Source: Escherichia phage DCP548 | DNA: 64,000 nucleotides | Sequence record: PQ671645.1 | Strand: one strand, 5' to 3' | Shown: piece by piece, positions 1-64,000 of the stretch | How positions within the stretch are numbered: the first letter of the stretch is position 1 | Layout of the letters: each line of letters starts with the position of its first letter | Translations under genes and position numbers: made by a program | The notes under the pieces: model-generated | The model's database searches: none | What the model was told of the DNA's origin: nothing | The model's input: the letters and a program-made list of their open reading frames with translations, nothing else

Positions 1-764
1 ACATCTAAATCTATTGAGCCGCCTGTAATAGCGATTGCATTGGGTATGAATAAACTATCAATAGGGCCTTCCATTACCCAGACGTCCCCTTCCTTAACAC
101 GTTCAACACCATAAATTTTTGTTGCAGACTCAAACGCTTTAATAGTGATATATTTCTGAGGAGCATCTTTACGAAGTGCACGTCCTTGGAATGACTCGGC
201 CTTCCCATCTTTATTAAAAATAGGAATCACTAAACGTGGTTCGGGAATCTCTTTCTTATACGTACCAGGTTGAATCTTGTTGACCAATTTAGGCCATTCT
301 AATGTGAACCATAATCTGTTCCATGATTCTTTAGGAATACATCGAGACTTAACATATTTCACAATAGGATGCTCTTCAGGCAGCTTGTCCAGACGAGAAC
401 AAGACGGCAAAGAATTTATAGTCTTTTTCTCCGGTTCTGGTTTATGTTCAGGAACCTTTTCAATCTTTGGTTCCATTCTAGCTTTTTCTTTACGAACTTC
501 CATTAGATATTCGCGATAAAGCTCTTCATCATACTCTTTTAAGTACCCGGAAATTGTATTATGATATTGACAGTTATAGCAATGCACATTACCTGGAGTA
601 CCGCCATAATACCATCCGCGAGCTTTCATTGCATCTGTCTGGGAGTCGCCACAAACTGGACAACGAAATGTTAATTTAAATGTGCTTGAATTATTGATTT
701 GTCTAAAACGAGGTAGGTGAGAAAACGCACGATAAGCAAATTCATTATCTATCCATTCAGCCAT
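1..764 (-). CDS. 61: DNA primase gp61, N-terminal ~254 codons; 3' end lies beyond the window start
   Basis: Hand translation from ATG at 764: MAEWIDNEFAYRAF...FRCPVCGDS...CYNC zinc ribbon, colinear with remembered T4 gp61; absent from ORF track because no stop in window. Confidence 0.85.
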   Translation of the reverse strand, partial: MAEWIDNEFAYRAFSHLPRFRQINNSSTFKLTFRCPVCGDSQTDAMKARGWYYGGTPGNVHCYNCQYHNTISGYLKEYDEELYREYLMEVRKEKARMEPKIEKVPEHKPEPEKKTINSLPSCSRLDKLPEEHPIVKYVKSRCIPKESWNRLWFTLEWPKLVNKIQPGTYKKEIPEPRLVIPIFNKDGKAESFQGRALRKDAPQKYITIKAFESATKIYGVERVKEGDVWVMEGPIDSLFIPNAIAITGGSIDLD

Positions 765-803
765 AGTATTCTCCAGAGGCCTTAAATTAATAAGGCCATC
801 ATA

Positions 804-1298
804 TCACAACTTATTAATATTTACTTTAATTCGCTTTCTTTTCTTGGAAGGAATTTGTTCTGGACCTTTATTTACGACTGCACCTGTAGTTGTTCCTGAT
901 GCAATAGCTTGAGGACTACCGCCTGAATCACCAGCAACCATATCCTCAAATAAAGGGAGTTCTTTAAATATTTCTTTCTGTTGTTCTTCAGTAATGTTAT
1001 AGCGTGAAGCTACAGCACTCCAGGCAGACATCATTGAGGCCATTCCATTAAGACCTGGAACGGTGCTCATCATTCGCTTCATTGAACGAACTGAAGCATG
1101 AAAAGGTGTATACGCAGCTTTCTCTTCGGGAGTAGAAGGACGTTTAAGAACACTTCCACGTTCATCGATGATTTTGGCTTCGTATGCTTTCCATTCGGTA
1201 AAAGGTTTTTGCATTAGTCGAATAAACTTATATGCATAAACAGAATCTATTGCAGTGTTAATAATACCCATAGGTACCTCCTGAGTATATTTAATCAA
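804..1298 (-). CDS. hypothetical protein (61.1-position ORF)
   Basis: 164-aa minus ORF in the 61-41 interval; start uncertain. Confidence 0.5.
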   Translation of the reverse strand: MIKYTQEVPMGIINTAIDSVYAYKFIRLMQKPFTEWKAYEAKIIDERGSVLKRPSTPEEKAAYTPFHASVRSMKRMMSTVPGLNGMASMMSAWSAVASRYNITEEQQKEIFKELPLFEDMVAGDSGGSPQAIASGTTTGAVVNKGPEQIPSKKRKRIKVNINKL

Positions 1299-1488
1299 TT
1301 ACAAAGATTGCTTTGTCACCATTTATATCTGTGACTTCATATGTAGTGCCTTCATACTGTGGAATATTCCAAATTACGCCATCATTAGCTTTTACGCTAA
1401 TATGGTATTGGTGTTTTGAAACAACTTCATAATCTTCAAAACTTGTAAAAACACTAATTTTAGAACCAGTGCAAATTGCAGTAGTCAT
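1291..1488 (-). CDS. hypothetical small protein
   Basis: 65-aa minus ORF packed between neighbours. Confidence 0.4.
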   Translation of the reverse strand: MTTAICTGSKISVFTSFEDYEVVSKHQYHISVKANDGVIWNIPQYEGTTYEVTDINGDKAIFVID

Positions 1489-1489
1489 T

Positions 1490-2149
1490 TTAACCTCGAT
1501 TCATAAATGCATTAAATATTTGGTCATCAACAGAAATTTCTAATTCGACTTCAATTGCTTCAGCCTTTTCTTCAGGTGGTAATTCGTATCCACATACTAC
1601 AATTTTTTCATCAATATCAAAATATACAGAAGCAATATGATTAATGTTATTTTCGGTTAAGTCTAAATCAACATCAACATCTTTTTGACCTACACTTAAA
1701 GGATAACTAATACGGGTTATTTTATTATCTTTAACAAAGAGTCCACCGACATACTCTGTACTACGTTTGAAGTTTACACGTTTCCGAAATGAAAGATATG
1801 ATGCATCTTTACCGTGAGCTCGGCTCATAGGACATAATGAATAGCTAGAATAAGAGATGTCAAATCCTACACCTTCAATATGAGCCAACGTGTCATGAGT
1901 AAACCAATTATAATCATATGCCAAATCCATTAAATTATAATATGTGAAAGGCACCGGATTAACATCATATGTTGTACCTTTAAAATCTGCCCAGGCAACG
2001 ATTTCGTTATCTTTAACAATTACAAAAATTACACCAATATGATATCCTTTATTATTTTCATTCGGCGTTATATTATAACATTGTGCATTAGGAAATTTAC
2101 CATATTTAAATGGCGCATTTTTGTGCATATAATAAATCATATTATTCAC
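1490..2149 (-). CDS. hypothetical protein
   Basis: 219-aa minus ORF; no motif recognised. Confidence 0.5.
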   Translation of the reverse strand: MNNMIYYMHKNAPFKYGKFPNAQCYNITPNENNKGYHIGVIFVIVKDNEIVAWADFKGTTYDVNPVPFTYYNLMDLAYDYNWFTHDTLAHIEGVGFDISYSSYSLCPMSRAHGKDASYLSFRKRVNFKRSTEYVGGLFVKDNKITRISYPLSVGQKDVDVDLDLTENNINHIASVYFDIDEKIVVCGYELPPEEKAEAIEVELEISVDDQIFNAFMNRG

Positions 2150-2435
2150 CTGTGATTTCGGTTACGATATCTTTGTTATCGAAATTAGGGTCACAATACA
2201 AAACATAATTGTACTGCATGATACCACCGGACTTAAGTTGTTCAACAACTTTATTAACCATATTAGGACGGTCTCGTTTAGTGATGTTCATGATATCAGA
2301 GAAGATTTGTTGTTCAACATCTTCTTGATTTGCAGTCATTGACCACTCACAGAGGTCTTTATCATAACCTGCCGTAACTGGAGCTGGTGCACATGATACT
2401 GCAAGTAAGATTGCTGCCAATGATAACTTTTTCAT
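2142..2435 (-). CDS. sp: Spackle-like periplasmic superinfection-exclusion protein
   Basis: 97 aa with signal peptide MKKLSLAAILLAVSCAPAPVTA then GYDKDLCEWSMTA, matching remembered T4 Sp (61.3); same position between 61 and 41. Confidence 0.7.
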   Translation of the reverse strand: MKKLSLAAILLAVSCAPAPVTAGYDKDLCEWSMTANQEDVEQQIFSDIMNITKRDRPNMVNKVVEQLKSGGIMQYNYVLYCDPNFDNKDIVTEITGE

Positions 2436-2459
2436 TTTAACTCCTTAGTTGATTTGATA

Positions 2460-2494
2460 GGACTACTATACTATAGTCCATCTATAATGTAAAC
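2460..2494 (-). promoter_or_regulatory. early promoter with flanking inverted repeat, upstream of sp
   Basis: Minus GTTTAC, about 18 nt, TATAGT; inverted repeat GGACTA/TAGTCC around the -10. Confidence 0.5.
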
Positions 2495-2498
2495 AAGT

Positions 2499-2747
2499 TT
2501 ATTCTTTTTCGCGAATAATAATTACTTGTTGAGGCTGCTGAGCAGATTTCTTTTCGGCAACGATAGACCAAATTAAAGTTCCAATCCAACCAATCATCGT
2601 CCAGTTAAAGAGTAAAGATACAAAGAAGATTGCTGTTGTGCTTTTTGTGCCACGAATAAGCGCGATTACCCAAGGCAGCATGTAAATGATGATTGAACCA
2701 ATACCTGCGATTAAAACCGCTACTGAACTAGCTACGAATAATTCCAT
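2499..2747 (-). CDS. Imm-family superinfection immunity membrane protein
   Basis: 82 aa, two TM segments, YMLPWVIALIRG...NWTMIGWIGTLIWS resembles the Imm_superinfect family consensus. Confidence 0.55.
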   Translation of the reverse strand: MELFVASSVAVLIAGIGSIIIYMLPWVIALIRGTKSTTAIFFVSLLFNWTMIGWIGTLIWSIVAEKKSAQQPQQVIIIREKE

Positions 2748-2808
2748 GTTAATTTCCTCTTGATTTGTTATGTTTATAGTATCTTATTTTAACTTTGGTG
2801 TAAACCAA

Positions 2809-3177
2809 TTAATTAAATTTGTTTAAACGTTCAATACACTGGACGTAGTTATTTGCGATTTGTTTCTGGGTAGGCTCTTTACCAGTTGTTTCAACATAGC
2901 GAATGAATGCGATTTCAGTAGCCTGTAGACAATGTTCTTTAACGCGTTGTTCTTTTGACAATGCTACAGTATCAGAATCACGATAACGTTGAGCATGAGC
3001 ATCAGCTTGAATCATTCGATTACCTACAGTAACCGGGTCTTCCACTTCAACTTTAGGTTGGTTGTACTGTTTAACATTCGGGTTATAAATCAATTGGCCA
3101 ACATTATTAGGGATAAAGCCATGGGCACCACATCCGGTTAATCCAAATACCATTGCTAAAGCGATTAATTTTTTCAT
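2809..3177 (-). CDS. putative lipoprotein
   Basis: 122 aa; N-terminal MKKLIALAMVFGLTGC lipobox. Confidence 0.5.
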   Translation of the reverse strand: MKKLIALAMVFGLTGCGAHGFIPNNVGQLIYNPNVKQYNQPKVEVEDPVTVGNRMIQADAHAQRYRDSDTVALSKEQRVKEHCLQATEIAFIRYVETTGKEPTQKQIANNYVQCIERLNKFN

Positions 3178-3198
3178 TTCAATTTCCTCTGTAGTTGA

Positions 3199-3235
3199 TA
3201 GAAAGATAGTAACACATTATGTAGTGCTTGTAAAC
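3199..3235 (-). promoter_or_regulatory. early promoter upstream of lipoprotein gene
   Basis: Minus GTTTAC, about 18 nt, TACTAT. Confidence 0.4.
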
Positions 3236-3237
3236 AG

Positions 3238-3450
3238 CTATTTTAAACTTTTGCGAAATTTGCGTTTTTCTTGACGAATCTGTCGTTTAGTCGGACGTAC
3301 AGCAAATTTAACGAAGTCCACTTTGCCGTGTGGAAACTTTTCAGATGCTTCACAGTCCATCATTAGTTCCCATCCTTCCAGAATAAGAGCTTTCCATTGC
3401 GTAGTTGATGCAAATTCGTATGTCGATGGTTTAAACACAGTTGAATACAT
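3238..3450 (-). CDS. small basic protein, member of a three-copy paralog family
   Basis: 70 aa ending ...FAVRPTKRQIRQEKRKFRKSLK; same C-terminal motif as ORFs at 31248..31427 and 31852..32049. Confidence 0.5.
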   Translation of the reverse strand: MYSTVFKPSTYEFASTTQWKALILEGWELMMDCEASEKFPHGKVDFVKFAVRPTKRQIRQEKRKFRKSLK

Positions 3451-3451
3451 A

Positions 3452-3643
3452 TTATCCTCTTAAATCGGCTTCAAAAACTTTCTCGTCATTAACAAATGCT
3501 TTAACTAATGCTTTGTTCACTTCAGCAAGTTGTACCGCAACCCACTCGATTTCTTCGCGATCACCTGATAACATGATATCTTTAGTGAACATCTCGCCGC
3601 TTTTAAACCAACCGATAAAAGTAACTTTAGTTAATTTGCTCAT
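3452..3643 (-). CDS. dmd: Dmd-like antitoxin (discriminator of mRNA degradation)
   Basis: 63 aa, VTFIGWFK...AEVNKALVKAF resembles remembered T4 Dmd (61.5); position upstream of 61. Confidence 0.6.
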   Translation of the reverse strand: MSKLTKVTFIGWFKSGEMFTKDIMLSGDREEIEWVAVQLAEVNKALVKAFVNDEKVFEADLRG

Positions 3644-3957
3644 ATTTCCTCACAGAATGCCCATTCAGCATGATAAACTGTAGCACCTTTAGTATCATTC
3701 ATTTGAACTACATCTACCGGAGAAATTACTCGATAGAGTCGTGGTTCACCTCCATAAGAGCGTGCTGCTCGTCCTGCATAAATCTTTGCTAAACCGATAT
3801 CTTCAGTAAAGAATACACGATCCAAGTTTTTCTTACGTCCAGTTTCGGACAGAACTCCTGTTTCTTCAGGAGGACAAAGCATGTTTTCGATGTTAGCTGA
3901 ACTACTTGAACCGTGATAAAAAATCTTAAATTCTGCTTTACAATCGATGGTTTTCAT
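3640..3957 (-). CDS. Arr-like ADP-ribosyltransferase-fold protein
   Basis: 105 aa; FYHGS...RVFFT...YAGRAARSYGGEPRLYRV parallels rifampin-ADP-ribosyltransferase motifs (FYHGT ... IYFS ... YIYIVEP); own early promoter upstream. Confidence 0.45.
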   Translation of the reverse strand: MKTIDCKAEFKIFYHGSSSSANIENMLCPPEETGVLSETGRKKNLDRVFFTEDIGLAKIYAGRAARSYGGEPRLYRVISPVDVVQMNDTKGATVYHAEWAFCEEI

Positions 3958-3963
3958 TTTGTT

Positions 3964-4012
3964 CTCCAGTAGTTGATAGGTCTATAATAACACAACTACT
4001 GGAGAAGTAAAC
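3964..4012 (-). promoter_or_regulatory. early promoter with 12-bp inverted repeat, upstream of Arr-like gene
   Basis: Minus GTTTAC, 17 nt, TATTAT; perfect inverted repeat CTCCAGTAGTTG / CAACTACTGGAG flanks the -10. Confidence 0.55.
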
Positions 4013-4387
4013 TTAAAAATGTAATTTAGATACATCTGCGTTGATTTCACTTTGGTTTGCGTCATATGCAATTAAACGAACCGCTTTAGATGGGTCATTC
4101 AATGCATAGAAATGATGGAACATTGCTCGAACGATATCACCATTTACGAGTTCTACCTGGATAGGAGAACCTTTTTCGAGTTGGAAATGTTCATAAGCTT
4201 TGATGGTTCGCAGATAATCAAGTTTTTGATTTCCGGCTCCAACGATTTGTACGATACGTTTGCCCATGTTTTCCATACGAGATACAATAGTTTTAGGAGC
4301 AAGAATAACGTAGGTTGCCAGCGGAGAAACTACTTCAACAGTTGTGTTTTCGGTGATTGCAGTAAAAATTGCTTGAGACATATTCAT
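4013..4387 (-). CDS. hypothetical protein
   Basis: 124-aa minus ORF, ATG at 4387 with GAGAGG RBS; early promoter upstream. Confidence 0.5.
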   Translation of the reverse strand: MNMSQAIFTAITENTTVEVVSPLATYVILAPKTIVSRMENMGKRIVQIVGAGNQKLDYLRTIKAYEHFQLEKGSPIQVELVNGDIVRAMFHHFYALNDPSKAVRLIAYDANQSEINADVSKLHF

Positions 4388-4416
4388 AATGTTTTCCTCT
4401 CGGTTAGTGTAAGTAC

Positions 4417-4446
4417 ATCATATCATGCCTAGAGGGAGATGTAAAC
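4417..4446 (-). promoter_or_regulatory. early promoter upstream of ORF 4013..4387
   Basis: Minus GTTTAC, spacer, TGaTATGAT extended -10. Confidence 0.5.
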
Positions 4447-4453
4447 CCCGAAA

Positions 4454-4469
4454 GGAGACCGAAGTCTCC
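4454..4469 (-). other. intercistronic RNA hairpin with UUCG tetraloop
   Basis: GGAGAC-UUCG-GUCUCC on minus-strand RNA just after the gene 41 stop, directly upstream of an early promoter. Confidence 0.5.
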
Positions 4470-4475
4470 TTTTTA

Positions 4476-5918
4476 TTAAAATTTTAACTCATTGGCTAAG
4501 CTATCTAGGTCAGCACGTGTTGCTTTGGCTTTACCTACGCGTTCCGTACGATTCACCTCTGCCTGACGCATCTGAGCACCTGCGTTTTCATTTACTGTGT
4601 TAGGTGTGTTCATGCCTTCTTGCTCAATCTCAACCCATTTCTGATTGCCTTTACGTACACCCATCAGGAATTTATTCCACTTATTCTTATCACCATATCG
4701 TGATTTGATTTGTTTGATAAGTTGTTGTTCAGCTTGTGCAAGTTCTTCGGTTTCAATTACGGCCAACATGAAATCTGCCGTTGCTGGTAAACCTGCTGAT
4801 TCTGCAATATCGCTCATGTTCATATCCGAAGCATCCCATGCTGCACGTCCTACTTGAGCTGCAGTCCATAGAACTGTTTCAGATTCTACTGCTAATGCAC
4901 GAAGTTCTTCTGCGATAGCTTTAACTAATGTGTAACTATTTTCAGTGTAAACTCTGATGCGACAAGACCCACAAATACCTAAGTAATCAACCATGATTAC
5001 AGATGGCACAAAGTTCTTCTTGAGTTTCAATTCATTAAGCAATGCACGGAATGTATTAGCATTAGCTCCGCCAGTAGGATACTGTTTAACTACTAAACGT
5101 CCTAATGTGGATTTTGAACGCCATTTTTCCATCTTGGCTTTATATTCAGCATAAGATACGTTACCATCATCGATATCATCGAGCGATACGTCAAGCATAT
5201 TTGCATCTATACGCTTAGCACAAACTTCTTCAGCCATTTCCATGGAAATATAAAGAACATTATGTCCTGTTTGAAGATAATCTGCAGCAAGTGAACAAAG
5301 GCCTAAAGATTTACCAACGTTAACACCGGCCATTAAAACATTCAGTGTACCGGTTTCAGCACCACCTTTAGTGATTTTATTCAGAATGTTTAATTTGAAC
5401 GGGACCTTACGTGCTTTGTTCAGATAAGAAAGCCAGCGTGCTTCGTAGTCTTCCATCCAGTCGTGTCCAACATAACTATCAAACGAAATTGAAAGTGCTT
5501 GACGCATAATATCAGGAATAGCTCCTACGTCAGGCATTTTCTTGTTACGTTGTTCTGGAGGTAGTTCAGCATTAGACTGAATCTCAATGATTTTGGATGT
5601 AGCATTATACATCGCTTTTTGCTGGACATATTTCTCAGTTTCTTTAACCAACCATTCGTGGTCTTCAGGAGTATCAGCCAATTTTTCAATTAGGTCTGAA
5701 GTTCCTTTATATTCGGCTTCAGTTAAAGAACTGTTATCTAAAGCCACCTTTAATGCATTTATAGATGGCATTGCATTATATTCGTTAACGTGGCTCTTTA
5801 TAATTTTAAATACATTTTTTGCCGGTCCACGCTCAAAATACTCAGAATCCATATAAGGCCAGACCTTAGAAAAATAAGCCTGGTCATATACTAGATGAGA
5901 CAAAATAATTTCTACCAC
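4476..5918 (-). CDS. 41: replicative DNA helicase (DnaB-like) gp41
   Basis: 480 aa; Walker A GVNVGKS; size and synteny match T4 gp41. Confidence 0.93.
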   Translation of the reverse strand: MVEIILSHLVYDQAYFSKVWPYMDSEYFERGPAKNVFKIIKSHVNEYNAMPSINALKVALDNSSLTEAEYKGTSDLIEKLADTPEDHEWLVKETEKYVQQKAMYNATSKIIEIQSNAELPPEQRNKKMPDVGAIPDIMRQALSISFDSYVGHDWMEDYEARWLSYLNKARKVPFKLNILNKITKGGAETGTLNVLMAGVNVGKSLGLCSLAADYLQTGHNVLYISMEMAEEVCAKRIDANMLDVSLDDIDDGNVSYAEYKAKMEKWRSKSTLGRLVVKQYPTGGANANTFRALLNELKLKKNFVPSVIMVDYLGICGSCRIRVYTENSYTLVKAIAEELRALAVESETVLWTAAQVGRAAWDASDMNMSDIAESAGLPATADFMLAVIETEELAQAEQQLIKQIKSRYGDKNKWNKFLMGVRKGNQKWVEIEQEGMNTPNTVNENAGAQMRQAEVNRTERVGKAKATRADLDSLANELKF

Positions 5919-5927
5919 GATAACTCC

Positions 5928-6269
5928 TTAAAAGAATTTAAATTTTTTCTTGGTCCGTTCATTAAAAGCTTGTTGTACTTGCATTGTAACACATTTTTCA
6001 ACATGTGGTGCAAGTTCTGCTTTTCTGTCCTGGTCAAGAACTGCAAAGTCCATTACGATTTTACCATCAACCCAGTCTAGTTTTGTAATATAGACTATAT
6101 GATGAGAACCATCTTCAAGTGTAATCAGAATCTCTTGAATGACATTTTCCATTGCTGAACGGATAATTTTAAGAGATTCATTAAACACTCGTTCTTTGCG
6201 AATGTCTTCCCCTTCCGAAGAAGGGGATTCATCAACGATTTCTAGATTTAAATCATCGAGATTATTCAT
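5928..6269 (-). CDS. 40: gp40-like head vertex assembly chaperone
   Basis: ORF-track frame 5928..6413 trimmed to the ATG at 6269 (MNNLDDLN...), overlapping the uvsX stop by 8 nt; call is by synteny between uvsX and 41. Confidence 0.55.
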   Translation of the reverse strand: MNNLDDLNLEIVDESPSSEGEDIRKERVFNESLKIIRSAMENVIQEILITLEDGSHHIVYITKLDWVDGKIVMDFAVLDQDRKAELAPHVEKCVTMQVQQAFNERTKKKFKFF

Positions 6270-7434
6270 CGAAATCTTCCATTTCGTCAAGGTCGTTTTC
6301 AATATCTGCTGCAGACGGAGCATCAGAAGCTTTAACAGGAACTTTAGTTGTTGCTTTGCAATTAATAAGGTCGTTAACAGCGTCATCAACTTCTTTAATA
6401 GAAGAGATAGCACCTAGTTTATATTTAGCTTCAATTGCATCTCGGAAAGGTTTGTGTTTAAACAACGGTCCCCAGAATTCTACACAATCAGTAGCTTTAG
6501 CACGCCATGATTTTTCTTCACGAATCATTTCACCTGTTTCTTCGTCAAGGAATTCACGAGCATACCAACCGGCTTTAGGCTTAACAACAAATCCAATTTC
6601 AGTTGCCATTTCTAACAAGCCACTGAATGGATCGATACCGCCGTCAAAATTAACCGTGATTGGGAAAGTAGATTTCTCTTTAACTGTACGAGATTTTTCT
6701 GCTTTCAACGTGAAGTCATAACCGGTCAATTCTGTACCTTCTTTAACCTGACGTTTAGAGATAAAGAATACAGTGTTAGCAGAGTAAAGAATACCTGTAC
6801 CACCACCCATAATCTCTTTAGGATATAGTCCGCCGATTTCCATTGCTGTATGGTTGATTGCAACACACGGAATATCTTTAATAGTCAGATAAGGAGTCAC
6901 AATACGGAACAGAGATTTAAGTGCCTTAGCACGAGACATATCACCTACGACTTTCTCGTTCAATGCATCTTCGGTTTCTTTCTTAGATGCAGTATTACCG
7001 ATTGAATCGATAAAGATAATAACTTTATCACCGCGTTCAATAGCGTCAAGCTGATTAGTCATATCAACTTTAAGTTGTTCGACAGACTGAATTGGTGTAT
7101 GAACTACGCGGTCCAAATCAACACCCATTGAACGGAAGTAAGATTCCGAAGCACCAAATTCCGAGTCATAAAACAAACAGATTGCATCTTTATATTTCTT
7201 CATATACGCTGCAACCATGGTCAGTCCAAACAACGTTTTAAAGTGTTTAGAAGGAGCAGCAAAAATAGTTAAGCCTGATTGCAACCCGGCATTCAGTGCA
7301 CCACCTAATGCAATATTCAACATCGGAATACGAGTAGGGACTTCATCACGATTATTAAACAGCTTAGACTTAGTCAAGTCTGCAGTCATTTTAGAAGTAG
7401 AAGCTTTAATCAGACGAGATTTTAAATCAGACAT
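6262..7434 (-). CDS. uvsX: UvsX RecA-like recombinase
   Basis: 390 aa, MSDLKSRLIKASTSK... near-identical in outline to remembered T4 UvsX. Confidence 0.93.
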   Translation of the reverse strand: MSDLKSRLIKASTSKMTADLTKSKLFNNRDEVPTRIPMLNIALGGALNAGLQSGLTIFAAPSKHFKTLFGLTMVAAYMKKYKDAICLFYDSEFGASESYFRSMGVDLDRVVHTPIQSVEQLKVDMTNQLDAIERGDKVIIFIDSIGNTASKKETEDALNEKVVGDMSRAKALKSLFRIVTPYLTIKDIPCVAINHTAMEIGGLYPKEIMGGGTGILYSANTVFFISKRQVKEGTELTGYDFTLKAEKSRTVKEKSTFPITVNFDGGIDPFSGLLEMATEIGFVVKPKAGWYAREFLDEETGEMIREEKSWRAKATDCVEFWGPLFKHKPFRDAIEAKYKLGAISSIKEVDDAVNDLINCKATTKVPVKASDAPSAADIENDLDEMEDFDE

Positions 7435-7487
7435 TGTATTTTTCCATAGGCATCATTATATTTTACTCATGTTTAAAAGATAAGACG

Positions 7488-7514
7488 ATTATATACTAAG
7501 GGTTATACAGCATT
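7488..7514 (-). promoter_or_regulatory. middle-type promoter candidate upstream of uvsX
   Basis: Minus strand aaTGCTgtA, 12 nt, TATAAT; MotA-box-like with one mismatch. Confidence 0.4.
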
Positions 7515-7533
7515 TAAAACTTTAAACAGGCTC

Positions 7534-8082
7534 TTAACGAGCCCATTTGATAATTTCTGTAATCAAATTATTACGTTCGCTTGCATTAAATCCTATAACT
7601 TTGTTAGCACCATCATGATTAAGTAATTGATACGTTTGGATTTCGTTATGAATTGCAAACTCTTCAAAATATGAAATGACTGTATTAAAACCGAACGAAG
7701 ACAAAGTAATAAGGTCGTCTTCAAAACTTTCAGTCATTTCGTTACGTGTTAAAATAATTGTGAACACATCATGGTTTTGGCAAAGACGAACATAATCCTG
7801 TTCATAAACGTCAAGAACCGAGTCCGCATCTTGTCGAATACGTCCATAAACCCAGTTACTAATATATCCACGGTCTAACAGATAAATCTTAGTAGGGTCT
7901 AAATAATTCAACATCGTTTCGAAACAGCCAACTTCATTTCGAGACTTAACATCGAAACGTCCATCAACTGTTCGTTTAGGGAAATCAATCTTTACATATC
8001 TTTCACTAATTTCCATTATGTCATTAATGAAAGTTGTTTTACCAGCATTATCCGGGCCATCTACTAAAATAATTTTAGCCAT
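7534..8082 (-). CDS. P-loop kinase-like protein (dNMP/thymidylate-kinase-like fold)
   Basis: 182 aa; Walker A ILVDGPDNAGKTT and LLDRGYIS (DRY-like) motif; sits where T4 has beta-gt. Confidence 0.55.
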   Translation of the reverse strand: MAKIILVDGPDNAGKTTFINDIMEISERYVKIDFPKRTVDGRFDVKSRNEVGCFETMLNYLDPTKIYLLDRGYISNWVYGRIRQDADSVLDVYEQDYVRLCQNHDVFTIILTRNEMTESFEDDLITLSSFGFNTVISYFEEFAIHNEIQTYQLLNHDGANKVIGFNASERNNLITEIIKWAR

Positions 8083-8083
8083 T

Positions 8084-8983
8084 TTATTCCTCGATTACGA
8101 CATCTTCGTATTTAGGTATATTATACGGTGAAGAAATTAAAGCATTAAAGTAGATGAACTCACCAAGACCTGGATGGAATACTTCTTCAGGATTTTCGAA
8201 ATATTGAATCTTCGGACGTCCTTTAAGAATTTGATAGTACTCAGTTTTAGTTGGATTAAAAATTCGAATCAGCGCTTCTTCAGGATACTTATTTCTGTCG
8301 AAACTATTATTTGGATCAGTTATATAAAGCGGTTGACCTAATTGAATTGCGCATTCAACCACTTGTTCAAAACGATAGCATGGGTCACTAATTCGAAATG
8401 GATGAAAAATACCATCTAGATGAATAGGAGCCAAATCACCTACAAGACGCTGCATGACGGAAGGACGTATAACTTTCTGTGTTACGATAATCTTATTACC
8501 ATCCGCACCAGCGTTAACCAGCACTTCTTTTTGACGTTCATTCAACACAGTTGTTTGAAGTGAACGATTAACCGACAACATATCGGTTTTTAAGAATTCG
8601 TCAATATAAAAACGTGGTTTATTAGGGTCTGCGGTGATATTGAAATTGAATTCTACGTCAAAAGTGCCGTCATATCCAGTGATATCTGTGATTAGAAAAT
8701 CACAATCATAATAAGCAATTAATGAATCAACCACAAATTCATTTTCAGACCAGAAATATTTACGAGTGTTATACGCGTTATCTTTATACCATAATGGAAC
8801 AAACTTAAATTCCGGAAAAAGACGTTCACATTCTTTAATATCAGATGCATTACGTGGATATGTAATCACATCACCTGGATTAGCACGGTGCAAATGAAGT
8901 TGGAAGTTGCCATCCTTAAGGATAGCATACTGTCCAGTTTCATAAGACCGCATACTCAAGATAGGTACGCGGAAAATAGCCAT
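8084..8983 (-). CDS. hypothetical protein, candidate DNA sugar transferase (unsupported by motif)
   Basis: 299-aa ORF tightly coupled to gene 42 stop; no motif recognised; candidate role only by position in the glucosyltransferase slot. Confidence 0.45.
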   Translation of the reverse strand: MAIFRVPILSMRSYETGQYAILKDGNFQLHLHRANPGDVITYPRNASDIKECERLFPEFKFVPLWYKDNAYNTRKYFWSENEFVVDSLIAYYDCDFLITDITGYDGTFDVEFNFNITADPNKPRFYIDEFLKTDMLSVNRSLQTTVLNERQKEVLVNAGADGNKIIVTQKVIRPSVMQRLVGDLAPIHLDGIFHPFRISDPCYRFEQVVECAIQLGQPLYITDPNNSFDRNKYPEEALIRIFNPTKTEYYQILKGRPKIQYFENPEEVFHPGLGEFIYFNALISSPYNIPKYEDVVIEE

Positions 8984-9699
8984 TAGTCAAGGAATCCTTT
9001 AACATAATCAAAATCACGTTCAAACACATGGGCACTTACCATGGTATGAGTATAATCACCAACTTCTACACCGCATTCGTTAGCGATATAATGAAGTAAT
9101 TTTCCTTGGAGATAAAAATCCAACTGCATAACAACAGCACAGTTCTGAGAACGCATATGACAGTGGGTATAAAGCTTACCATCACGAATATAATAAGTCA
9201 CTGAGTCAGTACATGGATATTCAAGCGTTTCATCCGAATCAAGCAAAGCCTGATCTGAACTTTCAAGAATTTGAAACACAACTCTTCGTGAATTAGGTTT
9301 CTCTTTAAGTTCTTTGAGAAGAGCTGGTAACTGGGCCGCAATTCGTGGACCATAGAAAGTGTTGAAGTTCGCCGGCAAAACATCTGATTTTGGTTTAGAA
9401 ATAAATTTAGCGACATTAGGATACGCCTTAAACGCTTCTTCTGCGTTGGTACCACCAGAAATCATAAACTTCCAGAAATCTTCAGCATATTCATAAGAGA
9501 TGCGATTAATACGTGGGTCGGTCATTTTGAATGATGAAGGGGTATCAACAACTACTGTCATAGACCCAATTTCATTACAACGTCCAATACGAGAATCAGT
9601 TACGAATTCCGGGTTTTCTAAAATTTCACGATTGACAGCTTTAAATGCGGATTGAAAATCTGCGGCTTTAATATATTTCATTGTGTTATGTTTTCCCAT
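8983..9699 (-). CDS. 42: deoxycytidylate 5-hydroxymethyltransferase gp42 (thymidylate-synthase family)
   Basis: 238 aa; TS-family core RRVVFQ and catalytic Cys context YPCTDSVTYY; synteny. Confidence 0.8.
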   Translation of the reverse strand: MGKHNTMKYIKAADFQSAFKAVNREILENPEFVTDSRIGRCNEIGSMTVVVDTPSSFKMTDPRINRISYEYAEDFWKFMISGGTNAEEAFKAYPNVAKFISKPKSDVLPANFNTFYGPRIAAQLPALLKELKEKPNSRRVVFQILESSDQALLDSDETLEYPCTDSVTYYIRDGKLYTHCHMRSQNCAVVMQLDFYLQGKLLHYIANECGVEVGDYTHTMVSAHVFERDFDYVKGFLD

Positions 9700-9717
9700 G
9701 TTTACCTCAATACAGTT

Positions 9718-9741
9718 ATTATATACTCAATTCATAAAGCT
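9718..9741 (-). promoter_or_regulatory. middle-type promoter candidate upstream of gene 42
   Basis: Minus strand aAGCTTTA, 11 nt, TATAAT. Confidence 0.4.
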
Positions 9742-9880
9742 TATTTGAATTTCTTAGCGATGTTGATATAACGTAAAGCTTCAGCATCGATACTTCCAAG
9801 AACACTATGAAGAAATGCATCAGCGTAGTATTCTAGTTGAACAGGTTTCTTTAATCACTTTAGCCGCTTTAGTTTCAAAC

Positions 9881-9900
9881 AGGCCCATAAGGGCCTTTTT
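9881..9900 (+). terminator. terminator-like hairpin in plus-strand orientation (possibly bidirectional)
   Basis: AGGCCC-ATAA-GGGCCT followed by TTTTT on the plus strand, inside a 278-bp gap without a convincing ORF. Confidence 0.4.
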
Positions 9901-9977
9901 AAGAATTTGTTCGTTGCTGTTAATTTTCGTAGTCAAAATCTCTTCGTTAAGTTGGTGGTTAAAAGTTTTTCTAGAAA

Positions 9978-11138
9978 TCATTCTGGGTACCTCAAAGCGT
10001 CGTCAGAGTTAGTTATATCAATAATAGATATAGAATTTTCTGATAACCCATTTTTAGATAACTGACGTTTATAATATCTTTCACAATATGTACACGTCGT
10101 CCCGCAGATTTCATTAGCACAATCGAAATCTGGATGTTTGAACCACCTTTTTTCTAAAAAGCCATCTAACAAAGAGGTTTCAATATTTACCGTATGTGAA
10201 AACTCGGTCTCATTTTCAAGAGTGAAAATGGTCTCTAAAGGCTTCCACAATTCCAACAAATTACCTTCAAATTTTTCAGAAGCATAAGCTTCAAGAACTT
10301 TCAAAATGTAGTCTGTGCTACCTGTACGTCCTGAAACTTTGAATTGAGTGATACCAATATCATTATAAAGTTTCAAATCTTGAGGACGAACAAAACGAGT
10401 TCTCAACCAGTTAAATGGGTCTGTATCACGAGCTTTAATACAGTGCTGCATAGGATATCCGTTTAAGGATTTAGCATCATCAGCTGTAACATCAGTACTA
10501 TGGAAAATATAGCAAGAGTCACGATAGCTACAATGTGTTGTATACCCTTTACCAGCATTAGAACAGAACTCATTTACAAGAACTTCAAATATTATATTGT
10601 TCTTATTACAAAACTCTGCTGCACGCTTCAGGAAAGAAACTGAACGGTTCTTATGAATTCCACAGCAGACCTTTTTGATATTATATTGGTCGTGCAAGTA
10701 TTTGATTTGAGTTACAGCATCGACATGTAGAATTGTTGAAACTTCAATCTCAATGTCTTTATTGACTTCACGAACAATTTCCATAACAACAGGGTTAGCG
10801 ATAGTAATACGCCATACGCCTATTGACCAAAGATACTGAACATAATCCTGAATAGCTTTCTTCTTCCACTCAACTAGTTCTCTTTTTGAACCAGGATTTA
10901 TCGTGTTGAGTGTATAGTTAAAGCAAATACCTAATTCGTTACAACGTTTAACGTAATCTTCTAACATCTTTTTGTCAACGTCAGGAAGCCTAAAATCAGG
11001 TCTGGCTGCTACAAAAGCCATTTCTCTTGTAGAGCCGTATACTTCATTTATCAAGCTATTAGGATAAGTTTTATTGAGCTCTACGATTTTATCAAGAAGA
11101 GCTAAATCAAAATTCGTTCCGATTTTAAAGGTATTCAT
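9978..11138 (-). CDS. Cys-rich enzyme of unknown function (possible Fe-S protein)
   Basis: 386 aa; C-terminal FDCANEICGTTCTYC (C-x4-C-x3-C-x2-C) plus EFCSNAGKGYTTHCSYRDSC; first gene downstream of the sugar-pathway genes. Confidence 0.5.
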   Translation of the reverse strand: MNTFKIGTNFDLALLDKIVELNKTYPNSLINEVYGSTREMAFVAARPDFRLPDVDKKMLEDYVKRCNELGICFNYTLNTINPGSKRELVEWKKKAIQDYVQYLWSIGVWRITIANPVVMEIVREVNKDIEIEVSTILHVDAVTQIKYLHDQYNIKKVCCGIHKNRSVSFLKRAAEFCNKNNIIFEVLVNEFCSNAGKGYTTHCSYRDSCYIFHSTDVTADDAKSLNGYPMQHCIKARDTDPFNWLRTRFVRPQDLKLYNDIGITQFKVSGRTGSTDYILKVLEAYASEKFEGNLLELWKPLETIFTLENETEFSHTVNIETSLLDGFLEKRWFKHPDFDCANEICGTTCTYCERYYKRQLSKNGLSENSISIIDITNSDDALRYPE

Positions 11139-11192
11139 TTTTGCATCTCGCGTTAATTGTTGCGATGGTTTTTGCAGGTCTTACTTAAATTA

Positions 11193-11594
11193 TTATAGAT
11201 TCGGTTTATATGATTTAAATGTTTCGAATTCGCCTTTATTCATAAGAGCTTTGAATTCGTCAGGACGCATAGCTTTGTCGTCGATAATCCAATCATATAC
11301 TGGTTTATGTGTTAGCAAATTATGGTACTTCAAGCCAATGTTTGCCAAGTTCTGAATCAGACTTGGGAGAATGTCAATTGCTATACGGCCAGGACCTACT
11401 GACTTCATACCGCGAGCAGTGTAAAGCGTTATTGTATGCCCTGCATCATACAGGGCATTAATGGCAGACACCATTTCGACGTCTGGTTTGAAGTTCACGT
11501 AATCACGATTGTTATTCCACTCTGTTATACAATCATCGACATCAAAACAAAGATTAAGCATGTTTTCTACACGGTGCATTAGATTCGTTCCCAT
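11193..11594 (-). CDS. HAD-superfamily phosphatase, KdsC-like
   Basis: 133 aa; motif I FDVDDCI, later TARG and K...DD motifs. Confidence 0.6.
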   Translation of the reverse strand: MGTNLMHRVENMLNLCFDVDDCITEWNNNRDYVNFKPDVEMVSAINALYDAGHTITLYTARGMKSVGPGRIAIDILPSLIQNLANIGLKYHNLLTHKPVYDWIIDDKAMRPDEFKALMNKGEFETFKSYKPNL

Positions 11595-13264
11595 TGATGA
11601 GTGATATCGCCACCGATTGGACGATAGGAAACACCAGTTTCTTTATCAGTTAGTACCCATTTACCAGGATTTTTTGTAATCAGAGTAGCCGTTACAGGTT
11701 CTGCTACGTCATAACTAATAGAGCCGTCCTGAAGTACACGGCCCATGTTACGTAATTGCTTAGTCAGAAGTTCCATACCTTTATAATATGCGGCTACCGC
11801 TTTAAGTGGATTATTCTTGAAATAACCACCTAATGCAATCCAGATAATTGCCACTGCCAAATGATGATACTCGTTAAACGAACTCATCTTTCCATATTTG
11901 TAAACTAATGGATTGATGTTAATAGTCACATTACAAGTTGTTTCATCAATAGTAAATTGCCCCCAGGTCGGATTAGCATTGAATTCATCATAACCTGAAA
12001 CAGCATAAAGCACTTTAGCTTCATCATACAATTTTGGCCCATAAATCTTGGTTTCGCCAAAATATCCACGAGGGTCGATAAACTTGACTTCACCATTATC
12101 AGTAATCATAGTATTACTAAAGTTCGGGTCACCATGAATAACAGAGTACTGTCCCTGAGAACGGTTATGATAACGAATAAGGTGTTCTAAAGCTTGTTTC
12201 AGCATTGGCTTCAGACGCCCAATCTTAGTGTAGTTCACATGTGTGATTTTACCAAATGAATCAATCAATGGTTGAATACTTTCACAACGATCAATAACTT
12301 TCGTATAGAACTCTTTAGTGAAATCACGACGAACAGTTTCAGGACTTACAAAATAAGTGTCTGTGCTGAATTTCAGTGCGTCTAAAATTGCATCAACAAT
12401 TTGTGGACGAGCAAGACTTGATTTGGATTTAATATATTCAAATGCCGGCTTACCTTTAATGCGTTCCATTTCAAAGTTATTTTCATTAACAGAAACTAAC
12501 TGAGGAACTGAATCTGATTTCACTTTAAGATACCATGAAATCTCATCTTTCTGAAGAGCTCGGCCCTGTTCGGTTAATGCGAATTTAGTTACAGTTTCTT
12601 CACCGATTTCAACTGCATTAAAACTACGATTAAGTTCACGAACTTCATGAGCCTTTTCAAGTTTAGGCATATCACCTAAATCAATTAGATTCATAAGCTC
12701 TGATTTATTGAATGCGCTGCCGTAAAGGAATTCTACGAAATCACGTCCTTTGCAGTATTCATGAATTTCCTCATCAGTAGAACCCATATAGAATTCCCAG
12801 TCTTTGAACTGATAAATTCCTACAACATTACCACCTGTTGAACCTACGTTAGTGATATTTTCACCGTCGAAATTATATCGACATTCGTCACCCTTAACAT
12901 AGATTGCGTTAACATTCCAAGACCATGAACCAAAATCGGGAATAATATCACACCAGTTAACAATTACATTATGGCCGTCTAAATCTTTGTGCAATTTAGC
13001 AAGAGCATAAGCAGAACCATATGCTTCATCAACTGTACGAATAGTCACATTGAACCCTTCTTGCTCACAATAAGCTCGAACAGTTTCAGCAAATTTTGAA
13101 TGAACTACTACAATAATTTCGTCTGCGCCAAGGTCAGAATAAATTGTATACAAATTGCTCAGAATAGTGTCTTGTTTATAGTTAACAAGCACCTTAGGAA
13201 TATGATGCGTTATTGGATACAAACGAGTTGCCAGTCCAGCACCAAGAATAACAGCTTTTTTCAT
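11579..13264 (-). CDS. bifunctional sugar-1-phosphate nucleotidyltransferase / kinase (LicC-LicA-like fusion)
   Basis: 561 aa; N-terminal ILGAGLATRLYPIT...PK (GxGxRL nucleotidyltransferase signature); C-terminal HGDPNFSN and FIDPRG (Brenner and DFG-like kinase motifs). Confidence 0.65.
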   Translation of the reverse strand: MKKAVILGAGLATRLYPITHHIPKVLVNYKQDTILSNLYTIYSDLGADEIIVVVHSKFAETVRAYCEQEGFNVTIRTVDEAYGSAYALAKLHKDLDGHNVIVNWCDIIPDFGSWSWNVNAIYVKGDECRYNFDGENITNVGSTGGNVVGIYQFKDWEFYMGSTDEEIHEYCKGRDFVEFLYGSAFNKSELMNLIDLGDMPKLEKAHEVRELNRSFNAVEIGEETVTKFALTEQGRALQKDEISWYLKVKSDSVPQLVSVNENNFEMERIKGKPAFEYIKSKSSLARPQIVDAILDALKFSTDTYFVSPETVRRDFTKEFYTKVIDRCESIQPLIDSFGKITHVNYTKIGRLKPMLKQALEHLIRYHNRSQGQYSVIHGDPNFSNTMITDNGEVKFIDPRGYFGETKIYGPKLYDEAKVLYAVSGYDEFNANPTWGQFTIDETTCNVTININPLVYKYGKMSSFNEYHHLAVAIIWIALGGYFKNNPLKAVAAYYKGMELLTKQLRNMGRVLQDGSISYDVAEPVTATLITKNPGKWVLTDKETGVSYRPIGGDITHQWERI

Positions 13265-13305
13265 GTTGTGGTCCTCATTGGTAAGTAGGAGTATTGTACA
13301 CTATT

Positions 13306-13449
13306 CTAGTTAAAGCATTCATACTTTGCTTGTAGTCCAATCATAATCCATCCAATTACAAGTGTTGGAATCATTACCGGAGCCGTTAAGCTCCAGTAGA
13401 TAGTCATGACAAGCATCAATAGTAAAAGTCCTATTGTTATTGCTTTCAT
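13306..13449 (-). CDS. small hydrophobic peptide (47 aa)
   Basis: Hand-found: ATG overlaps the isomerase stop (ATGA); MKAITIGLLLLMLVMTIYWSLTAPVMIPTLVIGWIMIGLQ...; below ORF-track size cut-off. Confidence 0.35.
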   Translation of the reverse strand: MKAITIGLLLLMLVMTIYWSLTAPVMIPTLVIGWIMIGLQAKYECFN

Positions 13450-14081
13450 TGTTCGCCTCGTAACATGGCACCTAGTGCACCGCCAGGGTGGAACTTAAGG
13501 AAATCATTAGAGGTAAATCCACGTTCAGACGAAAGGTTGATAGCAAACGTATCGATAAGCGCTAACAACAATGTAGTGGACATTGTCGGAGCTAAAGAGT
13601 TCTCGTCAACTTCTACAGCGATACCGGTACAGAACGTATAATCAAAAAGAGCTTCGTATTCTTGTGGAATGTCAGGGTTACAATGCAACAGAATCTGTTT
13701 GACGTTCGGACGAATCATTTTAAGATGCTTAGCCACGCCTATCATTTCTTCAGTTTTACCAGAACGACTAATATGAATCAACACATCATTAGGCGCAATG
13801 AATCCTGCATCACCGTGAGAATAATGCCCGGTGTTCAAGTACATACTCGGGATACCGAGTGAAGCAAATGTCTCAGAAGCTTTAGTTGCGATATTAGCGT
13901 TCTTACCAACACCTGTAATAATTACACGACTTTCATAATTACTAAGTCCAGGGCGTCGAAGAGTTTCTAGAATAGCATTATAACGAGCAGGGTTTTGACT
14001 AATTACTTTGGCCATAGCGGCCAAAGAAGAAGCTTGTTTTATGATTGCGTCAATAGCGATAGTAATAGGAGTAGTTTTCAT
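13446..14081 (-). CDS. SIS-domain sugar-phosphate isomerase, arabinose-5-phosphate isomerase-like (KdsD/GutQ)
   Basis: 211 aa; GVGKNANIATK SIS motif and C-terminal FHPGGALG characteristic of KdsD/GutQ. Confidence 0.7.
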   Translation of the reverse strand: MKTTPITIAIDAIIKQASSLAAMAKVISQNPARYNAILETLRRPGLSNYESRVIITGVGKNANIATKASETFASLGIPSMYLNTGHYSHGDAGFIAPNDVLIHISRSGKTEEMIGVAKHLKMIRPNVKQILLHCNPDIPQEYEALFDYTFCTGIAVEVDENSLAPTMSTTLLLALIDTFAINLSSERGFTSNDFLKFHPGGALGAMLRGEQ

Positions 14082-14121
14082 ATTTCTCTCATTTAATTAG
14101 TTTACCGTCCATGTCATTATA

Positions 14122-16833
14122 TCAAAAATCGAACATATCGAATAGAGATGCTTTCTTCTCGTAATCGAGTTTCGCTGCTGATGTGAATCCTTCAAGTGGT
14201 TTAATAAATGTCTTCTCAAGGAGAACAGTGTAGTCCATCCAATGAAGTACGTCGTCTTTAATTAAATCTGTGATTTCAGTACCAGAAGGCCATGCGATAC
14301 ATTTATCACCGAATGGGTTTCCTTCGCGTAAAGGCAGAACATATACTTTTTCACCTTCTACAACTTGCGGTGCATCGATATTACCTTTGATAGCCCGGTT
14401 ATACGTCAGAATTCCACGAATATGGAACGGGCATTTGGGACCAGGGAATCCACCTACATCATATTTAGCAATGTTATTCGCAGAAGATACCGACGCGATG
14501 CTAATATAATTCAATTGACGGAATTCTTTTTCAAACTCTTTAAAATATTCTTGTAATGATTCTTCACCTTCTTGAAGCATACGACGAATACATTCTTTAA
14601 GAGCTTTCTGTACTGCTTTAGGAGTCGAAGATTTCTGAGTCTCTAGACCCATGATTTTGAGTTTAGGCTCAGCGTAACGAGTACCTTCCATATCCCACAC
14701 GTTTAATGCATAACGTTTCTTACCAGTCCAGAATCCACCAATACCTTTAGAACCGAGTGGAGGACCAGCGATAGCTTCTCGGTCCATGAACATTAAGTGT
14801 TGTTTATTGTTCATGTATTCACACATTTCACGGAAACCTCTATCAATAGCTGGTTCCATACGTTCACGTGCAAACTTATCTAAGAAGTCTACCCAATGGT
14901 TGGTATCACGGAATTTAGATTCACCAACCTTATCGATAATTTTATCAGCAGATACGTAAATAGAGTCTGTATCACCATAAAGAACGAAAGCTTCACCTTC
15001 TGTGCCACAAACTTCATTCAGATATTCATTAACTTTACGTTCAATCCACTGTAAAGCCATTTGACCAAATGTTGTGATTGCAGTAGCATTACGCAAATCA
15101 TAATAACGAAACCAAACGTTGCCAAGTGCACCATAAAGTGAGTTGATAAGCAATTTACGGTTAATTTGGGCAGTCATACCTGCAACTTCAGTACGTTGAG
15201 CTCTAAACAACATTTCATTAAGAGATTTAGCAGACAACTTTTTAATCTTTTCTTTAATCTCATCGCTGAAGTCGAAACGATAATCAACATCTAATGGTTC
15301 GTCAACAGAAAGATTAGGATTATGCAATGCCTCTTTAATTATTTCACCATTACGTTGAGCTGCAAGCATGTAACCTTTATGTTCTTTACGTTGATTAAAG
15401 ACCTTAGTGATTTCAGTTGGAACTACACCATCACGGTCTTTATAATACATCATGCCGTTAGGAGAACAACTGTACACATCAGAAGGACGTTCAGCAACAG
15501 CGTTAATATAATCATGCAATGGAGCTACTTTAAACGTTCCTGCTATTGTTTCTGGGCTAATATTCACTTGGCGAATAATACTTGGATACAGAGATGTAAG
15601 GTCGAAACTCATTACATATTTGTATCGATTTGGAATAGGTTCCTTAACAAAAGCGCCGGGATAAGGTTGAACCGGGTGAGAACGACCTTGTGGAATCACC
15701 TTGTTCTGCTCTTTAAGGCTATTAAAAATAATAGCATCCCATGTTTTAATTGGGCTAAACACAGATTGAATCTGTATCTTAGCATAATAACCCATGTCCA
15801 AACTCAAGTTGATGAACTGACGCTTAGCATCAATTTGCAATACACGATACACATCGATAATGTTATAAGAAATATATCGTTGGTGATTGCTTTCACGAAG
15901 CTTAGAAATAGGGCCGTCATATTTCAGTTTACCAACGTTCAATTCAAATTCTGAAATGTAATCCAGAGAATATGACGGCTGATTGGTAAAAGAGAATTTT
16001 TTGTAAAGGTCAATGTAATCAAGAACAGAGATACCGAATAATGTAATGATTTCACGAGAACCATACATGTTTTCGATAACTTTAACACGAGTTTTACGAT
16101 GTGGTGATAAACGTTTCGCAGTAGATTCGCCAAAAATATTCTTGATTCGGTTATACACATATGGAATATCAAATGACTCAACGTTCCATCCAGTCAAAAT
16201 GACAGGAGTTTTCTGTTGCCAGAAGTTGAGATATTCCATCAACAATTCTTTTTCGTTATCGAACGGCATATAAATGATTTTATCGATAATTTCGGATGGA
16301 ACTTCATCACCGCCTTGTTCTTGAAGCTTAGCAGCGATTTCAATAGACCATTCTTCTACATTACCATATGGAGAATTCAATAGATCAAATACGTAGAACC
16401 TGTCGTCAATTGAGTCATAATGGGTGATAGCATCAATCGGATGTTTTGCTTGTGACGGCTCAGGGAACCCATCTGGAGATGTTACTTCGATGTCGAAGTT
16501 AGCCACACGAATTTTTGTATGGTCGTATTTGATTTCATAGTTATAAGTGTCAGACAAATACGCCAATTTGAAATCGTCCATGCCAAGTGCTTCAAGTCCG
16601 ATATCTTCCATGCGTTTAATCCATTGTGAGGCATCACGCATATTGGCGAACAACTTACGAGTACACGGCTTACCGTAGATATCGAAATATTTCGTAGCCT
16701 GACTTTCTGGACAATGAGCAAACAGTGATGGTTTATATTCTACTTCACGAGTACGTTCACGGCCGTTAGAATCGATGTAACGTTCAAAAATTGAATCACC
16801 AATCTGTTCAACCGTTAAGTAAAATTCTTTCAT
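14122..16833 (-). CDS. 43: DNA polymerase gp43 (family B)
   Basis: 903 aa; MKEFYLTVEQIGDSIFERYIDSNGRE..., exo motif FDIEV, pol motifs YGDTDS and SLYPS; matches remembered RB69 gp43. Confidence 0.97.
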   Translation of the reverse strand: MKEFYLTVEQIGDSIFERYIDSNGRERTREVEYKPSLFAHCPESQATKYFDIYGKPCTRKLFANMRDASQWIKRMEDIGLEALGMDDFKLAYLSDTYNYEIKYDHTKIRVANFDIEVTSPDGFPEPSQAKHPIDAITHYDSIDDRFYVFDLLNSPYGNVEEWSIEIAAKLQEQGGDEVPSEIIDKIIYMPFDNEKELLMEYLNFWQQKTPVILTGWNVESFDIPYVYNRIKNIFGESTAKRLSPHRKTRVKVIENMYGSREIITLFGISVLDYIDLYKKFSFTNQPSYSLDYISEFELNVGKLKYDGPISKLRESNHQRYISYNIIDVYRVLQIDAKRQFINLSLDMGYYAKIQIQSVFSPIKTWDAIIFNSLKEQNKVIPQGRSHPVQPYPGAFVKEPIPNRYKYVMSFDLTSLYPSIIRQVNISPETIAGTFKVAPLHDYINAVAERPSDVYSCSPNGMMYYKDRDGVVPTEITKVFNQRKEHKGYMLAAQRNGEIIKEALHNPNLSVDEPLDVDYRFDFSDEIKEKIKKLSAKSLNEMLFRAQRTEVAGMTAQINRKLLINSLYGALGNVWFRYYDLRNATAITTFGQMALQWIERKVNEYLNEVCGTEGEAFVLYGDTDSIYVSADKIIDKVGESKFRDTNHWVDFLDKFARERMEPAIDRGFREMCEYMNNKQHLMFMDREAIAGPPLGSKGIGGFWTGKKRYALNVWDMEGTRYAEPKLKIMGLETQKSSTPKAVQKALKECIRRMLQEGEESLQEYFKEFEKEFRQLNYISIASVSSANNIAKYDVGGFPGPKCPFHIRGILTYNRAIKGNIDAPQVVEGEKVYVLPLREGNPFGDKCIAWPSGTEITDLIKDDVLHWMDYTVLLEKTFIKPLEGFTSAAKLDYEKKASLFDMFDF

Positions 16834-16845
16834 TTAATTTCCTTT

Positions 16846-16861
16846 AGACGAGTTATTGTCT
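16846..16861 (-). promoter_or_regulatory. candidate gene 43 translational operator hairpin
   Basis: AGAC-AAUAACUC-GUCU (4-bp stem, 8-nt loop) directly 5' of the AGGAA RBS of gene 43; resembles the remembered T4 gp43 autoregulatory operator. Confidence 0.4.
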
Positions 16862-16892
16862 TTTGTTTGTTGATGAACTTATTATACTCCAA

Positions 16893-16910
16893 ATGGGACC
16901 GAAGTCCCAT
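16893..16910 (-). other. intercistronic RNA hairpin with UUCG tetraloop
   Basis: AUGGGAC-UUCG-GUCCCAU 5 nt after the regA stop, followed by a TATAAT. Confidence 0.5.
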
Positions 16911-16914
16911 TGCT

Positions 16915-17292
16915 TTAATTACCAATTGTATATTTTGCTTTCAAAGTCCAGTCATCTTTCTGTTTAAAAGAGATAACACGGAAGTTATTAGTCAGGCCAA
17001 ACAGATCTTCACGAGCAGAGTCTTCAATAACAATCAATCCCCAGTCTTCAAGCAACTGAGCAATCGAATCACGTCGCTGATAGTCTTCACCATCAATATC
17101 AACCTGACGTCCGTCCATACGCAGCATTTCTTTAAAGTGGACGATATAGTACTTACCTTGCTTTTGGAGGATATGACAAGACTGGTAAAGGACTTTATCC
17201 TTGTTATTAGCGATGCCCATACGGGTCAAAGTCTCTTTGACTTTTAGAAAATCTTCAGGGTTCTTCAATTTAATTTCAATCATTTTTACCAT
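16915..17292 (-). CDS. regA: RegA translational repressor
   Basis: 125 aa; [29 protein letters not shown] and [11 protein letters not shown] match remembered T4 RegA. Confidence 0.9.
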
Positions 17293-17849
17293 TCCAATGC
17301 TAATTTTTTAAATTGTTTTTGTTCTTTCACATTTTTTGTAACTTCTTTGAGAAACTCATCAGTGACCATGGCCTTCAGTTCTTTAAGGACTATTGGCAAC
17401 TTGTTATTTTTTTCAAGGAGCCGCTTATACTCGGTAGCATCATTCATGTTGATTGTGTAATGTTTCATCAACAGTTTGATAACTAGTAACTCTGAAGTGT
17501 CTTCGACTAGTTTAGCCCATTTAGAGAATCGACGACCACGCGGAATTGCCGCCATCATATAGTTGAAGTGCGCTTCATCACTTAATTCAGAACCGACTAA
17601 GTTCATCATGTAAACAGCTGGCATACATTCTGGGAACTGGGATAATGAGTTCTCAACCATAAATTTTGAGTAGTCAACCTGAGCAATTGACATAGATTTC
17701 TTTTCATTAATAGCATTAATGATTTTAAAGAATTCATTCTCAGGTTTTTCTTTAAACATATCAGCACATTTTTGAATCGCATCAGCGTCATTAGACTTCC
17801 ATGCAATTTGGTGCTCGTTAAGCTGGACGTCATCATCGAATAAGTTCAT
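17286..17849 (-). CDS. 62: clamp loader subunit gp62
   Basis: 187 aa; synteny between regA and 44. Confidence 0.85.
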
Positions 17850-17850
17850 A

Positions 17851-18813
17851 TTATTTCCAAGTCAGTTCGCAGGTCAGTTGAAGAAGCATATACATAACAT
17901 GTAATTCAATATTACTTGCTAATCCATGAAACTTATTGTTTTCGCCTGCAATTTCATAAAGCGAAATAATACTTTTACCAGGTGCAACTTGGTCATAACA
18001 TTCTGAAACTAATTTATCGATGAACCATGAATAATCTGCGGCATATTTTGGAGCTAATGCACGAAGCTGTTTGATATCTTTGTTCTTCATTGCTTCTATG
18101 ACATCAGAGACTGTGCCACGGTCATTAGTTACGATAGACAAAATACCCGCATCAAGAACACCTTTAGACGAGTACTGGTCTAATTGACCGATTGTGCGAC
18201 GAAAGTCCGGGAAGTTCTTTTTAACAAGAGCTGCAACAACTTTCATATCAACGATTTCGATATTTTCGTTCTTACAGATTTCAACCATACGATGAATCAT
18301 TTTCTTCATCATCGAGATTTTATCTTCTTCGGTTGGACGTCCGAATTCGATAACTCGACAACGACTACGTAATGGTTCAATAATTCCATCGATGTTGTTA
18401 GCAGTAATAACAATAGAGCAGTTACTAGAGAATTCTTCCATAAACGTACGAAGGTGACGTTGTGATTCGGCGAGGCCACTACGGTCAAATTCATCAATAA
18501 CAATAACTTTAGGCTTGCCTTCCATTGAGACTGAACGAGCGAATGCGGTTAACGGACCACGCACAAAATCAATCTTACAATCAGAACCGTTGACAAACAT
18601 CATTTCGGCATTGATATCATTACATAATGCTTTTGCTACTGTTGTTTTACCTGTGCCAGGAGAAGGAGAGTGCAAAATAATATGAGGAAGTTTTCCTTTA
18701 GATACTAAAGACTTGAATGTTTCATGGTCATACGCAGGCAGAATACATTCGTCAATGGAAGAAGGACGATATTTCTGTTCTAGAATGTGTTCTTTGGAAT
18801 TGATAGTAATCAT
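17851..18813 (-). CDS. 44: clamp loader AAA+ ATPase gp44
   Basis: 320 aa; Walker [11 protein letters not shown], Walker [12 protein letters not shown] motif. Confidence 0.93.
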
Positions 18814-18839
18814 GTAATTTTCCTCATTATCATTAAACT

Positions 18840-18855
18840 GGAGGATTTCTCCTCC
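18840..18855 (-). other. RNA hairpin in the 45-44 intercistronic region
   Basis: GGAGGA-GAAA-UCCUCC on minus RNA, upstream of the gene 44 RBS. Confidence 0.4.
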
Positions 18856-18888
18856 ATAATAGTACTACATTAAACGTAAAGCTTTGAC

Positions 18889-19575
18889 TTAGAAGTCGTG
18901 AGTAGAATCGGCTTCCATCGCAATAACATAACTTACTTGAGGGCTTTCAAACTTGGCTGCAACTTTATCACCAGCTCCCCACAACATTACTTTATAGTTA
19001 CCTGGCTGGATTTTCATATTAGCCATATTGATTACGAAGTTAAAATTGTTAGAACCGTCATAATCGGTAAGAGTCAAAGAATACTTAGGACGGGTTAGTC
19101 CAGAATCTTCAACTTTATTATAGCCATTGATAACAATTTTACCATCTTTATTTGTAATAGCAATTGTATCAATCTGAAGACCACGTGAAACTCGAAGCAA
19201 TTGTTGAAGGTCTTCGGCTTTAATTTCAGTAATCACAGAAGCCACTGGGAATTGAATTGGCTTATTAGGAAAAACAATGGTGCTCTTGTCAGCGGCAGGC
19301 CAATAAACCGTGGAACGTGTATCTGCAATTTTAATATTGCCATCGGTGTGCATTGAAATTTCGGCATCATCAGACACTAGACTCAAAATGCTTAAGAAGC
19401 TATTCAAATCATAAAGTGCTACGTCAAAATCAATTTCATCAGAGATATTTGCTTCCGCATAAGTGGTGCCATTAACTGCACGAGTCATAATAAATTTACC
19501 TTGACTCAGCAGAATGCCGGAGTTAATAGAGGCAAAGTTTTTCAGAATAGCGATAGTATCTTTAGACAGTTTCAT
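18889..19575 (-). CDS. 45: sliding clamp gp45
   Basis: Track ORF begins at a TTG; trimmed to ATG at 19575 (MKLSKDT...) with AGGAA RBS, giving 228 aa as in T4 gp45. Confidence 0.9.
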   Translation of the reverse strand: MKLSKDTIAILKNFASINSGILLSQGKFIMTRAVNGTTYAEANISDEIDFDVALYDLNSFLSILSLVSDDAEISMHTDGNIKIADTRSTVYWPAADKSTIVFPNKPIQFPVASVITEIKAEDLQQLLRVSRGLQIDTIAITNKDGKIVINGYNKVEDSGLTRPKYSLTLTDYDGSNNFNFVINMANMKIQPGNYKVMLWGAGDKVAAKFESPQVSYVIAMEADSTHDF

Positions 19576-19617
19576 TTTATTTCCTTTCAAGACAATTCAA
19601 AGTTTATAACAAATTTA

Positions 19618-20034
19618 TTATGCAGCAACCATTTGCTTTTTAATAGCTTCAGGCAGTGATTCAATATATTCTGGAATTTTAGAAGCAACAATTTCGCCAG
19701 CTGCAATTAGCTGTTCGTCGGCATCAACACAGTAGAAATCTTCCAGACGCTCAGAACCATCTTTATCAAGAACGATTTTTCCGCCGGCTTCAATAGAATC
19801 TTTATAGTGCTTACGCATCAGATGAATCCACATAACAGATACATCGTTATCAATAAAACCATAAATCATAAAACGAGTTTCTTGTGGCAAAGATTGGAGT
19901 TTTTTAGCACTTACGTCATCACAATGCAGGACCCATGCTTTACGAACACGATTATGGTTATGTGGGTTAGCGTCAGTACGGATAGAAGTAACTTTCAGAT
20001 CAGCAGCAGTGAAACCTTTAGCAGTAGTAAACAT
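19618..20034 (-). CDS. rpbA: RpbA-like RNA polymerase-binding protein (by position)
   Basis: 138-aa ORF immediately downstream of gene 45 as in T4; sequence not independently recognised. Confidence 0.45.
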   Translation of the reverse strand: MFTTAKGFTAADLKVTSIRTDANPHNHNRVRKAWVLHCDDVSAKKLQSLPQETRFMIYGFIDNDVSVMWIHLMRKHYKDSIEAGGKIVLDKDGSERLEDFYCVDADEQLIAAGEIVASKIPEYIESLPEAIKKQMVAA

Positions 20035-20046
20035 ATTATTTCTCTC

Positions 20047-20247
20047 TTATTCGTAGAAGTCGGTAACTGTCCATGCGGAATTGCGATTAGACATTATTTT
20101 ATTATACTCATCTTTAAAAGCAGATTTGAGCATTTGTTCAGTAACAATATGTTCTTCACCTGAAAACGTATTGGTCAAAACATATTTTTTAATTTCAGGG
20201 ACAACGAGAAGATGTTGGCCAGTTGAATACTCCATGTTGTTCTCCAT
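20047..20247 (-). CDS. hypothetical small protein
   Basis: 66-aa minus ORF. Confidence 0.4.
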   Translation of the reverse strand: MENNMEYSTGQHLLVVPEIKKYVLTNTFSGEEHIVTEQMLKSAFKDEYNKIMSNRNSAWTVTDFYE

Positions 20248-20289
20248 TTAATTTGATGTGGTCATTATAACCACATCGTGTTAAAGCGT

Positions 20290-21978
20290 TTATGAAACAG
20301 TCATTACCGTAAATCGTCCAACTTTGCTCATTTGAAGATGTTGTCCATAAGCTTGTGGGTCATGGTCTCTATGACTAATTATAAACACGTTTGCATCGGT
20401 TAGAGAGTTAAGAATTGTTGAAATAGCTTTAATACCTTCAGAATCAGTCGCGGAATCCATGACTTCGTCCATAATTAATGTATTGATTCTAACACCAGAG
20501 ACCTTTTCAGCAATATCTCGCCATGTAAACAACAATGCGATATCGATACGTGCCTTTTCACCTTGACTAAATGAAGCATAACTGAACTCTTCACGGCCAC
20601 GTGATTTTATAGATTCATTGAATTCTTCGTCAATAGAAAACACGTAATCAGCTTCCATGATTTTAAGATAATGGTTAATCTGCTTGTTGAACAGAGGCAC
20701 ATATTTTTTAATGATAGCACCTTTAATACCAGAATCTTTTAACATATCTGTGATAATACCACGATGGTATTTTTCAAGAACGATATCAGATTTTGTTTTA
20801 ATGATTTTATCAAGTTCTTTTTGAAGCAAAGCTATCTCATCAGCATGGTCGATAAATTCAGCTGAGGCTTGTTCTATTGCAGCTTTAACTTTCTTAGCTT
20901 TATCAATAGTGGCAATCATTGCTTGTTTCTTGGTACGAATATCAGATGCAAGGTCCTGTTTAGTCTTAACATTAGCTCTATATTCGTCCACTAGGACACT
21001 CAGATTATCTCTGTGACATGTAAGTTGCTCGAATGAGTGATTACATTCATGAAGCTTATCGGTAATCTTAGAGACAATAGGATCACCCTGGTGCAACTGC
21101 GATGCACAAGTAGGACATGTACCACCATCATGATACATCTTAATAACTTTGTTATACGAGTCGATTTTAGATTTAATCAAGAATGCTTCTTGTCCTATCT
21201 TGTTGAATGCCTCAGTAGGGTCTTCGTCAAGAACGATATTAAGTAGTCGCTCATTAGCTTCTTCGATTTCTGCTTTTAATGAACGAGCTTCTTTGGCTAG
21301 GTCGTCATACATATTCTGTAGACGCGCTACATTATCACCAGATAATTTCTTTTGACGTTCGATATTCTCGTTATAAATCTTAATTTGTTGGATAACACCA
21401 TCTTTCTTGGCATCGAGAACTTGTCCCTGTGAATTAAGTTCTCGAACTTGAGACTTATTGATTTTATCCATTTCAGCGAGTGTGCCAACTTCTAAAAGGT
21501 CTTCGACAAGTTTTCTGCGAGCAGGGGTGCTAAGAGCCATGAAAGGGGTATACCCTGCCGTCCCAAGCACAACGATTTGTTTAAAAGACGCGTATGACAT
21601 TCCGATGCTACGTTCAAATTCTTCTTGGAAGTCACGACTGCTGGCAGATTCATCAAGACGAACACCGTCAACGGAGATTTCGAAAATATTGGGCTTTTGG
21701 CCACGTTTAATGAAGTATTTTTTACCATCGAATTCCATCCAAAGCTCAACTAAGAGCTCTTTCTTGTTCGTGCTATTAATGATTTGCCCTTTCTTAACAT
21801 CACGAAATGGTTTACCGAAAAGTCCGAAAGTAATGGCTTCTAACATCGTAGATTTACCACCACCATTTTTACCAGTGATTAATGTCTTTTGGACTTTATC
21901 TAATTGGATGTCAATAGGATTCCCACCTACCGACATGATGTTTTGATAACGAACACGATTTAATTTAAATGATTTCAT
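20290..21978 (-). CDS. 46: recombination nuclease subunit gp46 (Rad50/SbcC-like ATPase)
   Basis: 562 aa; Walker A GKNGGGKST, central coiled coil with CPTC zinc hook, C-terminal ABC signature/Walker B. Confidence 0.93.
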   Translation of the reverse strand: MKSFKLNRVRYQNIMSVGGNPIDIQLDKVQKTLITGKNGGGKSTMLEAITFGLFGKPFRDVKKGQIINSTNKKELLVELWMEFDGKKYFIKRGQKPNIFEISVDGVRLDESASSRDFQEEFERSIGMSYASFKQIVVLGTAGYTPFMALSTPARRKLVEDLLEVGTLAEMDKINKSQVRELNSQGQVLDAKKDGVIQQIKIYNENIERQKKLSGDNVARLQNMYDDLAKEARSLKAEIEEANERLLNIVLDEDPTEAFNKIGQEAFLIKSKIDSYNKVIKMYHDGGTCPTCASQLHQGDPIVSKITDKLHECNHSFEQLTCHRDNLSVLVDEYRANVKTKQDLASDIRTKKQAMIATIDKAKKVKAAIEQASAEFIDHADEIALLQKELDKIIKTKSDIVLEKYHRGIITDMLKDSGIKGAIIKKYVPLFNKQINHYLKIMEADYVFSIDEEFNESIKSRGREEFSYASFSQGEKARIDIALLFTWRDIAEKVSGVRINTLIMDEVMDSATDSEGIKAISTILNSLTDANVFIISHRDHDPQAYGQHLQMSKVGRFTVMTVS

Positions 21979-22241
21979 ATGTATTCTCTTCGAATGAAGT
22001 CCTCTACATATTTTAACATGTCATCTCTATCAGCAAAATATTCATCTAGTTCTGCATACATAACAACACCTGGTGCGTACTCACAGGTAACATACATTGT
22101 TCCAAAGAAACGAGGAGTTGATTCCTCGTAATTCTCAGTCCATTCAACGACACCAATATAACCGTCACCAATACTAAATTCATGACGATGGATTTCATAA
22201 TCAGTTTTCGTCATTATACGCATCCTTGATACATGCTTCAA
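21975..22241 (-). CDS. hypothetical protein
   Basis: 88-aa minus ORF; start may be internal. Confidence 0.4.
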   Translation of the reverse strand: MKHVSRMRIMTKTDYEIHRHEFSIGDGYIGVVEWTENYEESTPRFFGTMYVTCEYAPGVVMYAELDEYFADRDDMLKYVEDFIRREYI

Positions 22242-22458
22242 CCATTTTAAGAATAGAGCCAGGAGTATCGTTGTCCATTATATTAAAGCTAAATTCAATA
22301 GCCCAGTCGGTGCAGACATGAACTGCTTTAACTTCATTGCCTTCAACGCGTAATGGCTCAATCCAATACTTGATAGTGTTCTCGAATCCATCATCATCTT
22401 TAACGTCCATTTCAACTTCAAGCCTGAGTCCAGCATTGTTAAATTCATCTAAAGTCAT
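22201..22458 (-). CDS. hypothetical protein
   Basis: 85-aa minus ORF. Confidence 0.4.
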   Translation of the reverse strand: MTLDEFNNAGLRLEVEMDVKDDDGFENTIKYWIEPLRVEGNEVKAVHVCTDWAIEFSFNIMDNDTPGSILKMVEACIKDAYNDEN

Positions 22459-23474
22459 TGTGTTGCCTCAATATAAAGTTCGTTGGAATATTTGACCAGC
22501 GCTTCTCTGTCTTCGTCTGAGATATCTGGAATCGCGTCAATATATTCTTTAATGATATCTTGAAGTGATTTAATCTCGATTTCCTGGTCGTCATCAGATT
22601 CAACACTGTTATCAACTTTAGAAACCATACGAAGAGAGTGAACTACTTTTTCAAGTTCAGATTCAAACTTAGTCAACTCTGAATCAATTTCTGATACTAT
22701 AACACGTACGGCTAGATTAGTATAATCAGAATAATTGATTTTGCCTTTAAACGGATAAGTGATTCGTCGATGCCATGTTGTTTCATTAGGAATAAATTCC
22801 ATACGTTCAACATCGGTGTCAAATACCCAGAATCCGCGCGGGTCGTTTTCATCACCTGCAGTAAGGGTCCATGGTGTCCCAATATATTTGACGTTAGCAG
22901 CTTCAGAGATTGTGTGGAAGTGGCCAGACCAGACTTGTTTATAGGTCTTTAAGAAATCAGGTTCAAGCCCATGAGACTTCATTCCTTTATAGAAATAAAA
23001 ACCATTCAGTTCCCAGTGCCCAACACAAAAAGAAGCAGATGAAGTTTTGATATGTTCAAGAATTTCACCAGTATTTTCTTCGCACATCCAAGGAATTAAA
23101 TCAATCAAACATCCGTCAAAATCTACTGTAGTAGGCTTATCGTATACTTTAACATTAGGATATTTAGCTAAAAGCTCAGTAGAAGCGTTTGGAGTTAAAG
23201 TATTTTTAAAGTGCATATCATGGTTTCCTACAACAGTATGTAGGGTAATACCAGCATCATCAAGCATTTGAACTATTTCACGTGCGAACTCCATAGTTTT
23301 ATGCGTGATTGCTTTTCGCACATCAAAAATATCGCCGTATTGAATCCATGTAGTAATTCCATTTTTCTTAGAATATTCTATCGCCTGCTTAATTCCATCC
23401 AACTGAATGGATTGAACCCACTCATCATCGGCTTTAACACCTAAATGCCAATCACCTAAATTTAAAATTTTCAT
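22455..23474 (-). CDS. 47: recombination nuclease subunit gp47 (Mre11/SbcD-like)
   Basis: 339 aa; phosphoesterase motifs LGDWHLG, GDIFD, GNHD. Confidence 0.92.
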   Translation of the reverse strand: MKILNLGDWHLGVKADDEWVQSIQLDGIKQAIEYSKKNGITTWIQYGDIFDVRKAITHKTMEFAREIVQMLDDAGITLHTVVGNHDMHFKNTLTPNASTELLAKYPNVKVYDKPTTVDFDGCLIDLIPWMCEENTGEILEHIKTSSASFCVGHWELNGFYFYKGMKSHGLEPDFLKTYKQVWSGHFHTISEAANVKYIGTPWTLTAGDENDPRGFWVFDTDVERMEFIPNETTWHRRITYPFKGKINYSDYTNLAVRVIVSEIDSELTKFESELEKVVHSLRMVSKVDNSVESDDDQEIEIKSLQDIIKEYIDAIPDISDEDREALVKYSNELYIEATQ

Positions 23475-23520
23475 ATTATTTCCTCATTAGTTAATTCATT
23501 CTATCATCCGTTTATAAAGC

Positions 23521-23546
23521 AAAAAAAGGAACTCCGAAGAGTTCCT
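23521..23546 (-). terminator. rho-independent terminator
   Basis: Minus-strand RNA: AGGAACUC-UUCG-GAGUUCCU followed by UUUUUUU. Confidence 0.7.
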
Positions 23547-23718
23547 ATCCACATAGTACACCGTACAGAGGCTCATTTGAACTTTTAAATCGAATGGGCT
23601 TGTATGTAATAGTTCCTTCGGCTTTAGCTTTATCATAAGACTCTTTAAAACGTCTCATTCTTTCTGCTTTGCCTTTACGGATTTTATCGAAATTTTCAGA
23701 AGTCGGGATGTTCGTCAT
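23545..23718 (-). CDS. small basic ORF (57 aa)
   Basis: Hand-found; MTNIPTSENFDKIRKGKAERMRRF...; stop overlaps terminator stem. Confidence 0.3.
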   Translation of the reverse strand: MTNIPTSENFDKIRKGKAERMRRFKESYDKAKAEGTITYKPIRFKSSNEPLYGVLCG

Positions 23719-23757
23719 GCATAAGCACCTCTCAGAAAATGCCTAAATCGATTTCTC

Positions 23758-23979
23758 TCATCGTTTCCACCATTTCTTAACTTGAAATGAATCGACCCAC
23801 ACGAGTTGTTTTGGGTCTGCCTTTACAATAGGCGGACAAATTTCTGTAATAGAACCGTCGTGATATTCCTTTTCGGAAATTTTAACACAAAGAGGACCTC
23901 CCAATTTAAGGGTGAATCCTGCGTTCAGATTAAGACGTTTAAACTTTGTTTGAACTAGCGCCATTAATGATGTCCTCAA
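23758..23979 (-). CDS. hypothetical protein
   Basis: 73-aa minus ORF. Confidence 0.4.
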   Translation of the reverse strand: MRTSLMALVQTKFKRLNLNAGFTLKLGGPLCVKISEKEYHDGSITEICPPIVKADPKQLVWVDSFQVKKWWKR

Positions 23980-24262
23980 TAGCCTGACGAGTAGTAACCC
24001 ACTGGATTTTAATTAACTTGTCATTATATGGTTGTCGTAGAATATCCCGAGATTTCTTAATAGCATATTCGTAAGCTTCGAAGTTGTTTTGAATTGCTGC
24101 TTCTTGAGCATGAGCATAAAGACGGTTTAGCTCAAAACGATTCTTTTTAAGAATCTTTTCGGATTTTTTACGTGCTTCAGCTTCATTTTTCTTTTGGATT
24201 TCTTGTAGCATTTTAGCTACTGCATCTTCTGCTTCTTTATTTTCAATAATCTCGGTAGTCAT
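23939..24262 (-). CDS. hypothetical protein
   Basis: 107-aa minus ORF, charged/helical. Confidence 0.45.
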   Translation of the reverse strand: MTTEIIENKEAEDAVAKMLQEIQKKNEAEARKKSEKILKKNRFELNRLYAHAQEAAIQNNFEAYEYAIKKSRDILRQPYNDKLIKIQWVTTRQAIEDIINGASSNKV

Positions 24263-24263
24263 A

Positions 24264-24557
24264 TTATCTCATTAAATTAAAATAAAAACGTCCATCCTCT
24301 TCAATACAGAACTCATACTCAACCGGAGTCCCATTTATCGAAAATGACACGTCATGTGGGTTCAAAGGGTCGATGTCAAAATTAATTTTAAATTCACGAC
24401 CCAACAGTTTTACCAAATAAGGGATTGCTTCGTCAAAAGGTTCTTCTAAGTAGTTAGAGATGTCAATTGTCATCCTCATATAAAAAATCCAAACTAGGCG
24501 AATCGCTAACAACTTCCTTCTTTTCAGCCCCAGGAGCTTTATAAGCGGATTCTTCAT
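24264..24557 (-). CDS. hypothetical protein (start uncertain, probably internal near 24473)
   Basis: 97-aa track ORF overlaps the 3' end of gene 55. Confidence 0.4.
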
Positions 24558-25020
24558 AATGCGTCATTTTATCGTAGATGTCTTGAATAAACGTTTCATC
24601 TACCAACGCTACCATATCATCGTCATGACTGTCGTAGACGTTATGAACGAAGTAACTATATTTCTTTGCAACTTCCTTACGCTCTTTTTTGATACGTTGG
24701 ACAAAAGCATTAAAACAAGCTCGAGTTATGTATGCATGTGGGTTATTGTACTTAGTTTCGTCGAAATTATGAAGTCCCTTAATAGAGGCTTCAATCCCAT
24801 CTGCAATCATCTCCTGCTTCCAAGACTGGGTATATCCTGAAAAGTTGAAACGTTTGGACAGGCCTTCGGCGATAAGCATAATTGCTAAACCGATGGTATC
24901 ATTCTGACGAATAATTTTGTTTGGGTCTTTATTATTTAAGAGCTCCTTTTTCCACTCGATTATAGCGGCGAGAAGCTCTTTATTATTCACATAGTTATTT
25001 TTAGGTTTTTGTTCAGTCAT
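24463..25020 (-). CDS. 55: late sigma factor gp55
   Basis: 185 aa; [16 protein letters not shown] matches remembered T4 gp55. Confidence 0.9.
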
Positions 25021-25092
25021 AAGTACCTCTTAGCTCAATTCATAGGTCTATTATATCATAATATTTAGAGACCTATCTTAAAGCACGAGATA

Positions 25093-25362
25093 CTATCGGA
25101 GCAAACAATAAGCCTGAAACACTTTTTCCATTAAACGTTTGAACTCATGGATATCGATATAAAGCTCAGTAAGACCGGCATTATAAAGAAAATCTAAAAA
25201 GTTCTCATGTGTTTCGTTATAGTCGCCTTCGTTTAATTGAGATACATGAGTTTCCCAAAAACCAACACCTTTAACGAATGGAAAATACGTGACTTTCATA
25301 TATTCGTCAACATAAAATTCGCCCAGCTTTTCTTCAGTTATACTGATTCGAGTTAATTTCAT
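25093..25362 (-). CDS. hypothetical protein
   Basis: 89-aa minus ORF. Confidence 0.45.
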   Translation of the reverse strand: MKLTRISITEEKLGEFYVDEYMKVTYFPFVKGVGFWETHVSQLNEGDYNETHENFLDFLYNAGLTELYIDIHEFKRLMEKVFQAYCLLR

Positions 25363-25586
25363 TCTAGTTCCTTTGCTGCTTCAAGAGCATCATCCAACGA
25401 ATCAAATTGGTCAACGAAATCGATATTCAACGCATCGTCAGCCGTAGCATATAGCCACCATTGTTTGAATTCATATTCTAGGATAAATCCAAGCCCTTCA
25501 ATCTGAGAAAGACCTAGACTATTTGTACCAACTTCATAACCAGCTAGACGCAGGTCATTAATCAAAGTTTCTGTTAATACGCTCAT
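25359..25586 (-). CDS. hypothetical protein
   Basis: 75-aa acidic minus ORF. Confidence 0.45.
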   Translation of the reverse strand: MSVLTETLINDLRLAGYEVGTNSLGLSQIEGLGFILEYEFKQWWLYATADDALNIDFVDQFDSLDDALEAAKELE

Positions 25587-25915
25587 TTTACCGCCTTAAC
25601 AATTTTCAGGTCAACGAATTTTTTCTTACGTTGATTTTTCATACGACGGATAGTCTTTTCAGAGATTTCATGTTTCTGATAAGCTTTAGATTCAACACCA
25701 AATGCAGCAACGTCAAATTCAGAAAGAATATATTGTACTAGAATTTCACGAATAGAATTACGTCCAATTTTCTGGTCGTGTTTTTGCATAATTTCATAAA
25801 GACGGAATTCCCACGCGTCAAGGACTTGAGGAGTAACAATATTGCCGGATTCCAGAAGAGCAACAACTTTATCGAAAGCGAAAGAATTAACTACGTTTTT
25901 GATTTTAGTAGACAT
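25583..25915 (-). CDS. hypothetical protein
   Basis: Track ORF trimmed to ATG at 25915 (MSTKIKN...) with GAGGA RBS; upstream part overlaps the promoter cassette. Confidence 0.45.
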   Translation of the reverse strand: MSTKIKNVVNSFAFDKVVALLESGNIVTPQVLDAWEFRLYEIMQKHDQKIGRNSIREILVQYILSEFDVAAFGVESKAYQKHEISEKTIRRMKNQRKKKFVDLKIVKAVK

Positions 25916-25930
25916 ATTATTTTCCTCGGT

Positions 25931-25980
25931 TATTTTATTATCCAATGAGAGAATTATACTCTGCTCTCAAGAGTTTATAT
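25931..25980 (-). repeat. promoter cassette copy A (about 46 bp, near-identical to 56637..56684)
   Basis: ttattatccaatgagagaattatactctgctctcaagagttt; contains minus-strand TATAAT. Confidence 0.6.
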
Positions 25981-25981
25981 A

Positions 25982-26221
25982 CTATTTTTTAAGCATGAAA
26001 AGTAAGTAATTTGTATCACGTGGAGTAATATCAACACCCATATCAAAGATGCCTTTATAGATTGGGTATTTATTTTCGGTTGTATCGAAGCTGAAACTAT
26101 TTCCATCACAACTAACAGTAATAGCATCTGTTAAAATGTCATACTCAATCCTAACAATTGAATCCCCAATTTTAACGTCGAGGTGTTTTTTGAATTTGAT
26201 AAAATCTAATTCTTGGGCCAT
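25982..26221 (-). CDS. hypothetical protein
   Basis: 79-aa minus ORF. Confidence 0.45.
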   Translation of the reverse strand: MAQELDFIKFKKHLDVKIGDSIVRIEYDILTDAITVSCDGNSFSFDTTENKYPIYKGIFDMGVDITPRDTNYLLFMLKK

Positions 26222-26286
26222 GATATTTTCCTCATTTTAAGACGATAGGAAGATAATAACATTCGTCTTCCTATCGTTGTATATTA

Positions 26287-26499
26287 TTAACCGAACTTTT
26301 TAGCGCCTTTCCAGCCTTCGTACATAGTTGCGCAAGTCAATAGCACAGCATGTTGACATTCTTTGTATTTGTAAATCCAGAACCAACGTAAAAAGTCTTC
26401 ATCCTCAACGCCGTTGAGTTTCATATTGGCAAAGAATTCGGCACGTTCTTCACGAAGTTGCCATGACACAATATTTTCAGGATTCATTTTGTGTTCCAC
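26287..26499 (-). CDS. hypothetical protein
   Basis: 70-aa minus ORF. Confidence 0.4.
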   Translation of the reverse strand: MEHKMNPENIVSWQLREERAEFFANMKLNGVEDEDFLRWFWIYKYKECQHAVLLTCATMYEGWKGAKKFG

Positions 26500-26711
26500 G
26501 TCCCATTTTCATCGATGAACTTAATCCAGTCATTTACAGACCATTTAGTTGTATCACCCTTTGGATTAACATTTAAAGTATATAATCCCTGCTTAAAAAG
26601 CATTCGTTTGATATTCATAATTTCCTCAACTGTAACGATAACATTCGTTAGCTTTACGTTTGGCTTCAGTATGAGAAGTATTATAATCATAATCTTCTTT
26701 ACTGTAAACAT
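26484..26711 (-). CDS. hypothetical protein
   Basis: 75-aa minus ORF. Confidence 0.4.
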   Translation of the reverse strand: MFTVKKIMIIILLILKPNVKLTNVIVTVEEIMNIKRMLFKQGLYTLNVNPKGDTTKWSVNDWIKFIDENGTWNTK

Positions 26712-26946
26712 CTTTTTTCAACTTACGAACTTCTTTGCGAAGTTGTCGATTCATTTCGTTCTTGACTTCGGAATCAACGCCTTTCATACGTTTCCATTTA
26801 TCTGAGCGGAAAATGTTTTCAACCATGTCTTTGTGGCTAACACCGTCAGGAGCTTTACGTTTACCAAAATAGTCGTAATCACGAACTTTCAAATCTTTAC
26901 GACGATACGTTTTACCCATAAGTACCTCAGAGGTTGATTGATACAA
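26626..26946 (-). CDS. hypothetical basic protein
   Basis: 106-aa Lys/Arg-rich minus ORF; start uncertain. Confidence 0.4.
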   Translation of the reverse strand: MYQSTSEVLMGKTYRRKDLKVRDYDYFGKRKAPDGVSHKDMVENIFRSDKWKRMKGVDSEVKNEMNRQLRKEVRKLKKDVYSKEDYDYNTSHTEAKRKANECYRYS

Positions 26947-27175
26947 TGCGTTTGATAAAATTCACTTCACTTACTGAAAGGTCTTTAAGACCGATTGATT
27001 CTAAACGCTGAGTAAGCGTCAACATTGGGATATAGTCCCAATGTGTTTTAGACGTTTGATAAGTATGGACGCCATTAGCAATTTCAACATGCAAATCGGA
27101 AATGGTAACGAATACTGGACGCTCATCATTAACTTTAAGGGTTAGAACAACTTTCTTTGAATCTAAACTAATCAT
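26927..27175 (-). CDS. hypothetical protein
   Basis: 82-aa minus ORF. Confidence 0.4.
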   Translation of the reverse strand: MISLDSKKVVLTLKVNDERPVFVTISDLHVEIANGVHTYQTSKTHWDYIPMLTLTQRLESIGLKDLSVSEVNFIKRIVSINL

Positions 27176-27474
27176 GGCTTAATTTCCTTCGCAATTGAAC
27201 AGAAGATACCACGGTCACAAAGCATTTCACCAATTTCTGGATATTTGATCGAACGGTACCAAACATCCAGGCTTGAAACTCTGGTTATCTGTACTGCATT
27301 ACCATTGACAGAATAGTACTGGTCAACCTTAATTTCTTTATCTTCAATTGTCATTTTATTTTCCTCTATAGTGGATGGTTTAATCTTAACACATCTATTG
27401 AGGATGTAAACTGTTTTATGAAAATATTTTCGATTTGAGAGGGGCACAAGGAGATAGTGAAGTGAAGATTCCAA
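27172..27474 (-). CDS. hypothetical protein
   Basis: 100-aa minus ORF. Confidence 0.4.
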   Translation of the reverse strand: MESSLHYLLVPLSNRKYFHKTVYILNRCVKIKPSTIEENKMTIEDKEIKVDQYYSVNGNAVQITRVSSLDVWYRSIKYPEIGEMLCDRGIFCSIAKEIKP

Positions 27475-27519
27475 TGGATTATATTAGAAATGAGATAAAG
27501 AAGACCAGGCGGCACCTGG

Positions 27520-27972
27520 TCAATCTTCTATGATATCGGAGTCATATCCTAATGAAATCAAGGACTTTTTAAACTCTGCAATATTCTTTTGTTTCTTATC
27601 ATTTAAAAATATGACAGGATAACGAATATTAAGTGAAGTGAATCCTGCACGTTTAGCAAGAGATACGATTAAAGGACGGTCATATTCAATCTTACCATTA
27701 TTAGTGAGGACTTTATAAAATGTATAAGGAGCATTGAGCTCCTTTAAAAGTTTTGTAACAGTATAACATCCCGGACAACGTCCTACTTCTTCAGGGATGC
27801 CATAAATTTCAATCTTGTTCTTTAAGTTCGAGTTTTGTTCCACGAGAAATAATTCCTTGGTAAGCCCAATAAGGAGGATTAACAGAATCCTCGCCAGAGT
27901 TTTCTTCAGGAAAATAAACCTGGATAACAAATCCAGATTCATCAAAGGTAAAATAAACTGTAGGCAGTTCAC
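27520..27972 (-). CDS. nrdH: NrdH-like glutaredoxin; true start unresolved
   Basis: Glutaredoxin core IEIYGIPEEVGRCPGCY is in the 3' two-thirds; N-terminal 50 codons of the track ORF overlap the upstream gene and no ATG/GTG/TTG lies just before the redoxin core. Confidence 0.5.
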   Translation of the reverse strand: MNCLQFILPLMNLDLLSRFIFLKKTLARILLILLIGLTKELFLVEQNSNLKNKIEIYGIPEEVGRCPGCYTVTKLLKELNAPYTFYKVLTNNGKIEYDRPLIVSLAKRAGFTSLNIRYPVIFLNDKKQKNIAEFKKSLISLGYDSDIIED

Positions 27973-28126
27973 CTAACAATTCGGCACGAGCATTAATTTC
28001 TTCGAGATCTCGTTCACGTCCAGCCCAAAAACTAGGATTTAGATTACATTCGTAAAAATAATAGTCATTACCGAACATATCAAAACCTTTCCAACTCTCT
28101 ACCACATACCGCTCAAAACTAATCAT
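27809..28126 (-). CDS. hypothetical protein
   Basis: 105-aa minus ORF overlapping the nrdH-like frame. Confidence 0.45.
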   Translation of the reverse strand: MISFERYVVESWKGFDMFGNDYYFYECNLNPSFWAGRERDLEEINARAELLGELPTVYFTFDESGFVIQVYFPEENSGEDSVNPPYWAYQGIISRGTKLELKEQD

Positions 28127-28128
28127 AA

Positions 28129-28344
28129 TTAAGCCTTTTTATCAAGAACAGAATTCAGTTTATTAGTAATTTTGTCCAAACGTTCATTGAATTCGCTGGA
28201 GGATAAACCCTTTTCCGGAGAAATTAAACTAATCAAGAAAAATACAACAGTAAAAGGAATAAGAAAAATAGCTCCAACTGCCATAAACAAAAAGAACGTT
28301 ACAGTTGTAAGAAAATCAGCTAAACCTTTACGAAATTTATACAT
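28129..28344 (-). CDS. small membrane protein
   Basis: 71 aa with a long hydrophobic segment. Confidence 0.45.
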   Translation of the reverse strand: MYKFRKGLADFLTTVTFFLFMAVGAIFLIPFTVVFFLISLISPEKGLSSSEFNERLDKITNKLNSVLDKKA

Positions 28345-28454
28345 ATTTACCCTTAATTAACTAAGCATTGATAAACACCAAACTATACTGCGAATAAAAT
28401 TCTGGACCAAAACGAAAAATCATATCATTTATAGTATCCATAATGTAATTCAAT

Positions 28455-28925
28455 TTAATCATGTTTCCACACCCCATCGGTATTTGACCAAAGTCGCTGA
28501 TTATCTGATCCTCGCCACAGTTTTTTGGTCGGAAGATTTTTCTCATACTTCCCATCAATAATAACATCAACATATTTAAGCATTTCTAGTTGTTTAATAT
28601 CTTCAAACTTATATCCTGTCCACAACCAAATGCTTTTATTGGGATAAAGATTTTTTACTGTTTGAGCAATGCAATGAACAACATCTCTGTTATCGGGATA
28701 GAGAGGGTCTCCTCCAGTTATAGTTAATCCTTCTATATAATCATTATTCAAACATTCAATTAATTGCTCTAGTGTTTCACCCGTGAATGGAATACCATTT
28801 CTAGCGTTCCATGTTGATTTATTATAACACCCTTCGCATTTATGCAAACAACCTGTAACGAAAAGAACGACCCTGCAACCAGGGCCATTCACAAAATCGC
28901 AAGGATAAAATCTATCATAATTCAT
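28455..28925 (-). CDS. nrdG: anaerobic ribonucleotide reductase activating protein NrdG (radical SAM)
   Basis: 156 aa; CDFVNGPGCR...GCLHKCEGCYN cysteine motifs. Confidence 0.9.
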   Translation of the reverse strand: MNYDRFYPCDFVNGPGCRVVLFVTGCLHKCEGCYNKSTWNARNGIPFTGETLEQLIECLNNDYIEGLTITGGDPLYPDNRDVVHCIAQTVKNLYPNKSIWLWTGYKFEDIKQLEMLKYVDVIIDGKYEKNLPTKKLWRGSDNQRLWSNTDGVWKHD

Positions 28926-30739
28926 TGGTGTTTAACCCTATGCATGATTTCTTTATTTTTGCCGAGATTAAATCCGCGTTCGTTAGGATTTCCAAGATAA
29001 CCGCATGTTCTTCTTATGGTGTTCATCTTTTTAGGGTCAGTTTCTCCACAAATAGAACAAACAAATCCGGTTTCAGTAGGAGTCATTTCATGAGTACTTC
29101 CACATGTAAAACATTTATCTACTGGCATATTAACACCAAAATAATCTAAATGTTGTGCAGCATAATCCCATACAGCCTCAAGACCTTTTAGGTTATTTTT
29201 CATATCAGGAAGTTCAACATAAGAAATATGTCCGCCAGTCGCAATGAAATGATATGGGGCTTCGCGAGAAATCTTTTCAAACGGAGTGATATTTTCTTCT
29301 ACTGAAACATGGAAACTATTAGTGTACCAGCCTTTATCAGTAACATCTTTTACACTTCCATATTTCTCGGTATCAAGTTTACAGAAGCGATAGCACAGGT
29401 TTTCAGCAGGAGTAGAATACAAGCTAAAAGCAAAACCGGTTCTTTCAGTCCACTGCTTAAGACGAGCATTCATTTTGGTCAAAATTTCCTGTCCAATATC
29501 ACGTCCGACAAGAATATTCAATTCGTGAATACCAATGTATCCTAAAGACACTGAACTTCTACCGTTTTTAAATAACTCAATTATATCGTCATCAGGTTTA
29601 AGACGAACCCCAAATGCACCTTCTTGGTAAAGAATAGGAGCAACTGTTGCTTTAACACCTTTTAAAGAACTAATTCTACACATCAAGGCTTCAAAACACA
29701 GATCCATTCGTTCATTAAATAGCTCATCAAATTTCTGTTCATTGAATTGTGTTCCAATATAAGAATCTAACGCAATACGAGGAAGATTCAGTGTTACAAC
29801 ACCAAGATTATTACGTCCATCAAGAATTTCATTTCCAGTCGAATCTTTCCATACACTCAAGAAACTACGACAACCCATTGGAGAAACAGGAATAGATGAA
29901 CCAGTGATAGCTTTATTGTTCTTAACTGAAATAATATCAGGATACATTCTTTTGCTTGCACACTCTAGAGCAAGCTGCTTAATATCATAGTTCGGGTCGT
30001 CTTTATAAAGATTGACACCCTCTTCAATGAACATAACAAGTTTAGGGAAAATAGGAGTTATTCCATCACGACCAAGGCCTTTAATGCGGTTTTTAAGAAT
30101 TGCTTTCTGAATAATTCGTTCAGTCCAGTCAGTTCCAGTACCAAATGTAATTGTTACAAAAGGCGTTTGACCGTTTGAGCTAAAAAGAGTATTTACTTCA
30201 TACTCATAAGCTTGAAATGCATCGTATACGTCTTTTTCTGTTTTAGATTGGGCGTAATTCAACGCATCAGCGATTTGCCATTTTTCTGCATCCTCAATAT
30301 GTTTTGCATAGGTGCGTTTAACATAAGGAGAAAGTACTTTATCTACATTAGCAAAAGTCGTTCCGCCGTACTGATGTGAAGCAACCTGTGCGGTAATTTG
30401 TGCCATAATTGCAGTAGCAACACCAATCGATTTAGGCGTTTCAATTTGAGCATTGCCTAATTTAAATCCATTCTCAAGCATCCCCTTTAAATCGACTAAA
30501 CAGCAATTAGTAAATGGAAGAGCAGGGGAATAATCAATATCATGGAAATGGATAATTCCGCTTTCATGTGCTTTCATAATAAAAGACGGGACCATATTTT
30601 TGGCAATGTGCTTAGACACAATACCAGCCATAAGGTCCCGTTGAGTTGGAAAAACACGAGAATCTTTATTAGCATTCTCGTTCAAAAGATCTTTATTAGT
30701 TTTATGAATTAATCCTTCAATTTCTTTTTCAATTTTCAT
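28922..30739 (-). CDS. nrdD: anaerobic ribonucleoside-triphosphate reductase NrdD
   Basis: 605 aa; C-terminal zinc site CFTCGS...CSICG and glycyl-radical motif RRTCGYLG; uninterrupted. Confidence 0.93.
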   Translation of the reverse strand: MKIEKEIEGLIHKTNKDLLNENANKDSRVFPTQRDLMAGIVSKHIAKNMVPSFIMKAHESGIIHFHDIDYSPALPFTNCCLVDLKGMLENGFKLGNAQIETPKSIGVATAIMAQITAQVASHQYGGTTFANVDKVLSPYVKRTYAKHIEDAEKWQIADALNYAQSKTEKDVYDAFQAYEYEVNTLFSSNGQTPFVTITFGTGTDWTERIIQKAILKNRIKGLGRDGITPIFPKLVMFIEEGVNLYKDDPNYDIKQLALECASKRMYPDIISVKNNKAITGSSIPVSPMGCRSFLSVWKDSTGNEILDGRNNLGVVTLNLPRIALDSYIGTQFNEQKFDELFNERMDLCFEALMCRISSLKGVKATVAPILYQEGAFGVRLKPDDDIIELFKNGRSSVSLGYIGIHELNILVGRDIGQEILTKMNARLKQWTERTGFAFSLYSTPAENLCYRFCKLDTEKYGSVKDVTDKGWYTNSFHVSVEENITPFEKISREAPYHFIATGGHISYVELPDMKNNLKGLEAVWDYAAQHLDYFGVNMPVDKCFTCGSTHEMTPTETGFVCSICGETDPKKMNTIRRTCGYLGNPNERGFNLGKNKEIMHRVKHQ

Positions 30740-31209
30740 TTTAAACTCTTTCTAAGCTGCTTTTTGAATGAAGCTATTAATTGTGTTTTGGTATCAGATT
30801 CATTATATTCAAATCCTCTTTGAAGCATCTCAGCCATCATTTCCTCTTTACCTAGTCTTGAGAACTCTTTAGTTTTGTCTGGAACAAAATTAGGATGGAT
30901 ATTATTATCAGAATAATCTTGTTTCAAATAAGCAAGAAGAGCTTCAAGCCATTCGAGGTAGTCGACATCACGTCCTTTAAGACCGGAACGGTTGAACTTA
31001 TGCTTCATTTGGCCTTCTGCTGCGTTGCACAGATTACAGAGTAATCCACGAACTCTACCGGCTTTTGGCCCGTTTAATTCATGGTCGTGGTCAAGATGGT
31101 TACCTTGAACATCAGGGTCTAATTCACGGTGGCAAATAGGACACTTACCATTCTGTGCATCATAAAATTTTTGTTTTTCTTCTTTGTATAATTTGCCAGA
31201 TAATAACAT
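30736..31209 (-). CDS. 49: endonuclease VII (Holliday-junction resolvase) gp49
   Basis: 157 aa; MLLSGKLYKEEKQKFYDAQNGKCPIC...HLDHDHELNGPKAG matches remembered T4 endo VII. Confidence 0.93.
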   Translation of the reverse strand: MLLSGKLYKEEKQKFYDAQNGKCPICHRELDPDVQGNHLDHDHELNGPKAGRVRGLLCNLCNAAEGQMKHKFNRSGLKGRDVDYLEWLEALLAYLKQDYSDNNIHPNFVPDKTKEFSRLGKEEMMAEMLQRGFEYNESDTKTQLIASFKKQLRKSLK

Positions 31210-31215
31210 AATAAA

Positions 31216-31245
31216 CCCTTACCATATTAGATAAGGGTATTTATA
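31216..31245 (-). promoter_or_regulatory. gene 49 leader hairpin overlapping a late-promoter-like TATAAATA
   Basis: Stem CCCTTA...TAAGGG at 31216..31237 next to the RBS; minus-strand TATAAATA at 31245..31238. Confidence 0.5.
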
Positions 31246-31247
31246 AT

Positions 31248-31427
31248 TTAATAAATGTTATAAAAGTCACGATGGAAACGTTTGTATTGGCGAATCATTC
31301 TTTTAGTAGGACGTGTTACCGAAATGATTGAAGTCCTCATGTTCGGATTGTTTGGAGCACCAATTATAACAAATTTCCAAGATTTTTGACCGTTTGTTCT
31401 TTCGCCAAAAAATAATGCAGTTTTCAT
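31248..31427 (-). CDS. small basic protein, paralog-family member (59 aa)
   Basis: Hand-found; ...VTRPTKRMIRQYKRFHRDFYNIY; below track cut-off. Confidence 0.4.
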   Translation of the reverse strand: MKTALFFGERTNGQKSWKFVIIGAPNNPNMRTSIISVTRPTKRMIRQYKRFHRDFYNIY

Positions 31428-31436
31428 AATAAGCCC

Positions 31437-31850
31437 TTAACTTAAACGTCTTTCTAAATATTCAATGTATTCCGCTGCGGCTTGCATCAGATTACCTTCA
31501 TAACCGTCATTATTTTCTTGGGCGGCTAATTTAGCTAAAGCATAAGAAATACGTTCACCTTCGAATTCGCCAAGTCCACCATCACAAACTACTTGGTCAA
31601 TTTCTTCGAGTTCATCTATTGAATGGGATTCCCAGAAGCACCAAAGAGAAGTATCACGGTCATAGATGCAAAGTTTCTCACCTGTGTTCAACATCACTTC
31701 GATAATGCCATGGTCGCCATAACCATCTTCGGTAGTAGTACCAATTACCTTGATGATCGTATCTTTCTTTAATTCAGGAAACTTATCTTGGAGTTCTTCG
31801 TCTTCTTTAACAATCTTGAACCATTTACCGCGAGTTTCAGAAATATTCAT
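31437..31850 (-). CDS. hypothetical acidic protein
   Basis: Track ORF trimmed to ATG at 31850 (MNISETRGKW...) because the upstream part overlaps ORF 31852..32049. Confidence 0.45.
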   Translation of the reverse strand: MNISETRGKWFKIVKEDEELQDKFPELKKDTIIKVIGTTTEDGYGDHGIIEVMLNTGEKLCIYDRDTSLWCFWESHSIDELEEIDQVVCDGGLGEFEGERISYALAKLAAQENNDGYEGNLMQAAAEYIEYLERRLS

Positions 31851-31851
31851 A

Positions 31852-32049
31852 TCAATATTCTCTATAAAAGTTACGATGGGAACGTTTAGCTTTGCGAAGC
31901 TGACGTTTAGTAGGACGAACTGTAAATGGTTGTCCAGAGAAAAAATTCGGATCGGTTTTAATAAGCAAATACCAATCATGCTTGCCATTTTTTAATAAAC
32001 GGTACAATAATTTAACTTGCATAATAATCTCTTCCCATTTCCATATCAA
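31852..32049 (-). CDS. small basic protein, paralog-family member
   Basis: 65 aa ending ...FTVRPTKRQLRKAKRSHRNFYREY. Confidence 0.45.
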   Translation of the reverse strand: MIWKWEEIIMQVKLLYRLLKNGKHDWYLLIKTDPNFFSGQPFTVRPTKRQLRKAKRSHRNFYREY

Positions 32050-32150
32050 TTAATTCATTTATTGAAGGTTCATCATAACACGTTTCTTCGTCATTGTAAA
32101 CTGTTTCGACGTCTGGCTCGACTGTCTCCCATCGAGCCGAATACCACGGT

Positions 32151-32507
32151 TTAACCCCGGAGTTTATTGAGCTCTTCATAATCAATCCAGGATTCTAGTC
32201 CGGATGGCAGGTCACATTCAATGTTCCACAGAAGCTCTTCAATGGCTTGCAGGCGATTATATTCTTCAACGGTAATGGTAACCATTGGTGCAACCGGTTC
32301 TGCCTTTTTAACCATCATATCGTTCATCAGGACGTAAAGGTCATCACGAACGACAGTGTCGTTCCAACCCCATGATTTGGCTTCGTAAGCTAATGATGAA
32401 GGGAGCACATTTAAAACTTCAATAATAGTTGGAGCATCAGGACCAAGTTCATTGGCACAAACTTCGTATACATCTTGGAAATCTTTAAGATTTAATGAAT
32501 ATGTCAT
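32151..32507 (-). CDS. hypothetical acidic protein
   Basis: 118-aa minus ORF. Confidence 0.45.
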   Translation of the reverse strand: MTYSLNLKDFQDVYEVCANELGPDAPTIIEVLNVLPSSLAYEAKSWGWNDTVVRDDLYVLMNDMMVKKAEPVAPMVTITVEEYNRLQAIEELLWNIECDLPSGLESWIDYEELNKLRG

Positions 32508-32782
32508 TTAAAATATTCTCGTAGTTGGTCAAATCCACCAATGTGACTTCCGTCAGGAGCAAACACTTGAGGCATAGTCAATCCGACTTGTGATTCACGT
32601 CCAAGCTTAACCAGAAGCTCAGCAATTTTCTCATCGTCAAACACACCTTTTTCTGGCATAACATTAATGAATTCAAATGGCTGTTTCTTAACAGTCAGCA
32701 ATCGTTTCGCATTATCACAATAAATGCATTTATGAATAGTAGAGTCATACCCGTACACTTTAAACATTATTTTTCCTTTCAT
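32504..32782 (-). CDS. nrdC: thioredoxin/glutaredoxin NrdC
   Basis: FKVYGYDSTIHKCIYCDNAKRLL...GGFDQLREYFK matches remembered T4 NrdC; track start likely a few codons too long. Confidence 0.88.
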   Translation of the reverse strand: MKGKIMFKVYGYDSTIHKCIYCDNAKRLLTVKKQPFEFINVMPEKGVFDDEKIAELLVKLGRESQVGLTMPQVFAPDGSHIGGFDQLREYFK

Positions 32783-33173
32783 CGATTAAATATGCAACGC
32801 CAAATACAATACATGTAATAAAACCTGTGATACAGATAGAAACCAACAACACTGTACCAAAGAACCAAATCAAGTTATCTTTAGTAGTTTGTTTGATATC
32901 CATCTCACGAATTTCTATAGCTATCGTATCACCTTTATTCAGAAGCGTATAAAACGATGGCGATACACGCCTGTCAAAAACTCGTCCTTGCTCATCTTTA
33001 TAGACTGCAATAAATTCTAATTTAGAATATTTTCCTGTAGATTGGCCTGAGATTAATTCCACTACCTCCACAGGAATTACTTTAGTTTCCATGTAAGTAT
33101 TCTGGCTGTTCCAAATGAATGGAATAATAGTAAAAACTAAAGCTGCGATAAAACAACGAAGGCTATATCTCAT
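32760..33173 (-). CDS. membrane protein
   Basis: 137 aa with N- and C-terminal TM segments. Confidence 0.45.
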   Translation of the reverse strand: MRYSLRCFIAALVFTIIPFIWNSQNTYMETKVIPVEVVELISGQSTGKYSKLEFIAVYKDEQGRVFDRRVSPSFYTLLNKGDTIAIEIREMDIKQTTKDNLIWFFGTVLLVSICITGFITCIVFGVAYLIDERKNNV

Positions 33174-33478
33174 TATAATGTTCTCTCAAATTTGTGGAAG
33201 CATTTACGGCATTTCAATTTCAAGTTATCAGTGGTCCAGTTAACCAGTTGGACTTGGATAGTTCCACATTCCGGGCACGGATGTTTTGCTGCCGATTTGG
33301 CAGCATTTTCACGTCGTTCAACCATTTTCATTATTTCGTTCCATGCCGGAGGAACGAACTCTTCTTCAACGTGGATTTTATCTCGCTGAACAAATTCAAT
33401 CTTTGAACTATCGTCAATAAACTTAACCAAACCGTGATTAGTGTTCATATCAATATCCTCTAAAAGACGTAGTTTCAT
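33173..33478 (-). CDS. putative zinc-ribbon protein
   Basis: 101 aa; CPECG...CRKC pair. Confidence 0.45.
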   Translation of the reverse strand: MKLRLLEDIDMNTNHGLVKFIDDSSKIEFVQRDKIHVEEEFVPPAWNEIMKMVERRENAAKSAAKHPCPECGTIQVQLVNWTTDNLKLKCRKCFHKFERTL

Positions 33479-34422
33479 TATAAAACCTCAATGGCATTTC
33501 GTAAACCATCAGCTTTTGCATTCAGAGCTTTTAATGATTTAGTTTGTTCTGCAATCTGGGCTTCGACTTCTTTCAGGCGAGATTTGAGATATTCGCGTTC
33601 TTCTCTTAAGTTATCAACTTTTTCTGCTTTAGGCTCTTTAATAGGCTTATACTCGTTAGGGTTCTTCAACTTAATTTGAATGCGAGAACTGTATAACATT
33701 GAACCATTATCTTCGGTTTCATCATACATTTCTACCACGTCCATGATTCTTAACATCATGCGAAGTTTATAAGACAGCGAACGAATGGTTTTGTTGTGCT
33801 TATTAATTTCTTCGGCTTTCATGGTACCGAGATTACGTGAGTAGTAATAAGGAACCTGGATATCAATTGATAACGATGCGGTACCATTACCTGTTGGTTT
33901 GAACACTGCAGTAACCCAATCTTTAGCATGAACTGTATTTGTACGATCATCGCCACCTGTGAATAATTTACGTGAATGTTTAAAAAGCATATTCACTTGG
34001 TTATTGAATTCACAAGCAAATTTATCAGCAAATTTAGTTTCAGGAATGGTAGATAACCAATCAGCCAAATGAGTCTTTTTAACATCATTAACAATAGTGA
34101 ATTCAACCAAATCGGTTTTAGATGTCACAGATTTAATAAAGCTCGGCTTCATAAAGTTTTTAATGTTATCGCGAGCTACAGTAGAAGATAATAAACGAGA
34201 ACGTTTGAACCATTGAAGCAGTGTCCCTAATGAATGAGAATATGCATTCTGAGTATCTTTACAGATATGATTTTCTTGGCCTGTGTATGTACCAAAATCG
34301 CGAAGAATACCACTTACTACAACTCGGTGTGGAACATCAAATCCTAATGAACCAGAAGCACGTTGGGCATGAACGTTAGCGATAAGACCTGCAAAATAAT
34401 CAATGTAATGTGAACGTGTCAT
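33478..34422 (-). CDS. hypothetical protein with C-terminal coiled coil
   Basis: 314 aa; heptad-rich C-terminus; own promoter upstream. Confidence 0.5.
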   Translation of the reverse strand: MTRSHYIDYFAGLIANVHAQRASGSLGFDVPHRVVVSGILRDFGTYTGQENHICKDTQNAYSHSLGTLLQWFKRSRLLSSTVARDNIKNFMKPSFIKSVTSKTDLVEFTIVNDVKKTHLADWLSTIPETKFADKFACEFNNQVNMLFKHSRKLFTGGDDRTNTVHAKDWVTAVFKPTGNGTASLSIDIQVPYYYSRNLGTMKAEEINKHNKTIRSLSYKLRMMLRIMDVVEMYDETEDNGSMLYSSRIQIKLKNPNEYKPIKEPKAEKVDNLREEREYLKSRLKEVEAQIAEQTKSLKALNAKADGLRNAIEVL

Positions 34423-34450
34423 AATATTTTCCTCTCGTTAAGATAGAAAG

Positions 34451-34480
34451 ATTATACTCCAACCATCCTTGGTTGTAAAC
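34451..34480 (-). promoter_or_regulatory. early promoter with palindromic spacer
   Basis: Minus GTTTAC, aaCCAAGGATGGTTGGag, TATAAT. Confidence 0.55.
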
Positions 34481-34484
34481 TGAT

Positions 34485-35420
34485 TTATGATTTTAATGCA
34501 TTCATTGCGTTAAAAAGTTTAGAGTACTGCAACTGGAGCTTGGTAACTACTTGTTGAGCATCACGAAGCTTAGCTTGTGCTTTGTCAAGTTCAACAGACA
34601 GTTGGTCCACAGTGGCTTTGATTTGATTATAATAGTAATCTTCGGCAGGAAGAAGACCGTTAGAGATTTCCAGTTTAGTCGACGGTGAAGTGTATATAGA
34701 TGGAGCAGTAAAATATGCACCTTGAACTTCAGCATTGCCAATTGGGGTTGTAGTAATTGACGCTTCGAACGTTGCATTTTCCTTTTTAAGATTTTGATAG
34801 TATTCAGAGTCTTTGTGCCACCATGGCGCAGGAACCTTTTTACCAATAGATACACGAGCCTGGATAGCGATATGACCCTTATTCTTGATAGGGTTGATAA
34901 TATTAAGCTCACGAGAATAAATTGCTTTAATCTGGTGGATATTATCACCTAACACTTCCAACGCTTGGTGGAATACACGAGCAACGTTATCATTCTTAGG
35001 TTTATACGTAAGAGTGAACTCGTTCTCACTGATAACCATGATTTCTAACTTATCGTAAGTATATTTCAAATGTTTCATGTTAATTGCTTGAGGACGAATA
35101 CGAGAAGCAATGGCCATCAGATTGTTAAGGTTATTCCTGAACTGCTTAGCGAAATATTGTCCTTCACCGCCAATACAAAAATTACGAAGTTTCTGTTTGG
35201 CTAATAAACGGCTGAACTCACCATTTTTAATGAACTCTTTAACGGGTGTGTTAGTAACGCATTCAAATTGAGTAAACTTACGAGAATTAATCCCATAATA
35301 TGAACAGATTTCCTCAATCTCTTCAGGAGTCTTTACAGGCATACGGATAGGATTAGGTCCTGGGGTATATGCGTTCGAGGTAAATTCTTTGATAAGTTCT
35401 CTACGTGTAATAGAAGCCAT
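34485..35420 (-). CDS. hypothetical protein with C-terminal coiled coil
   Basis: 311 aa; own promoter upstream. Confidence 0.5.
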   Translation of the reverse strand: MASITRRELIKEFTSNAYTPGPNPIRMPVKTPEEIEEICSYYGINSRKFTQFECVTNTPVKEFIKNGEFSRLLAKQKLRNFCIGGEGQYFAKQFRNNLNNLMAIASRIRPQAINMKHLKYTYDKLEIMVISENEFTLTYKPKNDNVARVFHQALEVLGDNIHQIKAIYSRELNIINPIKNKGHIAIQARVSIGKKVPAPWWHKDSEYYQNLKKENATFEASITTTPIGNAEVQGAYFTAPSIYTSPSTKLEISNGLLPAEDYYYNQIKATVDQLSVELDKAQAKLRDAQQVVTKLQLQYSKLFNAMNALKS

Positions 35421-35446
35421 TTTATATTCCTCATGTTGAAAAATTT

Positions 35447-35476
35447 ATTATACTCCAACCATCCTTGGTTGTACAT
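35447..35476 (-). promoter_or_regulatory. early promoter with palindromic spacer
   Basis: Minus ATGTAC, aaCCAAGGATGGTTGGag, TATAAT; near-copy of the 34451..34480 element. Confidence 0.5.
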
Positions 35477-36471
35477 CATTCCTTAAGAAGTTTTACTACC
35501 TGAATAAGATTAGCTCGTTCTGTTTTATTTTTACTGTTTAAGCCTGCTAATCGTGAGATTTCATCGTCAGTCTGTTGAATAGTTACATTAAGTTCGTTAA
35601 TCAAAGCTTCAAAGTATTTGATTTGCTCAGCATGTTTTGATTCGAATTTCTGAACCGGAATAACGTCTTGGTTTAGTTCATCAATAAGGTCTTTAAGAGC
35701 ATCTTCTTGGTTGATATCATATTCAACTTCTTTTATTTCTTCAACGAGCTCGTCTTTATATCTAACGTCTTTTAGTCCTGGTGCTGGTCCTGAAATCTCT
35801 TCTTTAAGAGTACAAACATATCCAATACGGTATCCAATGCTGTCTCGCTTGATATCAACTTCGTCAATAAATCCACAATGTTTAAGACCAGAGCCGATTA
35901 GGTCAAAATATCCTTGACGTCGTCCTTCAAACGTTACACGAACTACTAAGACAGTTTTACCTGCGACCTTTTGAAGCTCACATTTATAAAAGTCTGTTGA
36001 ACCTGAATAACGTGGATGAGTTTTAAAGTTCATCTGACGATCTAGGCCCATTTGTAAGCGTGCTGATACGGCCATAAAACGTGTTTGATTCTCGTTAAGA
36101 TGAGCAACAATCCATTTCAAAGGCATTTTACACTGTTCACGACCGAACAAATCAGTACGTCCTAGATTACGCAGGATGTTGTTAGAGTTAATCATCGACA
36201 GAACGTTAAGTTTATTCAGCGCGCTGAAGATTCCATCGGCCATTGATTTTCCGTAACCTTTACACGCTTTAATAAGCGCTCGTGGTAGGTTAGTATAGAT
36301 TTCAGACGGCATATGAAAATCAAATTTACTAGTCAGTAATTGATGAACTTGGATAGCAATTTGCTCATAATTAAGTGCTCTGCGATCATTATGGTCTTTA
36401 AACCACACTTTAATCTGTGAAGCACATAAACCGTTAATTTCATGTTTTACCGCATCAGATGTAATGCTCAT
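35476..36471 (-). CDS. hypothetical protein with C-terminal coiled coil
   Basis: 331 aa; own promoter-like element upstream. Confidence 0.5.
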   Translation of the reverse strand: MSITSDAVKHEINGLCASQIKVWFKDHNDRRALNYEQIAIQVHQLLTSKFDFHMPSEIYTNLPRALIKACKGYGKSMADGIFSALNKLNVLSMINSNNILRNLGRTDLFGREQCKMPLKWIVAHLNENQTRFMAVSARLQMGLDRQMNFKTHPRYSGSTDFYKCELQKVAGKTVLVVRVTFEGRRQGYFDLIGSGLKHCGFIDEVDIKRDSIGYRIGYVCTLKEEISGPAPGLKDVRYKDELVEEIKEVEYDINQEDALKDLIDELNQDVIPVQKFESKHAEQIKYFEALINELNVTIQQTDDEISRLAGLNSKNKTERANLIQVVKLLKE

Positions 36472-36533
36472 AACTATTTCCTCAGATTGAATTGGAACTC
36501 AAAACCATTATAACCCGTCCTTGGGTAAAGCGT

Positions 36534-37061
36534 TTATGCGTGAACCGTCTTTAAACGTTCTTCAAATTTCCGAAGAGTACTAATACGTTCTGCTTTCTGT
36601 TTTGTATAGTTTGCAATACGTTCTGAAGTGAGAGCGTATCGTTCATTTACTGTTTCTTTCATGAAGTCAGGGATTTCACGAGAAGCTTTAATTTCGTCAA
36701 ACTTGTCGAGTACTGCCTGGTCTTCAGCGATTAAATTTTCGTACATCTCGATATCTTTCTTGATAAACTCGATATCTTCCTGGGTTACTTTGGATAAACG
36801 AGATGCTTTATCCTTTTTGTACTGCTCGTTAGTTTCACGAGACCAGAATAATGTACGTTTTTTGTTAGTGTTTTTGTAGACTTCCACAATTCCAACTGAA
36901 TCGATGATAGCAATCCAATTCCAGCGAGATTTGAAAATCTGACCTCCGTCCACGGTAATCTCGTTACCATAAGCAACGTCATTAAAGAACTTGCTTTGTG
37001 CTTCAGATTTAAATTTACCGTCGTTATAATTTACCAGGTTGAAAATATCTTTAGCGTTCAT
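36534..37061 (-). CDS. hypothetical protein
   Basis: 175-aa minus ORF; early promoter upstream. Confidence 0.5.
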   Translation of the reverse strand: MNAKDIFNLVNYNDGKFKSEAQSKFFNDVAYGNEITVDGGQIFKSRWNWIAIIDSVGIVEVYKNTNKKRTLFWSRETNEQYKKDKASRLSKVTQEDIEFIKKDIEMYENLIAEDQAVLDKFDEIKASREIPDFMKETVNERYALTSERIANYTKQKAERISTLRKFEERLKTVHA

Positions 37062-37084
37062 GTTTTACCTCCAGTAGTTGATAG

Positions 37085-37117
37085 GTCTATAATAACATAA
37101 CTATAGACCTTGTAAAC
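37085..37117 (-). promoter_or_regulatory. early promoter with inverted repeat
   Basis: Minus GTTTAC, spacer, TATTAT; inverted repeat GGTCTATA/TATAGACC. Confidence 0.5.
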
Positions 37118-37119
37118 AA

Positions 37120-37407
37120 CTAAAAGAAACTTTTTTCGGTATTTTTTCCACTGAACCAAACAGACTTCGGGATTTTTTGTAATTTTTCAGATTTAAGTTT
37201 CTCTTCCTGTTCTTTCTTATATACACCCTTGTCGTACTGGAGCATCTCTATGGCATTCTTTTGCAAATGATCTAAGGTAATTAAGGCTTTAGTTTTTCCT
37301 TTCAAGGAAGAGTCCTGGCGAACCTCCTCGCTATATTGCATCGTAGAACTAATCATACGATGAGCATAGAGTTCAACTGCGGCTTTAATTTTTTGCATAA
37401 AATCCAT
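37120..37407 (-). CDS. hypothetical protein
   Basis: 95-aa Lys/Glu-rich minus ORF. Confidence 0.4.
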   Translation of the reverse strand: MDFMQKIKAAVELYAHRMISSTMQYSEEVRQDSSLKGKTKALITLDHLQKNAIEMLQYDKGVYKKEQEEKLKSEKLQKIPKSVWFSGKNTEKSFF

Positions 37408-37545
37408 AACATATCCTCTTTGATTTGTACATCATTATTTTTAAATATTTCTATGCCCTCAGTAGGTTCCTAGTGTCCTTCTTTGAGGTAAGCCATATGA
37501 TTATTCATCTTTATGGCTTTTGTTACCTCAGAACTTCCTATAAGC

Positions 37546-38547
37546 TTATTTCAGTAAAGTTACTTCAGAGATTTCCTCCCAACCATCTTTATCAGTTGAA
37601 ATAAAATCTGCTACATAAAGAGCCGTACGTAATGATACATTGCGAAGACGAGATACGTTAGCCTTCATCCAGGACAATGCTTTATACGTTTCTGCATCCG
37701 TCAGACCACGTTTCTGCATCATGTCAGTAGATAATATTACGTCTTCAACTCGAACCATAATCTCTTCATTAGAGTGTACTCCAAGATCGAGATACACTGA
37801 ACGAGATACTAAAGCTTGAAGGTGTGGGGCAAGTTTCGAACCGCGTTCTAACTCTTTATCGATATCAACGTTTGTAATGAAAACGATAGTACCTTCAAAC
37901 TCAAATTCTTTATCAATACCCTTATCATCGAGATAAGATGACGCAGTGCTCCAACAAACTTTGCGTTTATCTCCAGTATCTAATGCTGCTTTAAGAAGGT
38001 TCAAGATGTCCATATCTGAGAATACGTCAACGTCGTCGATTAAGAGAACGCTGTCTGCATCACGGTTGAGCCAAAGTTGTTCGTAAAGGCCAATACCAGA
38101 GATTTTACCATTAATGCTTTTGTATTTGATGAAACCATTATCATTAGCATTATTAAGTGCTTTATCCAGAGAATACGTCTTACCAATACCAGCTGCACCT
38201 GAAATAATGAGTGAACGAATTTTGCCATCGATAATGCCATTCGTCATCATGTTCATTACTTTAAAGCGTTTGTTGATACGAGTTTTCATATCTTCAGTGC
38301 TTTCAACAACTGCAACTGGTGACGTCTCAACTCCTTCCATTACGATGTCTGATTTGAAGACCCATACTCCACGTTCAGAACCATCAATCATAACGAAAAT
38401 TTTACCATCACCTAAGTGGGAACATTCAGGATTAAGCTTTGCCGGGAACCAGGTCTTTGTGGCAACATAAGAACCAGAGATTTCGTTATTACGATAGATA
38501 CCTTTTTTGATTTGAACGTTGAACATTTTATTCTCCAATTTACTCAT
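37546..38547 (-). CDS. P-loop ATPase (AAA-like)
   Basis: 333 aa; Walker A GAAGIGKT, Walker B LLIDDVD. Confidence 0.6.
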   Translation of the reverse strand: MSKLENKMFNVQIKKGIYRNNEISGSYVATKTWFPAKLNPECSHLGDGKIFVMIDGSERGVWVFKSDIVMEGVETSPVAVVESTEDMKTRINKRFKVMNMMTNGIIDGKIRSLIISGAAGIGKTYSLDKALNNANDNGFIKYKSINGKISGIGLYEQLWLNRDADSVLLIDDVDVFSDMDILNLLKAALDTGDKRKVCWSTASSYLDDKGIDKEFEFEGTIVFITNVDIDKELERGSKLAPHLQALVSRSVYLDLGVHSNEEIMVRVEDVILSTDMMQKRGLTDAETYKALSWMKANVSRLRNVSLRTALYVADFISTDKDGWEEISEVTLLK

Positions 38548-38564
38548 TTCGTTTCGATAGGTCT

Positions 38565-38593
38565 ATAATAACATATCCTAAAAGCATGTACAC
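38565..38593 (-). promoter_or_regulatory. early promoter upstream of ATPase gene
   Basis: Minus GTGTAC, 17 nt, TATTAT. Confidence 0.45.
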
Positions 38594-38623
38594 CACTTTT
38601 TTAAATATTTTAACCCCCTAAAG

Positions 38624-38639
38624 GGACCCGAAGGTCCCC
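38624..38639 (-). other. intercistronic RNA hairpin with UUCG tetraloop
   Basis: GGGACC-UUCG-GGUCCC 4 nt after the stop of ORF 38644..38910, upstream of an early promoter. Confidence 0.5.
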
Positions 38640-38643
38640 ACAT

Positions 38644-38910
38644 TTACTTATCGCACTTAGCAACATAATTAGGCATATCACAGAATACGGAGCGAGTAAC
38701 TACTCGGCCCTTTGACCATGCTTCAGTTGCTTGTCCGGCGGTGCTATTAATATAGCTTGATCTAATGTTCTCAATACCCTGAGAATGTGATGCATTTACC
38801 GAACCATTAGAAGGCCCAGAAGACTGGTTACCACCAGCTCCTGCACCCGTGGTAGCACCAACAGAGAATGCCATCATTACTGCGAATAAACCAATTACTA
38901 ATTTTTTCAT
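38644..38910 (-). CDS. secreted small protein
   Basis: 88 aa; signal peptide then Gly/Ser/Asn-rich region, two C-terminal Cys. Confidence 0.45.
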   Translation of the reverse strand: MKKLVIGLFAVMMAFSVGATTGAGAGGNQSSGPSNGSVNASHSQGIENIRSSYINSTAGQATEAWSKGRVVTRSVFCDMPNYVAKCDK

Positions 38911-38941
38911 ATTTACCTCAAGTTAATGGTTATTTATCTAC

Positions 38942-39931
38942 TTATTTATAGTAAGAATTATGATTTTCGAGATAGACTTGTTCAAGGAAATCATCCCAGA
39001 AACTCATATCTACTTTTTGTTGCATACCGTTCTTGGCAGCTTGTTCTGACGCATGTTCAACTTGGTCGACGATATCTTCTAGGAATTCTTGTACAGTTTT
39101 AAACGTATGTTTACCGAGCTTAACATCGAGAATAAATGGAGCATCCTGAAGTGGGTAAACCAGGTCGCCGGTTTTATAAATTTCTAATAGTTGAAGTCCA
39201 CCACGACATGCATGACTCAATGCTTTCCAATCAATACCTTCGTTAGCTTCTGCCTTACGAGCACGTTCGCCATAGTTCTCTTCTAGTTTAACCAGGATGG
39301 CATTGAACTCTTTATTGGTTAATGTGTCTTGGAATTTACGGTCTAACAGATTATAGAATGTTTGCTTACCTGTTTTCTCGTTTTCGGTTTCAACCCATGA
39401 AGCAAATTCACCTACAGGCAGAACATTCTTCATATGTGATAAACGAATTACTGCACCATTATCAAAGTATTGTCCCCATTCATTAGAACGTTTAAGGGCT
39501 TGACGAAGAACAGCCAGTCGAGAACCCTTGACACCGTATTTAGAAGCTTGCTTACGGACATACCCTAAATAAGATTTCATGTTAGTGGTATAGAAACGAG
39601 ACCTGTTATCTTGAATATACTTCCATACATCAGGCAAATCAGATTTAACTACTAAACTTGGTGGAGTGTGAAGCATATCTAATGCGACGGTTTCACCATC
39701 TGCAGCTAATTTAAAGAAATATTTGAGACTATACAACTCGTGGTCCACGTCGTCTTTTGTATTCTTAGAAGATGTGTTATTCGTGTTCTTGCTCATATGT
39801 TCTTTAACGTTACCGGTCAAAATATCACGAGCATGAGGGACATAAATTTCTTTAAAATCGACGTCAGATTCAGGAGTAGACGTTCCATAAAGGTGGCTAC
39901 CAAAGTAGCCTTTCATAATTGTTTTCATCAT
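38942..39931 (-). CDS. pol-beta-superfamily nucleotidyltransferase-fold protein
   Basis: 329 aa; N-terminal GYFGSHLYGTSTPESDVDF (GS ... DxD signature). Confidence 0.5.
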   Translation of the reverse strand: MMKTIMKGYFGSHLYGTSTPESDVDFKEIYVPHARDILTGNVKEHMSKNTNNTSSKNTKDDVDHELYSLKYFFKLAADGETVALDMLHTPPSLVVKSDLPDVWKYIQDNRSRFYTTNMKSYLGYVRKQASKYGVKGSRLAVLRQALKRSNEWGQYFDNGAVIRLSHMKNVLPVGEFASWVETENEKTGKQTFYNLLDRKFQDTLTNKEFNAILVKLEENYGERARKAEANEGIDWKALSHACRGGLQLLEIYKTGDLVYPLQDAPFILDVKLGKHTFKTVQEFLEDIVDQVEHASEQAAKNGMQQKVDMSFWDDFLEQVYLENHNSYYK

Positions 39932-40401
39932 TTAGCCTTATATTCAAGAGTAGGACAGACTTTTTCTTTACGAGCTTTAAGGTATTCGCCTATTAATGAT
40001 TTCTTACGTTCAATAGGTTCAAGTCCATTTTTAATTCGTTCTTGGTTTTGTGCAATGAGCTCAATTTCTTTATAATATTTTCTGTCGTTATATTTGTCTA
40101 ACAACCAAGACGGACCAATTACCAACCCGGTAGCAATAAAAGCCATGACTGCTACCATTAAAATGCCTACGCCAATTGAGGCCGGAACTAATGTCCATAG
40201 ACTACTAAAAACAAAGAATTTAGTTAAAATTTCCTGGCCAATGATTGTGACTGCTGCTAAAATCGCAAATCCAATAATTGAAACAGCCAATACCGGGATT
40301 AGCGTTTTCCAAAAATAAGCACACAACGTTTTCGGACGATTCCATGTACTATTGAACGCGGCATAAATTTTAAAGTGCCAAGAGTTTTCATTGATAATCA
40401 T
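39928..40401 (-). CDS. membrane protein
   Basis: 157 aa with three to four TM segments. Confidence 0.45.
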   Translation of the reverse strand: MIINENSWHFKIYAAFNSTWNRPKTLCAYFWKTLIPVLAVSIIGFAILAAVTIIGQEILTKFFVFSSLWTLVPASIGVGILMVAVMAFIATGLVIGPSWLLDKYNDRKYYKEIELIAQNQERIKNGLEPIERKKSLIGEYLKARKEKVCPTLEYKAK

Positions 40402-40410
40402 AATAATTCC

Positions 40411-40941
40411 TTATTTCAAAGTCGGGATAATAGAATCAAGATAAGCTTTAAGAGCAACTGCTTCATCTTTGTCTAATGTAACGATATGTTGACGAAGGTC
40501 ATCAATTTGACGAATAACTACGACATCACCATCTTCATAAGAAGGATTAACGCCTAGGACTGTTGTATAGTTAGGGCGGTCCTGATTTGTAATAAAAGCA
40601 TTACGGCATTTAGCCCATTGAAGTTTGGCCTTTTTGGCTGTTTCAGATTCCATTAATTCTTTCACCTTAGTGACGAATGTTTTCCAATTATTAATAGAAA
40701 AACATTCGTCTTCAGTTTCGATATTAACCCCACTATAAAGTCCATGATAAAAACGAACTTGAAGGTCTTCGTTAATGTTAATTACAGATGCATGACCCGG
40801 TGGATTGAGTTTCAAAATCTTGTCCAGTTCCATAGGAAGAATAGTAGCAGCATCATCTTCTTGTGTCAGAACATACACATAACCACGTTTTTCAATACAT
40901 AAATCACCAAACAACTCGGTTGTTTCAATTACAGTTTTCAT
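40411..40941 (-). CDS. hypothetical protein
   Basis: Track ORF starts at TTG; trimmed to ATG at 40941 (MKTVIETTEL...). Confidence 0.45.
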   Translation of the reverse strand: MKTVIETTELFGDLCIEKRGYVYVLTQEDDAATILPMELDKILKLNPPGHASVININEDLQVRFYHGLYSGVNIETEDECFSINNWKTFVTKVKELMESETAKKAKLQWAKCRNAFITNQDRPNYTTVLGVNPSYEDGDVVVIRQIDDLRQHIVTLDKDEAVALKAYLDSIIPTLK

Positions 40942-40942
40942 A

Positions 40943-41122
40943 TTATTCACCAATTAAAGTTTCAACAAAATTCACCAAAGCATTCTGGCAAGCATCAACC
41001 TGATTTTCATAAAAGTCTTCGTTATCATTTACCGCATGATAAGCTACATCATTCAAATCTGAATCGGCTTCACGTAAGTCACGGATAAGGTCCATCAATT
41101 TATTAGCTTGTTCACGGGTCAT
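40943..41122 (-). CDS. small acidic ORF (59 aa)
   Basis: Hand-found; start overlaps the stop of the upstream peptide (ATGA). Confidence 0.3.
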   Translation of the reverse strand: MTREQANKLMDLIRDLREADSDLNDVAYHAVNDNEDFYENQVDACQNALVNFVETLIGE

Positions 41123-41229
41123 TTTACCATACTCGTTTCAATAAGATTCACTATGCCGTTTACCATGTTATAAGTAAACATCGGATAATTGTATTGTACT
41201 ACAACATAAGCGATAAGCAAAAGTTTCAT
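41119..41229 (-). CDS. small hydrophobic peptide (36 aa)
   Basis: Hand-found; GGAGAA RBS before ATG at 41229; early promoter upstream. Confidence 0.3.
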   Translation of the reverse strand: MKLLLIAYVVVQYNYPMFTYNMVNGIVNLIETSMVK

Positions 41230-41248
41230 TTTGTTCTCCATTTGTTTT

Positions 41249-41287
41249 GGTAGGATTACTATATCATAGTCCTACCAAGACGTAAAC
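41249..41287 (-). promoter_or_regulatory. early promoter with inverted repeat
   Basis: Minus GTTTAC, 18 nt, TATAGT; inverted repeat GGTAGGA/TCCTACC. Confidence 0.5.
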
Positions 41288-41577
41288 TACCGATTATGTT
41301 TTAAAATACTATAAAGAGCTTCTACTTGGCTTGCATCCAGGTAAATAACATCATCATCTTGCTCAATGGAAATTCCGCCAGTATTACCTTCAACGAAATT
41401 ACATTCGCATACTTCAACGGTGCGATATACATCACCAACTGGATGCTCAGGCTCCAGAACAATCACACCATCTTCAGAACAACCGCTTGGGTCATATAAC
41501 ATTACAGTTTCCTCGCCAACCATGAAAAGAATAAACCAATTAAAACAGGTCCTACAGCCATTGTTAACCAAGCCCAA
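41287..41577 (-). CDS. small Cys-containing protein, paralog of 41594..41812
   Basis: Shared MLYD..G.SEDGV..L.PE motif and CxxC pairs. Confidence 0.4.
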   Translation of the reverse strand: MGLVNNGCRTCFNWFILFMVGEETVMLYDPSGCSEDGVIVLEPEHPVGDVYRTVEVCECNFVEGNTGGISIEQDDDVIYLDASQVEALYSILKHNR

Positions 41578-41593
41578 GGTTCAAGATAATAAA

Positions 41594-41812
41594 TCATCTC
41601 ATGCTCCTGTGCCAACAGTTTCTTGGTTCACGTTTAAAAATTTCATCATGCATTGATTGACAACCAACACAATATATCACCACCATATCATCATCTTCAG
41701 CGCTTTCAGGTAAAAGTTCAAGTACACCGTCTTCAGATTTTCCAGTATAATCGTAAAGCATAATATCCTCACATAATCTCGTTAACATACATTTGCAATT
41801 CGGTGTGGGCAT
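41594..41812 (-). CDS. small Cys-containing protein, paralog of 41287..41577
   Basis: 72 aa; MLYDYTGKSEDGVLELLPE..., CVGC. Confidence 0.4.
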   Translation of the reverse strand: MPTPNCKCMLTRLCEDIMLYDYTGKSEDGVLELLPESAEDDDMVVIYCVGCQSMHDEIFKREPRNCWHRSMR

Positions 41813-41948
41813 CTGCCATCTTTTTCATAGCTCTGTTAATGTCGATGTCTCCATCTTCGCAACCATGAGCATTTTCCCAATCAGATACCGCATTAGCGTA
41901 CTCTTCAATCAAAAACATTAACTTAGAAATTTTTTCTTTACGTGACAT
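41769..41948 (-). CDS. hypothetical small protein
   Basis: Trimmed to ATG at 41948 (MSRKEKISKL...) with GAGGAG RBS; the longer track frame runs into the terminator. Confidence 0.4.
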   Translation of the reverse strand: MSRKEKISKLMFLIEEYANAVSDWENAHGCEDGDIDINRAMKKMADAHTELQMYVNEIM

Positions 41949-42015
41949 AACGTTCTCCTCTAGTAAGTAAGGACTACTATAACACAACCTAAGGAAAAGT
42001 AAACTGATAGATGCC

Positions 42016-42043
42016 AAAAAGCCCCAACCTTTCGGAAGGGGCT
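42016..42043 (-). terminator. rho-independent terminator
   Basis: Minus-strand GC-rich stem (GCCCC...GGGGC) with GAAA loop then UUUUU; downstream of ORF 42050..42352. Confidence 0.6.
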
Positions 42044-42049
42044 AGTAAA

Positions 42050-42352
42050 TTAGATAGATGTAGGCTCTAATTTTATTTTCATGAACTCGGCAAATTGTCT
42101 GGCAGTTTTTATGCCTTGTTCATGACATTCAAATGCATCATCACAGGGGCTATTTTTGTAATGCTTTGCCATATACTTATAGAATTTTTCAGAATTCTCT
42201 ACATTTTGAATTTCAAACAAAGTATATACGTTTTTAATCCCTGATTCCATAAAGTTATCAAAATATGGGTCGGTGTACGCAGTACCAACGATAGGAGTTG
42301 TTGCTGCAAAAAACCCCAGCATCGCCATGACAGCTATCGCTCTTAAGGCCAT
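42050..42352 (-). CDS. secreted protein
   Basis: 100 aa with N-terminal signal peptide. Confidence 0.45.
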   Translation of the reverse strand: MALRAIAVMAMLGFFAATTPIVGTAYTDPYFDNFMESGIKNVYTLFEIQNVENSEKFYKYMAKHYKNSPCDDAFECHEQGIKTARQFAEFMKIKLEPTSI

Positions 42353-42364
42353 ATAGGCCTCCTG

Positions 42365-42577
42365 TTAATTTTGGCCAGTATTTATTTTTCGCCTTTGGAC
42401 GGCCTTAACATCTGTGAGGTATTTTTCCAGCTTGCGCTTGCGTGTATAATCAGCTTTAGAACCAGTTTGACGGATATCCTCGTTTAAATGAGAAATAGAA
42501 TGTCCTAATTCTCTTCGGATTTCATCCAATTGGGCTACAGTAAGATTACGAAGTTGTCTTTCGTTTAATTGCTGCAT
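42365..42577 (-). CDS. hypothetical basic protein
   Basis: 70-aa minus ORF. Confidence 0.4.
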
Positions 42578-42604
42578 ATATACCTCTTGGTTAGATATTA
42601 GTAT

Positions 42605-43186
42605 TTATAACAACCCTGTCAAATCATTCCAATGCTTCCGGCATAATGACACATATCTATCAGTATCACCAATTTCAATTTGACTGCCATCTGTAATTGG
42701 AAGTCCGTCTTCCGTGACTCTAGCTACCATTGTGGCCTTTTTACCACAATGACAGACACCTTTAAGTTCAACAAGCTTATCGGCAATAGCCATTAATGCT
42801 TGAGAACCTTCAAATAGATTACCTTTAAAATCTGTTCGTAGTCCATATGCCATTACCGGCACATTGTATACGTCAACAATACGACTAAGTTGATACACCT
42901 TTTCAGTAGTTAAGAATTGAGCTTCGTCAACAAATACACAATGAATATCCTTTTGTGCTGCAGCCCATTTATAGAATTCAAAGATATCCATGTCTTTTGT
43001 AATTATATTGGCGTCCTGACGAATACCAATACGAGAGACTATTTCACCTTTTGAATCGCGAGTATCAATAGCCGGTTTAAGAACTAATACACCCATGCCA
43101 CGTTCTTTATAGTTATGTGCGGCAGTAAGTAATGAAGCAGACTTACCAGCGTTCATAGCGGCATATGTAAAAATTAAACTAGCCAT
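42605..43186 (-). CDS. tk: thymidine kinase
   Basis: 193 aa; MASLIFTYAAMNAGKSASLL..., VFVDEAQF, CHCGKKA zinc motif; matches remembered T4 Tk. Confidence 0.93.
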   Translation of the reverse strand: MASLIFTYAAMNAGKSASLLTAAHNYKERGMGVLVLKPAIDTRDSKGEIVSRIGIRQDANIITKDMDIFEFYKWAAAQKDIHCVFVDEAQFLTTEKVYQLSRIVDVYNVPVMAYGLRTDFKGNLFEGSQALMAIADKLVELKGVCHCGKKATMVARVTEDGLPITDGSQIEIGDTDRYVSLCRKHWNDLTGLL

Positions 43187-43195
43187 AAGAGTCCC

Positions 43196-43378
43196 TTATA
43201 GTGAATTCACGTAGTCAATGAGTTCTTGTTCTTTCCTGTCAAATGATTCCAACAATGTTTGATATTCTTCATCCGTCAAAGGAGCATATTCATCGTACGC
43301 ATTGGTGGCTGCTTGCTCATCCAATAGGTCATGGATAAGTTCGAACAGTTTAGCTTTCTCTTCTTTAGTTAATTTCAT
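43196..43378 (-). CDS. hypothetical small acidic protein
   Basis: 60-aa minus ORF. Confidence 0.4.
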   Translation of the reverse strand: MKLTKEEKAKLFELIHDLLDEQAATNAYDEYAPLTDEEYQTLLESFDRKEQELIDYVNSL

Positions 43379-43587
43379 TTAGGTTCACCTTCTTTAACGA
43401 AATCCGGGTAAGGGTAAAATCCTGAGTAAAACCCTTCACCTTTATGATTGCTACAACCTTTGTTCGAACAGTAACACCAATAATCAAAATCACAAGCCAT
43501 TTCGTCATTGCATAAAGCAAAAACTACAGGCCATTCGCATTTTTCGCATTTAGCACCTGTAAGAATTTTTGTTTGACTCATAACCAT
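43375..43587 (-). CDS. small Cys-rich protein
   Basis: 70 aa with 8 Cys. Confidence 0.4.
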   Translation of the reverse strand: MVMSQTKILTGAKCEKCEWPVVFALCNDEMACDFDYWCYCSNKGCSNHKGEGFYSGFYPYPDFVKEGEPK

Positions 43588-43805
43588 GTCACCTTTAAGC
43601 AGTATTCTTCTACATGCTGTTTACGACCTTTCTTATCAATAAAGGTATATTCAACGAATGTTCCGATGTAGTCTTTATCTACATCATGTGGACTATTAAT
43701 TGGACATTTGGTACGACAAATGCGTTCCCATTGACGAATAATTACTACCTTATTCTTTGGGTCATATGGATGTGGATAATGTATATTCATAATAACGGTT
43801 CCCAA
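43578..43805 (-). CDS. hypothetical protein
   Basis: 75-aa minus ORF. Confidence 0.4.
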   Translation of the reverse strand: MGTVIMNIHYPHPYDPKNKVVIIRQWERICRTKCPINSPHDVDKDYIGTFVEYTFIDKKGRKQHVEEYCLKVTWL

Positions 43806-44284
43806 TCAACAATCACAATTTCTAGTTTAGTGGAATACGTATCTAAAATCTCTTCGATGACATCCCAGTTTCCACCACCGATACCTGCACCAATTCTTGG
43901 CATATAAATTACAGGCTTTGTTATCTTATTCTTTCCGAATTCATTTAATTCTATTATACAATTCATTAAAGCAGAGTACTCAAAATTAGGTCCCGGCTCA
44001 AACTGCGTATAAAGATTAAAGCAATAAGCTTTATGGGTCTTAAAATATTTTTCATAAACCGAATAAGTCCCGAGTTTAGACTTGTCTCCGAATTCGGTTT
44101 GAAGTTTATCGGCTTCTAAAATTTTTGGATAAGCCTTTGCTAATTGTCCTGCCACACCAGCGCCCATTGTATGAAAACAATTACACCCATGAGCAATATT
44201 ATTACCTTTAGAAAACAGGGCGACAATATCGCCCTTGATATAGTTTTTAATCACTTGCTGCAAGTCCTCTATTATAAGAGTCAA
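43787..44284 (-). CDS. macro-domain protein (ADP-ribose binding/processing fold)
   Basis: 165 aa; NIAHGCNCFHTMGAGVAGQLAKAY and IGAGIGGGNW glycine-rich loops. Confidence 0.6.
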   Translation of the reverse strand: MTLIIEDLQQVIKNYIKGDIVALFSKGNNIAHGCNCFHTMGAGVAGQLAKAYPKILEADKLQTEFGDKSKLGTYSVYEKYFKTHKAYCFNLYTQFEPGPNFEYSALMNCIIELNEFGKNKITKPVIYMPRIGAGIGGGNWDVIEEILDTYSTKLEIVIVDWEPLL

Positions 44285-44594
44285 CTAGACGGTCCACCAT
44301 AGAATTGCATGCTGCCTTATCTTTAGGTTCCGCCACCGAGCATTCTAATATTTGCCATTTTTTATAGTATCTTTTAATTAAGGTAGACGCCTTGAACCTA
44401 CTAGACGCCCCATCTTTTTCTCCGTCTTTATACGCATATAACAATTTTTGTGAAAAATCTACTTTACACTCTTGACTTTTACCACAATAATCAGACGCCG
44501 TTCTGTTTGTATACTCCGTTACATCAGTATATGTAGTATTAGCAAGAGCGTTAAATGAAACCAAGCTAACTATTAAAGCCAACATTTTGGTCAT
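44247..44594 (-). CDS. secreted protein
   Basis: 115 aa with signal peptide MTKMLALIVSLVSFNALA. Confidence 0.45.
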   Translation of the reverse strand: MTKMLALIVSLVSFNALANTTYTDVTEYTNRTASDYCGKSQECKVDFSQKLLYAYKDGEKDGASSRFKASTLIKRYYKKWQILECSVAEPKDKAACNSMVDRLVDSYNRGLAASD

Positions 44595-45133
44595 TCTTTT
44601 ATTTCCAGTAGTTTATTTGATTTAAGGTAATTAGCCTTTTCTAGGACTTCAGAAGCATATTTACTTCCAGCACTTGTCTTCCATCCCGCATTATATGAGG
44701 ATATAGCTTTTCTTATATCCCCGTTATGTATATTTAACCAATAAGAAAATTCGATATAAGCCCATCTGGCTGAATTAGACCGCTTAGATAGCATTTTCTT
44801 AATTTGGGCATCAGTCATATTGTAACCAAGCTGGTTAATTCTTGCCCTCATTGTTGGTAGATAATTTTGGAACATTCCATACGCATGGTGACCTTTCTTA
44901 TCTTTAAGATTAATACCGGCAGATGATTCTTGCCATAGTATTGCGGCCATTATGTATCCAAGTCCTTTCTTATGCATATTTTCATGCGTTTTAAATTTTC
45001 CATCCTTAGAAAACTGTTCCCCAAACTGATAAGCATAATTCAAGTTATCGAGTTGGACATTACTAAAAGTATGCTCGGAGCTATGTGCTGATAATGAAAG
45101 AGCAAATAGACCAGCGAGTAGTGCTTTTCTCAT
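44591..45133 (-). CDS. secreted lysozyme-like / lytic transglycosylase-like protein
   Basis: 180 aa; signal peptide then ...ILWQESSAG... (SLT-type E-S motif). Confidence 0.45.
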   Translation of the reverse strand: MRKALLAGLFALSLSAHSSEHTFSNVQLDNLNYAYQFGEQFSKDGKFKTHENMHKKGLGYIMAAILWQESSAGINLKDKKGHHAYGMFQNYLPTMRARINQLGYNMTDAQIKKMLSKRSNSARWAYIEFSYWLNIHNGDIRKAISSYNAGWKTSAGSKYASEVLEKANYLKSNKLLEIKE

Positions 45134-45141
45134 GTTTACCT

Positions 45142-45600
45142 CTAGATTTTAATCACTGCTTTAGAAGCTTTTCCGGGTAGTCGTTTACTGTTAATAATAG
45201 CCATTCTGCATTGAAGAGTCTTCATTTTGAATGCTGGATTTTCGCGACAAACTGTAAGTCCTAACCAAAGATTTCCATCAGTTATTTCTAAACGGCCTGG
45301 GCGATATTCGACACCTTCGACAAAATCTTCATCAACATCTGGACGTGCTGGCATTGATAAAAATTCTGCAACTTCTTTAACATGATTTTTTACTTTACGA
45401 AATAATTCAAAAACGTAATTCTCATCTATTTCTCTCTGGATGGCACGATCTAAGAGATGTTGAGAATACTTGATATGAAAGCCTGGTAGTCCAAGAGACT
45501 TTGCAGCATCTTTTATACTGGCATTTATTTTGCGGAACTCCGTTTCAAAGATTCGACGGAGTTTATTACGGCGGATAAAAACGTCTGAATTGATAGTCAT
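45142..45600 (-). CDS. regB: RegB endoribonuclease
   Basis: 152 aa; MTINSDVFIRRNKLRR...GVEYRPGRLEITDGNLWLG...QCRMAIINSKRLPGKASKAVIK matches remembered T4 RegB. Confidence 0.85.
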   Translation of the reverse strand: MTINSDVFIRRNKLRRIFETEFRKINASIKDAAKSLGLPGFHIKYSQHLLDRAIQREIDENYVFELFRKVKNHVKEVAEFLSMPARPDVDEDFVEGVEYRPGRLEITDGNLWLGLTVCRENPAFKMKTLQCRMAIINSKRLPGKASKAVIKI

Positions 45601-45608
45601 TTTGATTT

Positions 45609-45657
45609 CTCCTCTAGTTGACAGGTCTATAGTAACACAACTAGAGGAGAAGTAAAC
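45609..45657 (-). promoter_or_regulatory. early promoter with 12-bp inverted repeat, upstream of regB
   Basis: Minus GTTTAC then -10 region; perfect inverted repeat CTCCTCTAGTTG / CAACTAGAGGAG. Confidence 0.55.
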
Positions 45658-45956
45658 TACTCTTTGAAAGGAATTAACTTTTTAACTGCTTTAGATACTT
45701 CGTCACGAACCTGATGGAAGTTCTTGAGCTGTTCAAGGCGTTGTTCGTAATACGCAATCTCATCTTCTTCAAGACAATCGTCAGCGTCTTCTTTCAGATA
45801 TGCCTTGTACTCATTAAAGAGGGCCCATAGGCGGTTCTCAAAGTCATCAAGGCTTTGAATTTTCTTGTGCTTCGGAACAAGGCCAAAAGGATTGCTTTCA
45901 GTTATGCGTCTAGATGATTCATAATGAGTTCCAAAGCCTGATAGGATTTGAGCCAT
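45657..45956 (-). CDS. hypothetical protein
   Basis: 99-aa minus ORF. Confidence 0.45.
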
Positions 45957-46222
45957 TAGTATTTTTCCTCAGGTCGAAATACTGCACGACAGGCCCACAT
46001 GCTGGCTTCTTTTAGATGTTGCTTAGCATACTTAAGAGCCTGCACTGCATCCATATCTTCTTTGGTTTGTTGCTCTGATTCATTTTCTTTCAAGATATAT
46101 GCTTCTTCAATCAGAGCATCAAACATCAATCCAAGACGGACTTCTGCGTCTTTAATAGCGTTCACTTTACTGATTTTATCATCGGTATGTGGCTTGTAGC
46201 CTTTGATGTCTTCAATCGACAT
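45956..46222 (-). CDS. hypothetical protein
   Basis: Track ORF trimmed to ATG at 46222 ([10 protein letters not shown]...) with GAGGAA RBS. Confidence 0.4.
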
Positions 46223-46436
46223 AAGGAATTTCCTCATAGGTGGCAAGGTCATATTCGACCAATTGGATAGGCTCATTAATACCATATCCGCGTACAGTGA
46301 TATCGGTTGACGGATATTTTCCAGTAATATCACCCGTTCTAAATGCTTCAATGAATGATTGCTCGCCTGAGCAACCAAACCAGGCGGCAAAACATTTTAA
46401 AACATCTTCAGACCCTTCTATAATCAATTTAGCCAT
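46212..46436 (-). CDS. hypothetical protein
   Basis: 74-aa minus ORF. Confidence 0.4.
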   Translation of the reverse strand: MAKLIIEGSEDVLKCFAAWFGCSGEQSFIEAFRTGDITGKYPSTDITVRGYGINEPIQLVEYDLATYEEIPYVD

Positions 46437-46798
46437 TATAGACTCTCAGTAAAGGTACGAGCGATAACGTCGCGCTGCTGTTCCGGAGTCAGAGAGTTAA
46501 AGCGAACTGCATAACCGGATACACGGATGGTCAGCTGCGGATATTTTTCCGGATGCTTAACTGCATCTTCCAGAGTTTCGCGACGCAGAACGTTAACGTT
46601 CAGGTGTTGACCACCTTCAATTTTAACTTTAGGTTGATGTTCAATTTCAATTTCACGAGCATGCAAACCGTAGAAAATTTCCGGGTCTACAATAGCATCT
46701 TCTTTAAAAGTCTTAGAGACAATAATCCGGGCTTGAGTACCGTCTTCAAAATAAATAGTGCCTTTATGTGCACCTTCAAGAATTTGATATGCTTTCAT
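46436..46798 (-). CDS. autonomous glycyl-radical cofactor (GrcA/YfiD-like)
   Basis: 120 aa; C-terminal RVSGYAVRF glycyl-radical motif. Confidence 0.8.
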
Positions 46799-46804
46799 AT
46801 AACC

Positions 46805-47176
46805 TCAATTAGAAAATAAATTTATCCAAGATTTTTCTTTAATCAAAAATGGGTCGGAATTAAACGCCATTAAACTTTGAGTGATTAATCCCTTAAATGG
46901 CCCATCAATAAATTCCATTTTGAAATGCGGAATACTAGTCATCAACTGTGCATTAGGAGCGGTACAAAGAACCTGCTGCCCTGCGAACGGACCTTTAGTC
47001 AAACGATATCGTTTAGGTTTAAAATGGTAAATCTCATAATTTTCTACAAGAGCCCTTTTATTGCATACTGGGCTGCTATAACAATACTCAAAAACTTCAA
47101 TAGTTGTCATCATTGCATTCCAATCACAAAAAATTGAGGACGAGCAATACCACCGATGCAATATTTGCTTTTGCAA
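46805..47176 (-). CDS. hypothetical protein (start probably internal near 47113)
   Basis: 123-aa track ORF overlaps the upstream gene by 67 nt. Confidence 0.4.
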   Translation of the reverse strand: MQKQILHRWYCSSSIFCDWNAMMTTIEVFEYCYSSPVCNKRALVENYEIYHFKPKRYRLTKGPFAGQQVLCTAPNAQLMTSIPHFKMEFIDGPFKGLITQSLMAFNSDPFLIKEKSWINLFSN

Positions 47177-47685
47177 CAGTGTTGGACTGTTTTAATATGG
47201 ATGTCGTAAATCTTATCCATATCAGGAGCTTTAATAGGCTCGTCAATTATGTACAGAATACGAGAAAGTGTTAATCCACGGAATTTATGTCCTTCATTAC
47301 CAATAAAACTACGGACAGAATCAGTAAATAAACGGAATCGAATATCATCGCTAGAATATCGAGAAAATTCTTTTTCAATGTTGCCAGCAGAAATTTTAGC
47401 ATAAGCTGAAGTATTAGAAAGAACAATAACCGTTCCGCCATCATACAACCAATTAGCAGCAAAATTAGTCACAGCAATTGATTTACCGGATTGTCTGCCA
47501 CCGTCTAAACGAAGTGTACAGTACTGCTTGAGTACGTCTTCAAATGGTGGGGCATAACCGTTCTTACAAATTTCTTCTACTCTAGCATCAGAATGGTGTG
47601 TAAAAGCATTCATCAGGGATAGATAAGGTCCAGTTAAAAATGTTCTCATATTATTTCTCTTAAGGTTTGGGCCATTCCGTGGCAC
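47110..47685 (-). CDS. P-loop NTPase-like protein
   Basis: 191 aa; Walker A LDGGRQSGKS, Walker B-like YIIDEP. Confidence 0.5.
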   Translation of the reverse strand: MPRNGPNLKRNNMRTFLTGPYLSLMNAFTHHSDARVEEICKNGYAPPFEDVLKQYCTLRLDGGRQSGKSIAVTNFAANWLYDGGTVIVLSNTSAYAKISAGNIEKEFSRYSSDDIRFRLFTDSVRSFIGNEGHKFRGLTLSRILYIIDEPIKAPDMDKIYDIHIKTVQHCCKSKYCIGGIARPQFFVIGMQ

Positions 47686-47821
47686 ATGTTAGGTCCTTCG
47701 ACTCGCTATGTAAACCCATTACCGCATTGCGCTCGACCTTATTACAGGTTGGAAAAGGTACATCACTCAGAGGACTCGACGTTCATAAGGAGAGGTTGCG
47801 TTTCCCTTTATTAGGCAAGAA

Positions 47822-48151
47822 TTATACTCTAGGCTTTTGAGCTTGTTTGGTATTGGATTCCCATGCGGCTTTGGTAATTTTGTTAGCGGCATAACCAAAG
47901 GCATTAGATAGAACACCTTTAGAGTTGAATACATCCAATCCAATAAGTACACCGGCCGCGTTAAATTTAGGAGCAAAGTATGCATTAGTTTTAGAAAGAG
48001 CTTTTTTCAATTCAGGGTCTTGAACCAAACCATCAAAAACGCCTTTACTATTTACTTTATATGTTACTTTGGGATTTTTACCTTCTTCGATAGCAGCTTT
48101 CTGTTCCGCAGATAATGTAACTTCAGTGATAAACTCTTGATACGTTTTCAT
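47822..48151 (-). CDS. internal head protein (capsid-targeted)
   Basis: N-terminal MKTYQEFITE capsid-targeting leader. Confidence 0.7.
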   Translation of the reverse strand: MKTYQEFITEVTLSAEQKAAIEEGKNPKVTYKVNSKGVFDGLVQDPELKKALSKTNAYFAPKFNAAGVLIGLDVFNSKGVLSNAFGYAANKITKAAWESNTKQAQKPRV

Positions 48152-48176
48152 TTTGTTCCTATTGTTTTAATTTATG

Positions 48177-48491
48177 TTATTCTTTAGGGAAGTTTTTAGA
48201 GTATGCATCATAAAGTTTATTACCAATACGGCGGAAGACTTTAGCTGCAAAACGGTTTTCAGGGTTTTTAATCATGATTTGCATCATGTAAGTTCCTGCA
48301 TCCGAAAGAGCTTCTTCATAGTACCCATTAATTTCTTTAAGAGTCCTACGTTTACCACCAGGACCATCAACAGTAATTTTCCATTTACCTGTAGAAGTGC
48401 GGCTCGGTGGCTCAACTTGTTCAATCCAAATATAACCACCTTCAACGCGTTGGTTGGCGGATTCTGCAATAAATTCTTTATACGTTTTCAT
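48177..48491 (-). CDS. internal head protein (capsid-targeted)
   Basis: N-terminal MKTYKEFIAE leader. Confidence 0.7.
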   Translation of the reverse strand: MKTYKEFIAESANQRVEGGYIWIEQVEPPSRTSTGKWKITVDGPGGKRRTLKEINGYYEEALSDAGTYMMQIMIKNPENRFAAKVFRRIGNKLYDAYSKNFPKE

Positions 48492-48555
48492 TTTTTGTTT
48501 CCTTGTTTGTTTTGATAGAGTAATTATACCATATTAATACTTAAGCGTAAACAAT

Positions 48556-48816
48556 TTAAGCTTTACCGCCAGAAATAATTCCGAAGTTGTTAAAATCGTA
48601 TCCAATATCGTCAACATCTACTTTAGGACTTACTACAACATAAGCAATTTCACTACGTTTTGCATAGGTGTTGATTTCTTTACCATCGCCACCTAAGAAA
48701 GAATACCCATTACGTTTTAATGAGCCAAAGTCTTCCGCATCACCAATGAAAGCTTTAACTTTAAATTTGGGGTCTTTGGCATCTGCTTCAGTGATAAATT
48801 CTTGATACATTTTCAT
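48556..48816 (-). CDS. internal head protein (capsid-targeted)
   Basis: N-terminal MKMYQEFITE leader. Confidence 0.65.
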   Translation of the reverse strand: MKMYQEFITEADAKDPKFKVKAFIGDAEDFGSLKRNGYSFLGGDGKEINTYAKRSEIAYVVVSPKVDVDDIGYDFNNFGIISGGKA

Positions 48817-48822
48817 TTTTCC

Positions 48823-49236
48823 TTAGTAAATTGATTTACCATAGTATTTGTACCAAGTCGGACGTTGAGCAATTTTTTCGTCTAAGCGTGCTTGACTTAT
48901 CGCAATGGACGCTTCGGACGGGACATAATTATTACGAAATTCGGCAGGGATGTCGGAAATATCCTGGACAGTCGTGTCCTTGATTTTGAAACCACGTTTC
49001 AAGCATTCGGCGATTAGCTCGATTTGACGTAAACGTAAAAATTCGAGTTTGTCGTAAAAGAATGTTACGTGACCTGTGCCTAAGATAAATGTTGGAGAGA
49101 TTTTAAAATCCTTGACACGTTTACCATTTTGAACATGTTTACGGACTGCACCAAATACGCGTGGTAATTCACGATACTCGGCCATAAGATGTTGGTCAGT
49201 CAGTTCAGAAACAAGTGTTAAATTGATACGAGTCAT
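48823..49236 (-). CDS. denV: endonuclease V (pyrimidine-dimer DNA glycosylase) DenV
   Basis: Trimmed to ATG at 49236 ([12 protein letters not shown]...[19 protein letters not shown]) with GGAGGA RBS; matches remembered T4 DenV. Confidence 0.92.
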
Positions 49237-49242
49237 AATTTC

Positions 49243-49293
49243 CTCCAAGTAGTTGATGAATGTATAGTATCAAAACCCTTGGAGGAAGTAAAC
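49243..49293 (-). promoter_or_regulatory. early promoter with inverted repeat, upstream of denV
   Basis: Minus GTTTAC at 49293..49288; inverted repeat CTCCAAG/CTTGGAG. Confidence 0.5.
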
Positions 49294-49294
49294 A

Positions 49295-49576
49295 CTATTT
49301 TTCTGAAGCGCCTGAAATATATTTTTCAAGACGTTGTTTCATCAGCGAGCCGTTCTTAGCGATTTCTTCCGGTTTATCGCACATACGTAACAAGGCTTCA
49401 AGCTTAGCGATATCGCTGGTACGTTCAAATTTGCGAGTATCTATCTTACTAGCAAGTTCAGAAATACGTGCTAATAGACTTTCGGCTTCAACCAAAGCTG
49501 CACCTAACTTAGTTGCAAATGTGTCAGTAGCTTCGTTAAGAATAGATTCTGATAAAAATTCACTATATGTTTTCAT
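49295..49576 (-). CDS. internal head protein (capsid-targeted)
   Basis: Trimmed to ATG at 49576 giving [10 protein letters not shown] leader; start overlaps the lysozyme stop. Confidence 0.6.
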
Positions 49577-50061
49577 ATATACGCTTTCCAAGTTCCTGTT
49601 TTAAATGTTGAGATTACGCGTTTCGCGCGATTAGGTGTCTGACGATACCATTTAGATTGTGCTAGATTTACTGCCGCTTCATCCCAACGTTTCTGTTGAA
49701 GCATACGAAGAGAATTAGTAAAACCAGCGACGCCTGCTACACCCATTTGGAAGACCATATTGACCAATGCACATCGACGAACCGCATCTAAAGAATCATA
49801 TACCGGTTTAAGTTTAACATTACCCAAGATTCCGCGAACAGCTTTATCAACGTCTTCGTTAAATAACTTTTCAGCCTCATCAAGGGTAATTGTACCGTTG
49901 CATTTACGCCCGATCATTCTGTCAAGTTCAGCTTTAGCTACAGCTAAAGACGGGTTCTTTGTTACTAAATGACCTATGCCAATTGTCCAAAAGCCTTCAG
50001 TGTCTTTGTATAAAGTCAGTCTAAGACCTTCGTCATTACGAAGCATTTCAAATATATTCAT
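49573..50061 (-). CDS. e: lysozyme (endolysin), T4 e-type
   Basis: Trimmed to ATG at 50061 ([31 protein letters not shown]...) with GGGAGG RBS; matches remembered T4 lysozyme. Confidence 0.95.
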
Positions 50062-50095
50062 AATACCTCCCACGTTTATAGGAGGTATTTATTAC

Positions 50096-50554
50096 TTATA
50101 GGATGGTAGTGAGCACCTTATATAATGATTTGCCCATTACATATTCCCACTGAGAAGGTTTAATTAAAGCGAATGCATCAAATTCAGGAATCTGTCGTCC
50201 GTCTGGGAACGTATGATAGGAATTACAAACACTGTTTCTGAATTGCTCGTGCTCTACAGGGATGGTATATAGGAACAGATGAATATTCTTATTGTCTGAG
50301 TAATGATGTTCACCTAGGTCTTTCAGGAAGGCGGGGTCATATTGTGTAAACCCAGTTTCTTCTTCGCATTCACGAATAGCGGCTTCGATAGGAGATTCAC
50401 CGGGCTCGACACGACCTTTAGGAATATCCCAGCGATGAGCTAATGCACCTTTAGGACGAGAACCAGTTACACGCCCCATGAATAATTCTTTATCTTCGGT
50501 AAGGAAAATAATACCAGCTGATAATTCTTTCACTTTATTTTTCTTACTCATCAT
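50096..50554 (-). CDS. nudE: Nudix hydrolase
   Basis: 152 aa; Nudix box GRVEPGESPIEAAIRECEEETGF. Confidence 0.85.
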   Translation of the reverse strand: MMSKKNKVKELSAGIIFLTEDKELFMGRVTGSRPKGALAHRWDIPKGRVEPGESPIEAAIRECEEETGFTQYDPAFLKDLGEHHYSDNKNIHLFLYTIPVEHEQFRNSVCNSYHTFPDGRQIPEFDAFALIKPSQWEYVMGKSLYKVLTTIL

Positions 50555-50795
50555 CTCGGTCCCATGATTTGGCCATTAATTCGGACATAAATTCTTCAAT
50601 GCGCGTTTCTTTAGATGGACTTTCACTATTAGAGACCGCAAGTTTGTAATCTGCAATAGGACAGAACATATCAAGGTCCATATTAAGGTCGTCTTTGATT
50701 TTTTCTTCTGACACATCTTTATCGTATGTGTACAGATAACTATCACATGATTCTGATTTAATGTAAATTGCTATACTCATCTCAAATTCCTGCAT
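50544..50795 (-). CDS. hypothetical acidic protein
   Basis: 83-aa minus ORF. Confidence 0.4.
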   Translation of the reverse strand: MQEFEMSIAIYIKSESCDSYLYTYDKDVSEEKIKDDLNMDLDMFCPIADYKLAVSNSESPSKETRIEEFMSELMAKSWDRDDE

Positions 50796-51268
50796 TCGGT
50801 AATAAAACGTTCAACTTCATTATTCTTGGCTTTTATCTTGTCTTTATGTTCTTGTAAACTACTTTTAATAAGATTAATAATGATGCCTACAGTACCTCCA
50901 CCAATTATACCGCCAATTATACTTACGATAGTAGATGCTAATAAGATAGCAATAATATCAACAAAACCGAAAGAACTCACCTTAGTACTAAAAAACCACA
51001 CTGATGGTACAAATATAATCCATCCTGTTATCCATTGACACTTATTGAAAAACTTTTCAAGCTCAGCTTGAGTTGTTCGTATTACTTCATCGATAGGTTG
51101 ATAACCATTAATATGTCTGTTCACGATAATACCTGCTGGCTGGTCGATTTTAAATTCTTGGCAAATACGTTTCACTAAGTAGGATGGACATCCTGTCCAA
51201 TCCACTGAATAGTACGAAATACCTTCATTGCCGTCGTCAATATTAGACCAATATGTTTTGTTAATCAT
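50777..51268 (-). CDS. membrane protein
   Basis: 163 aa; Gly/Ile-rich TM segments near C-terminus. Confidence 0.45.
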   Translation of the reverse strand: MINKTYWSNIDDGNEGISYYSVDWTGCPSYLVKRICQEFKIDQPAGIIVNRHINGYQPIDEVIRTTQAELEKFFNKCQWITGWIIFVPSVWFFSTKVSSFGFVDIIAILLASTIVSIIGGIIGGGTVGIIINLIKSSLQEHKDKIKAKNNEVERFITECRNLR

Positions 51269-51981
51269 TACCAGCCTTCCATAGGGAATTCCAGATAAAC
51301 TTGAGCGTTGACACGAATTTCGTTGGTAATCTTTTTAACTCGGTCTGTATTACGAGATACACGTCCGAACCAACGCCATCCATTACTAATTGCACGAGAA
51401 CCAGTGTGCCATGTTTGCCAATCAAACTGAAGAAGAGTACGGTCTGGAGCTTCCCATTTCTCTAGTTCGCCTTTTTCGATTTTTTCGAGGACTTCTTTGT
51501 GCCACTGGCGATAGATAAGTTCGCCATCAGGAATCTGACTGAACTCTGCAGTTCCTGTTGCAAAATGAGTAGGACACACATCAGCGTTAACAAGACCAAG
51601 AATATGTTCAGAATGGTAACGAGGGTTGTCATAATCAGGTTGTCCTGCAGTAATAAAGTGTTGACCAACCGGAATATCCGGGCGTGGTACATCATCATGG
51701 TGATAACCTGGGATAGCAGGGTACCAACCGGGCATCAGCATGTGGACTCGTGAATCAAATACAACCTGGTCGGTGTTCCAATCATCAGGCAAGTTCATGA
51801 TGAAGCTGCGAGTAATAGGACCACCGTTATTATAAGCAAATTCTAAACTACAGTTGAAGAACATAGGCTCGTTTTTAATCTGGTCATTTTTAATCGCATG
51901 AGCAAAACCACCTACTGCACGAGCTTGACTATTAAACACTTTAGAACTATTCATATTATTTTCCTCGACATTCTTTAACAA
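51268..51981 (-). CDS. hypothetical protein
   Basis: 237-aa minus ORF; His/Asp-rich stretch GYHHDDVP. Confidence 0.45.
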   Translation of the reverse strand: MLKNVEENNMNSSKVFNSQARAVGGFAHAIKNDQIKNEPMFFNCSLEFAYNNGGPITRSFIMNLPDDWNTDQVVFDSRVHMLMPGWYPAIPGYHHDDVPRPDIPVGQHFITAGQPDYDNPRYHSEHILGLVNADVCPTHFATGTAEFSQIPDGELIYRQWHKEVLEKIEKGELEKWEAPDRTLLQFDWQTWHTGSRAISNGWRWFGRVSRNTDRVKKITNEIRVNAQVYLEFPMEGW

Positions 51982-52261
51982 AATTTTCTAAATCTGTTGA
52001 TTCAATAGCTTTTTTACGAGCTTCAGCGTGTTCTTCTTCAGTTAATCTACGTTTAAACTTGACCCAAACATTATGGTCGAAACCTGTTGTCGCGTATAAT
52101 AACAGAGCACCAACGAATAACAAAAACGGTGATAAAAATACACAACCAGGAACACCGTCCATGCCATAGGCCTTTTGTAATACTGCAACAGAAAGCACAG
52201 CATAAAAAGGTGATGTAAGTATCGTTAAAAGGCCAATTCGGTTGGTTTCGGATAATTTCAT
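51956..52261 (-). CDS. membrane protein
   Basis: Track ORF starts at GTG inside the promoter; trimmed to ATG at 52261 (MKLSETNRIG...) with GGAG RBS. Confidence 0.45.
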   Translation of the reverse strand: MKLSETNRIGLLTILTSPFYAVLSVAVLQKAYGMDGVPGCVFLSPFLLFVGALLLYATTGFDHNVWVKFKRRLTEEEHAEARKKAIESTDLENFVKECRGK

Positions 52262-52280
52262 AATATTCTCCTCATGTTTA

Positions 52281-52318
52281 ATAGGACTACTATAACATAG
52301 TCCTATCAGTTTGTACAC
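52281..52318 (-). promoter_or_regulatory. early promoter with inverted repeat
   Basis: Minus GTGTAC, spacer, TATAGT; inverted repeat ATAGGACTA/TAGTCCTAT. Confidence 0.5.
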
Positions 52319-52519
52319 TTATTTTGACATTTCTTCGATGTCACGACGATACCCATCACGAACTTCACGAAGAGCTTCAAGGCCACACATAGGCTCGATA
52401 CCAGTAATGTGAACTTGATTAATCTGATACTCTACATCTTCTAACTGAGCGAAAACATAACGACGTTCTGCTTCACAACCAGGTTTAGCTTTACCGAAAC
52501 GTTTATTCAAAGTAGTCAT
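52319..52519 (-). CDS. hypothetical small protein
   Basis: Track ORF starts at GTG; trimmed to ATG at 52519 (MTTLNKRF...) with GGAG RBS. Confidence 0.4.
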   Translation of the reverse strand: MTTLNKRFGKAKPGCEAERRYVFAQLEDVEYQINQVHITGIEPMCGLEALREVRDGYRRDIEEMSK

Positions 52520-52547
52520 TTTTATATCTCCATTCACTCATTTGTTT

Positions 52548-52587
52548 TGATAGGTCTATAGTATCAACAACTACAGACCTTGTAAAC
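52548..52587 (-). promoter_or_regulatory. early promoter with inverted repeat
   Basis: Minus GTTTAC at 52587..52582; inverted repeat GGTCTATAGT/ACTACAGACC. Confidence 0.5.
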
Positions 52588-52599
52588 TGTTTTGTGAAA

Positions 52600-53556
52600 T
52601 TATTTGAAAGGTTTTACCATATGAAAGTTTTGTTTGAAACGCTTGACGTAATCGTCGTGTCCTAAGCTTTGGTACATACTTACTACTTTGCTATAATTTT
52701 CCCAAGCGAACTCACGGAACCATCCTGATGTGATTGATGTACAGACCTTTTCAAGGGCCATCATAAAACTATCACGTGGATGGATTTTAAAGTCGTTAGG
52801 AATCTGTGAACGTTCAAGAGCTAATACACAAGCTTCTTCATATACACCGGCTAATTTGACCATTTCTGGTAACGATTCGAACTTCTCGCGTGAGGTCATG
52901 ACTTCAGAACCGTCTTTCATATAAAATGTATACGCTGGACGGTCTGTTAGTGCAATGGCTTCATGAATAGTATCATGGTCATACGTATAGATGTCATCTT
53001 TAAAGAACGCACTTTTAGAAGTGTCAAGAACTGGGTGAGCATAGTTCAAGGTTTCTTTCTGGCGTTTTAGCATAATTTCAGTAAGTTCATCGTTCAGTGT
53101 AACACCTTTACCACGAAGATACTGAATATGGTTCATAGTCTTTAAAAAGAATGGATTATTTTTCTTGAAACGATGAGACATCTTAATTGCAAGACATATC
53201 TCAGGAGTTGCCCAATAAAACCCGTTCAAACGGTCTTTAGACAAATTTTTCTTGGCGTATTTTAAAAGGTCATAAGAAGACGTGAAATCTTCAGGAGTGA
53301 GTTCACCGACTAATTCACGGACATTAGTGATTGCCGGAACAATATATGCTTCAAAATGAGTTTCGCGTCCATTATGGAAGCATTTGAAAACTTGGACATC
53401 AGGGTTATCTTGATGAACATATACACCCATCATTTGATTTTTGAATGCATTCCAAGAACCTTGGTCCGCAATAAAGTCCCAATCGCTATTTTTGATAGCG
53501 CTAGAATCAATAAGACCATGATAGTGAAGTGCACGAGAACCAATAACTAACATCAT
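52600..53556 (-). CDS. hypothetical protein, possible nucleotidyltransferase fold
   Basis: 318 aa; N-terminal LVIGSRALHYHG...SDWDF resembles GS ... DxD. Confidence 0.4.
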   Translation of the reverse strand: MMLVIGSRALHYHGLIDSSAIKNSDWDFIADQGSWNAFKNQMMGVYVHQDNPDVQVFKCFHNGRETHFEAYIVPAITNVRELVGELTPEDFTSSYDLLKYAKKNLSKDRLNGFYWATPEICLAIKMSHRFKKNNPFFLKTMNHIQYLRGKGVTLNDELTEIMLKRQKETLNYAHPVLDTSKSAFFKDDIYTYDHDTIHEAIALTDRPAYTFYMKDGSEVMTSREKFESLPEMVKLAGVYEEACVLALERSQIPNDFKIHPRDSFMMALEKVCTSITSGWFREFAWENYSKVVSMYQSLGHDDYVKRFKQNFHMVKPFK

Positions 53557-53580
53557 AATATTTTCCTCGGATTAATTAAC

Positions 53581-53832
53581 TTAAATTTCACGACATGCGA
53601 TATTATATTCATCCCAGAGGTCGTCATGTGAAGCCTCTACCAATGGAACGATTGTACCGTTTATGTCTTCATTATAAGGGCAAATTGTACAGTGCGCATC
53701 TTCGAATCGGATGCCTTTGTGTTCAGATTTTTTATAACGCATATCAAATATCTTTGCAAACTTTTCACGAGTAATAGTTTTAGCAACTACTTCGGTTCCG
53801 ATACTTTCGTAATAAATCATTGTAGACTCCAT
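53581..53832 (-). CDS. hypothetical protein
   Basis: 83-aa minus ORF; early promoter upstream. Confidence 0.45.
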   Translation of the reverse strand: MESTMIYYESIGTEVVAKTITREKFAKIFDMRYKKSEHKGIRFEDAHCTICPYNEDINGTIVPLVEASHDDLWDEYNIACREI

Positions 53833-53842
53833 TTAATTTGAT

Positions 53843-53878
53843 AGGGCTACTATAACATAGCCCTATCTTGTTGTAAAC
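53843..53878 (-). promoter_or_regulatory. early promoter with inverted repeat
   Basis: Minus GTTTAC at 53878..53873; inverted repeat ATAGGGCT/AGCCCTAT. Confidence 0.5.
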
Positions 53879-53882
53879 TGTT

Positions 53883-54080
53883 TTAGCAAGAATAACTAGA
53901 TGATACCCAGCCTTGAACAGTAATACTATTATTTGATAACGAGATTGCGTCCTGGAGATTCAGACCCGCATTATCTTCAATCCACAATGTAACTTCTTCA
54001 CGCTCTTCGGTTGCAATCTGGAACAGGTTTTCCAGGGCAGCTACTGCCGTACGTACAGCACAATCTAATTCACGAGACAT
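53883..54080 (-). CDS. small protein, WVSSSxxC-terminus family
   Basis: 65 aa ending ...QGWVSSSYSC. Confidence 0.45.
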   Translation of the reverse strand: MSRELDCAVRTAVAALENLFQIATEEREEVTLWIEDNAGLNLQDAISLSNNSITVQGWVSSSYSC

Positions 54081-54089
54081 ATGATTTCC

Positions 54090-54362
54090 TTAACAAGTGT
54101 GAGAAGATGCAACCCAACCACCATCTTCAAGGCTCAAGTTGTAGTCGTATTGGTAAACGTCAGCCCATTCAGCATAACCGTTTTTTGTACAACGTTCAAG
54201 ATCGGCTTTAAGATGTCCTGGTGAATGATAGGTTCCACCCATGCCATAAGCTGGATACAAGTCGAATGTTGTGTTTTGTTTATCAGCAATTTCTTTGGCA
54301 GCCTCAATAGCTGCATAGATTTTTGCTACGGCTTCAGCCAGTTCGGTTTGTTCTTTAGACAT
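54090..54362 (-). CDS. small protein, WVSSSxxC-terminus family
   Basis: 90 aa ending ...DGGWVASSHTC. Confidence 0.45.
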   Translation of the reverse strand: MSKEQTELAEAVAKIYAAIEAAKEIADKQNTTFDLYPAYGMGGTYHSPGHLKADLERCTKNGYAEWADVYQYDYNLSLEDGGWVASSHTC

Positions 54363-54371
54363 AATGATTCC

Positions 54372-54677
54372 TTAGCACAACGCAGAAGACGAAACCCAAG
54401 CACCTTCAGTAATAATGTAACCATTACCTTCACGCTTAACATCGCCACCATTATTTTCAATTTCATCTTTCATCCACTGGGATACGATTTCACCCTTAGG
54501 ATAATAAGTACGACCACTACCATAATCACCTACAGAAAATGATACGGCATATTGGTCTGCGATCTTTGTTGCTTCTTCTTCGATACGTTCAGCTTGATTC
54601 AGAAGTTTATAAATTGCATCTGAAGCGGATTTGGCATCATTAAACTCTGGTACTTTAATTTCAATAATCTTACTCAT
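54372..54677 (-). CDS. small protein, WVSSSxxC-terminus family
   Basis: Ends ...EGAWVSSSALC; trimmed to ATG at 54677 (MSKIIEIK...), matching the MS(K/R) starts of its two paralogs. Confidence 0.45.
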   Translation of the reverse strand: MSKIIEIKVPEFNDAKSASDAIYKLLNQAERIEEEATKIADQYAVSFSVGDYGSGRTYYPKGEIVSQWMKDEIENNGGDVKREGNGYIITEGAWVSSSALC

Positions 54678-55032
54678 TTCTACATTCCTTAATAAAGTTT
54701 TCGATTGTTTCATTTTCACGTCTAGCTAGGAGTTCATTATAACTAATCATTTGAGAAGCGTAAACCTTTTTATTTTTCTTGTTATGGTTTATAAAATCGT
54801 AGTAAAAATAGACTACAGTACAAAAGGATGCGATGGATGCAAAGGCTTGGGTATACCTTAAGTCCTGCCATTGGTCTGTGAATCCACCAGTGTTCCCTAT
54901 AAATCCTAACACAACGCCGTCAATAAGAAATCCAACTAATCCAAAGGCAAATCCCATGCCAATACTCATAATAAAAATTAGAATGTTCTCACCAAGAGAA
55001 GGCCATACGGTTAAGAGTTGAGGCTTTTGCAT
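54670..55032 (-). CDS. membrane protein
   Basis: 120 aa; two TM segments; C-terminal ...FIKECRNE. Confidence 0.45.
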   Translation of the reverse strand: MQKPQLLTVWPSLGENILIFIMSIGMGFAFGLVGFLIDGVVLGFIGNTGGFTDQWQDLRYTQAFASIASFCTVVYFYYDFINHNKKNKKVYASQMISYNELLARRENETIENFIKECRNE

Positions 55033-55436
55033 CTTATTTCCTTAACAAATTCCATAGCTTCTTCATATTCATACTTTTTAACAGCTTCATCATACTGAGC
55101 TTGGGCTTTTGCGCACTGAACTTTCCATTCTCTTAATCGGGCTCTGTGATGACGTCCTTGGTACCAATATCCCACCCAGTTAATAGGCATTAATAAAAAC
55201 GGTACAATAAGTGGTGCGACGAACATTAATGAAAATGCTGCATCAGACGATATAACTTTATTGGAATCTAAAATAGCTCCTATAATCATAAAGATTAAAA
55301 ATGCTAAAGCTAAAATAGGACCAAACAACACTTCATTAGGAATTAATTTACGTTTGTATTCGTATGCCCAGGGCTTAATTGGCATGTATAGGGTTGGCTT
55401 TGACATATTCTCTACATTCCATAATAAATTGCTCAA
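55011..55436 (-). CDS. membrane protein (start uncertain)
   Basis: 141-aa track ORF; N-terminus overlaps upstream gene; C-terminal ...FVKEIRCKS resembles neighbours ending FIKECRNE and FVKECRGK. Confidence 0.4.
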   Translation of the reverse strand: MSNLLWNVENMSKPTLYMPIKPWAYEYKRKLIPNEVLFGPILALAFLIFMIIGAILDSNKVISSDAAFSLMFVAPLIVPFLLMPINWVGYWYQGRHHRARLREWKVQCAKAQAQYDEAVKKYEYEEAMEFVKEIRCKSLNS

Positions 55437-55992
55437 GGATTAAATTGTTAGTGAAATTAGGACTAACAACCATGGTTTCATAAAGCGCATCAATAGCACT
55501 TAAAGCATCAACTCTCTTAAGCAAAGGCTTGCCTTCATACATAGTTTCAGAATCGACGATTAAAGTGAAGTAGTATTTTTTATTATTGACCAGAACTTCT
55601 GTATCAATATAAAACATGTTAGACCTTAAAAGCTTGTCTCTAAAGCCTACGTAATCATCTGAACGTTCACTGATATAGTCCCATTCAGTGTTTAAACAAC
55701 AAACAGACCATGTAGGAGCAACGAAATCAGTGAATCTAATATCATGGTCTGCAACTAGTTTAGCAATAGCTCCGATATCATGAATCATAATACCTGGGGC
55801 TAATAAAGATTTTCGGTTATTTGCATATTCAGTTGTCTCATAAGAAGACGACCAGTACCATTTACGTCCAGTTGCAACATATCGTAATGAATCAACTAAA
55901 GACGTAGGTGGATTTACCTTATCTCGGAACTCTTCGAACATTGAGTCAATATCATTATTTTGGTTTCGCATGTTAACTCCTTTATTATCCAA
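55375..55992 (-). CDS. hypothetical protein
   Basis: 205-aa minus ORF ending ...FIMECREY. Confidence 0.45.
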   Translation of the reverse strand: MDNKGVNMRNQNNDIDSMFEEFRDKVNPPTSLVDSLRYVATGRKWYWSSSYETTEYANNRKSLLAPGIMIHDIGAIAKLVADHDIRFTDFVAPTWSVCCLNTEWDYISERSDDYVGFRDKLLRSNMFYIDTEVLVNNKKYYFTLIVDSETMYEGKPLLKRVDALSAIDALYETMVVSPNFTNNLILEQFIMECREYVKANPIHAN

Positions 55993-56020
55993 AAGGAGGA
56001 CCGGAGTCCTCCGTATTATT

Positions 56021-56614
56021 TTATTTCAAAGAGTTAATATATTCTTGTACATCAGCAGAAGTGGTTTCGACACCAGCCGGAGTGCCATTGAACGTTTCAA
56101 CACGAGTCAGAGTGTCTTCGATATCAACCTTAGTCAGTGCAGCGATTTCAATTACATCATCAGCCGTAGAGATACCAAGGGCATTGGCTGCTCGAGTTTC
56201 ACGAATGTATTCGAGTTTGATTGCCAGATTCTGACGAGCATCATCAAGTTCAACCACCTTACGAGCAATTTCAATTCGCATAGCGGCATACCCGTCAGCT
56301 TTTGTATTAAGTTGTTCGGCAGTTCGACGATACAGAAGACCAAGCTTAGCATGCATGGTAACATCTTGTCCTTCAGCCAGGAGCTTACGAATTTCACGTT
56401 CCTTAGAAGCGGCTTGCTTGTTCTTTTCATTAACAAGTTCGCGAATACGTTTTTCTTCATTAATAGATTTAACAGAAGCCGTTTTTAGTTCTTTGATTTG
56501 GGTAATCAACTTATCTGCAGCTGCGTTATACTGTTCTTCGACAGTCAGATTTTTAGCCATAGCAGTACCCAGTTTAGTGCGGATGAATTCAACAAGTTTT
56601 TTCAGTGTGTTCAT
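56021..56614 (-). CDS. hypothetical coiled-coil protein
   Basis: Track ORF trimmed to ATG at 56614 ([10 protein letters not shown]...); promoter cassette copy B upstream. Confidence 0.45.
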
Positions 56615-56636
56615 ATTATTACCTTTCAATTGGTGG

Positions 56637-56684
56637 TTTATTATCCAATGAGAGCATTATACTCTGCTCTCAAGAGTTTGTAAA
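56637..56684 (-). repeat. promoter cassette copy B (about 46 bp, near-identical to 25931..25980)
   Basis: ttattatccaatgagagcattatactctgctctcaagagttt; minus ATTTAC, 18 nt, TATAAT. Confidence 0.6.
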
Positions 56685-56912
56685 TTATTTTTTAATCAAA
56701 TTGACATAAAACTCGGCGTCTTCCGGGTGCATGCCTTCACAGTATTCTTCAACCATGAACTTCTTAACAGCTTCATAAGGACCACTCAGATTAAGCTCAG
56801 TTGTCCAGAACTTGGAATCTTGGACTGAATCGATACGAACTTCAGGGTGTCGGTTGCGAATAACTTCTTCGGTGTATTCATAATCAACGACATCAATACT
56901 AACTTTAGCCAT
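56685..56912 (-). CDS. hypothetical protein
   Basis: 75-aa minus ORF. Confidence 0.45.
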   Translation of the reverse strand: MAKVSIDVVDYEYTEEVIRNRHPEVRIDSVQDSKFWTTELNLSGPYEAVKKFMVEEYCEGMHPEDAEFYVNLIKK

Positions 56913-56924
56913 TTTGTTTTCCTC

Positions 56925-56970
56925 TTGATTTGATAGGACTACTATAACATAAACTTACTTAGATGTAAAT
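56925..56970 (-). promoter_or_regulatory. early promoter
   Basis: Minus ATTTAC, 18 nt, TATAGT. Confidence 0.4.
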
Positions 56971-57123
56971 TATTTCAACGTCACCTTTAGCTGCTTTATA
57001 ACCTTCAGCCCAAGATACAACAGAGTTTTTATCTGAGGATTCAAATTCAGGCATTGGACTTTCACCAATATTCACACAGTATGTTTCTTCATTTTCATCG
57101 AACCAAATAATTAAAGTAGTCAT
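56959..57123 (-). CDS. hypothetical small protein
   Basis: Track ORF trimmed to ATG at 57123 (MTTLIIWFDENEE...) with GGAG RBS; upstream part of the track frame covers the promoter. Confidence 0.4.
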   Translation of the reverse strand: MTTLIIWFDENEETYCVNIGESPMPEFESSDKNSVVSWAEGYKAAKGDVEIIYI

Positions 57124-57140
57124 TTTGTTTACTCCTCTGT

Positions 57141-57180
57141 AGTTGATAAGTCTATAGTAACACCGTCCTTGGCGTTTGTA
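57141..57180 (-). promoter_or_regulatory. early promoter variant
   Basis: Minus ATGTAC, spacer, TACTAT; shares CCTTGG core with the 34451 and 35447 elements. Confidence 0.4.
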
Positions 57181-57182
57181 CA

Positions 57183-57686
57183 TCATTTATTTTTAATTTT
57201 GCAAATTTTTTCTGCTTCAGCAATTGCAGCGTCAATGATGCTTTGTGCAATTTTATTACTAGTTGACCTGGCAATCACACTAAGAACAATTTCTTTTTCT
57301 TCACCACCCCAACCCCAAGTCCTTTGTTCGTGGGTACCTTTAACTACAGCTGAAACTTCAACAGAACGTCCACCATCAGAAGTTTTAACATCTACAACCC
57401 AATCACCATCTTTCTCTTCTACCCTTGATTTATCCCAAGAAATACTAATATATGATTCACTGTCAATAGAAGTCGCCGGGTTTTTCTCTACCGTAAGACC
57501 TTCACTTTCCAGCCATTCAATAGTATTTGCGCATAAATCAGAAGAACACCTCATCGGAAACCGGCAAGATTTTTCACCTTTAGATGCTGCATCGTACATC
57601 TTTTCTAAAATACGCTTTTGCACGTTTTTAAAAATAGTTTCAGCGGATTCTTCGGATTTTTTATTCAGTTCAGTATAAAGACTCAT
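57183..57686 (-). CDS. hypothetical protein
   Basis: 167-aa minus ORF; early promoter upstream. Confidence 0.45.
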   Translation of the reverse strand: MSLYTELNKKSEESAETIFKNVQKRILEKMYDAASKGEKSCRFPMRCSSDLCANTIEWLESEGLTVEKNPATSIDSESYISISWDKSRVEEKDGDWVVDVKTSDGGRSVEVSAVVKGTHEQRTWGWGGEEKEIVLSVIARSTSNKIAQSIIDAAIAEAEKICKIKNK

Positions 57687-57700
57687 AACATTTTCCTCTG

Positions 57701-57743
57701 TGGTTGATAAGTCTATAGTATCATGTTCTTAGAAGAAGTAAAC
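57701..57743 (-). promoter_or_regulatory. early promoter
   Basis: Minus GTTTAC at 57743..57738 with TATAGA/TACTAT -10 region. Confidence 0.45.
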
Positions 57744-57776
57744 ATCTTTATGAAATATTTTTATGCCCTAGATACC

Positions 57777-57803
57777 AAAAAGCCCCAACCGTAAGGAAGG
57801 GGC
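57777..57803 (-). terminator. rho-independent terminator
   Basis: Minus-strand GCCCCUUCC-UUAC-GGUUGGGGC then UUUUU; downstream of internal-protein gene 57810..58274. Confidence 0.6.
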
Positions 57804-57809
57804 ATTCTA

Positions 57810-58274
57810 TTATTTAATTTGTTTAGCAGACCAGATACGGTCTTTAATAAGTTTTTGGATATCTTCAACATACTCAAGGCTATGAGCGTGAGGATTATCT
57901 TTGAAGCTATGTGCTCGGGCCAGTTTCTGGCCTTCTGTTTTGATTACTAAAAGCTCTTTAAGAATTGCTTCATACTTAGAAATAATTCCTTTGGCGATAT
58001 TTTTTTCTTGAGCGGCTTTAGGGTCCGCTTTTGGCGCAGGTGCTTTACCTGTAGCTTTCTGGAACAATTCACCTGATGCAGCTAGGCTTTTAAAAACTCG
58101 GCTAACAGTATTAGCATTAGTAAAACCTTCGGCTTTAAAATCTCTAATAAAACGGAAACGTTCTTCATCAGAGGCGTCTTTGTAAGAATATTTACCTGCT
58201 TGAATTGCTGCAATCGCAGCGGCTTTTACATCTGAACTAGATTGTTCAGTCAAAAATTCAGCGTATGATTTCAT
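57810..58274 (-). CDS. internal head protein (capsid-targeted)
   Basis: N-terminal MKSYAEFLTE leader; terminator just downstream. Confidence 0.6.
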   Translation of the reverse strand: MKSYAEFLTEQSSSDVKAAAIAAIQAGKYSYKDASDEERFRFIRDFKAEGFTNANTVSRVFKSLAASGELFQKATGKAPAPKADPKAAQEKNIAKGIISKYEAILKELLVIKTEGQKLARAHSFKDNPHAHSLEYVEDIQKLIKDRIWSAKQIK

Positions 58275-58320
58275 GTTGCTTTTCCTAAGTTAATTAACTT
58301 ATCTATTTATTATTATGCAA

Positions 58321-58348
58321 AAAAAGCCCCAACCTTTCGGAAGGGGCT
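58321..58348 (-). terminator. rho-independent terminator
   Basis: Minus-strand AGCCCCUUCC-GAAA-GGUUGGGGCU then UUUUU; closes the 58349..58659 non-coding region. Confidence 0.65.
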
Positions 58349-58659
58349 ATGCCTTGCGGCAACCTTGTCGGGGTTCCACCTGCTAAGGCAAGTGTTTGTA
58401 CGAAACGCCGGGATTCGAACCCGGTTATTAAGCAGTTGACGCTACTCAATATTTTTAAAAGGCCATATCTCGACCATATCCGAACGTTCCGTCAAAAACG
58501 CTACTCGGCTTACGGCAAAGATATTTCCTCGAATCGATAATTCTGTGCGCCGTTTCTGCTGTGATGTAAGGGGATATTAACAAATCGTAAAGATTTATTA
58601 AGACCAGTCCTTACGCAGGGAACATCAGTCCGACGACTTACCGGTAGCGACCCGGCTTC
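58349..58659 (-). ncRNA. candidate structured RNA region with a tRNA-like T-arm and acceptor
   Basis: 310 bp with no ORF, bracketed by a CDS stop and a terminator; minus strand contains CCGGG-TTCGAAT-CCCGG plus a 7-bp acceptor pairing (plus-strand 58400..58491), but I could not fold a canonical D arm or anticodon arm. Confidence 0.3.
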
Positions 58660-59052
58660 TTATTTTGGCATATCATCAATTTGCTCTCGACGCCGACGCC
58701 ATAGATTAATCGCTTCATAAACACATTCTGCGTTTGGTATATGACGGCAATAATATAATGATTCGCGTTTCTGGAACCGATGTTGTAATGGAATTTCGTT
58801 TAAAAGGTCTTTACGATCAAAGTATTCAAAACTAGTTAACCCAGAACGATTTTTAAGGAACTTCCAATGGCCAAATTCATTTTGGAAATAAACGTAATCA
58901 GCGTGTTGATATAACGAATTAATCAACCGGTCGGAAATAACTGTATCCTGTTCATTAAAATAAAACGTTAAATCATGAACTACCAGATAAATATTACCTT
59001 TCATATTTTCCTCACTTAAAGTTGGTCGAGACAGAAGGATTCTAACCTTCAC
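58660..59052 (-). CDS. hypothetical protein
   Basis: 130-aa minus ORF next to the homing-endonuclease-like gene. Confidence 0.4.
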   Translation of the reverse strand: MKVRILLSRPTLSEENMKGNIYLVVHDLTFYFNEQDTVISDRLINSLYQHADYVYFQNEFGHWKFLKNRSGLTSFEYFDRKDLLNEIPLQHRFQKRESLYYCRHIPNAECVYEAINLWRRRREQIDDMPK

Positions 59053-59083
59053 CTTTAACCTTAGAATGATTATATGCTATCCA

Positions 59084-59752
59084 TTACACTATAGAAGCAA
59101 TTAAATTGTTTACTTTATCATCTTTATAAACTTCAGAATAGTGGAGTTCATAAATTTCCCAGCCCAGGGATTTTATAATATCATGTCTTTCCTGATAATA
59201 TGGGGCCAGAATTTTCTTGTTATGATCGGAGTAATGTTGGTTACCGTTAACTTCAATAATTATTTTCTTATCCATCAAAGCAATGTCACAGGAATATGCT
59301 CTATTTTTAACAGGTTGATATTCCTCAACAAATTGTATATTTGCTTCTATTAATTTATTTTTCAAAAATTCGCACGGAACAGATTTGAATTTTGAATTCT
59401 TTTTCCAAGGGTGTTTATCTGGATTTTCCTTTAACCAGGTCTTCCGGGCTGCTGATATCTTTTGTTTGGATTCAGACGAATGCTTTCGTCCTGTGCCTGC
59501 AGCAGACAATTTTTCTCTTGTTTCTTCAGAAACAACTAAAGAAATGCCCTTCTTTTTGGCAACCATGAATTGATTTAAATTACCAGATTCTTTGCGTGCT
59601 TTATTCATAGCAGCGACTGCATTTTTAGAACCCTCTTTATAAGAGGCGAGTTTTGGATTTTCAGAACACCATCTGGTATGACTTGCCATCCATCCCTTTG
59701 GTTTATCAGAAATATCAAATTCTTTATTGCAGTGTTTGCAGATGCTCATCAA
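59084..59752 (-). CDS. homing-endonuclease-like protein (zinc finger + NUMOD3-like repeats + DUF559/PD-(D/E)xK-like C-terminus)
   Basis: 222 aa; N-terminal CKHC...HTRWC; SEETREKLSAAGTGRK and SESKQKISAARK NUMOD3-like repeats; C-terminal YSCDIALMDKKIIIEVNGNQHY. Confidence 0.5.
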   Translation of the reverse strand: MMSICKHCNKEFDISDKPKGWMASHTRWCSENPKLASYKEGSKNAVAAMNKARKESGNLNQFMVAKKKGISLVVSEETREKLSAAGTGRKHSSESKQKISAARKTWLKENPDKHPWKKNSKFKSVPCEFLKNKLIEANIQFVEEYQPVKNRAYSCDIALMDKKIIIEVNGNQHYSDHNKKILAPYYQERHDIIKSLGWEIYELHYSEVYKDDKVNNLIASIV

Positions 59753-59776
59753 AATACTCCTATTATATTATAAGAG

Positions 59777-59784
59777 TATTTATA
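59777..59784 (-). promoter_or_regulatory. late-promoter-like TATAAATA
   Basis: Exact TATAAATA on minus strand about 25 nt upstream of the homing-endonuclease-like ORF. Confidence 0.35.
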
Positions 59785-59808
59785 ATTGAATAGAGCACCG
59801 TTCTAAGT

Positions 59809-59883
59809 TGGTGACCCTGGCTGGTTTCGATCCAGCTACCTATCAGTTATGAGCTGACAGCTCTCCCATTGAGCTACAGGGCC
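59809..59883 (-). tRNA. tRNA, anticodon CAU (Met or Ile2), with encoded CCA
   Basis: Hand-folded cloverleaf on minus strand: acceptor GGCCCTG/CAGGGTC, D-arm GCTC-AATGGGA-GAGC, anticodon loop CTCATAA, T-arm GCTGG-ATCGAAA-CCAGC, 3' ACCA. Confidence 0.7.
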
Positions 59884-59962
59884 TAAATAACTTTCTATTA
59901 TGAAAGGCACTTTAGAGCACCTTTGGTAATAGAGGGTATGAATTAATAATAACACATAATTC

Positions 59963-60478
59963 TTAAAGCAAATCAATCATTTTAACAGTTGGCAAAACGA
60001 TTTCTTCTTCAATATAAGCAAATTCAACACGTTCAACTACACGCAAGAAATCATAATCATAATATTCAGAAGCATGGCCGAGAATATCAATAAGGCCTTG
60101 GGATACCTCATCACCTTTCACAAAGAACAGGTCGAATACGCGGGCTTCGTCTTCTTCGGATTTATTACCGAGGTCGACTTCAATATCAAAGACCTTTTTA
60201 ATGAATTCTGGATAAAGCTGGTCTGAGAACAGCCCTTCAACCAAGTATTCATAGATTAAAAGCGAGCAATCACTGAATGGTGTATTACCACAATAACGTT
60301 CGGCTTTGGTGCTAGAATGACGGCTCTTAAATTTCTTCAAGAGATATTTAAACTGTTGGAGCTCATGCTCTTCCACTTCAAACAATGTTTTGGTTTTATA
60401 GTTGTCACCATCATTTTCATAGGTAGTGACATCAATTACGTAGCCCTTAGGAATTGTACTGCCTAAACGAATATTCAT
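59963..60478 (-). CDS. hypothetical acidic protein
   Basis: 171-aa minus ORF. Confidence 0.45.
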   Translation of the reverse strand: MNIRLGSTIPKGYVIDVTTYENDGDNYKTKTLFEVEEHELQQFKYLLKKFKSRHSSTKAERYCGNTPFSDCSLLIYEYLVEGLFSDQLYPEFIKKVFDIEVDLGNKSEEDEARVFDLFFVKGDEVSQGLIDILGHASEYYDYDFLRVVERVEFAYIEEEIVLPTVKMIDLL

Positions 60479-60482
60479 TTAC

Positions 60483-60773
60483 TCACCGTACCATATTAAT
60501 GTAGTTATATTCAATGCAACGTAATTTCAAAGGGTTCTTGAAAATATCATATTCAAGAGGACCTTTTTCTGTTTCAATAAAGAAATCAAAGTTCACACTA
60601 TTAAATTTGCGGTCTTCCCAAAGTAATTTAACCTGTGAAGATGAACGGTCGACGTAAACCTTTTCAACTTCAAAGTGGGTCAAAATACCATAGTAATCGA
60701 CTAGTGCTTTAGCTGCAGCTCGGTCGCTTTCATATCCATTCTCAACGGATTTTACCTTAGCATAAAGAATCAT
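60483..60773 (-). CDS. hypothetical protein
   Basis: 96-aa minus ORF. Confidence 0.45.
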   Translation of the reverse strand: MILYAKVKSVENGYESDRAAAKALVDYYGILTHFEVEKVYVDRSSSQVKLLWEDRKFNSVNFDFFIETEKGPLEYDIFKNPLKLRCIEYNYINMVR

Positions 60774-61150
60774 GAATGTTCCACCATTTCAAAGGTATGA
60801 GCATCAACAATATGATACCAGTCAAAATTTTCTTCTGCGTTTTTATAAATTTCGCGAAGAGCCTCAACAGTTTTTCCTGTAGCAACAAGGTCGTCAATAC
60901 CACCAAGAGGATAACAGTCATAACCAGCAAACAGAAGGAAATTAATAGTTTCTGTAGGTTCTGGATGCAGAACTCCGTTATCGTCTACCACTTCAAAGAA
61001 AGTGTAAGAAGGAGTACAAGTTTTAATCCAGGCCCATGCTTGAGCTGCTGAATCAAATGGCCTGCGTATCAAACGACAATCAGGGTCTTTAGAAGGATTT
61101 GCTTCAAAATCAGCATATACGTGATATTTCATTTTACTCACCTTTTGCAA
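60770..61150 (-). CDS. hypothetical protein
   Basis: 126-aa minus ORF. Confidence 0.45.
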   Translation of the reverse strand: MQKVSKMKYHVYADFEANPSKDPDCRLIRRPFDSAAQAWAWIKTCTPSYTFFEVVDDNGVLHPEPTETINFLLFAGYDCYPLGGIDDLVATGKTVEALREIYKNAEENFDWYHIVDAHTFEMVEHS

Positions 61151-61319
61151 TTTTATCCATAACGATAGCGATTAAGCCGATTAGAAATGCTACTACCAAT
61201 GAGATAGAGTTTTCAGTTGTTGTCAGTAGTCCACAAATGAATCCTACAAACATCGAAAAACTAAAAGCCATTGAAGCAATTACTACAGCAACATTACGAA
61301 TCAGTTCAGCGCGTTTCAT
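61134..61319 (-). CDS. small membrane protein
   Basis: Track ORF trimmed to ATG at 61319 (MKRAEL...) with GGAG RBS; two TM segments. Confidence 0.4.
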   Translation of the reverse strand: MKRAELIRNVAVVIASMAFSFSMFVGFICGLLTTTENSISLVVAFLIGLIAIVMDKIAKGE

Positions 61320-61339
61320 TTTATTCTCCATTTACTCAT

Positions 61340-61385
61340 TTGTTTTGATAGGACTACTATAACATAGTCCTATCATCATGTAAAC
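61340..61385 (-). promoter_or_regulatory. early promoter with inverted repeat
   Basis: Minus GTTTAC at 61385..61380; inverted repeat GATAGGACTA/TAGTCCTATC. Confidence 0.5.
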
Positions 61386-61387
61386 TA

Positions 61388-61651
61388 TTAAATACCAGCT
61401 TCGCGTTTAACATAATCGACGTAAGCTTGGATAGCTTTCTTGCTGGTAATTTTTACCTGACCACGACCATTGCCTTCTTTAGAGTTTTTCTTAACAACTA
61501 CATTACCATCTTTAACACCCCATACATGGACGTAAGTACCGATGTTTCGGTCGTAGAACATTGCATGGTCGTTGTTGTAAGAGAATGATTCGTAGTTCTC
61601 TGTCAGAGTAGAAGATTGAGATTCGGCGATAAATTCTTTATAGGTTTTCAT
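61388..61651 (-). CDS. internal head protein (capsid-targeted), ipI-position
   Basis: N-terminal MKTYKEFIAE leader; sits next to 57B where T4 has ipI. Confidence 0.65.
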   Translation of the reverse strand: MKTYKEFIAESQSSTLTENYESFSYNNDHAMFYDRNIGTYVHVWGVKDGNVVVKKNSKEGNGRGQVKITSKKAIQAYVDYVKREAGI

Positions 61652-61676
61652 TTTATTTCCTTGAGGCTGTTTATTT

Positions 61677-61715
61677 GATAGGATGATAGTAACACACCAT
61701 CATCCTTATGTAAAC
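61677..61715 (-). promoter_or_regulatory. early promoter with inverted repeat, upstream of ipI-position gene
   Basis: Minus GTTTAC at 61715..61710; inverted repeat AGGATGAT/ATCATCCT. Confidence 0.5.
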
Positions 61716-61728
61716 TGTTTTGTGAAAA

Positions 61729-62414
<686 letters not shown>

Positions 62415-62418
62415 TTTA

Positions 62419-63153
62419 TTACCTTAAGATTGTTTCAATTTTAGAATAAAGCTCTTCTAAAGAGCCGTCGTTTGTAATAACTAAATCGCCTTCTTCAATA
62501 GGCAACCCAGCTTCTGTAATATGTTTATCAACGGATTCCGTACCAGAGCGAACCACATGAATAACTGTAGCACCCATCGCTCTAGCGGTTTCCATTTCAT
62601 GGACTTGGCGTGTATCGGTTACAACATAGTAATCGAAATCACTTCCAATATAATCCATATAGTTTAATGCAAAAAGTTTAACCCAATACATACGGTCAAA
62701 TAAATTAACGACAACATCCGTACCGAGGGCTTGCATAAGACGGCGGATTGACCATGTGTCGTTGATATTATTTATAGCTTCACGCAGGGCTTCGTATGGT
62801 TTAATATCTAGATATGAATATCCACCTTCTAACGATGATAATACTTTAACATTATTAATTGGTAAATATTGACTTTGTAAATAAATTAGCGCTTCTTCCA
62901 ATAATTCAATAACATCCAACTTATTGAGATTTAATGGCGTTTCACGGTCGTATCCAATGCCTTCAAAGTATTCGTATTTCAACTCTGTGAATACATCAGG
63001 ATTTTCAGCATGCCTACGTCCCCAGGCTATTGCTAGAGCGTCTTTAATTGGATATGCTAATTGGTATTTTACGGATTTAAAGTTTGAATTGATGTAATCA
63101 GCAGTAGTGTCTTTACCACTACGTTTGATGCCACTTAAAAAGATTAGCTCCAT
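62419..63153 (-). CDS. 1: deoxynucleoside monophosphate kinase gp1
   Basis: 244 aa; MELIFLSGIKRSGKDTTADY..., RRLMQALGTD, VIHVVR, LVITNDGSLEEL match remembered T4 gp1. Confidence 0.93.
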   Translation of the reverse strand: MELIFLSGIKRSGKDTTADYINSNFKSVKYQLAYPIKDALAIAWGRRHAENPDVFTELKYEYFEGIGYDRETPLNLNKLDVIELLEEALIYLQSQYLPINNVKVLSSLEGGYSYLDIKPYEALREAINNINDTWSIRRLMQALGTDVVVNLFDRMYWVKLFALNYMDYIGSDFDYYVVTDTRQVHEMETARAMGATVIHVVRSGTESVDKHITEAGLPIEEGDLVITNDGSLEELYSKIETILR

Positions 63154-63206
63154 AGGTTTTCCTCATATAATTTATGAGTGATTATAACATACGGAGCTAG
63201 AAGCGA

Positions 63207-63791
63207 TTAACGCAAGGAAGGGTGTCTAGAAATGGATTTAGATTCGACCGCTTGACGTGGTTGTTGAGATACAATGACTTCACCATCCTTTTCTATCGTC
63301 ATATACGCGTAGTGAATAGTTGCTACGCACGTAACGGCAGGGTCAGAGTCTTCGGTGTAACTAAATTCGATTTCACTCAAATCAGAAATCCATGGTTTAT
63401 AGAAATTCGCCGTCAAAACTACTTCTGTCTTATTGTTGTTTAAAATGTGCAAAGTAACAAACTCAGGACCATCGGAGTGGGCCGTATTATGTCCGGTTAT
63501 ATAGTTATTAGTGCTGAGCATCCATTTATACATGTTCATCCAGGACGTCATGTCTTCATCAACTATAAATCGTACAACAAAAGGGTCGTATTCAAATGTG
63601 GTGCCTGCACGCATTGCACGTCCTAACCCCATTGTGCCTGTCACAGTTTCAACAACAGGAATTCTCACACCTGGCAATGGAGCCGTTTGGGCATTGAGCA
63701 CAAAACCTGACGTTCGTGTACTATCCGGGATATCCACAACAAAGTTTGTTATATTTGTTTGGTTAAAAATCTGTCTCGCTGGACGAGTCAT
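63207..63791 (-). CDS. 3: gp3-like tail completion / sheath stabiliser protein (by synteny)
   Basis: Track ORF trimmed to ATG at 63791 (MTRPARQ...) with GAGGT RBS; position upstream of gene 1 as in T4. Confidence 0.6.
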   Translation of the reverse strand: MTRPARQIFNQTNITNFVVDIPDSTRTSGFVLNAQTAPLPGVRIPVVETVTGTMGLGRAMRAGTTFEYDPFVVRFIVDEDMTSWMNMYKWMLSTNNYITGHNTAHSDGPEFVTLHILNNNKTEVVLTANFYKPWISDLSEIEFSYTEDSDPAVTCVATIHYAYMTIEKDGEVIVSQQPRQAVESKSISRHPSLR

Positions 63792-63893
63792 AAGCACCTC
63801 AAAAACGCTTTAATAAAAATGCAGTATAATGGTTTTAGGTCTCTTCCATTAATCTGGTTCAACAGAATATCAGAAGAACGGAAGAGAATAGAA

Positions 63894-64000
63894 TTAAGAT
63901 TTCCAAACAGTATTCGCAGAGAAACGTTTTCCTTTTGACATAAACTGCTGAGTAGGTAACATGATTATGTTAGCCCAGTCTTTAGGAGCTATTTCTGTTA
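63894..64000 (-). CDS. 3' end of an upstream late gene (gp2-position), truncated by window end
   Basis: Open minus frame running into the window end and stopping at 63894; gp2 assignment is by synteny only. Confidence 0.3.

Follow-up and report, generated by a model that had tools for sequence, protein, structure and literature searches.

In the periplasm, Spackle (Sp) inhibits gp5, the tail lysozyme of superinfecting phage; Dmd is an antitoxin against the host RNase toxins RnlA and LsoA. The 41-61 interval of phage T4 contains dmd, 61.4, sp, 61.2 and 61.1, sp standing directly after 61.4 as it also does in Dhakavirus IME08, and imm.1 followed by imm is found at another site, between genes 43 and 42, with imm just downstream of gene 43. 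Imm blocks the translocation of DNA; a 2026 preprint attributes this to its binding of the tape-measure protein gp29 and gives R33 and W50 as residues needed for exclusion by T4 Imm (bioRxiv 10.64898/2026.03.06.709160). Short intergenic cassettes termed PeSLs, carrying the promoter TTTACW-N17-TAYWAT, lie between non-essential early genes in the hyperplastic region (Arbiol et al. 2010, PMC2839356; Comeau et al. 2014, PMC4122927). In phage RB69 (NC_004928), sp, imm, imm.1, 61.4 and dmd stand side by side as RB69p035-p039, and the RB69 annotation of 2003 already gives these genes, their order and an 'imm-42 intercistronic' ORF; the finding described here is correct but already known.

We analyzed a 64,000-nt stretch of Escherichia phage DCP548 (PQ671645.1), hereafter the window, which comes from an RB69/HX01-like Mosigvirus and shares 98% nucleotide identity with Mosigvirus genomes. 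Primase gene 61 (window <764) and helicase gene 41 (4476-5918) bracket the sp-to-dmd segment, whose five named genes lie on the minus strand throughout: sp (spackle; 2142-2435, 97 aa), imm (2499-2747, 82 aa), imm.1 (2809-3177, 122 aa), a 61.4 homologue (3238-3450, 70 aa) and dmd (3452-3643, 63 aa). An earlier note on this DNA had placed a cluster of exclusion and antitoxin genes in the 61-41 interval; the location holds, and the ORFs it gave at 2142-2435, 2499-2747, 2809-3177 and 3452-3643 are all present exactly, on the minus strand. The 70-aa ORF was absent from its list. Gene order, orientation and spacing are identical to those in RB69, with proteins of the block about 94-100% identical between the two phages (Dmd, 93.7%), whereas the ORF upstream of the primase is a single 164-aa frame in the window and two ORFs in RB69. 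The block is common to ~150 other Mosigvirus genomes. Plus-strand ORFs of the region are short and overlap the minus-strand genes; an Rfam search of the region found no RNA family, and an NCBIfam search of its small ORFs gave no useful match.

All five genes are orthologous to T4 genes, at 33-66% protein identity. T4 shares the dmd-61.4-sp-61.2 order and strand, the imm.1-then-imm order and the early promoter type, but only in the window is the imm.1-imm pair inserted between 61.4 and sp. The window also has a promoter in the imm.1/imm gap, which is 11 bp and promoter-free in T4, and two additional genes (105 aa and 124 aa) between 41 and dmd, while it keeps at the old imm locus the small ORF that lies downstream of T4 imm. 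We consider it very probable that this is an RB69-type variable early region in which imm.1 and imm moved as a unit from the post-43 site to the 61.4/sp junction in Mosigvirus.

The Sp protein matches the Spackle family over the whole profile (PF25676, positions 1-96/96; 145 bits, cut-off 27, E=1.1e-42) as well as the Spackle structures 6X6O/7CN6 in the PDB (E=1.4e-39). It is 66% identical to T4 Sp, has a hydrophobic N-terminus (residues 4-24) together with Cys29 and Cys81, and is identical in the alignment at S32-A35, Q37 and N76, the residues by which T4 Spackle contacts gp5 (PMC7677548). These features identify it as a member of the T4 Spackle family in which a putative export signal, the cysteines of the Cys29-Cys81 disulfide and the gp5-contact residues are kept. 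Directly downstream, the flanking counter-defense gene 61.2, or adfA (anti-DarT factor A; 1490-2128, minus strand), encodes a PF23813 protein (E=2e-121) that would counter DarT1. Counting from MHKNAPF, its residue 164, a position with a role taken from PMC11257639, is histidine in the window and arginine in RB69.

The 82-aa protein matches PF14373, Imm_superinfect (57.2 bits, cut-off 27.9, E=1.5e-15), and phrog_1039 (E=1e-30), and its alignment to T4 Imm (65% identity, 83 columns, E=3e-37) runs the whole length of the protein. The aligned part takes in the helix at the N-terminus and the QVIIIREKE tail at the C-terminus, hydrophobic segments occupy residues 1-34 and 40-59, and the residues R33 and W50 of T4 Imm are the same in the window protein. 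We take it to be the orthologue of T4 Imm, the inner-membrane superinfection immunity protein. No second copy of imm or imm.1 exists in the whole window; each is single-copy.

The neighboring 122-aa protein exceeds the threshold for DUF5481 (PF17578; 37.3 bits, cut-off 27) and aligns with T4 Imm.1, the product of the gene upstream of T4 imm, at 32-33% identity (E=1e-18), which marks it as the Imm.1 homologue. Its lipobox LTGC with Cys16 agrees with the lipoprotein that the earlier note had predicted here, and further cysteines lie at positions 83 and 114. A k-mer search with Imm.1 as its single query found only 3 proteins; a profile search found 27. The AlphaFold model of Imm.1 is poor (pLDDT 62), its confident part being only a C-terminal helical hairpin. 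Imm.1 is far more diverged from its T4 counterpart than its neighbors are from theirs, so that imm.1 may have come from another source. The 124-aa ORF at 4013-4387 was also considered as Imm.1 and discarded, having no similarity to the T4 protein, which the 122-aa lipoprotein matches instead.

The 63-aa protein matches PF17587 over its full length (76 bits, cut-off 27, E=3e-21), PDB entry 5I8J at ~94% identity (E=1.2e-35) and 5HY3 chain B, 'Antitoxin Dmd' (E=7.6e-18), and is assigned as Dmd, a predicted RnlA/LsoA antitoxin. The 70-aa ORF belongs to DUF7279 (PF23945, E=3.5e-20) and is 57% identical to T4 gp61.4. The Spackle-like, Imm-family and Dmd-like calls of the earlier note are borne out by Pfam matches far above chance, with which PHROGs agrees, and by the alignments to T4 proteins that it had proposed (Sp, Imm and gp61.4); the 82-aa and 63-aa proteins, whose unrelatedness to Imm and Dmd would have spoken against it, are related to Imm and to Dmd, respectively.

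Upstream of dmd and outside the range of that note, a 105-aa ORF (3640-3957, minus strand) ends in an overlap of its stop with the dmd start (3640-3643). It has no Pfam, NCBIfam or PDB sequence match. Its AF2 model (pLDDT 83) returned rifampin ADP-ribosyltransferase 2HW2/9IAF as top Foldseek matches (prob 1.00, TM 0.60, E=0.012), and residues H15, Y60 and E103, candidate counterparts of the H-Y-E/D triad, are invariant among 24 homologues. On the strength of the model, the ORF is predicted to encode an Arr-like mini ADP-ribosyltransferase.

The case for a move comes from comparing both sites across genomes. Gene 43 is closely followed by imm in five genomes (T4, P896, AnYang, Merlin and Roth76), which represent T4, the genera Gaprivervirus, Dhakavirus and Moonvirus, and a T4-like phage of Klebsiella, and nothing separates 61.4 from sp in T4 and IME08. 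In the window the 43-42 interval contains neither imm nor imm.1, and imm stands between 61.4 and sp rather than at its T4 site, a difference of synteny that does not define the family. A 47-aa membrane ORF is still present between genes 43 and 42 (13306-13449, minus strand), matching by tblastn the ORF overlapping the stop of imm in T4 (E=8e-14) and its P896 equivalent (E=8e-17); the corresponding RB69ORF054c is annotated as 'similar to T4 42-imm intercistronic region'. Because imm is missing from between 43 and 42 while the ORF that overlapped its stop stays there, relocation is supported, and the earlier suggestion that imm had moved gains both the absence from 43-42, set against its presence there in five other lineages, and a remnant at the old site. 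The comparison supports the imm.1-imm pair, rather than imm alone, as the probable moved unit, with sp and dmd at their ancestral positions.

Promoter sequences offer a plausible route. The genes sp, imm and imm.1 have one T-even early promoter each (GTTTACA-N17-TAYNRT), all on the minus strand: GTTTACA-N17-TATAGT at 2465-2494 for sp, and GTTTACA-N17-TACTAT both between imm.1 and imm (2776-2805) and upstream of imm.1 (3206-3235). Across the window GTTTACW-N17-TAYNRT occurs 12 times where 0.16 matches are expected, each time on the minus strand, and 4/12 fall within 2465-4446. Five intergenic gaps hold five minus-strand early promoter-like sites within 2 kb, and the cassettes have a common TATCAACTAC leader. 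The claim that each gene of the cluster has promoter-like elements stands for sp, imm and the lipoprotein gene but not for dmd, which has no promoter of its own; the nearest upstream promoter-like site (TTTACT-16-TATTAT, 3984-4011, minus strand) precedes the 105-aa ORF and probably drives a 105aa-dmd-61.4 operon. A 14-bp hairpin at 3957-4011 encloses this site and pairs the Shine-Dalgarno region (dG -21.5 kcal/mol, z = -5.7).

The window consensus agrees with that of the T4/PST PeSLs (PMC4122927), and the cassettes are likewise short and intergenic, separating early genes that are non-essential within a hyperplastic region. Behind gene 41 the cassette combines a promoter with a terminator-like hairpin, GGAGAC-TTCG-GTCTCC followed by T's, and the sp promoter has a small hairpin around its -10 element (dG -15 kcal/mol, z = -2.25, weak). 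The imm and imm.1 promoters, in contrast, lack a stem-loop of significance (z = +0.07 and +1.0) and are therefore not complete PeSLs. We aligned the promoter cassettes of the window, T4, IME08, AnYang and P896 in an attempt to locate breakpoints. The best cross-genome match of the imm.1 promoter is the one that precedes imm after gene 43 in Dhakavirus AnYang (local score 32; the other cross-genome pairs score 7-26), but the cassettes are both too similar to one another and too diverged, and cross-genome scores differ only modestly, so that recombination breakpoints were not placeable; in blastn, the window junction of the 61.4 end with the imm.1 promoter matches the T4 junction of the 61.4 end with the sp promoter at only 70.6% over 85 nt.

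Three other accounts deserve weight. It is unlikely that imm.1-imm was acquired horizontally from a T-even-like phage during co-infection and that the post-43 copy was lost separately. T-even phages do recombine freely in mixed infections, the heavily remodeled 43-42 interval (kinase-like, sugar-phosphate isomerase and nucleotidyltransferase-like genes) could have deleted imm, and Imm.1 is unusually diverged from T4 Imm.1 (33%). Yet Imm at 65% identity to T4 matches its vertically inherited neighbors Sp (66%) and UvsX (68%), a similarity of divergence consistent with vertical inheritance and a later move within the genome; no Imm of a closer donor type appeared, identities falling into bands of 95-100% and then <=66%, with one record at 80-90%; and Dhakavirus AnYang, with a similar sugar-modification cluster, still has imm after gene 43. 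We attach least credence to the reading in which the 82-aa protein is a generic Imm_superinfect member with another role and the phage lacks a true imm. The PF14373 domain is short, with 42 positions, and occurs in many phages and bacteria that are unrelated, and phages that are not T4-like give weak matches at 35-42% identity. Against this reading, the 82-aa protein keeps full-length similarity to T4 Imm through helix and tail, R33 and W50, and the same lipoprotein neighbor as T4 imm, and it is single-copy.

That the cluster is a selected, co-regulated 'defence/anti-defence island', mobile as a unit rather than a passive hyperplastic region, seems to us highly improbable. Sp, Imm, Dmd and AdfA are indeed neighbors, with a predicted mini ADP-ribosyltransferase besides, and promoters are dense, with 5 early promoter-like sites in 2 kb. 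However, the contents of the interval differ by genus: Jiaodavirus KpV477 has sp but no annotated dmd, IME08 is without annotated 61.2/adfA, and the T4 41-61 interval holds neither an ADP-ribosyltransferase-like gene nor imm. No integrase, repeat or boundary features were found in the region, and independent promoters, with none for dmd itself, mean that the cluster is not one operon. The whole block has so far been seen in no unrelated genomic setting, which also argues against an island.

On the reading that we favor, a move of imm.1-imm within the Mosigvirus lineage, gene identities, synteny and promoter motifs come from sequence, biochemical functions from the literature, and the route of the move is inferred. 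The 41-61 interval of T-even phages would be transcribed leftward, from the minus strand, soon after infection. Exported Spackle would inhibit the gp5 of a second phage in the periplasm, and inner-membrane Imm, adjoined by lipoprotein Imm.1, would block DNA translocation, while Dmd would neutralize RnlA/LsoA and AdfA would act against DarT1. With sp, 61.4 and dmd at their ancestral places, the imm.1-imm pair, probably with its own promoter, would have inserted into the 61.4/sp intergenic promoter region, leaving behind, at the old site, the small membrane ORF overlapping the stop codon of imm. The likely mechanism is recombination between ~60-bp early-promoter cassettes, a PeSL-type modular shuffling.

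The pairing of the two genes outlasts such rearrangement. A lipoprotein gene flanks imm in 6/6 lineages examined despite changes of order, tblastn records for Imm and Imm.1 number 153 and 154 at the Mosigvirus level and 502 and 502 at the T4 level, and the genes co-occur one-to-one in ~650 genomes. Because of this linkage (pairing in six Tevenvirinae lineages, joint relocation in Mosigvirus and one-to-one co-occurrence), we tentatively raise the idea, on balance doubtful, that Imm.1 is a functional partner of Imm in exclusion. Periplasmic or anchored in the membrane, it could assist Imm in intercepting the tail tube or the tape-measure protein as they enter. Separately, and likewise doubtful, the 105-aa Arr-like protein may be an active mini ADP-ribosyltransferase in a counter-defense operon with Dmd.

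The block recurs in ~150 sequenced relatives and adds little new biology. It does provide a clear and well-delimited case of module shuffling in a T-even hyperplastic region, in which a two-gene module probably moved ~10 kb and now lies beside the exclusion gene sp, and the strict imm.1-imm linkage suggests a testable role for an uncharacterized lipoprotein.

About 150 complete phage genomes match the first 6 kb of the window across ≥80% of the query length, with identities of 95-99%. The closest are Escherichia phages TU01, NHEP29 and HX01 (~98% identity), and HX01 is classified as Straboviridae, Tevenvirinae, Mosigvirus (the RB69 group); RB69 counterparts of the region's proteins are 94-100% identical. 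All genes of the region, from helicase gene 41 (5918-4476) to primase gene 61 (<764, running off the window start), are encoded on the minus strand and hence transcribed towards lower coordinates. Their order is 41, 124-aa ORF, 105-aa ORF, dmd, 61.4, imm.1, imm, sp, 61.2 (adfA), 65-aa ORF, 164-aa ORF, 61. The T4 reference genome reads 43, imm.1, imm, 42 and, separately, 41, dmd, 61.4, sp, 61.2, 61.1, 61. The C-terminal ~50 aa of the 164-aa ORF (804-1298, minus strand) resemble T4 gp61.1; the RB69 reference has two separate ORFs here (RB69p031, p032), the cause being a frameshift between the two phages or else a sequencing or annotation discrepancy affecting one of the genomes. The window also carries two minus-strand tRNA genes, at 59032-59093 and 59812-59883 (Rfam RF00005, 37.6 and 59.4 bits).

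An ORF listing found the genes of the earlier note exactly where it had placed them. All four that it named (a Spackle-like protein, an Imm-family protein, a lipoprotein and a Dmd-like antitoxin) are present, and PHROGs and Pfam names agree for their products; its list omitted a 70-aa ORF (3450-3238, minus strand; DUF7279) that is 57% identical to T4 gp61.4. The sp product (2435-2142, minus strand; 97 aa) matches the Pfam T4_Spackle profile (145 bits, E=1.1e-42) and can be aligned over its full length with the T4 Spackle crystal structure (6X6O, E=1.4e-39), bearing out the Spackle assignment. Its N-terminus is hydrophobic, Cys29 and Cys81 are present, and it keeps S32-A35, Q37 and N76, the residues through which T4 Spackle contacts the gp5 lysozyme (PMC7677548). 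The 82-aa protein (2747-2499, minus strand) is indeed related to Imm, matching Imm_superinfect (57.2 bits, E=1.5e-15) and T4 Imm at 65% identity along the full 83-column alignment (E=3e-37). Two stretches of the protein are hydrophobic, and it retains the residues at T4 R33 and W50, which weaken exclusion when mutated; Imm has been reported to bind the tape-measure protein gp29 (2026 preprint, bioRxiv 10.64898/2026.03.06.709160). Upstream, the 122-aa lipoprotein (3177-2809, minus strand; DUF5481, 37.3 bits) has an LTGC lipobox and, at 32% identity (E=1e-18), is by alignment a homologue of T4 Imm.1, whose N-terminal sequence is MKIAILVIALGLAGC. Dmd acts as an antitoxin to RnlA and LsoA, and kinship of the 63-aa protein (3643-3452, minus strand) to it is confirmed by Pfam Dmd (76 bits, E=3e-21) and two solved Dmd structures, 5I8J (E=1.2e-35, 59/63 residues identical) and 5HY3 chain B ('Antitoxin Dmd').

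The earlier note had further suggested that imm was relocated, and comparison across lineages upholds this. By tblastn, imm and imm.1 each occur once in the whole window. Between uvsX and gene 43 (7534-14081, minus strand) there is no imm; this interval includes gene 42 (dCMP hydroxymethylase-like, 238 aa) and genes for kinase-like (182 aa), nucleotidyltransferase/kinase-like (561 aa), arabinose-5-phosphate-isomerase-like (sugar-phosphate isomerase, 211 aa), peptidase-like (386 aa) and 133-aa proteins, a cluster that is presumably the RB69 arabinosyl-hmC DNA modification pathway. In Gaprivervirus P896, Moonvirus Merlin and Klebsiella phage Roth76, imm lies directly downstream of gene 43, as it does in Dhakavirus AnYang despite a sugar cluster similar to the window's. 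Dhakavirus IME08, like T4, has 61.4 followed by sp with nothing between. These placements indicate that the position next to gene 43 is ancestral and that the one between 61.4 and sp arose in Mosigvirus.

A footprint of the old imm locus remains. In T4 and P896, a 47-49-aa membrane ORF starts at the imm stop codon (the T4 reference record leaves it unannotated). The window retains a homologue (E=8e-14 and 8e-17), a 47-aa membrane ORF at 13449-13306 (minus strand; MKAITIGLLLLMLVMTIYWSLTAPVMIPTLVIGWIMIGLQAKYECFN) that adjoins the isomerase gene downstream of 43, in a 4-nt start/stop overlap with this upstream gene. Imm is about as diverged from T4 (65% identity) as are Sp (66%) and UvsX (68%), a divergence more consistent with relocation within the genome than with recent acquisition from elsewhere.

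The unit that moved is imm.1-imm. In each of the six lineages examined imm has a lipoprotein gene beside it, and the encoded lipoproteins share a lipobox and an N-terminal motif; this neighbour lies downstream of imm in P896 and AnYang and upstream in the other four (T4, Merlin, Roth76 and the window). Across the phage collection, Imm yielded 153 records at ≥95% identity and 502 at 60-80%, and Imm.1 154 at ≥95% and 502 at <60%; in records common to both lists the coordinates are adjacent, as in ESh29 (148432-148680 and 148691-149065) and AlbertHofmann (89796-90041 and 90106-90471).

Five intergenic gaps hold five minus-strand sigma-70-like sites (4445-4417, 4011-3984, 3234-3206, 2804-2776 and 2493-2465). 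A stricter pattern, GTTTACW-N17-TAYNRT, matches 12 times in 64 kb (0.16 expected) and only on the minus strand, with four of the matches within 2465-4446; it equals the promoter consensus (TTTACW-N17-TAYWAT) of the T4/PST promoter-early stem-loop (PeSL) cassettes (PMC4122927). Every cassette begins at the stop codon of the preceding gene; a TATCAACTAC leader is common to many of them. Whereas 11 bp separate imm.1 from imm in T4, a 61-bp promoter cassette does so here. Among cross-genome pairs, the imm.1 promoter is most similar to the post-gene-43 promoter of AnYang (score 32 versus 7-26 for the other pairs), which suggests that the module moved together with its promoter. Recombination between promoter cassettes, as in the PeSL mechanism (PMC2839356), could have driven the move; by this analogy it is only plausible, since cassette alignments across genomes could not fix the breakpoints and no stem-loops were found in the imm and imm.1 cassettes.

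Promoter-like elements, which the earlier note ascribed to each gene, precede sp, imm and the lipoprotein gene; dmd and 61.4 have none of their own. The stop codon of the 105-aa ORF (3957-3640, minus strand) overlaps dmd, and 61.4 begins 2 nt beyond the end of dmd, so the three probably form one operon. The 105-aa ORF has no Pfam, NCBIfam or PDB sequence match, is strongly conserved among T4-like phages of many hosts (H15, Y60 and E103 invariant), and likewise lies upstream of dmd in IME08; no homologue is annotated in the T4 41-61 interval. Its AF2 model (pLDDT 83) best matches the rifampin ADP-ribosyltransferase Arr in Foldseek (2HW2/9IAF, prob 1.00, TM 0.60), followed by other ADP-ribosylating toxins, and we predict an Arr-like mini ADP-ribosyltransferase; some RefSeq records already label homologues 'ADP-ribosyl transferase'. 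At 3957-4011 (minus strand), the Shine-Dalgarno region of this gene and the spacer of the gene's own promoter form a hairpin with a perfect 14-bp stem (dG -21.5 kcal/mol, z = -5.7). The ribosome-binding site would be sequestered in read-through transcripts from upstream and free in locally initiated ones. Directly after gene 41 (4388-4475, minus strand), a GC-rich hairpin (GGAGAC-TTCG-GTCTCC), a run of T's and a GTTTACA-N17-TATGAT promoter form a textbook PeSL-like terminator-plus-promoter in front of the 124-aa ORF (phrog_10668).

At residue 164 of AdfA (gp61.2, anti-DarT factor A), His is reported to neutralise DarT1 and Arg not to (PMC11257639). The window's AdfA (1490-2128, minus strand) has His164 whereas RB69 AdfA has Arg164, so this phage, unlike RB69, may resist DarTG1.

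The arrangement is already known from the RB69 reference record, which labels RB69p035-p039 as sp, imm, imm.1, 61.4 and dmd and RB69ORF054c as 'similar to T4 42-imm intercistronic region'. We found no explicit discussion of imm relocation in the literature, although it is evident from the RB69 annotation. The original observation and its relocation reading are correct with three refinements, namely that imm.1-imm is the moved unit, that dmd lacks its own promoter and that a footprint persists at the old locus; the feature itself is ordinary and already annotated.

Follow-up and report, generated by a model that had tools for sequence, protein, structure and literature searches.

A Mosigvirus genome carries three genes for small basic proteins of a single family, and one of the three is a counter-defence gene that has already been characterised. 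Within the 64,000-nt window, the whole stretch of DNA that was analysed, sequence and gene order identify ORF1 as tifA, the orthologue of T4 gene 61.4. Both the ORF1 protein and the function of its basic motif are known from published work, so the motif is not new. The other two genes, ORF2 and ORF3, are placed by sequence comparison among the TifA-family (DUF7279) paralogs and not with TifA proper. Taken as a whole, the results are probably best explained by one TifA family in which ORF1 is TifA and ORF2 and ORF3 are RNA-binding paralogs that engage another partner in counter-defence. The finding is largely explained by existing work, and its remaining interest lies in the minimal paralogs as a test of how an RNA tether chooses its target.

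Three genes of one family in a T4-type phage

The window belongs to a T4-type phage of the genus Mosigvirus (RB69/JS09-like), with 98 to 99% identity to Mosigvirus phages around both loci of interest, tifA and the pin region. ORF1, ORF2, and ORF3 were found on the minus strand at the positions given in Table 1. The initial annotation had described three ORFs with a common basic tail, and this description was borne out. The pattern RP[TS][KR][KR] occurred in 3 of 1,278 six-frame segments of at least 25 aa in the window, namely, ORF1, ORF2, and ORF3 alone. All three proteins also matched one Pfam family, PF23945 (DUF7279), scoring 72.1, 53.8, and 54.5 bits, respectively, against a gathering cutoff of 24.5 (E values of 3.5e-20, 1.8e-14, and 1.1e-14; 47 to 51 residues matched). 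Searching all six-frame segments of the window with the regular expression and with a profile HMM of the three proteins revealed no fourth copy (next best E value, 0.82). ORF1 was assigned to phrog_2375, and ORF2 and ORF3 were assigned to phrog_3272. The positions first given for ORF1 (3238..3450) and ORF2 (31248..31427) stand, but the upstream end given for ORF3 (32049, a TTG) does not; the start of ORF3 is most likely the ATG at 32022 (MQVKLL..., as annotated in JS09 and RB69).

The three proteins had also been described as having different N-termini, and here the annotation has to be corrected. The Pfam match, a three-way alignment, and BLASTP all indicate that ORF1, ORF2, and ORF3 are homologous over the whole ~50 aa, tail included. 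The alignment revealed a common N-terminal strand, a conserved Trp-x-[LV]-x-I strand, and a third strand, followed by the invariant R-P-T-K-R. By BLASTP, ORF3 was 36% identical to ORF2 over its full length (E value, 4e-11), and ORF2 was 44% identical to T4 TifA over 41 aa (E value, 9e-7). Alignment and a search for the tail motif among relatives, proposed in the initial annotation as a check, recovered the family signature [RK]-P-T-K-[RK]-[QM]-[ILV]-R-[QK]-x-K-[RK]-x-[FH]-R in 42 of the 42 motif-bearing sequences tabulated (39 database relatives and the three window proteins).

A HMMER search against 1.84 billion cluster representatives returned only 28 clusters at E ≤1e-3, which indicates that the DUF7279 family is small; every member with a source name or annotation came from a phage. 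We propose here, from the sequence matches, that DUF7279 is the TifA family. No paper in the literature searched names DUF7279, and no NCBIfam model matched. The only match in a profile search of PDB sequences was a chance one to eL29 (E value, 0.95), and no match under an E value of 0.9 came from Foldseek with the TifA model against the PDB; the ORF2 model, searched against BFVD, matched only small uncharacterised proteins from T4-like phages (S16, CBH8, and Merlin), at E values of at least 0.015. These PDB and Foldseek searches thus yielded no solved relative and no informative fold match. In many distant DUF7279 members (P0021, P0022, P0027, P0032, and P0034), the basic helix is followed by a further conserved C-terminal motif, (W/F)E(N/D)SWEGIHCD[IV]xGL, which takes an IDVLG form in P0040 and P0041. 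This possible second module is absent from the three window proteins and from T4 TifA.

Table 1. Positions of the tifA locus, the pin locus, and associated sequence elements in the 64,000-nt window
Feature	Position	Strand	Basis
tifA (ORF1; T4 gene 61.4 orthologue), 70 aa	3238..3450	-	Pfam DUF7279, 72.1 bits; tblastn; published TifA_RB69
PT-capped basic helix of TifA, codons R52-R66 (RPTKRQIRQEKRKFR)	3253..3297	-	PMC10853763 mutants; AF2 model
dmd (antitoxin versus RnlA/LsoA), immediately 5' of tifA, same direction	3452..3643	-	Pfam Dmd, E 3e-21; annotated Dmd in APCEc01
105-aa ORF 5' of dmd	3640..3957	-	
Candidate early promoter, TTTACT-16-TATTAT with TG, upstream of the 105-aa ORF, dmd, and tifA	3984..4011	-	Consensus scan only
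124-aa ORF 5' of dmd	4013..4387	-	
TTTACA-17-TA(C/T)(T/G)AT sites before small genes	3206..3234, 2776..2804, 4417..4445, 32072..32100	-	Consensus scan only
Terminator-like hairpin (ACCCTTATC...GGTAAGGGT; ACCCTTA...TAAGGGT, then T-run), between ORF2 stop and gene 49 start	31215..31238	-	
ORF2 (= RB69ORF087c), 59 aa, compact TifA paralog, between pin and gene 49	31248..31427	-	Pfam DUF7279; phrog_3272; CDS in JS09
ORF2 tail, codons R39-R53 (RPTKRMIRQYKRFHR), within copy 1 of the 55-nt direct repeat	31269..31313	-	
55-nt direct repeat, copies 1 and 2	31259-31313, 31863-31917		
pin (PinA, host Lon protease inhibitor), flanked by both paralogs	31437..31850	-	Pfam Inhibitor_I24, E 3.4e-47; JS09 annotation
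ORF3 (= RB69ORF089c), 56 aa, compact TifA paralog, between 49.1 and pin	31852..32022	-	Pfam DUF7279; phrog_3272; CDS in JS09
ORF3 tail, codons R36-R50 (RPTKRQLRKAKRSHR), within copy 2 of the 55-nt direct repeat	31873..31917	-	
Initiation-region repeat (gene 49, ORF2, ORF3)	31207-31226, 31425-31444, 32020-32039		

The conserved element is the protein

Is the similarity of the tails a property of the proteins or of the DNA? The tail-coding DNA had been reported as similar, and this was confirmed: identity was 65 to 69% over 48 nt (16 codons) in every pair of the three genes and reached 80% over 55 nt between ORF2 and ORF3. The initial annotation had itself named the opposing explanation, a common non-coding DNA repeat read in a chance frame, with frames not conserved in relatives. 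A direct repeat does lie at the 3' ends of ORF2 and ORF3, and it recombines. However, homology spans the whole proteins, the product of ORF1 has been studied experimentally, and in pairs with ORF1, the codons differ at four to five identical residues of the motif. The frames are intact and unchanged in length in diverged genera, namely, Mosigvirus, Tequatrovirus, Gaprivervirus, and Carettavirus (the last with the ORF3-type hybrid gene only, in phiE142). Nei-Gojobori dN/dS values across relatives were 0.06 to 0.25, with dS up to saturation (ORF2, 0.06 to 0.25; ORF3, 0.10 to 0.12 versus NicPhage), indicating that ORF2 and ORF3 are under purifying selection. A repeat in a chance frame is ruled out by these dN/dS values, the synonymous codon differences, and the full-length homology, and we assign it practically no probability. 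A Shine-Dalgarno-like sequence precedes the start of each of the three genes (for tifA, AAGAGGA, 5 nt before the ATG). Repeat and coding are both true in part, and what is conserved is the protein.

ORF1 is TifA

In tblastn searches, ORF1 was 57% identical to the gene annotated as gp61.4 or "10.2 kDa protein" in Tequatroviruses. It differed from TifA_RB69 at a single residue, T16 versus S16, in a comparison with Table S2 of PMC10853763 (a machine-read copy in which the tail has small gaps). Orthology together with a position after dmd was found for ORF1 only; ORF2 and ORF3 are remote homologs that flank pin. TifA_RB69 resembles ORF1 in its length of 70 aa, in its place after dmd, and in having no T4-type C-terminal extension.

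The new name given to T4 gene 61.4, tifA, stands for ToxN inhibitory factor A. Amplification of dmd-tifA, a two-gene early operon in T4, allows T4 to escape the type III toxin-antitoxin system toxIN (Srikant, Guegler & Laub, eLife 2022; PMC9391042). ToxN is neutralised by the TifA protein and not by its mRNA, and TifA co-precipitates with ToxN (PMC9391042). [quoted passage not shown] An enterococcal protein also named "TifA" inhibits type IV restriction and is unrelated.

Structure and RNA binding were addressed by Guegler et al. (NAR 2023; PMC10853763). An AlphaFold model of TifA has a three-stranded sheet on a C-terminal helix and a protruding loop of ~20 residues, and the basic helix with its Pro-Thr cap is kept across 57 homologs. 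Synthetic TifA_RB69 bound RNAs of 45 to 15 nt with a KD of 0.36 to 2.3 uM. RNA binding and ToxN neutralisation by the same protein depend on P53, T54, K55, R56, and R59, and P53A T54A abolishes both. TifA alone co-purifies with cellular RNA; together with ToxN and RNA, it assembles into a high-molecular-weight complex in which 16S rRNA is enriched. In AlphaFold models, the long loop sits close to the active site of ToxN; how strongly ToxN is inhibited depends on the loop between the second and third strands, where substitution of residue 41 alters the effect, and this loop is not conserved beyond close relatives (PMC10853763). For ORF1, the initial annotation was therefore right to suggest a nucleic-acid-binding tail, a function already published for TifA_RB69 (PMC10853763).

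Our AF2 model of ORF1 (mean pLDDT, 76.8) has strands at residues 2 to 6, 27 to 33, and 43 to 49 and a helix at residues 55 to 69, the last modelled at a pLDDT of ~88 to 91; residues 19 to 23 are of low confidence. Its topology is that of the published model, three-stranded sheet, C-terminal helix, and ~20-aa loop, and both the long loop and the residue-41 loop are present. The AF2 models of ORF1 and ORF2 were built on shallow alignments of 10 to 12 sequences.

Among the sequence clusters retrieved, one (P0007; 26 member sequences, on contigs of up to 157 kb) represents a natural TifA variant that is 97% identical to ORF1 and reads VRLTKRQ for VRPTKRQ, so that the helix-capping Pro is replaced. 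Given the effect of P53A T54A on TifA_RB69, this variant may be weakened or non-functional.

Two ORFs lie 5' of dmd, of 105 aa and 124 aa; neither has a Pfam match, and both are hypothetical in relatives. The 105-aa ORF overlaps the start of dmd by 4 nt. Both ORFs fall within the possible anti-TA island (Srikant et al.) and may encode additional antitoxin-like proteins. T4 has an early promoter upstream of dmd, and by analogy the promoter-like site 5' of the 105-aa ORF is a candidate early promoter. Of the TTTACA-17 sites that the scan found on the coding strand, one follows the tifA stop immediately, and another falls within 49.1, ahead of ORF3.

ORF2 and ORF3 keep the RNA-binding residues and lack the ToxN-facing loops

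Existing annotation lists ORF2 and ORF3 (RB69ORF087c and RB69ORF089c) as no more than hypothetical proteins. Neither was among the ten TifA homologs assayed in PMC10853763, the word "paralog" does not occur in PMC9391042, and a search of the later TifA literature found no study of the pin-flanking paralogs. All three window proteins share R-P-T-K-R-x-[IL]-R, that is, the Pro-Thr cap and the equivalents of K55, R56, and R59. The five residues required for RNA binding by TifA are all kept in ORF2 (P40, T41, K42, R43, and R46) and in ORF3 (P37, T38, K39, R40, and R43). A nucleic-acid-binding tail, as first suggested, is hence predicted for both paralogs as well. A capsid-targeting or localisation signal was considered for the tail and set aside in view of the published mutants, which tie the motif to RNA binding.

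The AF2 model of ORF2 (pLDDT, 87.7) has the TifA topology, with strands at residues 2 to 9, 15 to 22, and 31 to 36 and a helix at residues 42 to 58; from the 36% full-length alignment, we infer a similar fold for ORF3. The loops differ from those of TifA. The first and second strands of ORF2 are linked by a 5-residue turn (residues 10 to 14) in place of the ~20-residue loop, and in the alignment and the ORF2 model the loop between the second and third strands is shorter and different in ORF2 and ORF3. Both ToxN-contact loops, the long loop and the residue-41 loop, are thus missing in their TifA form from ORF2 and ORF3, and it is for this reason that we file the two proteins apart from TifA.

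At the pin locus, ORF2 adjoins gene 49, which encodes endonuclease VII. The hairpin between them is a putative terminator in the ATK47 annotation; its stem is kept in relatives, and its loop varies (TAATATG versus TATTTAAG). This may be the counterpart of the T4 hairpin that regulates translation of gene 49. The translation-initiation regions of gene 49, ORF2, and ORF3 consist of a short repeat that reads, on the coding strand, TAAGGG(T/C)TTATTATG or GGAAGAGATTATTATG.

The paralogs are patchily distributed and recombine around pin

The gene order 49.1-ORF3-pin-ORF2-49 was found in the window, JS09, and RB69. APCEc01 lacks ORF2; RB33, PP01, and several hundred Tequatrovirus and related genomes have an ORF2-type gene and no ORF3; and T4 has neither. 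ORF2 lies beside pin in 367 phage records. ORF2 and ORF3 were present or absent independently among close relatives, a patchy distribution that fits the status of accessory genes. We considered a functional coupling of the paralogs to pin and set it aside, since ORF2, ORF3, and pin each occur without the others in relatives. The nrdC-to-gene-49 interval as a whole (30736..32507, compared with L001, L003, L004, L006, and L010) is a hot spot of gene content among T4-like phages, in which ORF2, ORF3, pin, 49.2/49.3, and ORF091c vary independently; pin is fragmented in VR7.

The two copies of the 55-nt direct repeat at the 3' ends of ORF2 and ORF3 (80% identity) lie 604 nt apart and bracket pin. 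In the pin-less phages phiE142, 348Ecol098PP, and SHSML-52-1, a single 56-aa gene lies directly upstream of gene 49 (L005, 1501-1671; L012, 901-1071; L013, 901-1071). The latter two phages are complete Mosigvirus genomes of ~170 kb, and phiE142 is filed under Carettavirus. The gene is a hybrid that follows ORF3 through the ...HR(N/D)FY region and then has an ORF2-type ending, N[VI]Y*, and an ORF2-type hairpin. The switch from ORF3 to ORF2 falls within the 55-nt repeat, and so the tail-coding DNA also serves as a site of recombination by which the pin cassette is lost or, in reverse, was gained. The exact point of the switch differs slightly between phages, which suggests recurrent recombination between the paralogs.

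Possible functions of ORF2 and ORF3

What might the compact paralogs do? In the mechanism shown for the RB69 protein, the basic helix of TifA binds RNA and the protein contacts ToxN, giving an inert ToxN-TifA-RNA complex, and toxIN abortive infection fails. Judging from their retained residues, ORF2 and ORF3 would bind RNA through the same PT-capped tether helix. Their altered loops may serve a partner other than ToxN, or they may engage ToxN differently; the partner would most likely be another RNA-targeting host effector, and the two genes would then be additional counter-defence accessory genes. Six diverged TifA homologs neutralised none of seven type III toxins (six ToxN homologs and TenpN; PMC10853763), so membership in DUF7279 does not predict ToxN inhibition, and a role of the paralogs in defence is one that we infer. 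TifA also binds ssDNA and dsDNA in vitro with similar affinity (PMC10853763), so that the in vivo ligand of ORF2 and ORF3 could differ. Their place beside pin, outside the dmd/tifA/adfA "anti-TA island," lends no contextual support to an anti-toxin role.

One possibility is that ORF2 and ORF3 are additional ToxN inhibitors, either redundant or specific for variants such as ToxN K111N/R, Y115H, and L118S that escape TifA, giving the phage a three-member anti-ToxIN arsenal. The three proteins form one family with identical RNA-binding residues, but the paralogs lack the ~20-aa loop and their residue-41 loop is shorter and different, and AlphaFold models and mutants point to these loops as contacts for ToxN. 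Plasmid-borne toxIN restricts RB69 much less than T2, T4, and T6 (PMC9391042), as an arsenal would predict, but plasmid-expressed RB69 TifA alone already accounts for the stronger inhibition. T4, which is without either paralog, needs tifA amplification to escape. However, RB69 carries both paralogs and is still restricted by TifA-escape ToxN mutants (PMC10853763), which argues against the paralogs merely backing up TifA, and none of the ToxN proteins tested was inhibited by other full-length TifA homologs. Taking these points together, we consider additional ToxN inhibitors very unlikely. ORF2 and ORF3 could instead be general RNA-, ribosome-, or nucleic-acid-binding proteins for phage gene expression (mRNA stability, translation, or host shut-off) with no specific immune target. 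The sole characterised member of the family is an anti-defence protein, and the patchy occurrence of the paralogs among near-identical phages, with T4 lacking both, is typical of host-range accessory genes and not of core expression factors. Such a role is therefore unlikely, although the conserved basic helix, the minimal putative specificity loops, the strong purifying selection, and the RNA that TifA and its complex carry along (the latter enriched in 16S rRNA) would all agree with it. If the paralogs only duplicate TifA or bind RNA generically, the present result is a routine improvement of annotation.

The explanation that we prefer remains one TifA family with RNA-binding paralogs directed at another partner. 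A more general version, which we offer tentatively and think has a minor chance of being right, is that DUF7279/TifA is a modular "RNA-tether" whose invariant helix anchors to abundant RNA and whose variable loops choose the host effector, with ORF2 and ORF3 neutralising non-ToxN defence RNases. The targets might then include other type III toxins and HEPN or tRNA-targeting nucleases, RB69-type phages would carry a three-member RNA-dependent anti-toxin family, and the repeated 3' ends would also let recombination shuffle the pin cassette in and out.

TifA is among the few phage counter-defence proteins known to tether a host toxin to RNA. ORF2 and ORF3 amount to a natural dissection of it, with the RNA helix and all of its binding residues kept and the ToxN-facing target loops gone. 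At 59 and 56 aa, they are cheap and directly testable candidates against other RNase-based defences. In addition, the anonymous Pfam family DUF7279 and hundreds of "hypothetical protein" entries beside pin in T4-like genomes are now linked to a published function.

Comparison with known systems

PF23945, phrog_2375, and phrog_3272 are database entries with no functional annotation, and all three window proteins score well above the Pfam threshold. Compared with TifA, ORF2 and ORF3 have the same three-stranded sheet and C-terminal helix, the PT cap, and the RNA-binding K/R residues, but they are 11 to 14 residues shorter and ~28 to 35% identical. TifA ends in FRKxxK, whereas ORF2 and ORF3 end in HRxFYxxY; tifA adjoins dmd, whereas ORF2 and ORF3 flank pin ~28 kb away.

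Dmd (T4 61.5) and AdfA (61.2) are, like TifA, small early accessory proteins that neutralise toxins and are encoded in the same "anti-TA island," with dmd co-operonic with ORF1. In sequence and mechanism they are unrelated to TifA: Dmd is a direct protein antitoxin of RnlA/LsoA, whereas TifA needs RNA as a third partner. An analogy drawn by Guegler et al. (PMC10853763), mechanistic only and without homology, is to the HIV-1 Vif-APOBEC3-RNA "molecular glue," in which a viral antagonist likewise needs RNA to disable a host antiviral enzyme.

Follow-up and report, generated by a model that had tools for sequence, protein, structure and literature searches.

What does the short gene directly upstream of dmd in RB69-like phages encode, and on which molecule of the infected cell would its product act? 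The gene came to attention in a window of 64,000 nucleotides (the whole stretch of DNA analysed) from Escherichia phage DCP548 (PQ671645.1), in which a 105-residue ORF, running from ATG to stop, occupies positions 3640..3957 of the minus strand. A sequence-only reading had matched the translation by eye to motifs of rifampin ADP-ribosyltransferase (Arr) and had taken the gene to encode an Arr-like mini ADP-ribosyltransferase with its own promoter; we refer to it as mini-ART. The quoted motifs are present in the translation of 105 residues, with FYHGS at residues 13–17, VFFT at residues 48–51 and GGEPRLYRV at residues 69–77.

A conserved gene of T4-type phages

The source phage is RB69-like (Mosigvirus) and of the T4 type; over the 1.3 kb around mini-ART, it shares 98% identity with phage vB_EcoM_TU01 and 97.7% with RB69. 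The RB69 counterpart, RB69ORF040c, is annotated as a hypothetical protein. The 105-residue protein matched PHROG 2110 (E 3e-60), and 149 close homologues shared 60–99% identity with it. According to tblastn, the gene is present in 609 phage records, the carriers being mainly phages of Escherichia, Klebsiella, Acinetobacter, Aeromonas, Enterobacter and Vibrio. Comparison with relatives, whose synonymous sites are near saturation, yielded a dN/dS of ~0.1, and mini-ART is under strong purifying selection. A chance ORF at 3640..3957 was ruled out by this ratio together with the homology. Two plus-strand ORFs that overlap the gene (3441..3683 and 3670..3792) were taken to be chance ORFs, since the strong family matches fall on the minus-strand frame.

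Conservation of mini-ART exceeds that of the replicative helicase (gp41). In JS98-like phages, mini-ART is 89% identical, as compared with 67% for gp41, 45–65% for Dmd and 38% for TifA, and in more distant phages it is 67–74% identical versus 55–63% for gp41. Cellular genomes hardly ever contain the domain: among 185,579 species representatives, a scan that was pattern-based and thus of limited sensitivity returned three matches, one of them evidently on a phage contig.

Predicted operon, putative early promoter and stem-loop

In transcription order, the locus starts with the gene 41 helicase (4476..5918), which is followed by an ORF041c-like gene (4013..4387) and mini-ART. Next comes dmd (3452..3643, minus strand; Pfam Dmd, E 3e-21), encoding the antitoxin against RnlA/LsoA, and then a homologue of 61.4/tifA (3238..3450, minus strand), which matched Pfam DUF7279 (E 3.5e-20) and PHROG 2375 and is annotated as 61.4 in RB69. 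The listed neighbourhood continues with imm.1, imm and sp and ends with 61.2/adfA (1490..2149). Mini-ART is therefore found within an island encoding Dmd (anti-RnlA/LsoA), TifA (anti-ToxN) and AdfA (anti-DarT). T4 has no ORF at the mini-ART locus, which makes it a handy gain-of-function background, and in the annotation of RB69 no similarity to T4 is given for the gene.

The stop codon of mini-ART overlaps the start codon of dmd (ATGA), and the two genes are probably co-transcribed and translationally coupled; their adjacency is repeated in 12 related loci. Since the overlap leaves no room for another promoter, the early promoter in front of mini-ART most likely drives a three-gene operon of mini-ART, dmd and tifA, with mini-ART as the first cistron. 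T4 expresses dmd-tifA from its equivalent early promoter, and TifA is an inhibitor of ToxN in both T4 and RB69 (PMC9391042). [quoted passage not shown]

The promoter candidate consists of a −35-like hexamer, GTTTAC (4012..4007, minus strand), placed directly after the TAA stop codon of the upstream ORF, and, after a 17-nt spacer, an extended −10 element, TGtTATTAT (3992..3984, minus strand; TG at 3992..3991, TATTAT at 3989..3984). Transcription is predicted to start near position 3977. GTTTAC is the consensus of the T4 early −35 element (PMC1524935). A generic promoter scan of 4.5 kb returned 23 promoter-like sites where 15 were expected, so that a match to the consensus, taken alone, is weak evidence. 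The arrangement of terminator, GTTTAC and −10 box, however, recurs 5′ of the mini-ART gene in many related phages, and we consider this positional recurrence among relatives to be the better argument for a promoter. A MotA-type middle promoter was rejected upon inspection, as no TGCTT box precedes the −10 element. The earlier claim of a promoter belonging to mini-ART itself thus stands in part: a positionally conserved promoter of the T4 early type lies in front of the gene, but it is not private and likely serves three genes.

The putative promoter lies within or beside a 14-bp inverted repeat (3962..4006, minus strand) with arms at 4006..3993 and 3975..3962, the loop of which holds the −10 box. 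The Shine–Dalgarno sequence GGAG (3964..3967, minus strand), six nucleotides before the ATG at 3957, is located inside the 3′ arm. The hairpin folds as RNA with −21.5 kcal/mol (z −5.0), and none of 200 shuffled sequences was as stable. In transcripts reading through from gene 41, the Shine–Dalgarno sequence would be paired and translation would be poor, whereas transcripts started at the promoter would leave it open. A strong sequestering hairpin is limited to the RB69-like group; in four of five other phages, it was not significant. Between its gene 41 and dmd, T4 likewise has a promoter placed in a hairpin. Promoter/stem-loop cassettes (PeSL) are proposed vehicles for the shuffling of accessory genes of T4-type phages (PMC2839356, PMC4122927), and the locus carries their hallmarks, namely an early-promoter consensus (a putative promoter) combined with a 14-bp stem and a variable ORF in a hyperplastic region. 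Depending on the phage, the mini-ART gene is present or absent at this dmd-side spot.

Linkage to dmd is confined to RB69/JS98-like phages, while elsewhere the gene resides in unrelated early regions. Across more than 60 loci, the neighbours of mini-ART vary between phage groups, and in these loci and five metagenomic contexts we found no constant partner in the form of an immunity protein or a macro, NADAR or ARH hydrolase. As no reversing enzyme or partner is consistently adjacent, the gene context gives no clue to the target.

Fold and relation to Arr

The 105-residue protein itself had no match in Pfam (E ≤ 1), NCBIfam, PADLOC or the PDB sequences, and the link to Arr is therefore transitive or structural. 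A PDB search with a profile of close homologues gave no match, either. Using 42 homologues, we obtained a confident AlphaFold2 model (pLDDT 85, pTM 0.77), in which strands are formed by residues 13–18, 48–51, 72–81, 84–87, 94–97 and 99–104 and a helix by residues 54–68. Model confidence is lowest in the D-loop (pLDDT 59–73). Similarity to ART folds, on which the sequence-only reading depended, was borne out when Foldseek returned Arr as the top PDB structure (probability 1.00, TM-score 0.56). Lower-ranked fold matches comprised PARPs, pertussis/cholera-type toxins, DarT, RES/ParT and Rhs ART toxins, among others. In a viral structure library, the third match was a 94-residue phage protein that is named after Pfam Arr-ms and shares 37% identity. 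As modelled, mini-ART has the ART fold, including its split β-sheet.

A profile search of 1.8 billion representative proteins recovered 220 relatives of mini-ART, and the wider family could be connected to Arr by sequence as well. Using an alignment of 47 diverse family members (A2, mean identity 38%) as a profile, the best PDB sequences were the Arr chains 2HW2 and 9IAF (E 0.0046), with Arr-2 at E 0.07. Alignment of A2 with Arr-3 by hhalign covered 72 columns at 94% probability (E 1.2e-7); the Arr-3 query was 100% identical to plasmid arr-3 genes. Pfam Arr-ms was matched by 20 of the 47 domain sequences (E ≤ 0.1; best E 1.3e-10) and by 31 of 46 multidomain relatives (E ≤ 0.001), and many metagenomic relatives bear a precomputed PF12120 label. 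Some relatives score above the 25-bit cut-off of Arr-ms, the protein of the source phage below the Pfam threshold. This lack of an Arr-ms match in the source phage, next to matching relatives, marks the mini-ART family as a divergent offshoot.

By these alignments, mini-ART is homologous to the NAD+-binding N-terminal two-thirds of Arr. The motif match that had been made by eye was reproduced by HMM and profile alignments, in which H15 corresponds to H19 of Arr, F49-x-T51 to Y49-I-T51 and GGEPRLYRV to GRGRIFIVE. “Arr-like” is thus a fitting term for the NAD core, but mini-ART is no Arr proper, since it has counterparts only for Arr residues ~13–89.

The predicted NAD+ site and the third catalytic position

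The alignments equate H15-G16-S17 with H19-G20-T21 of Arr, E38 and R41 with E40 and R43, F49-F50-T51 with Y49-I50-T51, and A57 with A57. Strand 1 carries H15-G16-S17, strand 2 carries F49-F50-T51, and Y60 is part of the helix that comes next. Neither H15 nor G16 varies within the family, position 17 is either S or T, and E38, R41, F49, T51, Y60, G69 and G70 are at least 90% conserved in a family with a mean identity of only 38%. Position 49 is occupied by F in 104 of 107 relatives and by Y in the remaining three, and T51 is found in 104 of the 107. Mini-ART possesses both NAD+ motifs of the H-Y class, the strand-1 H-G-[ST] and the strand-2 aromatic-x-[ST], the aromatic residue being Phe, not Tyr. 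The most striking mark of the family is the D-loop signature S37-E38-x-G40-R41-K42-K43-N44 (SExGRKKN). The D-loop of mini-ART aligns with V32–H46 of Arr, the D-loop counterpart that lines the NAD+ site of this enzyme, whose catalytic motif H-Y-D is formed by H19, Y49 and D84 (10.1101/2025.02.20.639278). This correspondence places SExGRKKN in the NAD+ donor loop. Y60 is located exactly ten residues past F49. A Y-X10-Y spacing is characteristic of the nicotinamide pocket of diphtheria-toxin and PARP-type enzymes, and by analogy the F49/Y60 pair may form a matching pocket.

In the ART superfamily, a third catalytic residue (Glu, Asp or Gln) is located at the start of strand 5. Within residues 80–105 of mini-ART, no acidic residue is invariant across the family: position 98 is E, A, D, S or K, position 82 holds either D or N, and conservation of E103 does not extend beyond the T4-like clade. 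Likewise, no acidic residue equivalent to D84 of Arr or to the toxin glutamate is invariant in the family. The replacement of the triad tyrosine (H-Y-D/E) by phenylalanine in the 104 relatives was counted against the enzyme reading. Conserved NAD-site residues combined with a third catalytic residue that is not conserved would also suit a non-catalytic sponge or decoy with an ART fold, which binds NAD+ or an ADP-ribose-derived immune signal (e.g., Thoeris). Mini-ART is small, early and situated within a counter-defence island, and known phage sponges are of similar size. We nevertheless regard a sponge as unlikely. Active ARTs that lack the catalytic glutamate exist, such as Arr with its H-Y-D motif and Tpt1, and the distribution of the domain in large proteins (see below) suits a catalyst. 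In another alternative, mini-ART would not be a transferase but an NAD+ glycohydrolase, by which the NAD+ pool is lowered or reshaped. NAD+ depletion is a host defence tactic that phages counter and not a known phage tactic, and we found no positive evidence for such an activity. Although a conserved NAD site without an identifiable acceptor site fits a glycohydrolase and some ART-fold proteins are NADases (PMC9503650), this alternative is very unlikely.

Comparison with known ADP-ribosyltransferases

By sequence, no family is closer to mini-ART than Arr (PF12120; 2HW2, 9IAF; Arr-2/Arr-3), and by fold Arr is among the two closest. Mini-ART and Arr have in common the strand-1 motif [FY]-x-H-G-[TS], the D-loop motif E-x-G-R, the strand-2 motif aromatic-x-T and a G-rich turn before strand 3, and both are small single-domain proteins. 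They differ in size (105 versus 143–150 residues) and in location, mini-ART being phage-borne and Arr chromosomal or integron-borne. All alignments end well before the C-terminus of Arr: the shared stretch comprised Arr residues 13–80 (A2 versus PDB), Arr-3 residues 14–89 (hhalign) or positions 1–67 of 99 in Pfam. In Arr, rifamycin is contacted by N86 and K91 of the lid and by L130 and L133 of the C-terminal helix (10.64898/2026.05.04.722716), and D84 adjoins the 23-hydroxyl group of rifamycin (10.1101/2025.02.20.639278). N86, K91, L130 and L133 are outside the shared region, and neither the lid nor the C-terminal helix has a counterpart in mini-ART. With respect to the H-Y-D motif, H is kept, Y is changed to F, and there is no conserved Asp that could be aligned with D84. 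The missing rifamycin-binding C-terminus and lid argue that mini-ART is not a rifampin-resistance enzyme. A true Arr would ADP-ribosylate rifamycin-type antibiotics and thereby shield the host RNA polymerase that the phage needs. Arr is indeed the closest family, Pfam labels relatives as Arr-ms, and Arr-family genes of actinophages have been interpreted as rifamycin protection (PMC9503650). Given the truncated match and the lack of the rifamycin-contacting elements, we consider this explanation extremely unlikely.

In the case of Tpt1/KptA (PF01885; 9LD3, 7KW9), the match is confined to the C-terminal NAD+ lobe. Mini-ART has neither the N-terminal RNA-binding lobe nor the Arg-His-Arg-Arg tetrad, most of which is located on that lobe in Tpt1, and no sequence-level match to Tpt1 was obtained in Pfam or among PDB sequences, the sequence being closer to Arr. 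In addition, mini-ART is slightly acidic (13 basic versus 15 acidic residues). These features speak against a Tpt1/KptA-like RNA 2′-phosphotransferase or an RNA/DNA phosphate-end capper that would act in repair after ribonuclease toxins, and we judge this function quite improbable. We place mini-ART in the Arr/Tpt1 branch as a separate, minimal offshoot; no named family fits.

Among phage ADP-ribosyltransferases, the anti-CRISPR protein AcrIF11 (6KYF) showed no sequence-level link to mini-ART in our analysis, and its target, the Cas8f protein of type I-F CRISPR, is of no relevance to the hosts and contexts in which we saw the mini-ART family. Alt, ModA and ModB of T4 are early or injected ARTs that modify host proteins, ModB also attaching RNA. 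They represent another branch of the superfamily, with an R-S-E active site and a size of ~200–680 residues (PMC5512222). Mini-ART shows no sequence similarity to them, carries His instead of Arg on strand 1 and lacks an E-x-E motif; a Pfam search gave no match to exotoxin-type ART families. RB69 possesses modA and modB besides the mini-ART gene. ART-PolyVal (PF18760), which is predicted to act on host components as soon as the DNA has entered, is a distinct family of ~140 residues with an H-Y-D motif. The mini-ART of the source phage did not match PF18760, and only one of the 47 relatives did so weakly (E 0.011).

Mini-ART domains in polyvalent proteins

About 60 of the 150 relatives listed are multidomain proteins of up to 3,924 residues, each with one copy of the mini-ART domain. 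Its partners include ART-PolyVal, NUDIX, 2H/Acb1-like phosphoesterase, portal, tape-measure and CHAP domains as well as GNAT, Toprim, ddrB-ParB and LPD23. ART-PolyVal and mini-ART occur in the same giant proteins as separate, often adjoining stretches (P0130, P0139, P0161, P0185, P0210), and their co-occurrence in one polypeptide suggests that they have different specificities. Polyvalent proteins are thought to be delivered with the DNA in few copies and to act on the host at once (PMC5512222). A single copy of the domain in giant polyvalent or virion proteins that are themselves delivered in few copies suits a catalyst rather than a stoichiometric binder, and thus argues against the sponge.

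Proposed function

We propose, with a probability of roughly 0.6, that mini-ART is a minimal single-domain ADP-ribosyltransferase of the H-Y-type branch (Arr, Tpt1/KptA) that modifies an acceptor other than rifamycin. According to this proposal, mini-ART would be transcribed within the first minutes of infection from the T4-type early promoter, as the first cistron. The protein would bind NAD+ via H15-G16-S17, F49/T51 and Y60, with the SExGRKKN D-loop adding to NAD+ binding, and would pass one ADP-ribose to an acceptor of the infected cell that is conserved and not a rifamycin.

As to the nature of the acceptor, a host or defence protein, in analogy to the targets of AcrIF11 or of T4 Alt/ModA/ModB, has a little less than an even chance. 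A nucleic-acid end or a nucleotide-type small molecule is a sizeable minority possibility; the share that we assign to non-protein acceptors reflects the use of such acceptors by Arr and Tpt1, its two nearest relatives, the lack of a conserved catalytic glutamate and the 2H/NUDIX fusions. That no transfer takes place at all, and mini-ART is a binder of NAD+ or of an ADP-ribose-derived signal, appears rather unlikely.

The role of mini-ART is most likely counter-defence or host takeover, in which it would complement, as an enzyme, the neighbouring inhibitors Dmd, TifA and AdfA, which act stoichiometrically. Binders of fast-evolving defence proteins diverge quickly. The higher conservation of mini-ART as compared to gp41, Dmd and TifA suggests an invariant substrate. 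More specifically, mini-ART might disarm a host defence by ADP-ribosylating a hydroxyl or phosphate group on a conserved target, either a small molecule or the end of a nucleic acid. Examples of such a nucleotide-type target would be a nucleotide second messenger of immunity or RNA termini produced by toxin RNases. The very high conservation across phages of different hosts, the fusions to 2H/Acb1-like and NUDIX domains, the non-protein acceptors of Arr and Tpt1 and the lack of a conserved catalytic glutamate are all compatible with this specific version, which we nonetheless regard as a long shot.

Significance

The idea that mini-ART is an ADP-ribosyltransferase is not wholly new, since Pfam Arr-ms and a few GenBank records already point there: in Pantoea phage Phynn, Klebsiella phage VAC66 and the Acinetobacter phages PhaR5 and Apostate, the protein is named “(putative) ADP-ribosyl transferase”. 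We found no functional study of any member of the mini-ART family in the literature. At ~95–105 residues, the domain is, to our knowledge, close to the smallest ART domain known. A survey of viral NAD+/ADP-ribose systems listed Arr-family genes only for actinophages and for Sinorhizobium phage PBC5 (PMC9503650). Relatives that are labelled “rifampin ADP-ribosyl transferase” should not be taken as antibiotic-resistance genes.

T4-type phages represent the classic viral ADP-ribosylation system with Alt, ModA and ModB, to which mini-ART would add a fourth, structurally different enzyme. A recurrent domain of polyvalent proteins that has no name so far would be accounted for as well. If a nucleotide-type target proved true, mini-ART would be the first counter-defence factor to ADP-ribosylate a target that is neither a protein nor an antibiotic. 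The substrate of mini-ART could reveal a new vulnerability of the host or a new enzymatic form of counter-defence.

Results and discussion

Directly after the helicase gene 41 lie a terminator-like GC hairpin and a GTTTAC...TATGAT promoter (together at 4417..4470, minus strand), both belonging to the ORF041c-like gene that lies immediately upstream of the mini-ART gene (4013..4387, minus strand). Its 124-aa product falls into PHROG 10668, a family of unknown function, and gave no match in Pfam, NCBIfam or PADLOC. Its confinement to the closest RB69-like loci marks the gene as another early-gene cassette, the second one inserted here, adjoining mini-ART.

The Shine-Dalgarno sequence of mini-ART itself is base-paired within the promoter hairpin (3962..4006, minus strand; –21.5 kcal/mol, z –5), and translation of mini-ART may therefore be limited to transcripts initiated at the early promoter. 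This differs from T4, where the dmd promoter hairpin leaves the Shine-Dalgarno sequence unpaired. Among mini-ART relatives outside the RB69 group, pairing of this element is weak.

Downstream, the counter-defence and superinfection genes dmd, tifA (61.4), imm.1, imm, sp (Spackle) and adfA (61.2) form a compact island (1490..3643, minus strand), in which the adfA product matches the Pfam family Anti-DarT factor A with an E-value of 2e-121. RB69-like phages place imm and imm.1 between tifA and sp, a position different from that in T4. Two IMG/VR contigs among the closest relatives (L007 and L008) carry a mini-ART 98–100% identical to that of the window, yet no tifA match was found between their dmd and imm.1, where the window does carry tifA. 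This suggests that the anti-ToxN gene varies by presence and absence among near-identical phages.

At the position of the T4 β-glucosyltransferase, the window encodes a 182-aa P-loop (GPDNAGKT) ORF and one 299-aa ORF (7534..8983, minus strand). The latter is a single frame here, whereas the RB69 GenBank record has ORF046c and ORF047c instead; the split reflects either a frameshift in that old record or a genuine difference.

Distribution of mini-ART relatives

A 105-aa mini-ART was also located in a bacterial genome assembly filed as Flagellimonas marina (L076; NZ_JBHSCL010000010.1, 5965..6282). The protein is of the T4-like-phage type and its neighbours are phage-type; rather than a cellular copy of the gene, the 178-kb contig appears to represent an entire T4-like phage genome inside the assembly.

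In six multidomain polyvalent relatives (P0161, P0205, P0165, P0130, P0139 and P0210), the mini-ART domain repeatedly adjoins an ART-PolyVal domain directly; NUDIX comes next in two of them, and in one a 2H/Acb1-like domain does. The arrangement, which has no dedicated Pfam family, looks like a recurring NAD+/ADP-ribose module of injected proteins.

Follow-up and report, generated by a model that had tools for sequence, protein, structure and literature searches.

The minus strand of the window, i.e., of the whole 64-kb stretch of phage DNA analyzed here, carries 28 intergenic sites that are, judged by their sequence, predicted sigma-70-type early promoters facing a downstream ORF, and at 13 of them the spacer between the -35 and -10 elements forms a predicted helix with the segment downstream of the -10 element. 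We take these sites to be early cassettes of the PeSL type, in one class of which (class B below) the stem would mask the SD and the RegB site of the downstream gene in read-through RNA, and whose shared sequence would offer homology for swaps of the flanked ORFs. We give this reading a probability of roughly 0.6.

Predicted early promoter cassettes of the window

Over a 5-kb piece, the window shares 98% identity with the Escherichia phages PNJ-9, HX01, ST0 and other Mosigvirus members, and by this identity it belongs to a T4-like coliphage of the genus Mosigvirus (RB69/HX01 group). Nearly all ORFs of the window lie on the minus strand. Synteny with HX01 gives the window the order 3, 1, e, internal-protein (IP) genes, denV, regB, tk, nrd, 55, 47/46, 45, 44, 62, regA, 43, uvsX, 41, dmd, imm and sp, and marks it as an early region. 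In RB69, 57 early promoters were predicted by Nolan et al. 2006 (PMC1524935), who put the transcription start at the base after the C-rich positions -3 to -1, i.e., at the A of CCTATC; a term search of that paper returned no inverted repeats, hairpins or dyads, and the T4 RefSeq record contains no promoter features.

A strict search of the 64-kb window for GTTTAC-N16-19-TATAVT returned 11 matches where 0.16 were expected, and 10 of the 11 are on the minus strand. When GTTTAC, ATGTAC or GTGTAC was allowed as the -35 element and TAnnnT as the -10 element, and a downstream SD, ATG and ORF were required in addition, 28 sites were found on the minus strand and one on the plus strand, against 0.5 +/- 0.7 in local shuffles, which bears out the statement of an earlier, sequence-only reading of this DNA that there are more than twenty such sites. 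Taken without gene context, the loose promoter motif is barely enriched (61 matches vs 43 +/- 6). The spacer, which had been given as 17-18 nt, has this length at 26 of the 28 sites, while the two remaining sites fall elsewhere within 16-19 nt. The assignment of the elements to the early promoter cassettes of T4-type phages is upheld by the Mosigvirus identity and by the similar promoters predicted in RB69 (PMC1524935).

The consensus of the sites runs from an A+T-rich stretch (73% A+T in the 25 nt 5' of the -35 element vs 63% window-wide) through GTTTAC(A), a spacer ending in TaTGt and the -10 element TAtaaT to AgaCCTATCAA, so written with a spacer motif T(A)TG(T) and a conserved start region CCTATCAA, and the SD and ATG of the downstream gene form the 3' end of the cassettes. 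From copy to copy the consensus reads ..AtaAAataGTTTACA.. / ..TaTGtTATaATAgaCCTATCAA...

Inverted repeats around the -10 element

The cassette at 3955..4015 (minus strand; cassette 4012 below) extends from the stop codon of an upstream 124-aa ORF to the ATG of a 105-aa ORF, which lies 5' of dmd and overlaps it (neighbors according to the HX01 annotation). Read along the minus strand, the stop codon TAA (4015-4013) is followed by the -35 hexamer GTTTAC (4007..4012), which matches the T4/RB69 early-promoter consensus (PMC1524935), and the 5' arm of the inverted repeat, TTCTCCAGTAGTTG (3993..4006), fills the spacer up to a final TGT. The -10 hexamer TATTAT (3984..3989), with AGACCTAT after it, lies in the hairpin loop. 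From the description of the RB69 logo (PMC1524935) we infer a start at the A at 3977, and RNA initiated there would be missing the 5' arm. The 3' arm, CAACTACTGGAGAA (3962..3975), includes the SD GGAG (3967-3964) and is followed by CAAA and the ATG (3957-3955), and an exact match to the RegB/S1 target GGAGRAYARAA, GGAGAACAAAA (3957..3967), extends from within the 3' arm to the A of the ATG. The stem is perfect over 14 bp, the 12 bp noted earlier lying inside it, and has an MFE of -21.7 kcal/mol (z = -5.5); none of 200 shuffles folds as well.

The same layout is seen in the promoter cassette of regB (45598..45657, minus strand; gene identity via HX01; cassette 45657 below), where the 5' arm (45638-45651), the -10 hexamer TACTAT (45629-45634) and the 3' arm with its GGAG (45607-45620) follow each other and the stem reaches -21.6 kcal/mol (z = -4.9), a value again matched by none of 200 shuffles. 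The two stems differ by two compensatory base pairs (AG/CT vs TC/GA). In both cassettes the 3' arm begins 8 nt past the -10 element, one base after the predicted start, and both inverted repeats were found independently by a repeat search.

Across the 28 sites, a spacer-to-downstream score of at least 6, which we used as the helix threshold, is reached by 13, and about half of the promoters lack a convincing stem. The sequence-only reading had spoken of many sites with repeats of 7-12 bp, and the 13 helices agree with it, the stems at 4012 and 45657 extending to 14 bp. In all cases the 5' arm is located within the -35/-10 spacer, 5' of the -10 element, and thus only RNA begun further upstream has both arms and can fold, as had been claimed for read-through transcripts.

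The stems differ in what they enclose. Class A stems have arms of 6-15 bp that enclose the -10 element, with the predicted start within the 3' arm, and they do not touch the SD; they are found at 61385, 53878, 52318, 41287, 56685, 61715, 37117, 2494 and 26277/26242. In the class A cassette at 61329..61385 (minus strand; z = -4.8) the arms TGATAGGACTA / TAGTCCTATCA surround the -10 hexamer TATAGT and the start is predicted in the 3' arm; the cassette at 53818..53878 (minus strand; z = -4.3) has a covarying stem formed by GATAGGGCTA (53858-53867) and TAGCCCTATC (53840-53849), and that at 41227..41287 (minus strand; z = -3.6) a 15-bp stem with two mismatches, GTCTTGGTAGGACTA / TAATCCTACCAAAAC. 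Stems are also present at sites with weaker -35 elements, namely at 25085 and at 26242..26277 (minus strand; z = -4.9), where a perfect 12-bp stem, ACGATAGGAAGA / TCTTCCTATCGT, surrounds a TATTAT -10 element.

In class B, the 5' arm is located immediately 3' of the -35 element and the 3' arm includes the SD GGAG, often within a complete RegB target. Besides 4012 and 45657, this class contains the denV promoter cassette (49234..49293, minus strand; z = -4.1), in which TTCCTCCAAG (49278-49287) pairs with CTTGGAGGAA (49240-49249), and a cassette upstream of a 60-aa ORF (27352..27411, minus strand; z = -2.4), in which TCCTCAATAG pairs with CTATAGAGGA except for one mismatch. Two putative members, at 57743 and 42004, have weaker stems, whose folding does not exceed that of shuffles. 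Class B comprises about four cassettes in addition to 4012, regB and denV, and altogether the arrangement with the SD in the 3' arm is found in about 6-9 of the 28 cassettes. The small hairpins of class C (35476, 34480) lie entirely within the spacer.

Pairing is kept while arm sequences change

Each spacer was scored against its own downstream segment and then against the downstream segments of the other cassettes. The mean duplex energy of own arms is -10.2 kcal/mol vs -7.4 +/- 0.5 kcal/mol for permuted arms, a value as low being reached in 0 of 20,000 permutations, and own arms exceed permuted ones in both classes, in the window (class A z = -4.1, class B z = -3.3) as well as in related contigs (z = -12 and -7.7, respectively). 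A set of 511 unique cassettes, taken from related IMG/VR contigs of 2.4 Mb in total, contains 58 class A helices vs about 6 expected and 54 class B helices vs about 27 expected. Since own arms pair far better than permuted arms, we conclude that the stems are selected.

These comparisons bear on an explanation of the dyads according to which they are due to chance or are a by-product of the promoter motifs themselves (CTATG on the 5' side of the -10 element and TAGNCCTAT on its 3' side). The consensus does contain a partial dyad, with GG at -21/-20 and CC at -3/-2, and a fixed-register pairing test around the -10 element, applied to 214 cassettes whose registers vary, is weak (z up to about 3, with no clear gain over slid controls). 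Yet own pairs beat cross pairs that contain the same motifs in every test, individual z values run to -4 to -5.5, and orthologues carry compensatory changes. We find this explanation scarcely credible and reject it on the permutation tests.

Compensatory changes are most readily followed at regB. In 15 of 16 IMG/VR contigs with a regB orthologue (56-97% amino acid identity), the bases after GTTTAC pair with the GGAG region, and the resulting stems, of -14.5 to -22.4 kcal/mol, always include GGAG; the contig of an Aeromonas phage, with 40% amino acid identity, has no such cassette. The regB leaders were folded sequence by sequence, anchored at GGAG, because their stems slide in register and make a MAFFT alignment unfit for column-wise counts of pairs. 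Both sides of the stem have changed at 5 or more positions, and the pairs found in different lineages include CTAGTTG/CAACTAG, CTTGACTG/CAGTTAAG, CTTTATG/CATAAAG and TGTAAG/CTTACA; in one lineage an inner stem flanking the -10 element is nested in the outer SD stem. The SD-masking stem of denV orthologues is likewise kept through compensatory changes, for both genes across other T4-like genera, and the class A site at 41287 has unrelated stem sequences in the same place in other genera. An exact-pattern scan of IMG/VR for the 3' half of class A yielded no more than 8 stretches, a number that does not allow statistics on substitutions.

The record is different at the 105-aa ORF. The HX01 copy of the 4012 stem has one A-U to G-U change, orthologues in the T4 group retain a stem reduced to 5-6 bp (UCUCC/GGAGA), those of Aeromonas phages have a class A stem, and in one lineage (L010) the orthologue has no stem. 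Judged by sequence, some genes conserve the stem strongly and others loosely. The sequence-only reading had made much depend on conservation of the repeats, and the outcome is divided: they are kept at regB and denV and are loose or absent at orthologues of the 105-aa ORF.

A dyad centered on the -10 element could also be an operator at which a dimeric DNA-binding protein turns early promoters off, and the shut-off of T4 early promoters has been described as not fully understood. An operator of this kind is difficult to reconcile with arm sequences that are wholly different among cassettes and orthologues while pairing is kept, with arms that vary in their length (6-15 bp), in their spacing (8-30 nt) and in register, and with the missing dyad in about half of the cassettes. 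We consider a dimeric-repressor operator very improbable and reject it because the arm sequences are not conserved.

Predicted masking of ribosome binding sites and RegB targets

The sequence-only reading had proposed that the hairpin could discriminate read-through RNA from locally initiated RNA. The inclusion of GGAG in the 3' arm, which applies to both examples that it had quoted (4012 and 45657), gives this idea a concrete mechanism, i.e., translational masking and shielding of the RegB site. The accessibility of the SD was expressed as its unpaired probability in ViennaRNA partition functions. In these predictions the SD is unpaired with a probability of 0.00 in read-through RNA vs 0.75 in local RNA at 4012, 0.00 vs 0.74 at regB and 0.00 vs 0.50 at 27411, and the means for all 28 cassettes are 0.35 and 0.57 (Wilcoxon p = 5e-4). 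The predicted value for read-through RNA is 0.11 or lower at 4012, 45657, 49293, 27411, 57743 and 42004. The geometry of the 5' arm agrees with discrimination throughout; the SD mechanism would fit only about 6-9 of the 28 cassettes, those with GGAG in the 3' arm.

RegB cuts GGAG in the SDs of early mRNAs, its own SD included, and requires single-stranded RNA; the consensus of its RegB/S1 target is a single-stranded GGAGRAYARAA (Durand et al. 2006, PMC1702504), and the regB promoter itself shuts off after 2-3 min. Exact matches to GGAGRAYARAA occur four times in the window vs 0.4 expected, and 4 of the 4 are cassette SDs, one being that at 3957-3967. The RegB target of cassette 4012 is predicted to be single-stranded in local RNA and paired in read-through RNA.

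The mechanism that we propose is the following. Cassettes of the composite PeSL kind would be recognized by the host sigma-70 RNA polymerase, and RNA from a cassette's own promoter would be devoid of the 5' arm, so that read-through RNA alone would fold. In class B, folding would hide the ribosome binding site together with the RegB cleavage site, both of which would be exposed in the gene's own transcript. A class B gene would then be translated essentially only from its own promoter: its own transcript would be translated and subsequently cut by RegB, and the read-through RNA would be untranslatable and, at this site, RegB-resistant. Each module of cassette and gene could in this way be independent of its upstream context, and the cassette sequence shared among modules could allow homologous recombination to exchange the accessory ORFs that cassettes flank. 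More speculatively, a subset of Tevenvirinae early promoters may constitute self-insulating modules, in which RNA from upstream is silent and RegB-resistant and the module's own RNA is translated and then RegB-cut; we regard this generalization as possible but somewhat doubtful. The promoter upstream of 4012, at 4446, is itself of the early type, and hence the benefit of telling the two RNAs apart cannot be simply temporal. As for class A, a probable role of the stem in read-through RNA would be that of an attenuator, or else of a barrier in processing or stability. RNase III is an unlikely player for stems of 9-14 bp, and we reject it as the effector since the stems are short.

The pairs themselves lean toward a function at the RNA level. 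On the mRNA strand, the own stems of the 511 cassettes contain 23 G-U vs 9 A-C positions, compared to 43 and 43 in chimeric controls, and about 16 and 7 when evident orthologues are collapsed; small sets gave 17 to 20, with terminal positions included, and then 13 to 8, a clear lean to G-U appearing only in the set of 511. Folding energy is slightly lower for the sense than for the antisense strand (-0.65 kcal/mol, p = 0.009). For class B, the positional tie of the stem to the SD is a stronger argument for RNA function than the excess of G-U.

A different RNA-level role would be that of transcription terminators or attenuators of the upstream gene, which stop read-through and merely share space with the next promoter. 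The 1986 T4 record X04567 labels its inverted repeats A to D "put. stem-loop structure; pot. transcription terminator", and one RB49 stem-loop was found by the PeSL authors to cut lacZ expression like a strong terminator. In the window, hairpin-plus-T-run terminators are present directly 5' of cassettes 4446, 42004, 38593 and 57743, separately from the cassette stems, and in the several cassettes that have both, the stem would be redundant as a terminator. The stems lack the makeup of a Rho-independent terminator, i.e., a G+C-rich hairpin with an immediate U-run: none of them leads into a U-run, the sequence after the 3' arms being AACAAAATG, AAATCAAA or CAAAACAAA and the tails A-rich, and a scan of 40-60 kb for terminators picks up no cassette stem on the coding (minus) strand. 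A terminator also has no need to include an SD, yet GGAG is part of the regB and denV stems in every lineage. On balance we consider termination as the role of the stems unlikely and prefer masking for class B.

Possible exchange of cassettes between genomes

Breakpoints were called against HX01 and four IMG/VR relatives, and 12 of 39 fall in cassettes, whereas by position 4.6% would be expected (p = 1e-7). When cassette-bearing intergenic regions are set against the other intergenic ones, the excess is non-significant (OR 2.1, p = 0.15), and for this reason we do not claim a cassette-specific recombination hotspot. The first of the following mosaic junctions is the clearest. A unit composed of a cassette and a 66-aa ORF (52319..52581, minus strand), bounded by the -35 hexamers of cassettes 52587 and 52318, is missing in HX01 and in one IMG/VR relative (L054), which have a single chimeric cassette at the junction. 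At 61390-61629, between two cassettes, a replacement affects an IP-like gene; the IP locus there, an 87-aa ORF at 61388-61651, is the one replaced in HX01. Comparison of cassette positions between relatives, which the sequence-only reading had suggested, has thus supplied mosaic-junction cases but no significant excess over other intergenic regions.

Cassettes resemble each other more within the genome (0.87) than between orthologues (0.71). The regB cassette of the window is 87% identical to the cassette with its ATG at 3957 (4012 above) and 71% identical to the T4 regB cassette; non-orthologous copies in this genome share 82-87% identity, and the T4 denV cassette is 84% identical to the 3957 cassette of the window. 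On sequence grounds, the similarity within the genome fits exchange or conversion between cassettes.

The dyads could also act or arise at the level of DNA, either as hairpin or cruciform sites that stimulate recombination and cassette shuffling or as by-products of templated "quasipalindrome" correction in the course of replication, with no function in RNA. Quasipalindrome-templated mutation occurs in T4, and the stems are nearly perfect (1,079 Watson-Crick pairs vs 32 internal wobble or mismatch positions). The share of breakpoints in cassettes, the clean cassette-to-cassette indel at 52319-52581, the greater similarity within the genome and the crossovers that were mapped to the loop in RB49 can be read in the same way. 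Against it, the breakpoint excess is non-significant relative to other intergenic regions, shared cassette sequence suffices for shuffling and leaves the dyad unneeded, and extrusion is poor for stems of 6-14 bp whose loops measure 8-30 nt. Nor does a DNA-level role explain why the 3' arm of class B so regularly overlaps the SD, and G-U predominates over A-C on the mRNA strand. We hold a purely DNA-level role or origin to be quite unlikely, and retain the reading in which the stems would act in RNA and the shared sequence would serve recombination.

Comparison with known systems

PeSL cassettes were described by Arbiol et al. 2010 (PMC2839356) and Comeau et al. 2014 (PMC4122927) in the phages RB49/phi1, T4/PST and nt-1/KVP40. 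Their authors distinguished five subclasses, among them stems between the -35 and -10 elements or overlapping the -10 element, and proposed attenuation together with recombination-mediated shuffling of the flanked ORFs; mini-circles formed by recombination between flanking cassettes are a further mark of the PeSL kind. The elements of the window are likewise intergenic composites of an A+T-rich stretch, a sigma-70-type early promoter, a stem-loop and an SD with ATG, present in many copies in variable early regions, and they may likewise be linked to ORFs that are inserted, deleted or replaced between close relatives. The promoter, the A+T-rich stretch, the stem-loop, the SD with ATG and conservation between copies are all found here, and the resemblance to PeSL cassettes put forward by the sequence-only reading is confirmed in each of these features. 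Unlike the described set, the window belongs to the RB69/HX01 group; the T4/PST stems were placed by the authors just 5' of the promoter, an SD within the 3' arm is part of none of the five subclasses, and where the authors proposed termination or attenuation, our folding predictions suggest translational masking.

The architecture itself has been on record for T4 since 1986. GenBank entry X04567, which covers T4 58.3-65.5 kb, annotates inverted repeats A/A', B/B', C/C' and D/D' that flank the -10 elements of ipIII, ipII, denV and orf61.9 (= regB) as putative stem-loops and possible terminators, and places the denV and regB ribosome sites within C' and D'. The architecture of these repeats is identical to that described here, and the regB and denV cassettes of the window are their orthologues, whose arm sequences differ from those of T4 via compensatory changes. 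Because of this annotation at ipIII, ipII, denV and regB, the feature is not new. The name "terminator" given to promoter-overlapping stems may be wrong where the SD is masked.

The T4 genes e, soc, 49 and I-TevI have their SD and/or AUG locked in a helix only when transcription begins upstream, and a promoter located in the region of the 5' strand yields translatable RNA (PMC3014915). Cassettes of class B, but not those of class A, share with these genes an SD in a predicted helix, and the transcript of the embedded promoter, given its predicted start, would lack the 5' strand. The difference lies in the promoter: e, soc, 49 and I-TevI use the late promoter TATAAATA, which delays expression, whereas here it is of the early type GTTTAC/TAnnnT, which would limit translation to the early RNA of the gene itself. 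The gene e of the window also shows the arrangement of a late promoter in a hairpin. The cassettes would work like this family and stand outside its strict membership.

The SDs of four cassette genes match the 11-nt RegB/S1 consensus exactly, and the regB SD is a known RegB target. RegB/S1 sites are single-stranded by definition, in contrast to the GGAG of read-through RNA, which is predicted to be paired and on this model resistant. With the early promoters of RB69, the sites share the -35 element GTTTAC, the -10 element TAnnnT, C-rich positions -3 to -1 and a frequent location before novel ORFs.

Masking of an SD by a stem in which an early promoter is embedded is not described in X04567, the PeSL papers or two 2010 T4 reviews, and may be discussed by Piesiniene 2004 and Miller 2003; in the accessible T4 literature, we found no experiment on an early-promoter version of promoter-in-hairpin control. 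If the reading as self-insulating modules is correct, the cassettes are the early-promoter mirror image of the late switch of e and soc, the expression of regB, denV and the ORF before dmd would be confined to a brief burst dependent on their own promoters, and units of cassette and gene could change their genomic context with no change in output. The elements bear on how small accessory early genes of T4-type phages, a group with many members in use for therapy, are expressed independently of their neighbors, and on how accessory genes are shuffled between genomes. The elements are of a known kind, with new members in another genus, and the predicted combination of early-promoter masking with RegB shielding is the one part that may have some novelty.

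Conserved sequence around the cassette start and leader

The similarity among the cassettes (minus-strand early promoters with a GTTTAC-like -35 and a TAnnnT -10, followed by an SD, an ATG and an ORF) includes the start region AG(A/T)CCTATCAA, which is conserved in most of them within the 10 nt that follow the -10, for example at 3983-3974 and 61355-61346. The same region recurs in Aeromonas-phage contigs (L034, L037 and L049) as AGTCCCATCAAA. Conservation of the cassette therefore reaches well past the hexamers and does not depend on the stems. Several cassettes (those at 61385, 52587, 38593 and 41287) also have in common the leader CAAAACAAATGAGT(A/G)AAT(T)GGAGA(A/T)(T/A)TAAAATG, with a short upstream ATG inside it. 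Because the frame of this ATG relative to the main ATG varies among the copies, what they have in common is probably the leader sequence as such and not an upstream ORF under conservation.

Stems at other promoters and on the opposite strand

Two minus-strand sites with the layout of MotA-box middle promoters, i.e., CGCTTTA or GCTTTA, about 12 nt and then TATAAT or TACTAT, also bear stems. At 20247-20285, upstream of a 66-aa ORF (20047-20247), the stem GATGTGGT / ACCACATC is located around the -10, and at 18839-18856, upstream of the clamp-loader gene (17851-18813), the hairpin GGAGGA-GAAA-TCCTCC follows the -10. Since both are putative middle promoters, the embedding of stems in promoters may not be limited to early ones.

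The stem of the 53878 cassette (53840-53867), whose arms enclose the -10, was scored as terminator-like on the plus strand, since a T-rich tail is supplied there by the complement of the -35 region. This property is not general, being absent at the other cassettes examined. At this site it could affect antisense or late transcription across the early region.

Regional variation and annotation of the HX01 relative

Two blocks of small, tightly overlapping ORFs, 31249-33451 and 43198-43576, diverge strongly from the related phage HX01 and have no cassettes near them. Some of the mosaic variation in the region is thus not associated with cassettes. Many product names in the HX01 RefSeq record (NC_018855.1) look wrong given the size and position of the ORFs: an 83-aa ORF is labelled 'major capsid protein', a 70-aa ORF 'DNA polymerase' and a 311-aa ORF 'thioredoxin'. 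The 105-aa ORF downstream of the cassette at 3955-4015 is labelled 'ADP-ribosyl transferase' in the same record, and a Pfam search of this ORF gave no match.

Comparison with known leaders

The minus-strand gene e (49573-50061) has the classic layout known for this gene and can be used as an internal positive control of the promoter-in-hairpin logic, in which the SD is masked only in RNA begun upstream. Its SD is masked by AATACCTCC ... GGGAGGTATT (upstream of the gene, at about 50062-50095), late-promoter-like TATAAA(T/C) motifs sit within the 5' strand of the leader helix, and the helix is kept with covariation across the compared relatives. A 221-aa minus-strand ORF (59084-59749), whose product carries a NUMOD3 motif and resembles an endonuclease in its C-terminal part, lies beside a tRNA-Met gene (59809-59883), at a position that comprises 754 bp in the window versus 47 bp in HX01. 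Its leader contains the late-promoter-like TATAAATA, and the SD is covered by an inverted repeat (59752-59781; minus-strand reading AAATACTCTTATAAT / ATTATAGGAGTATTT). A similar layout has been reported for homing-endonuclease genes, T4 segB among them.
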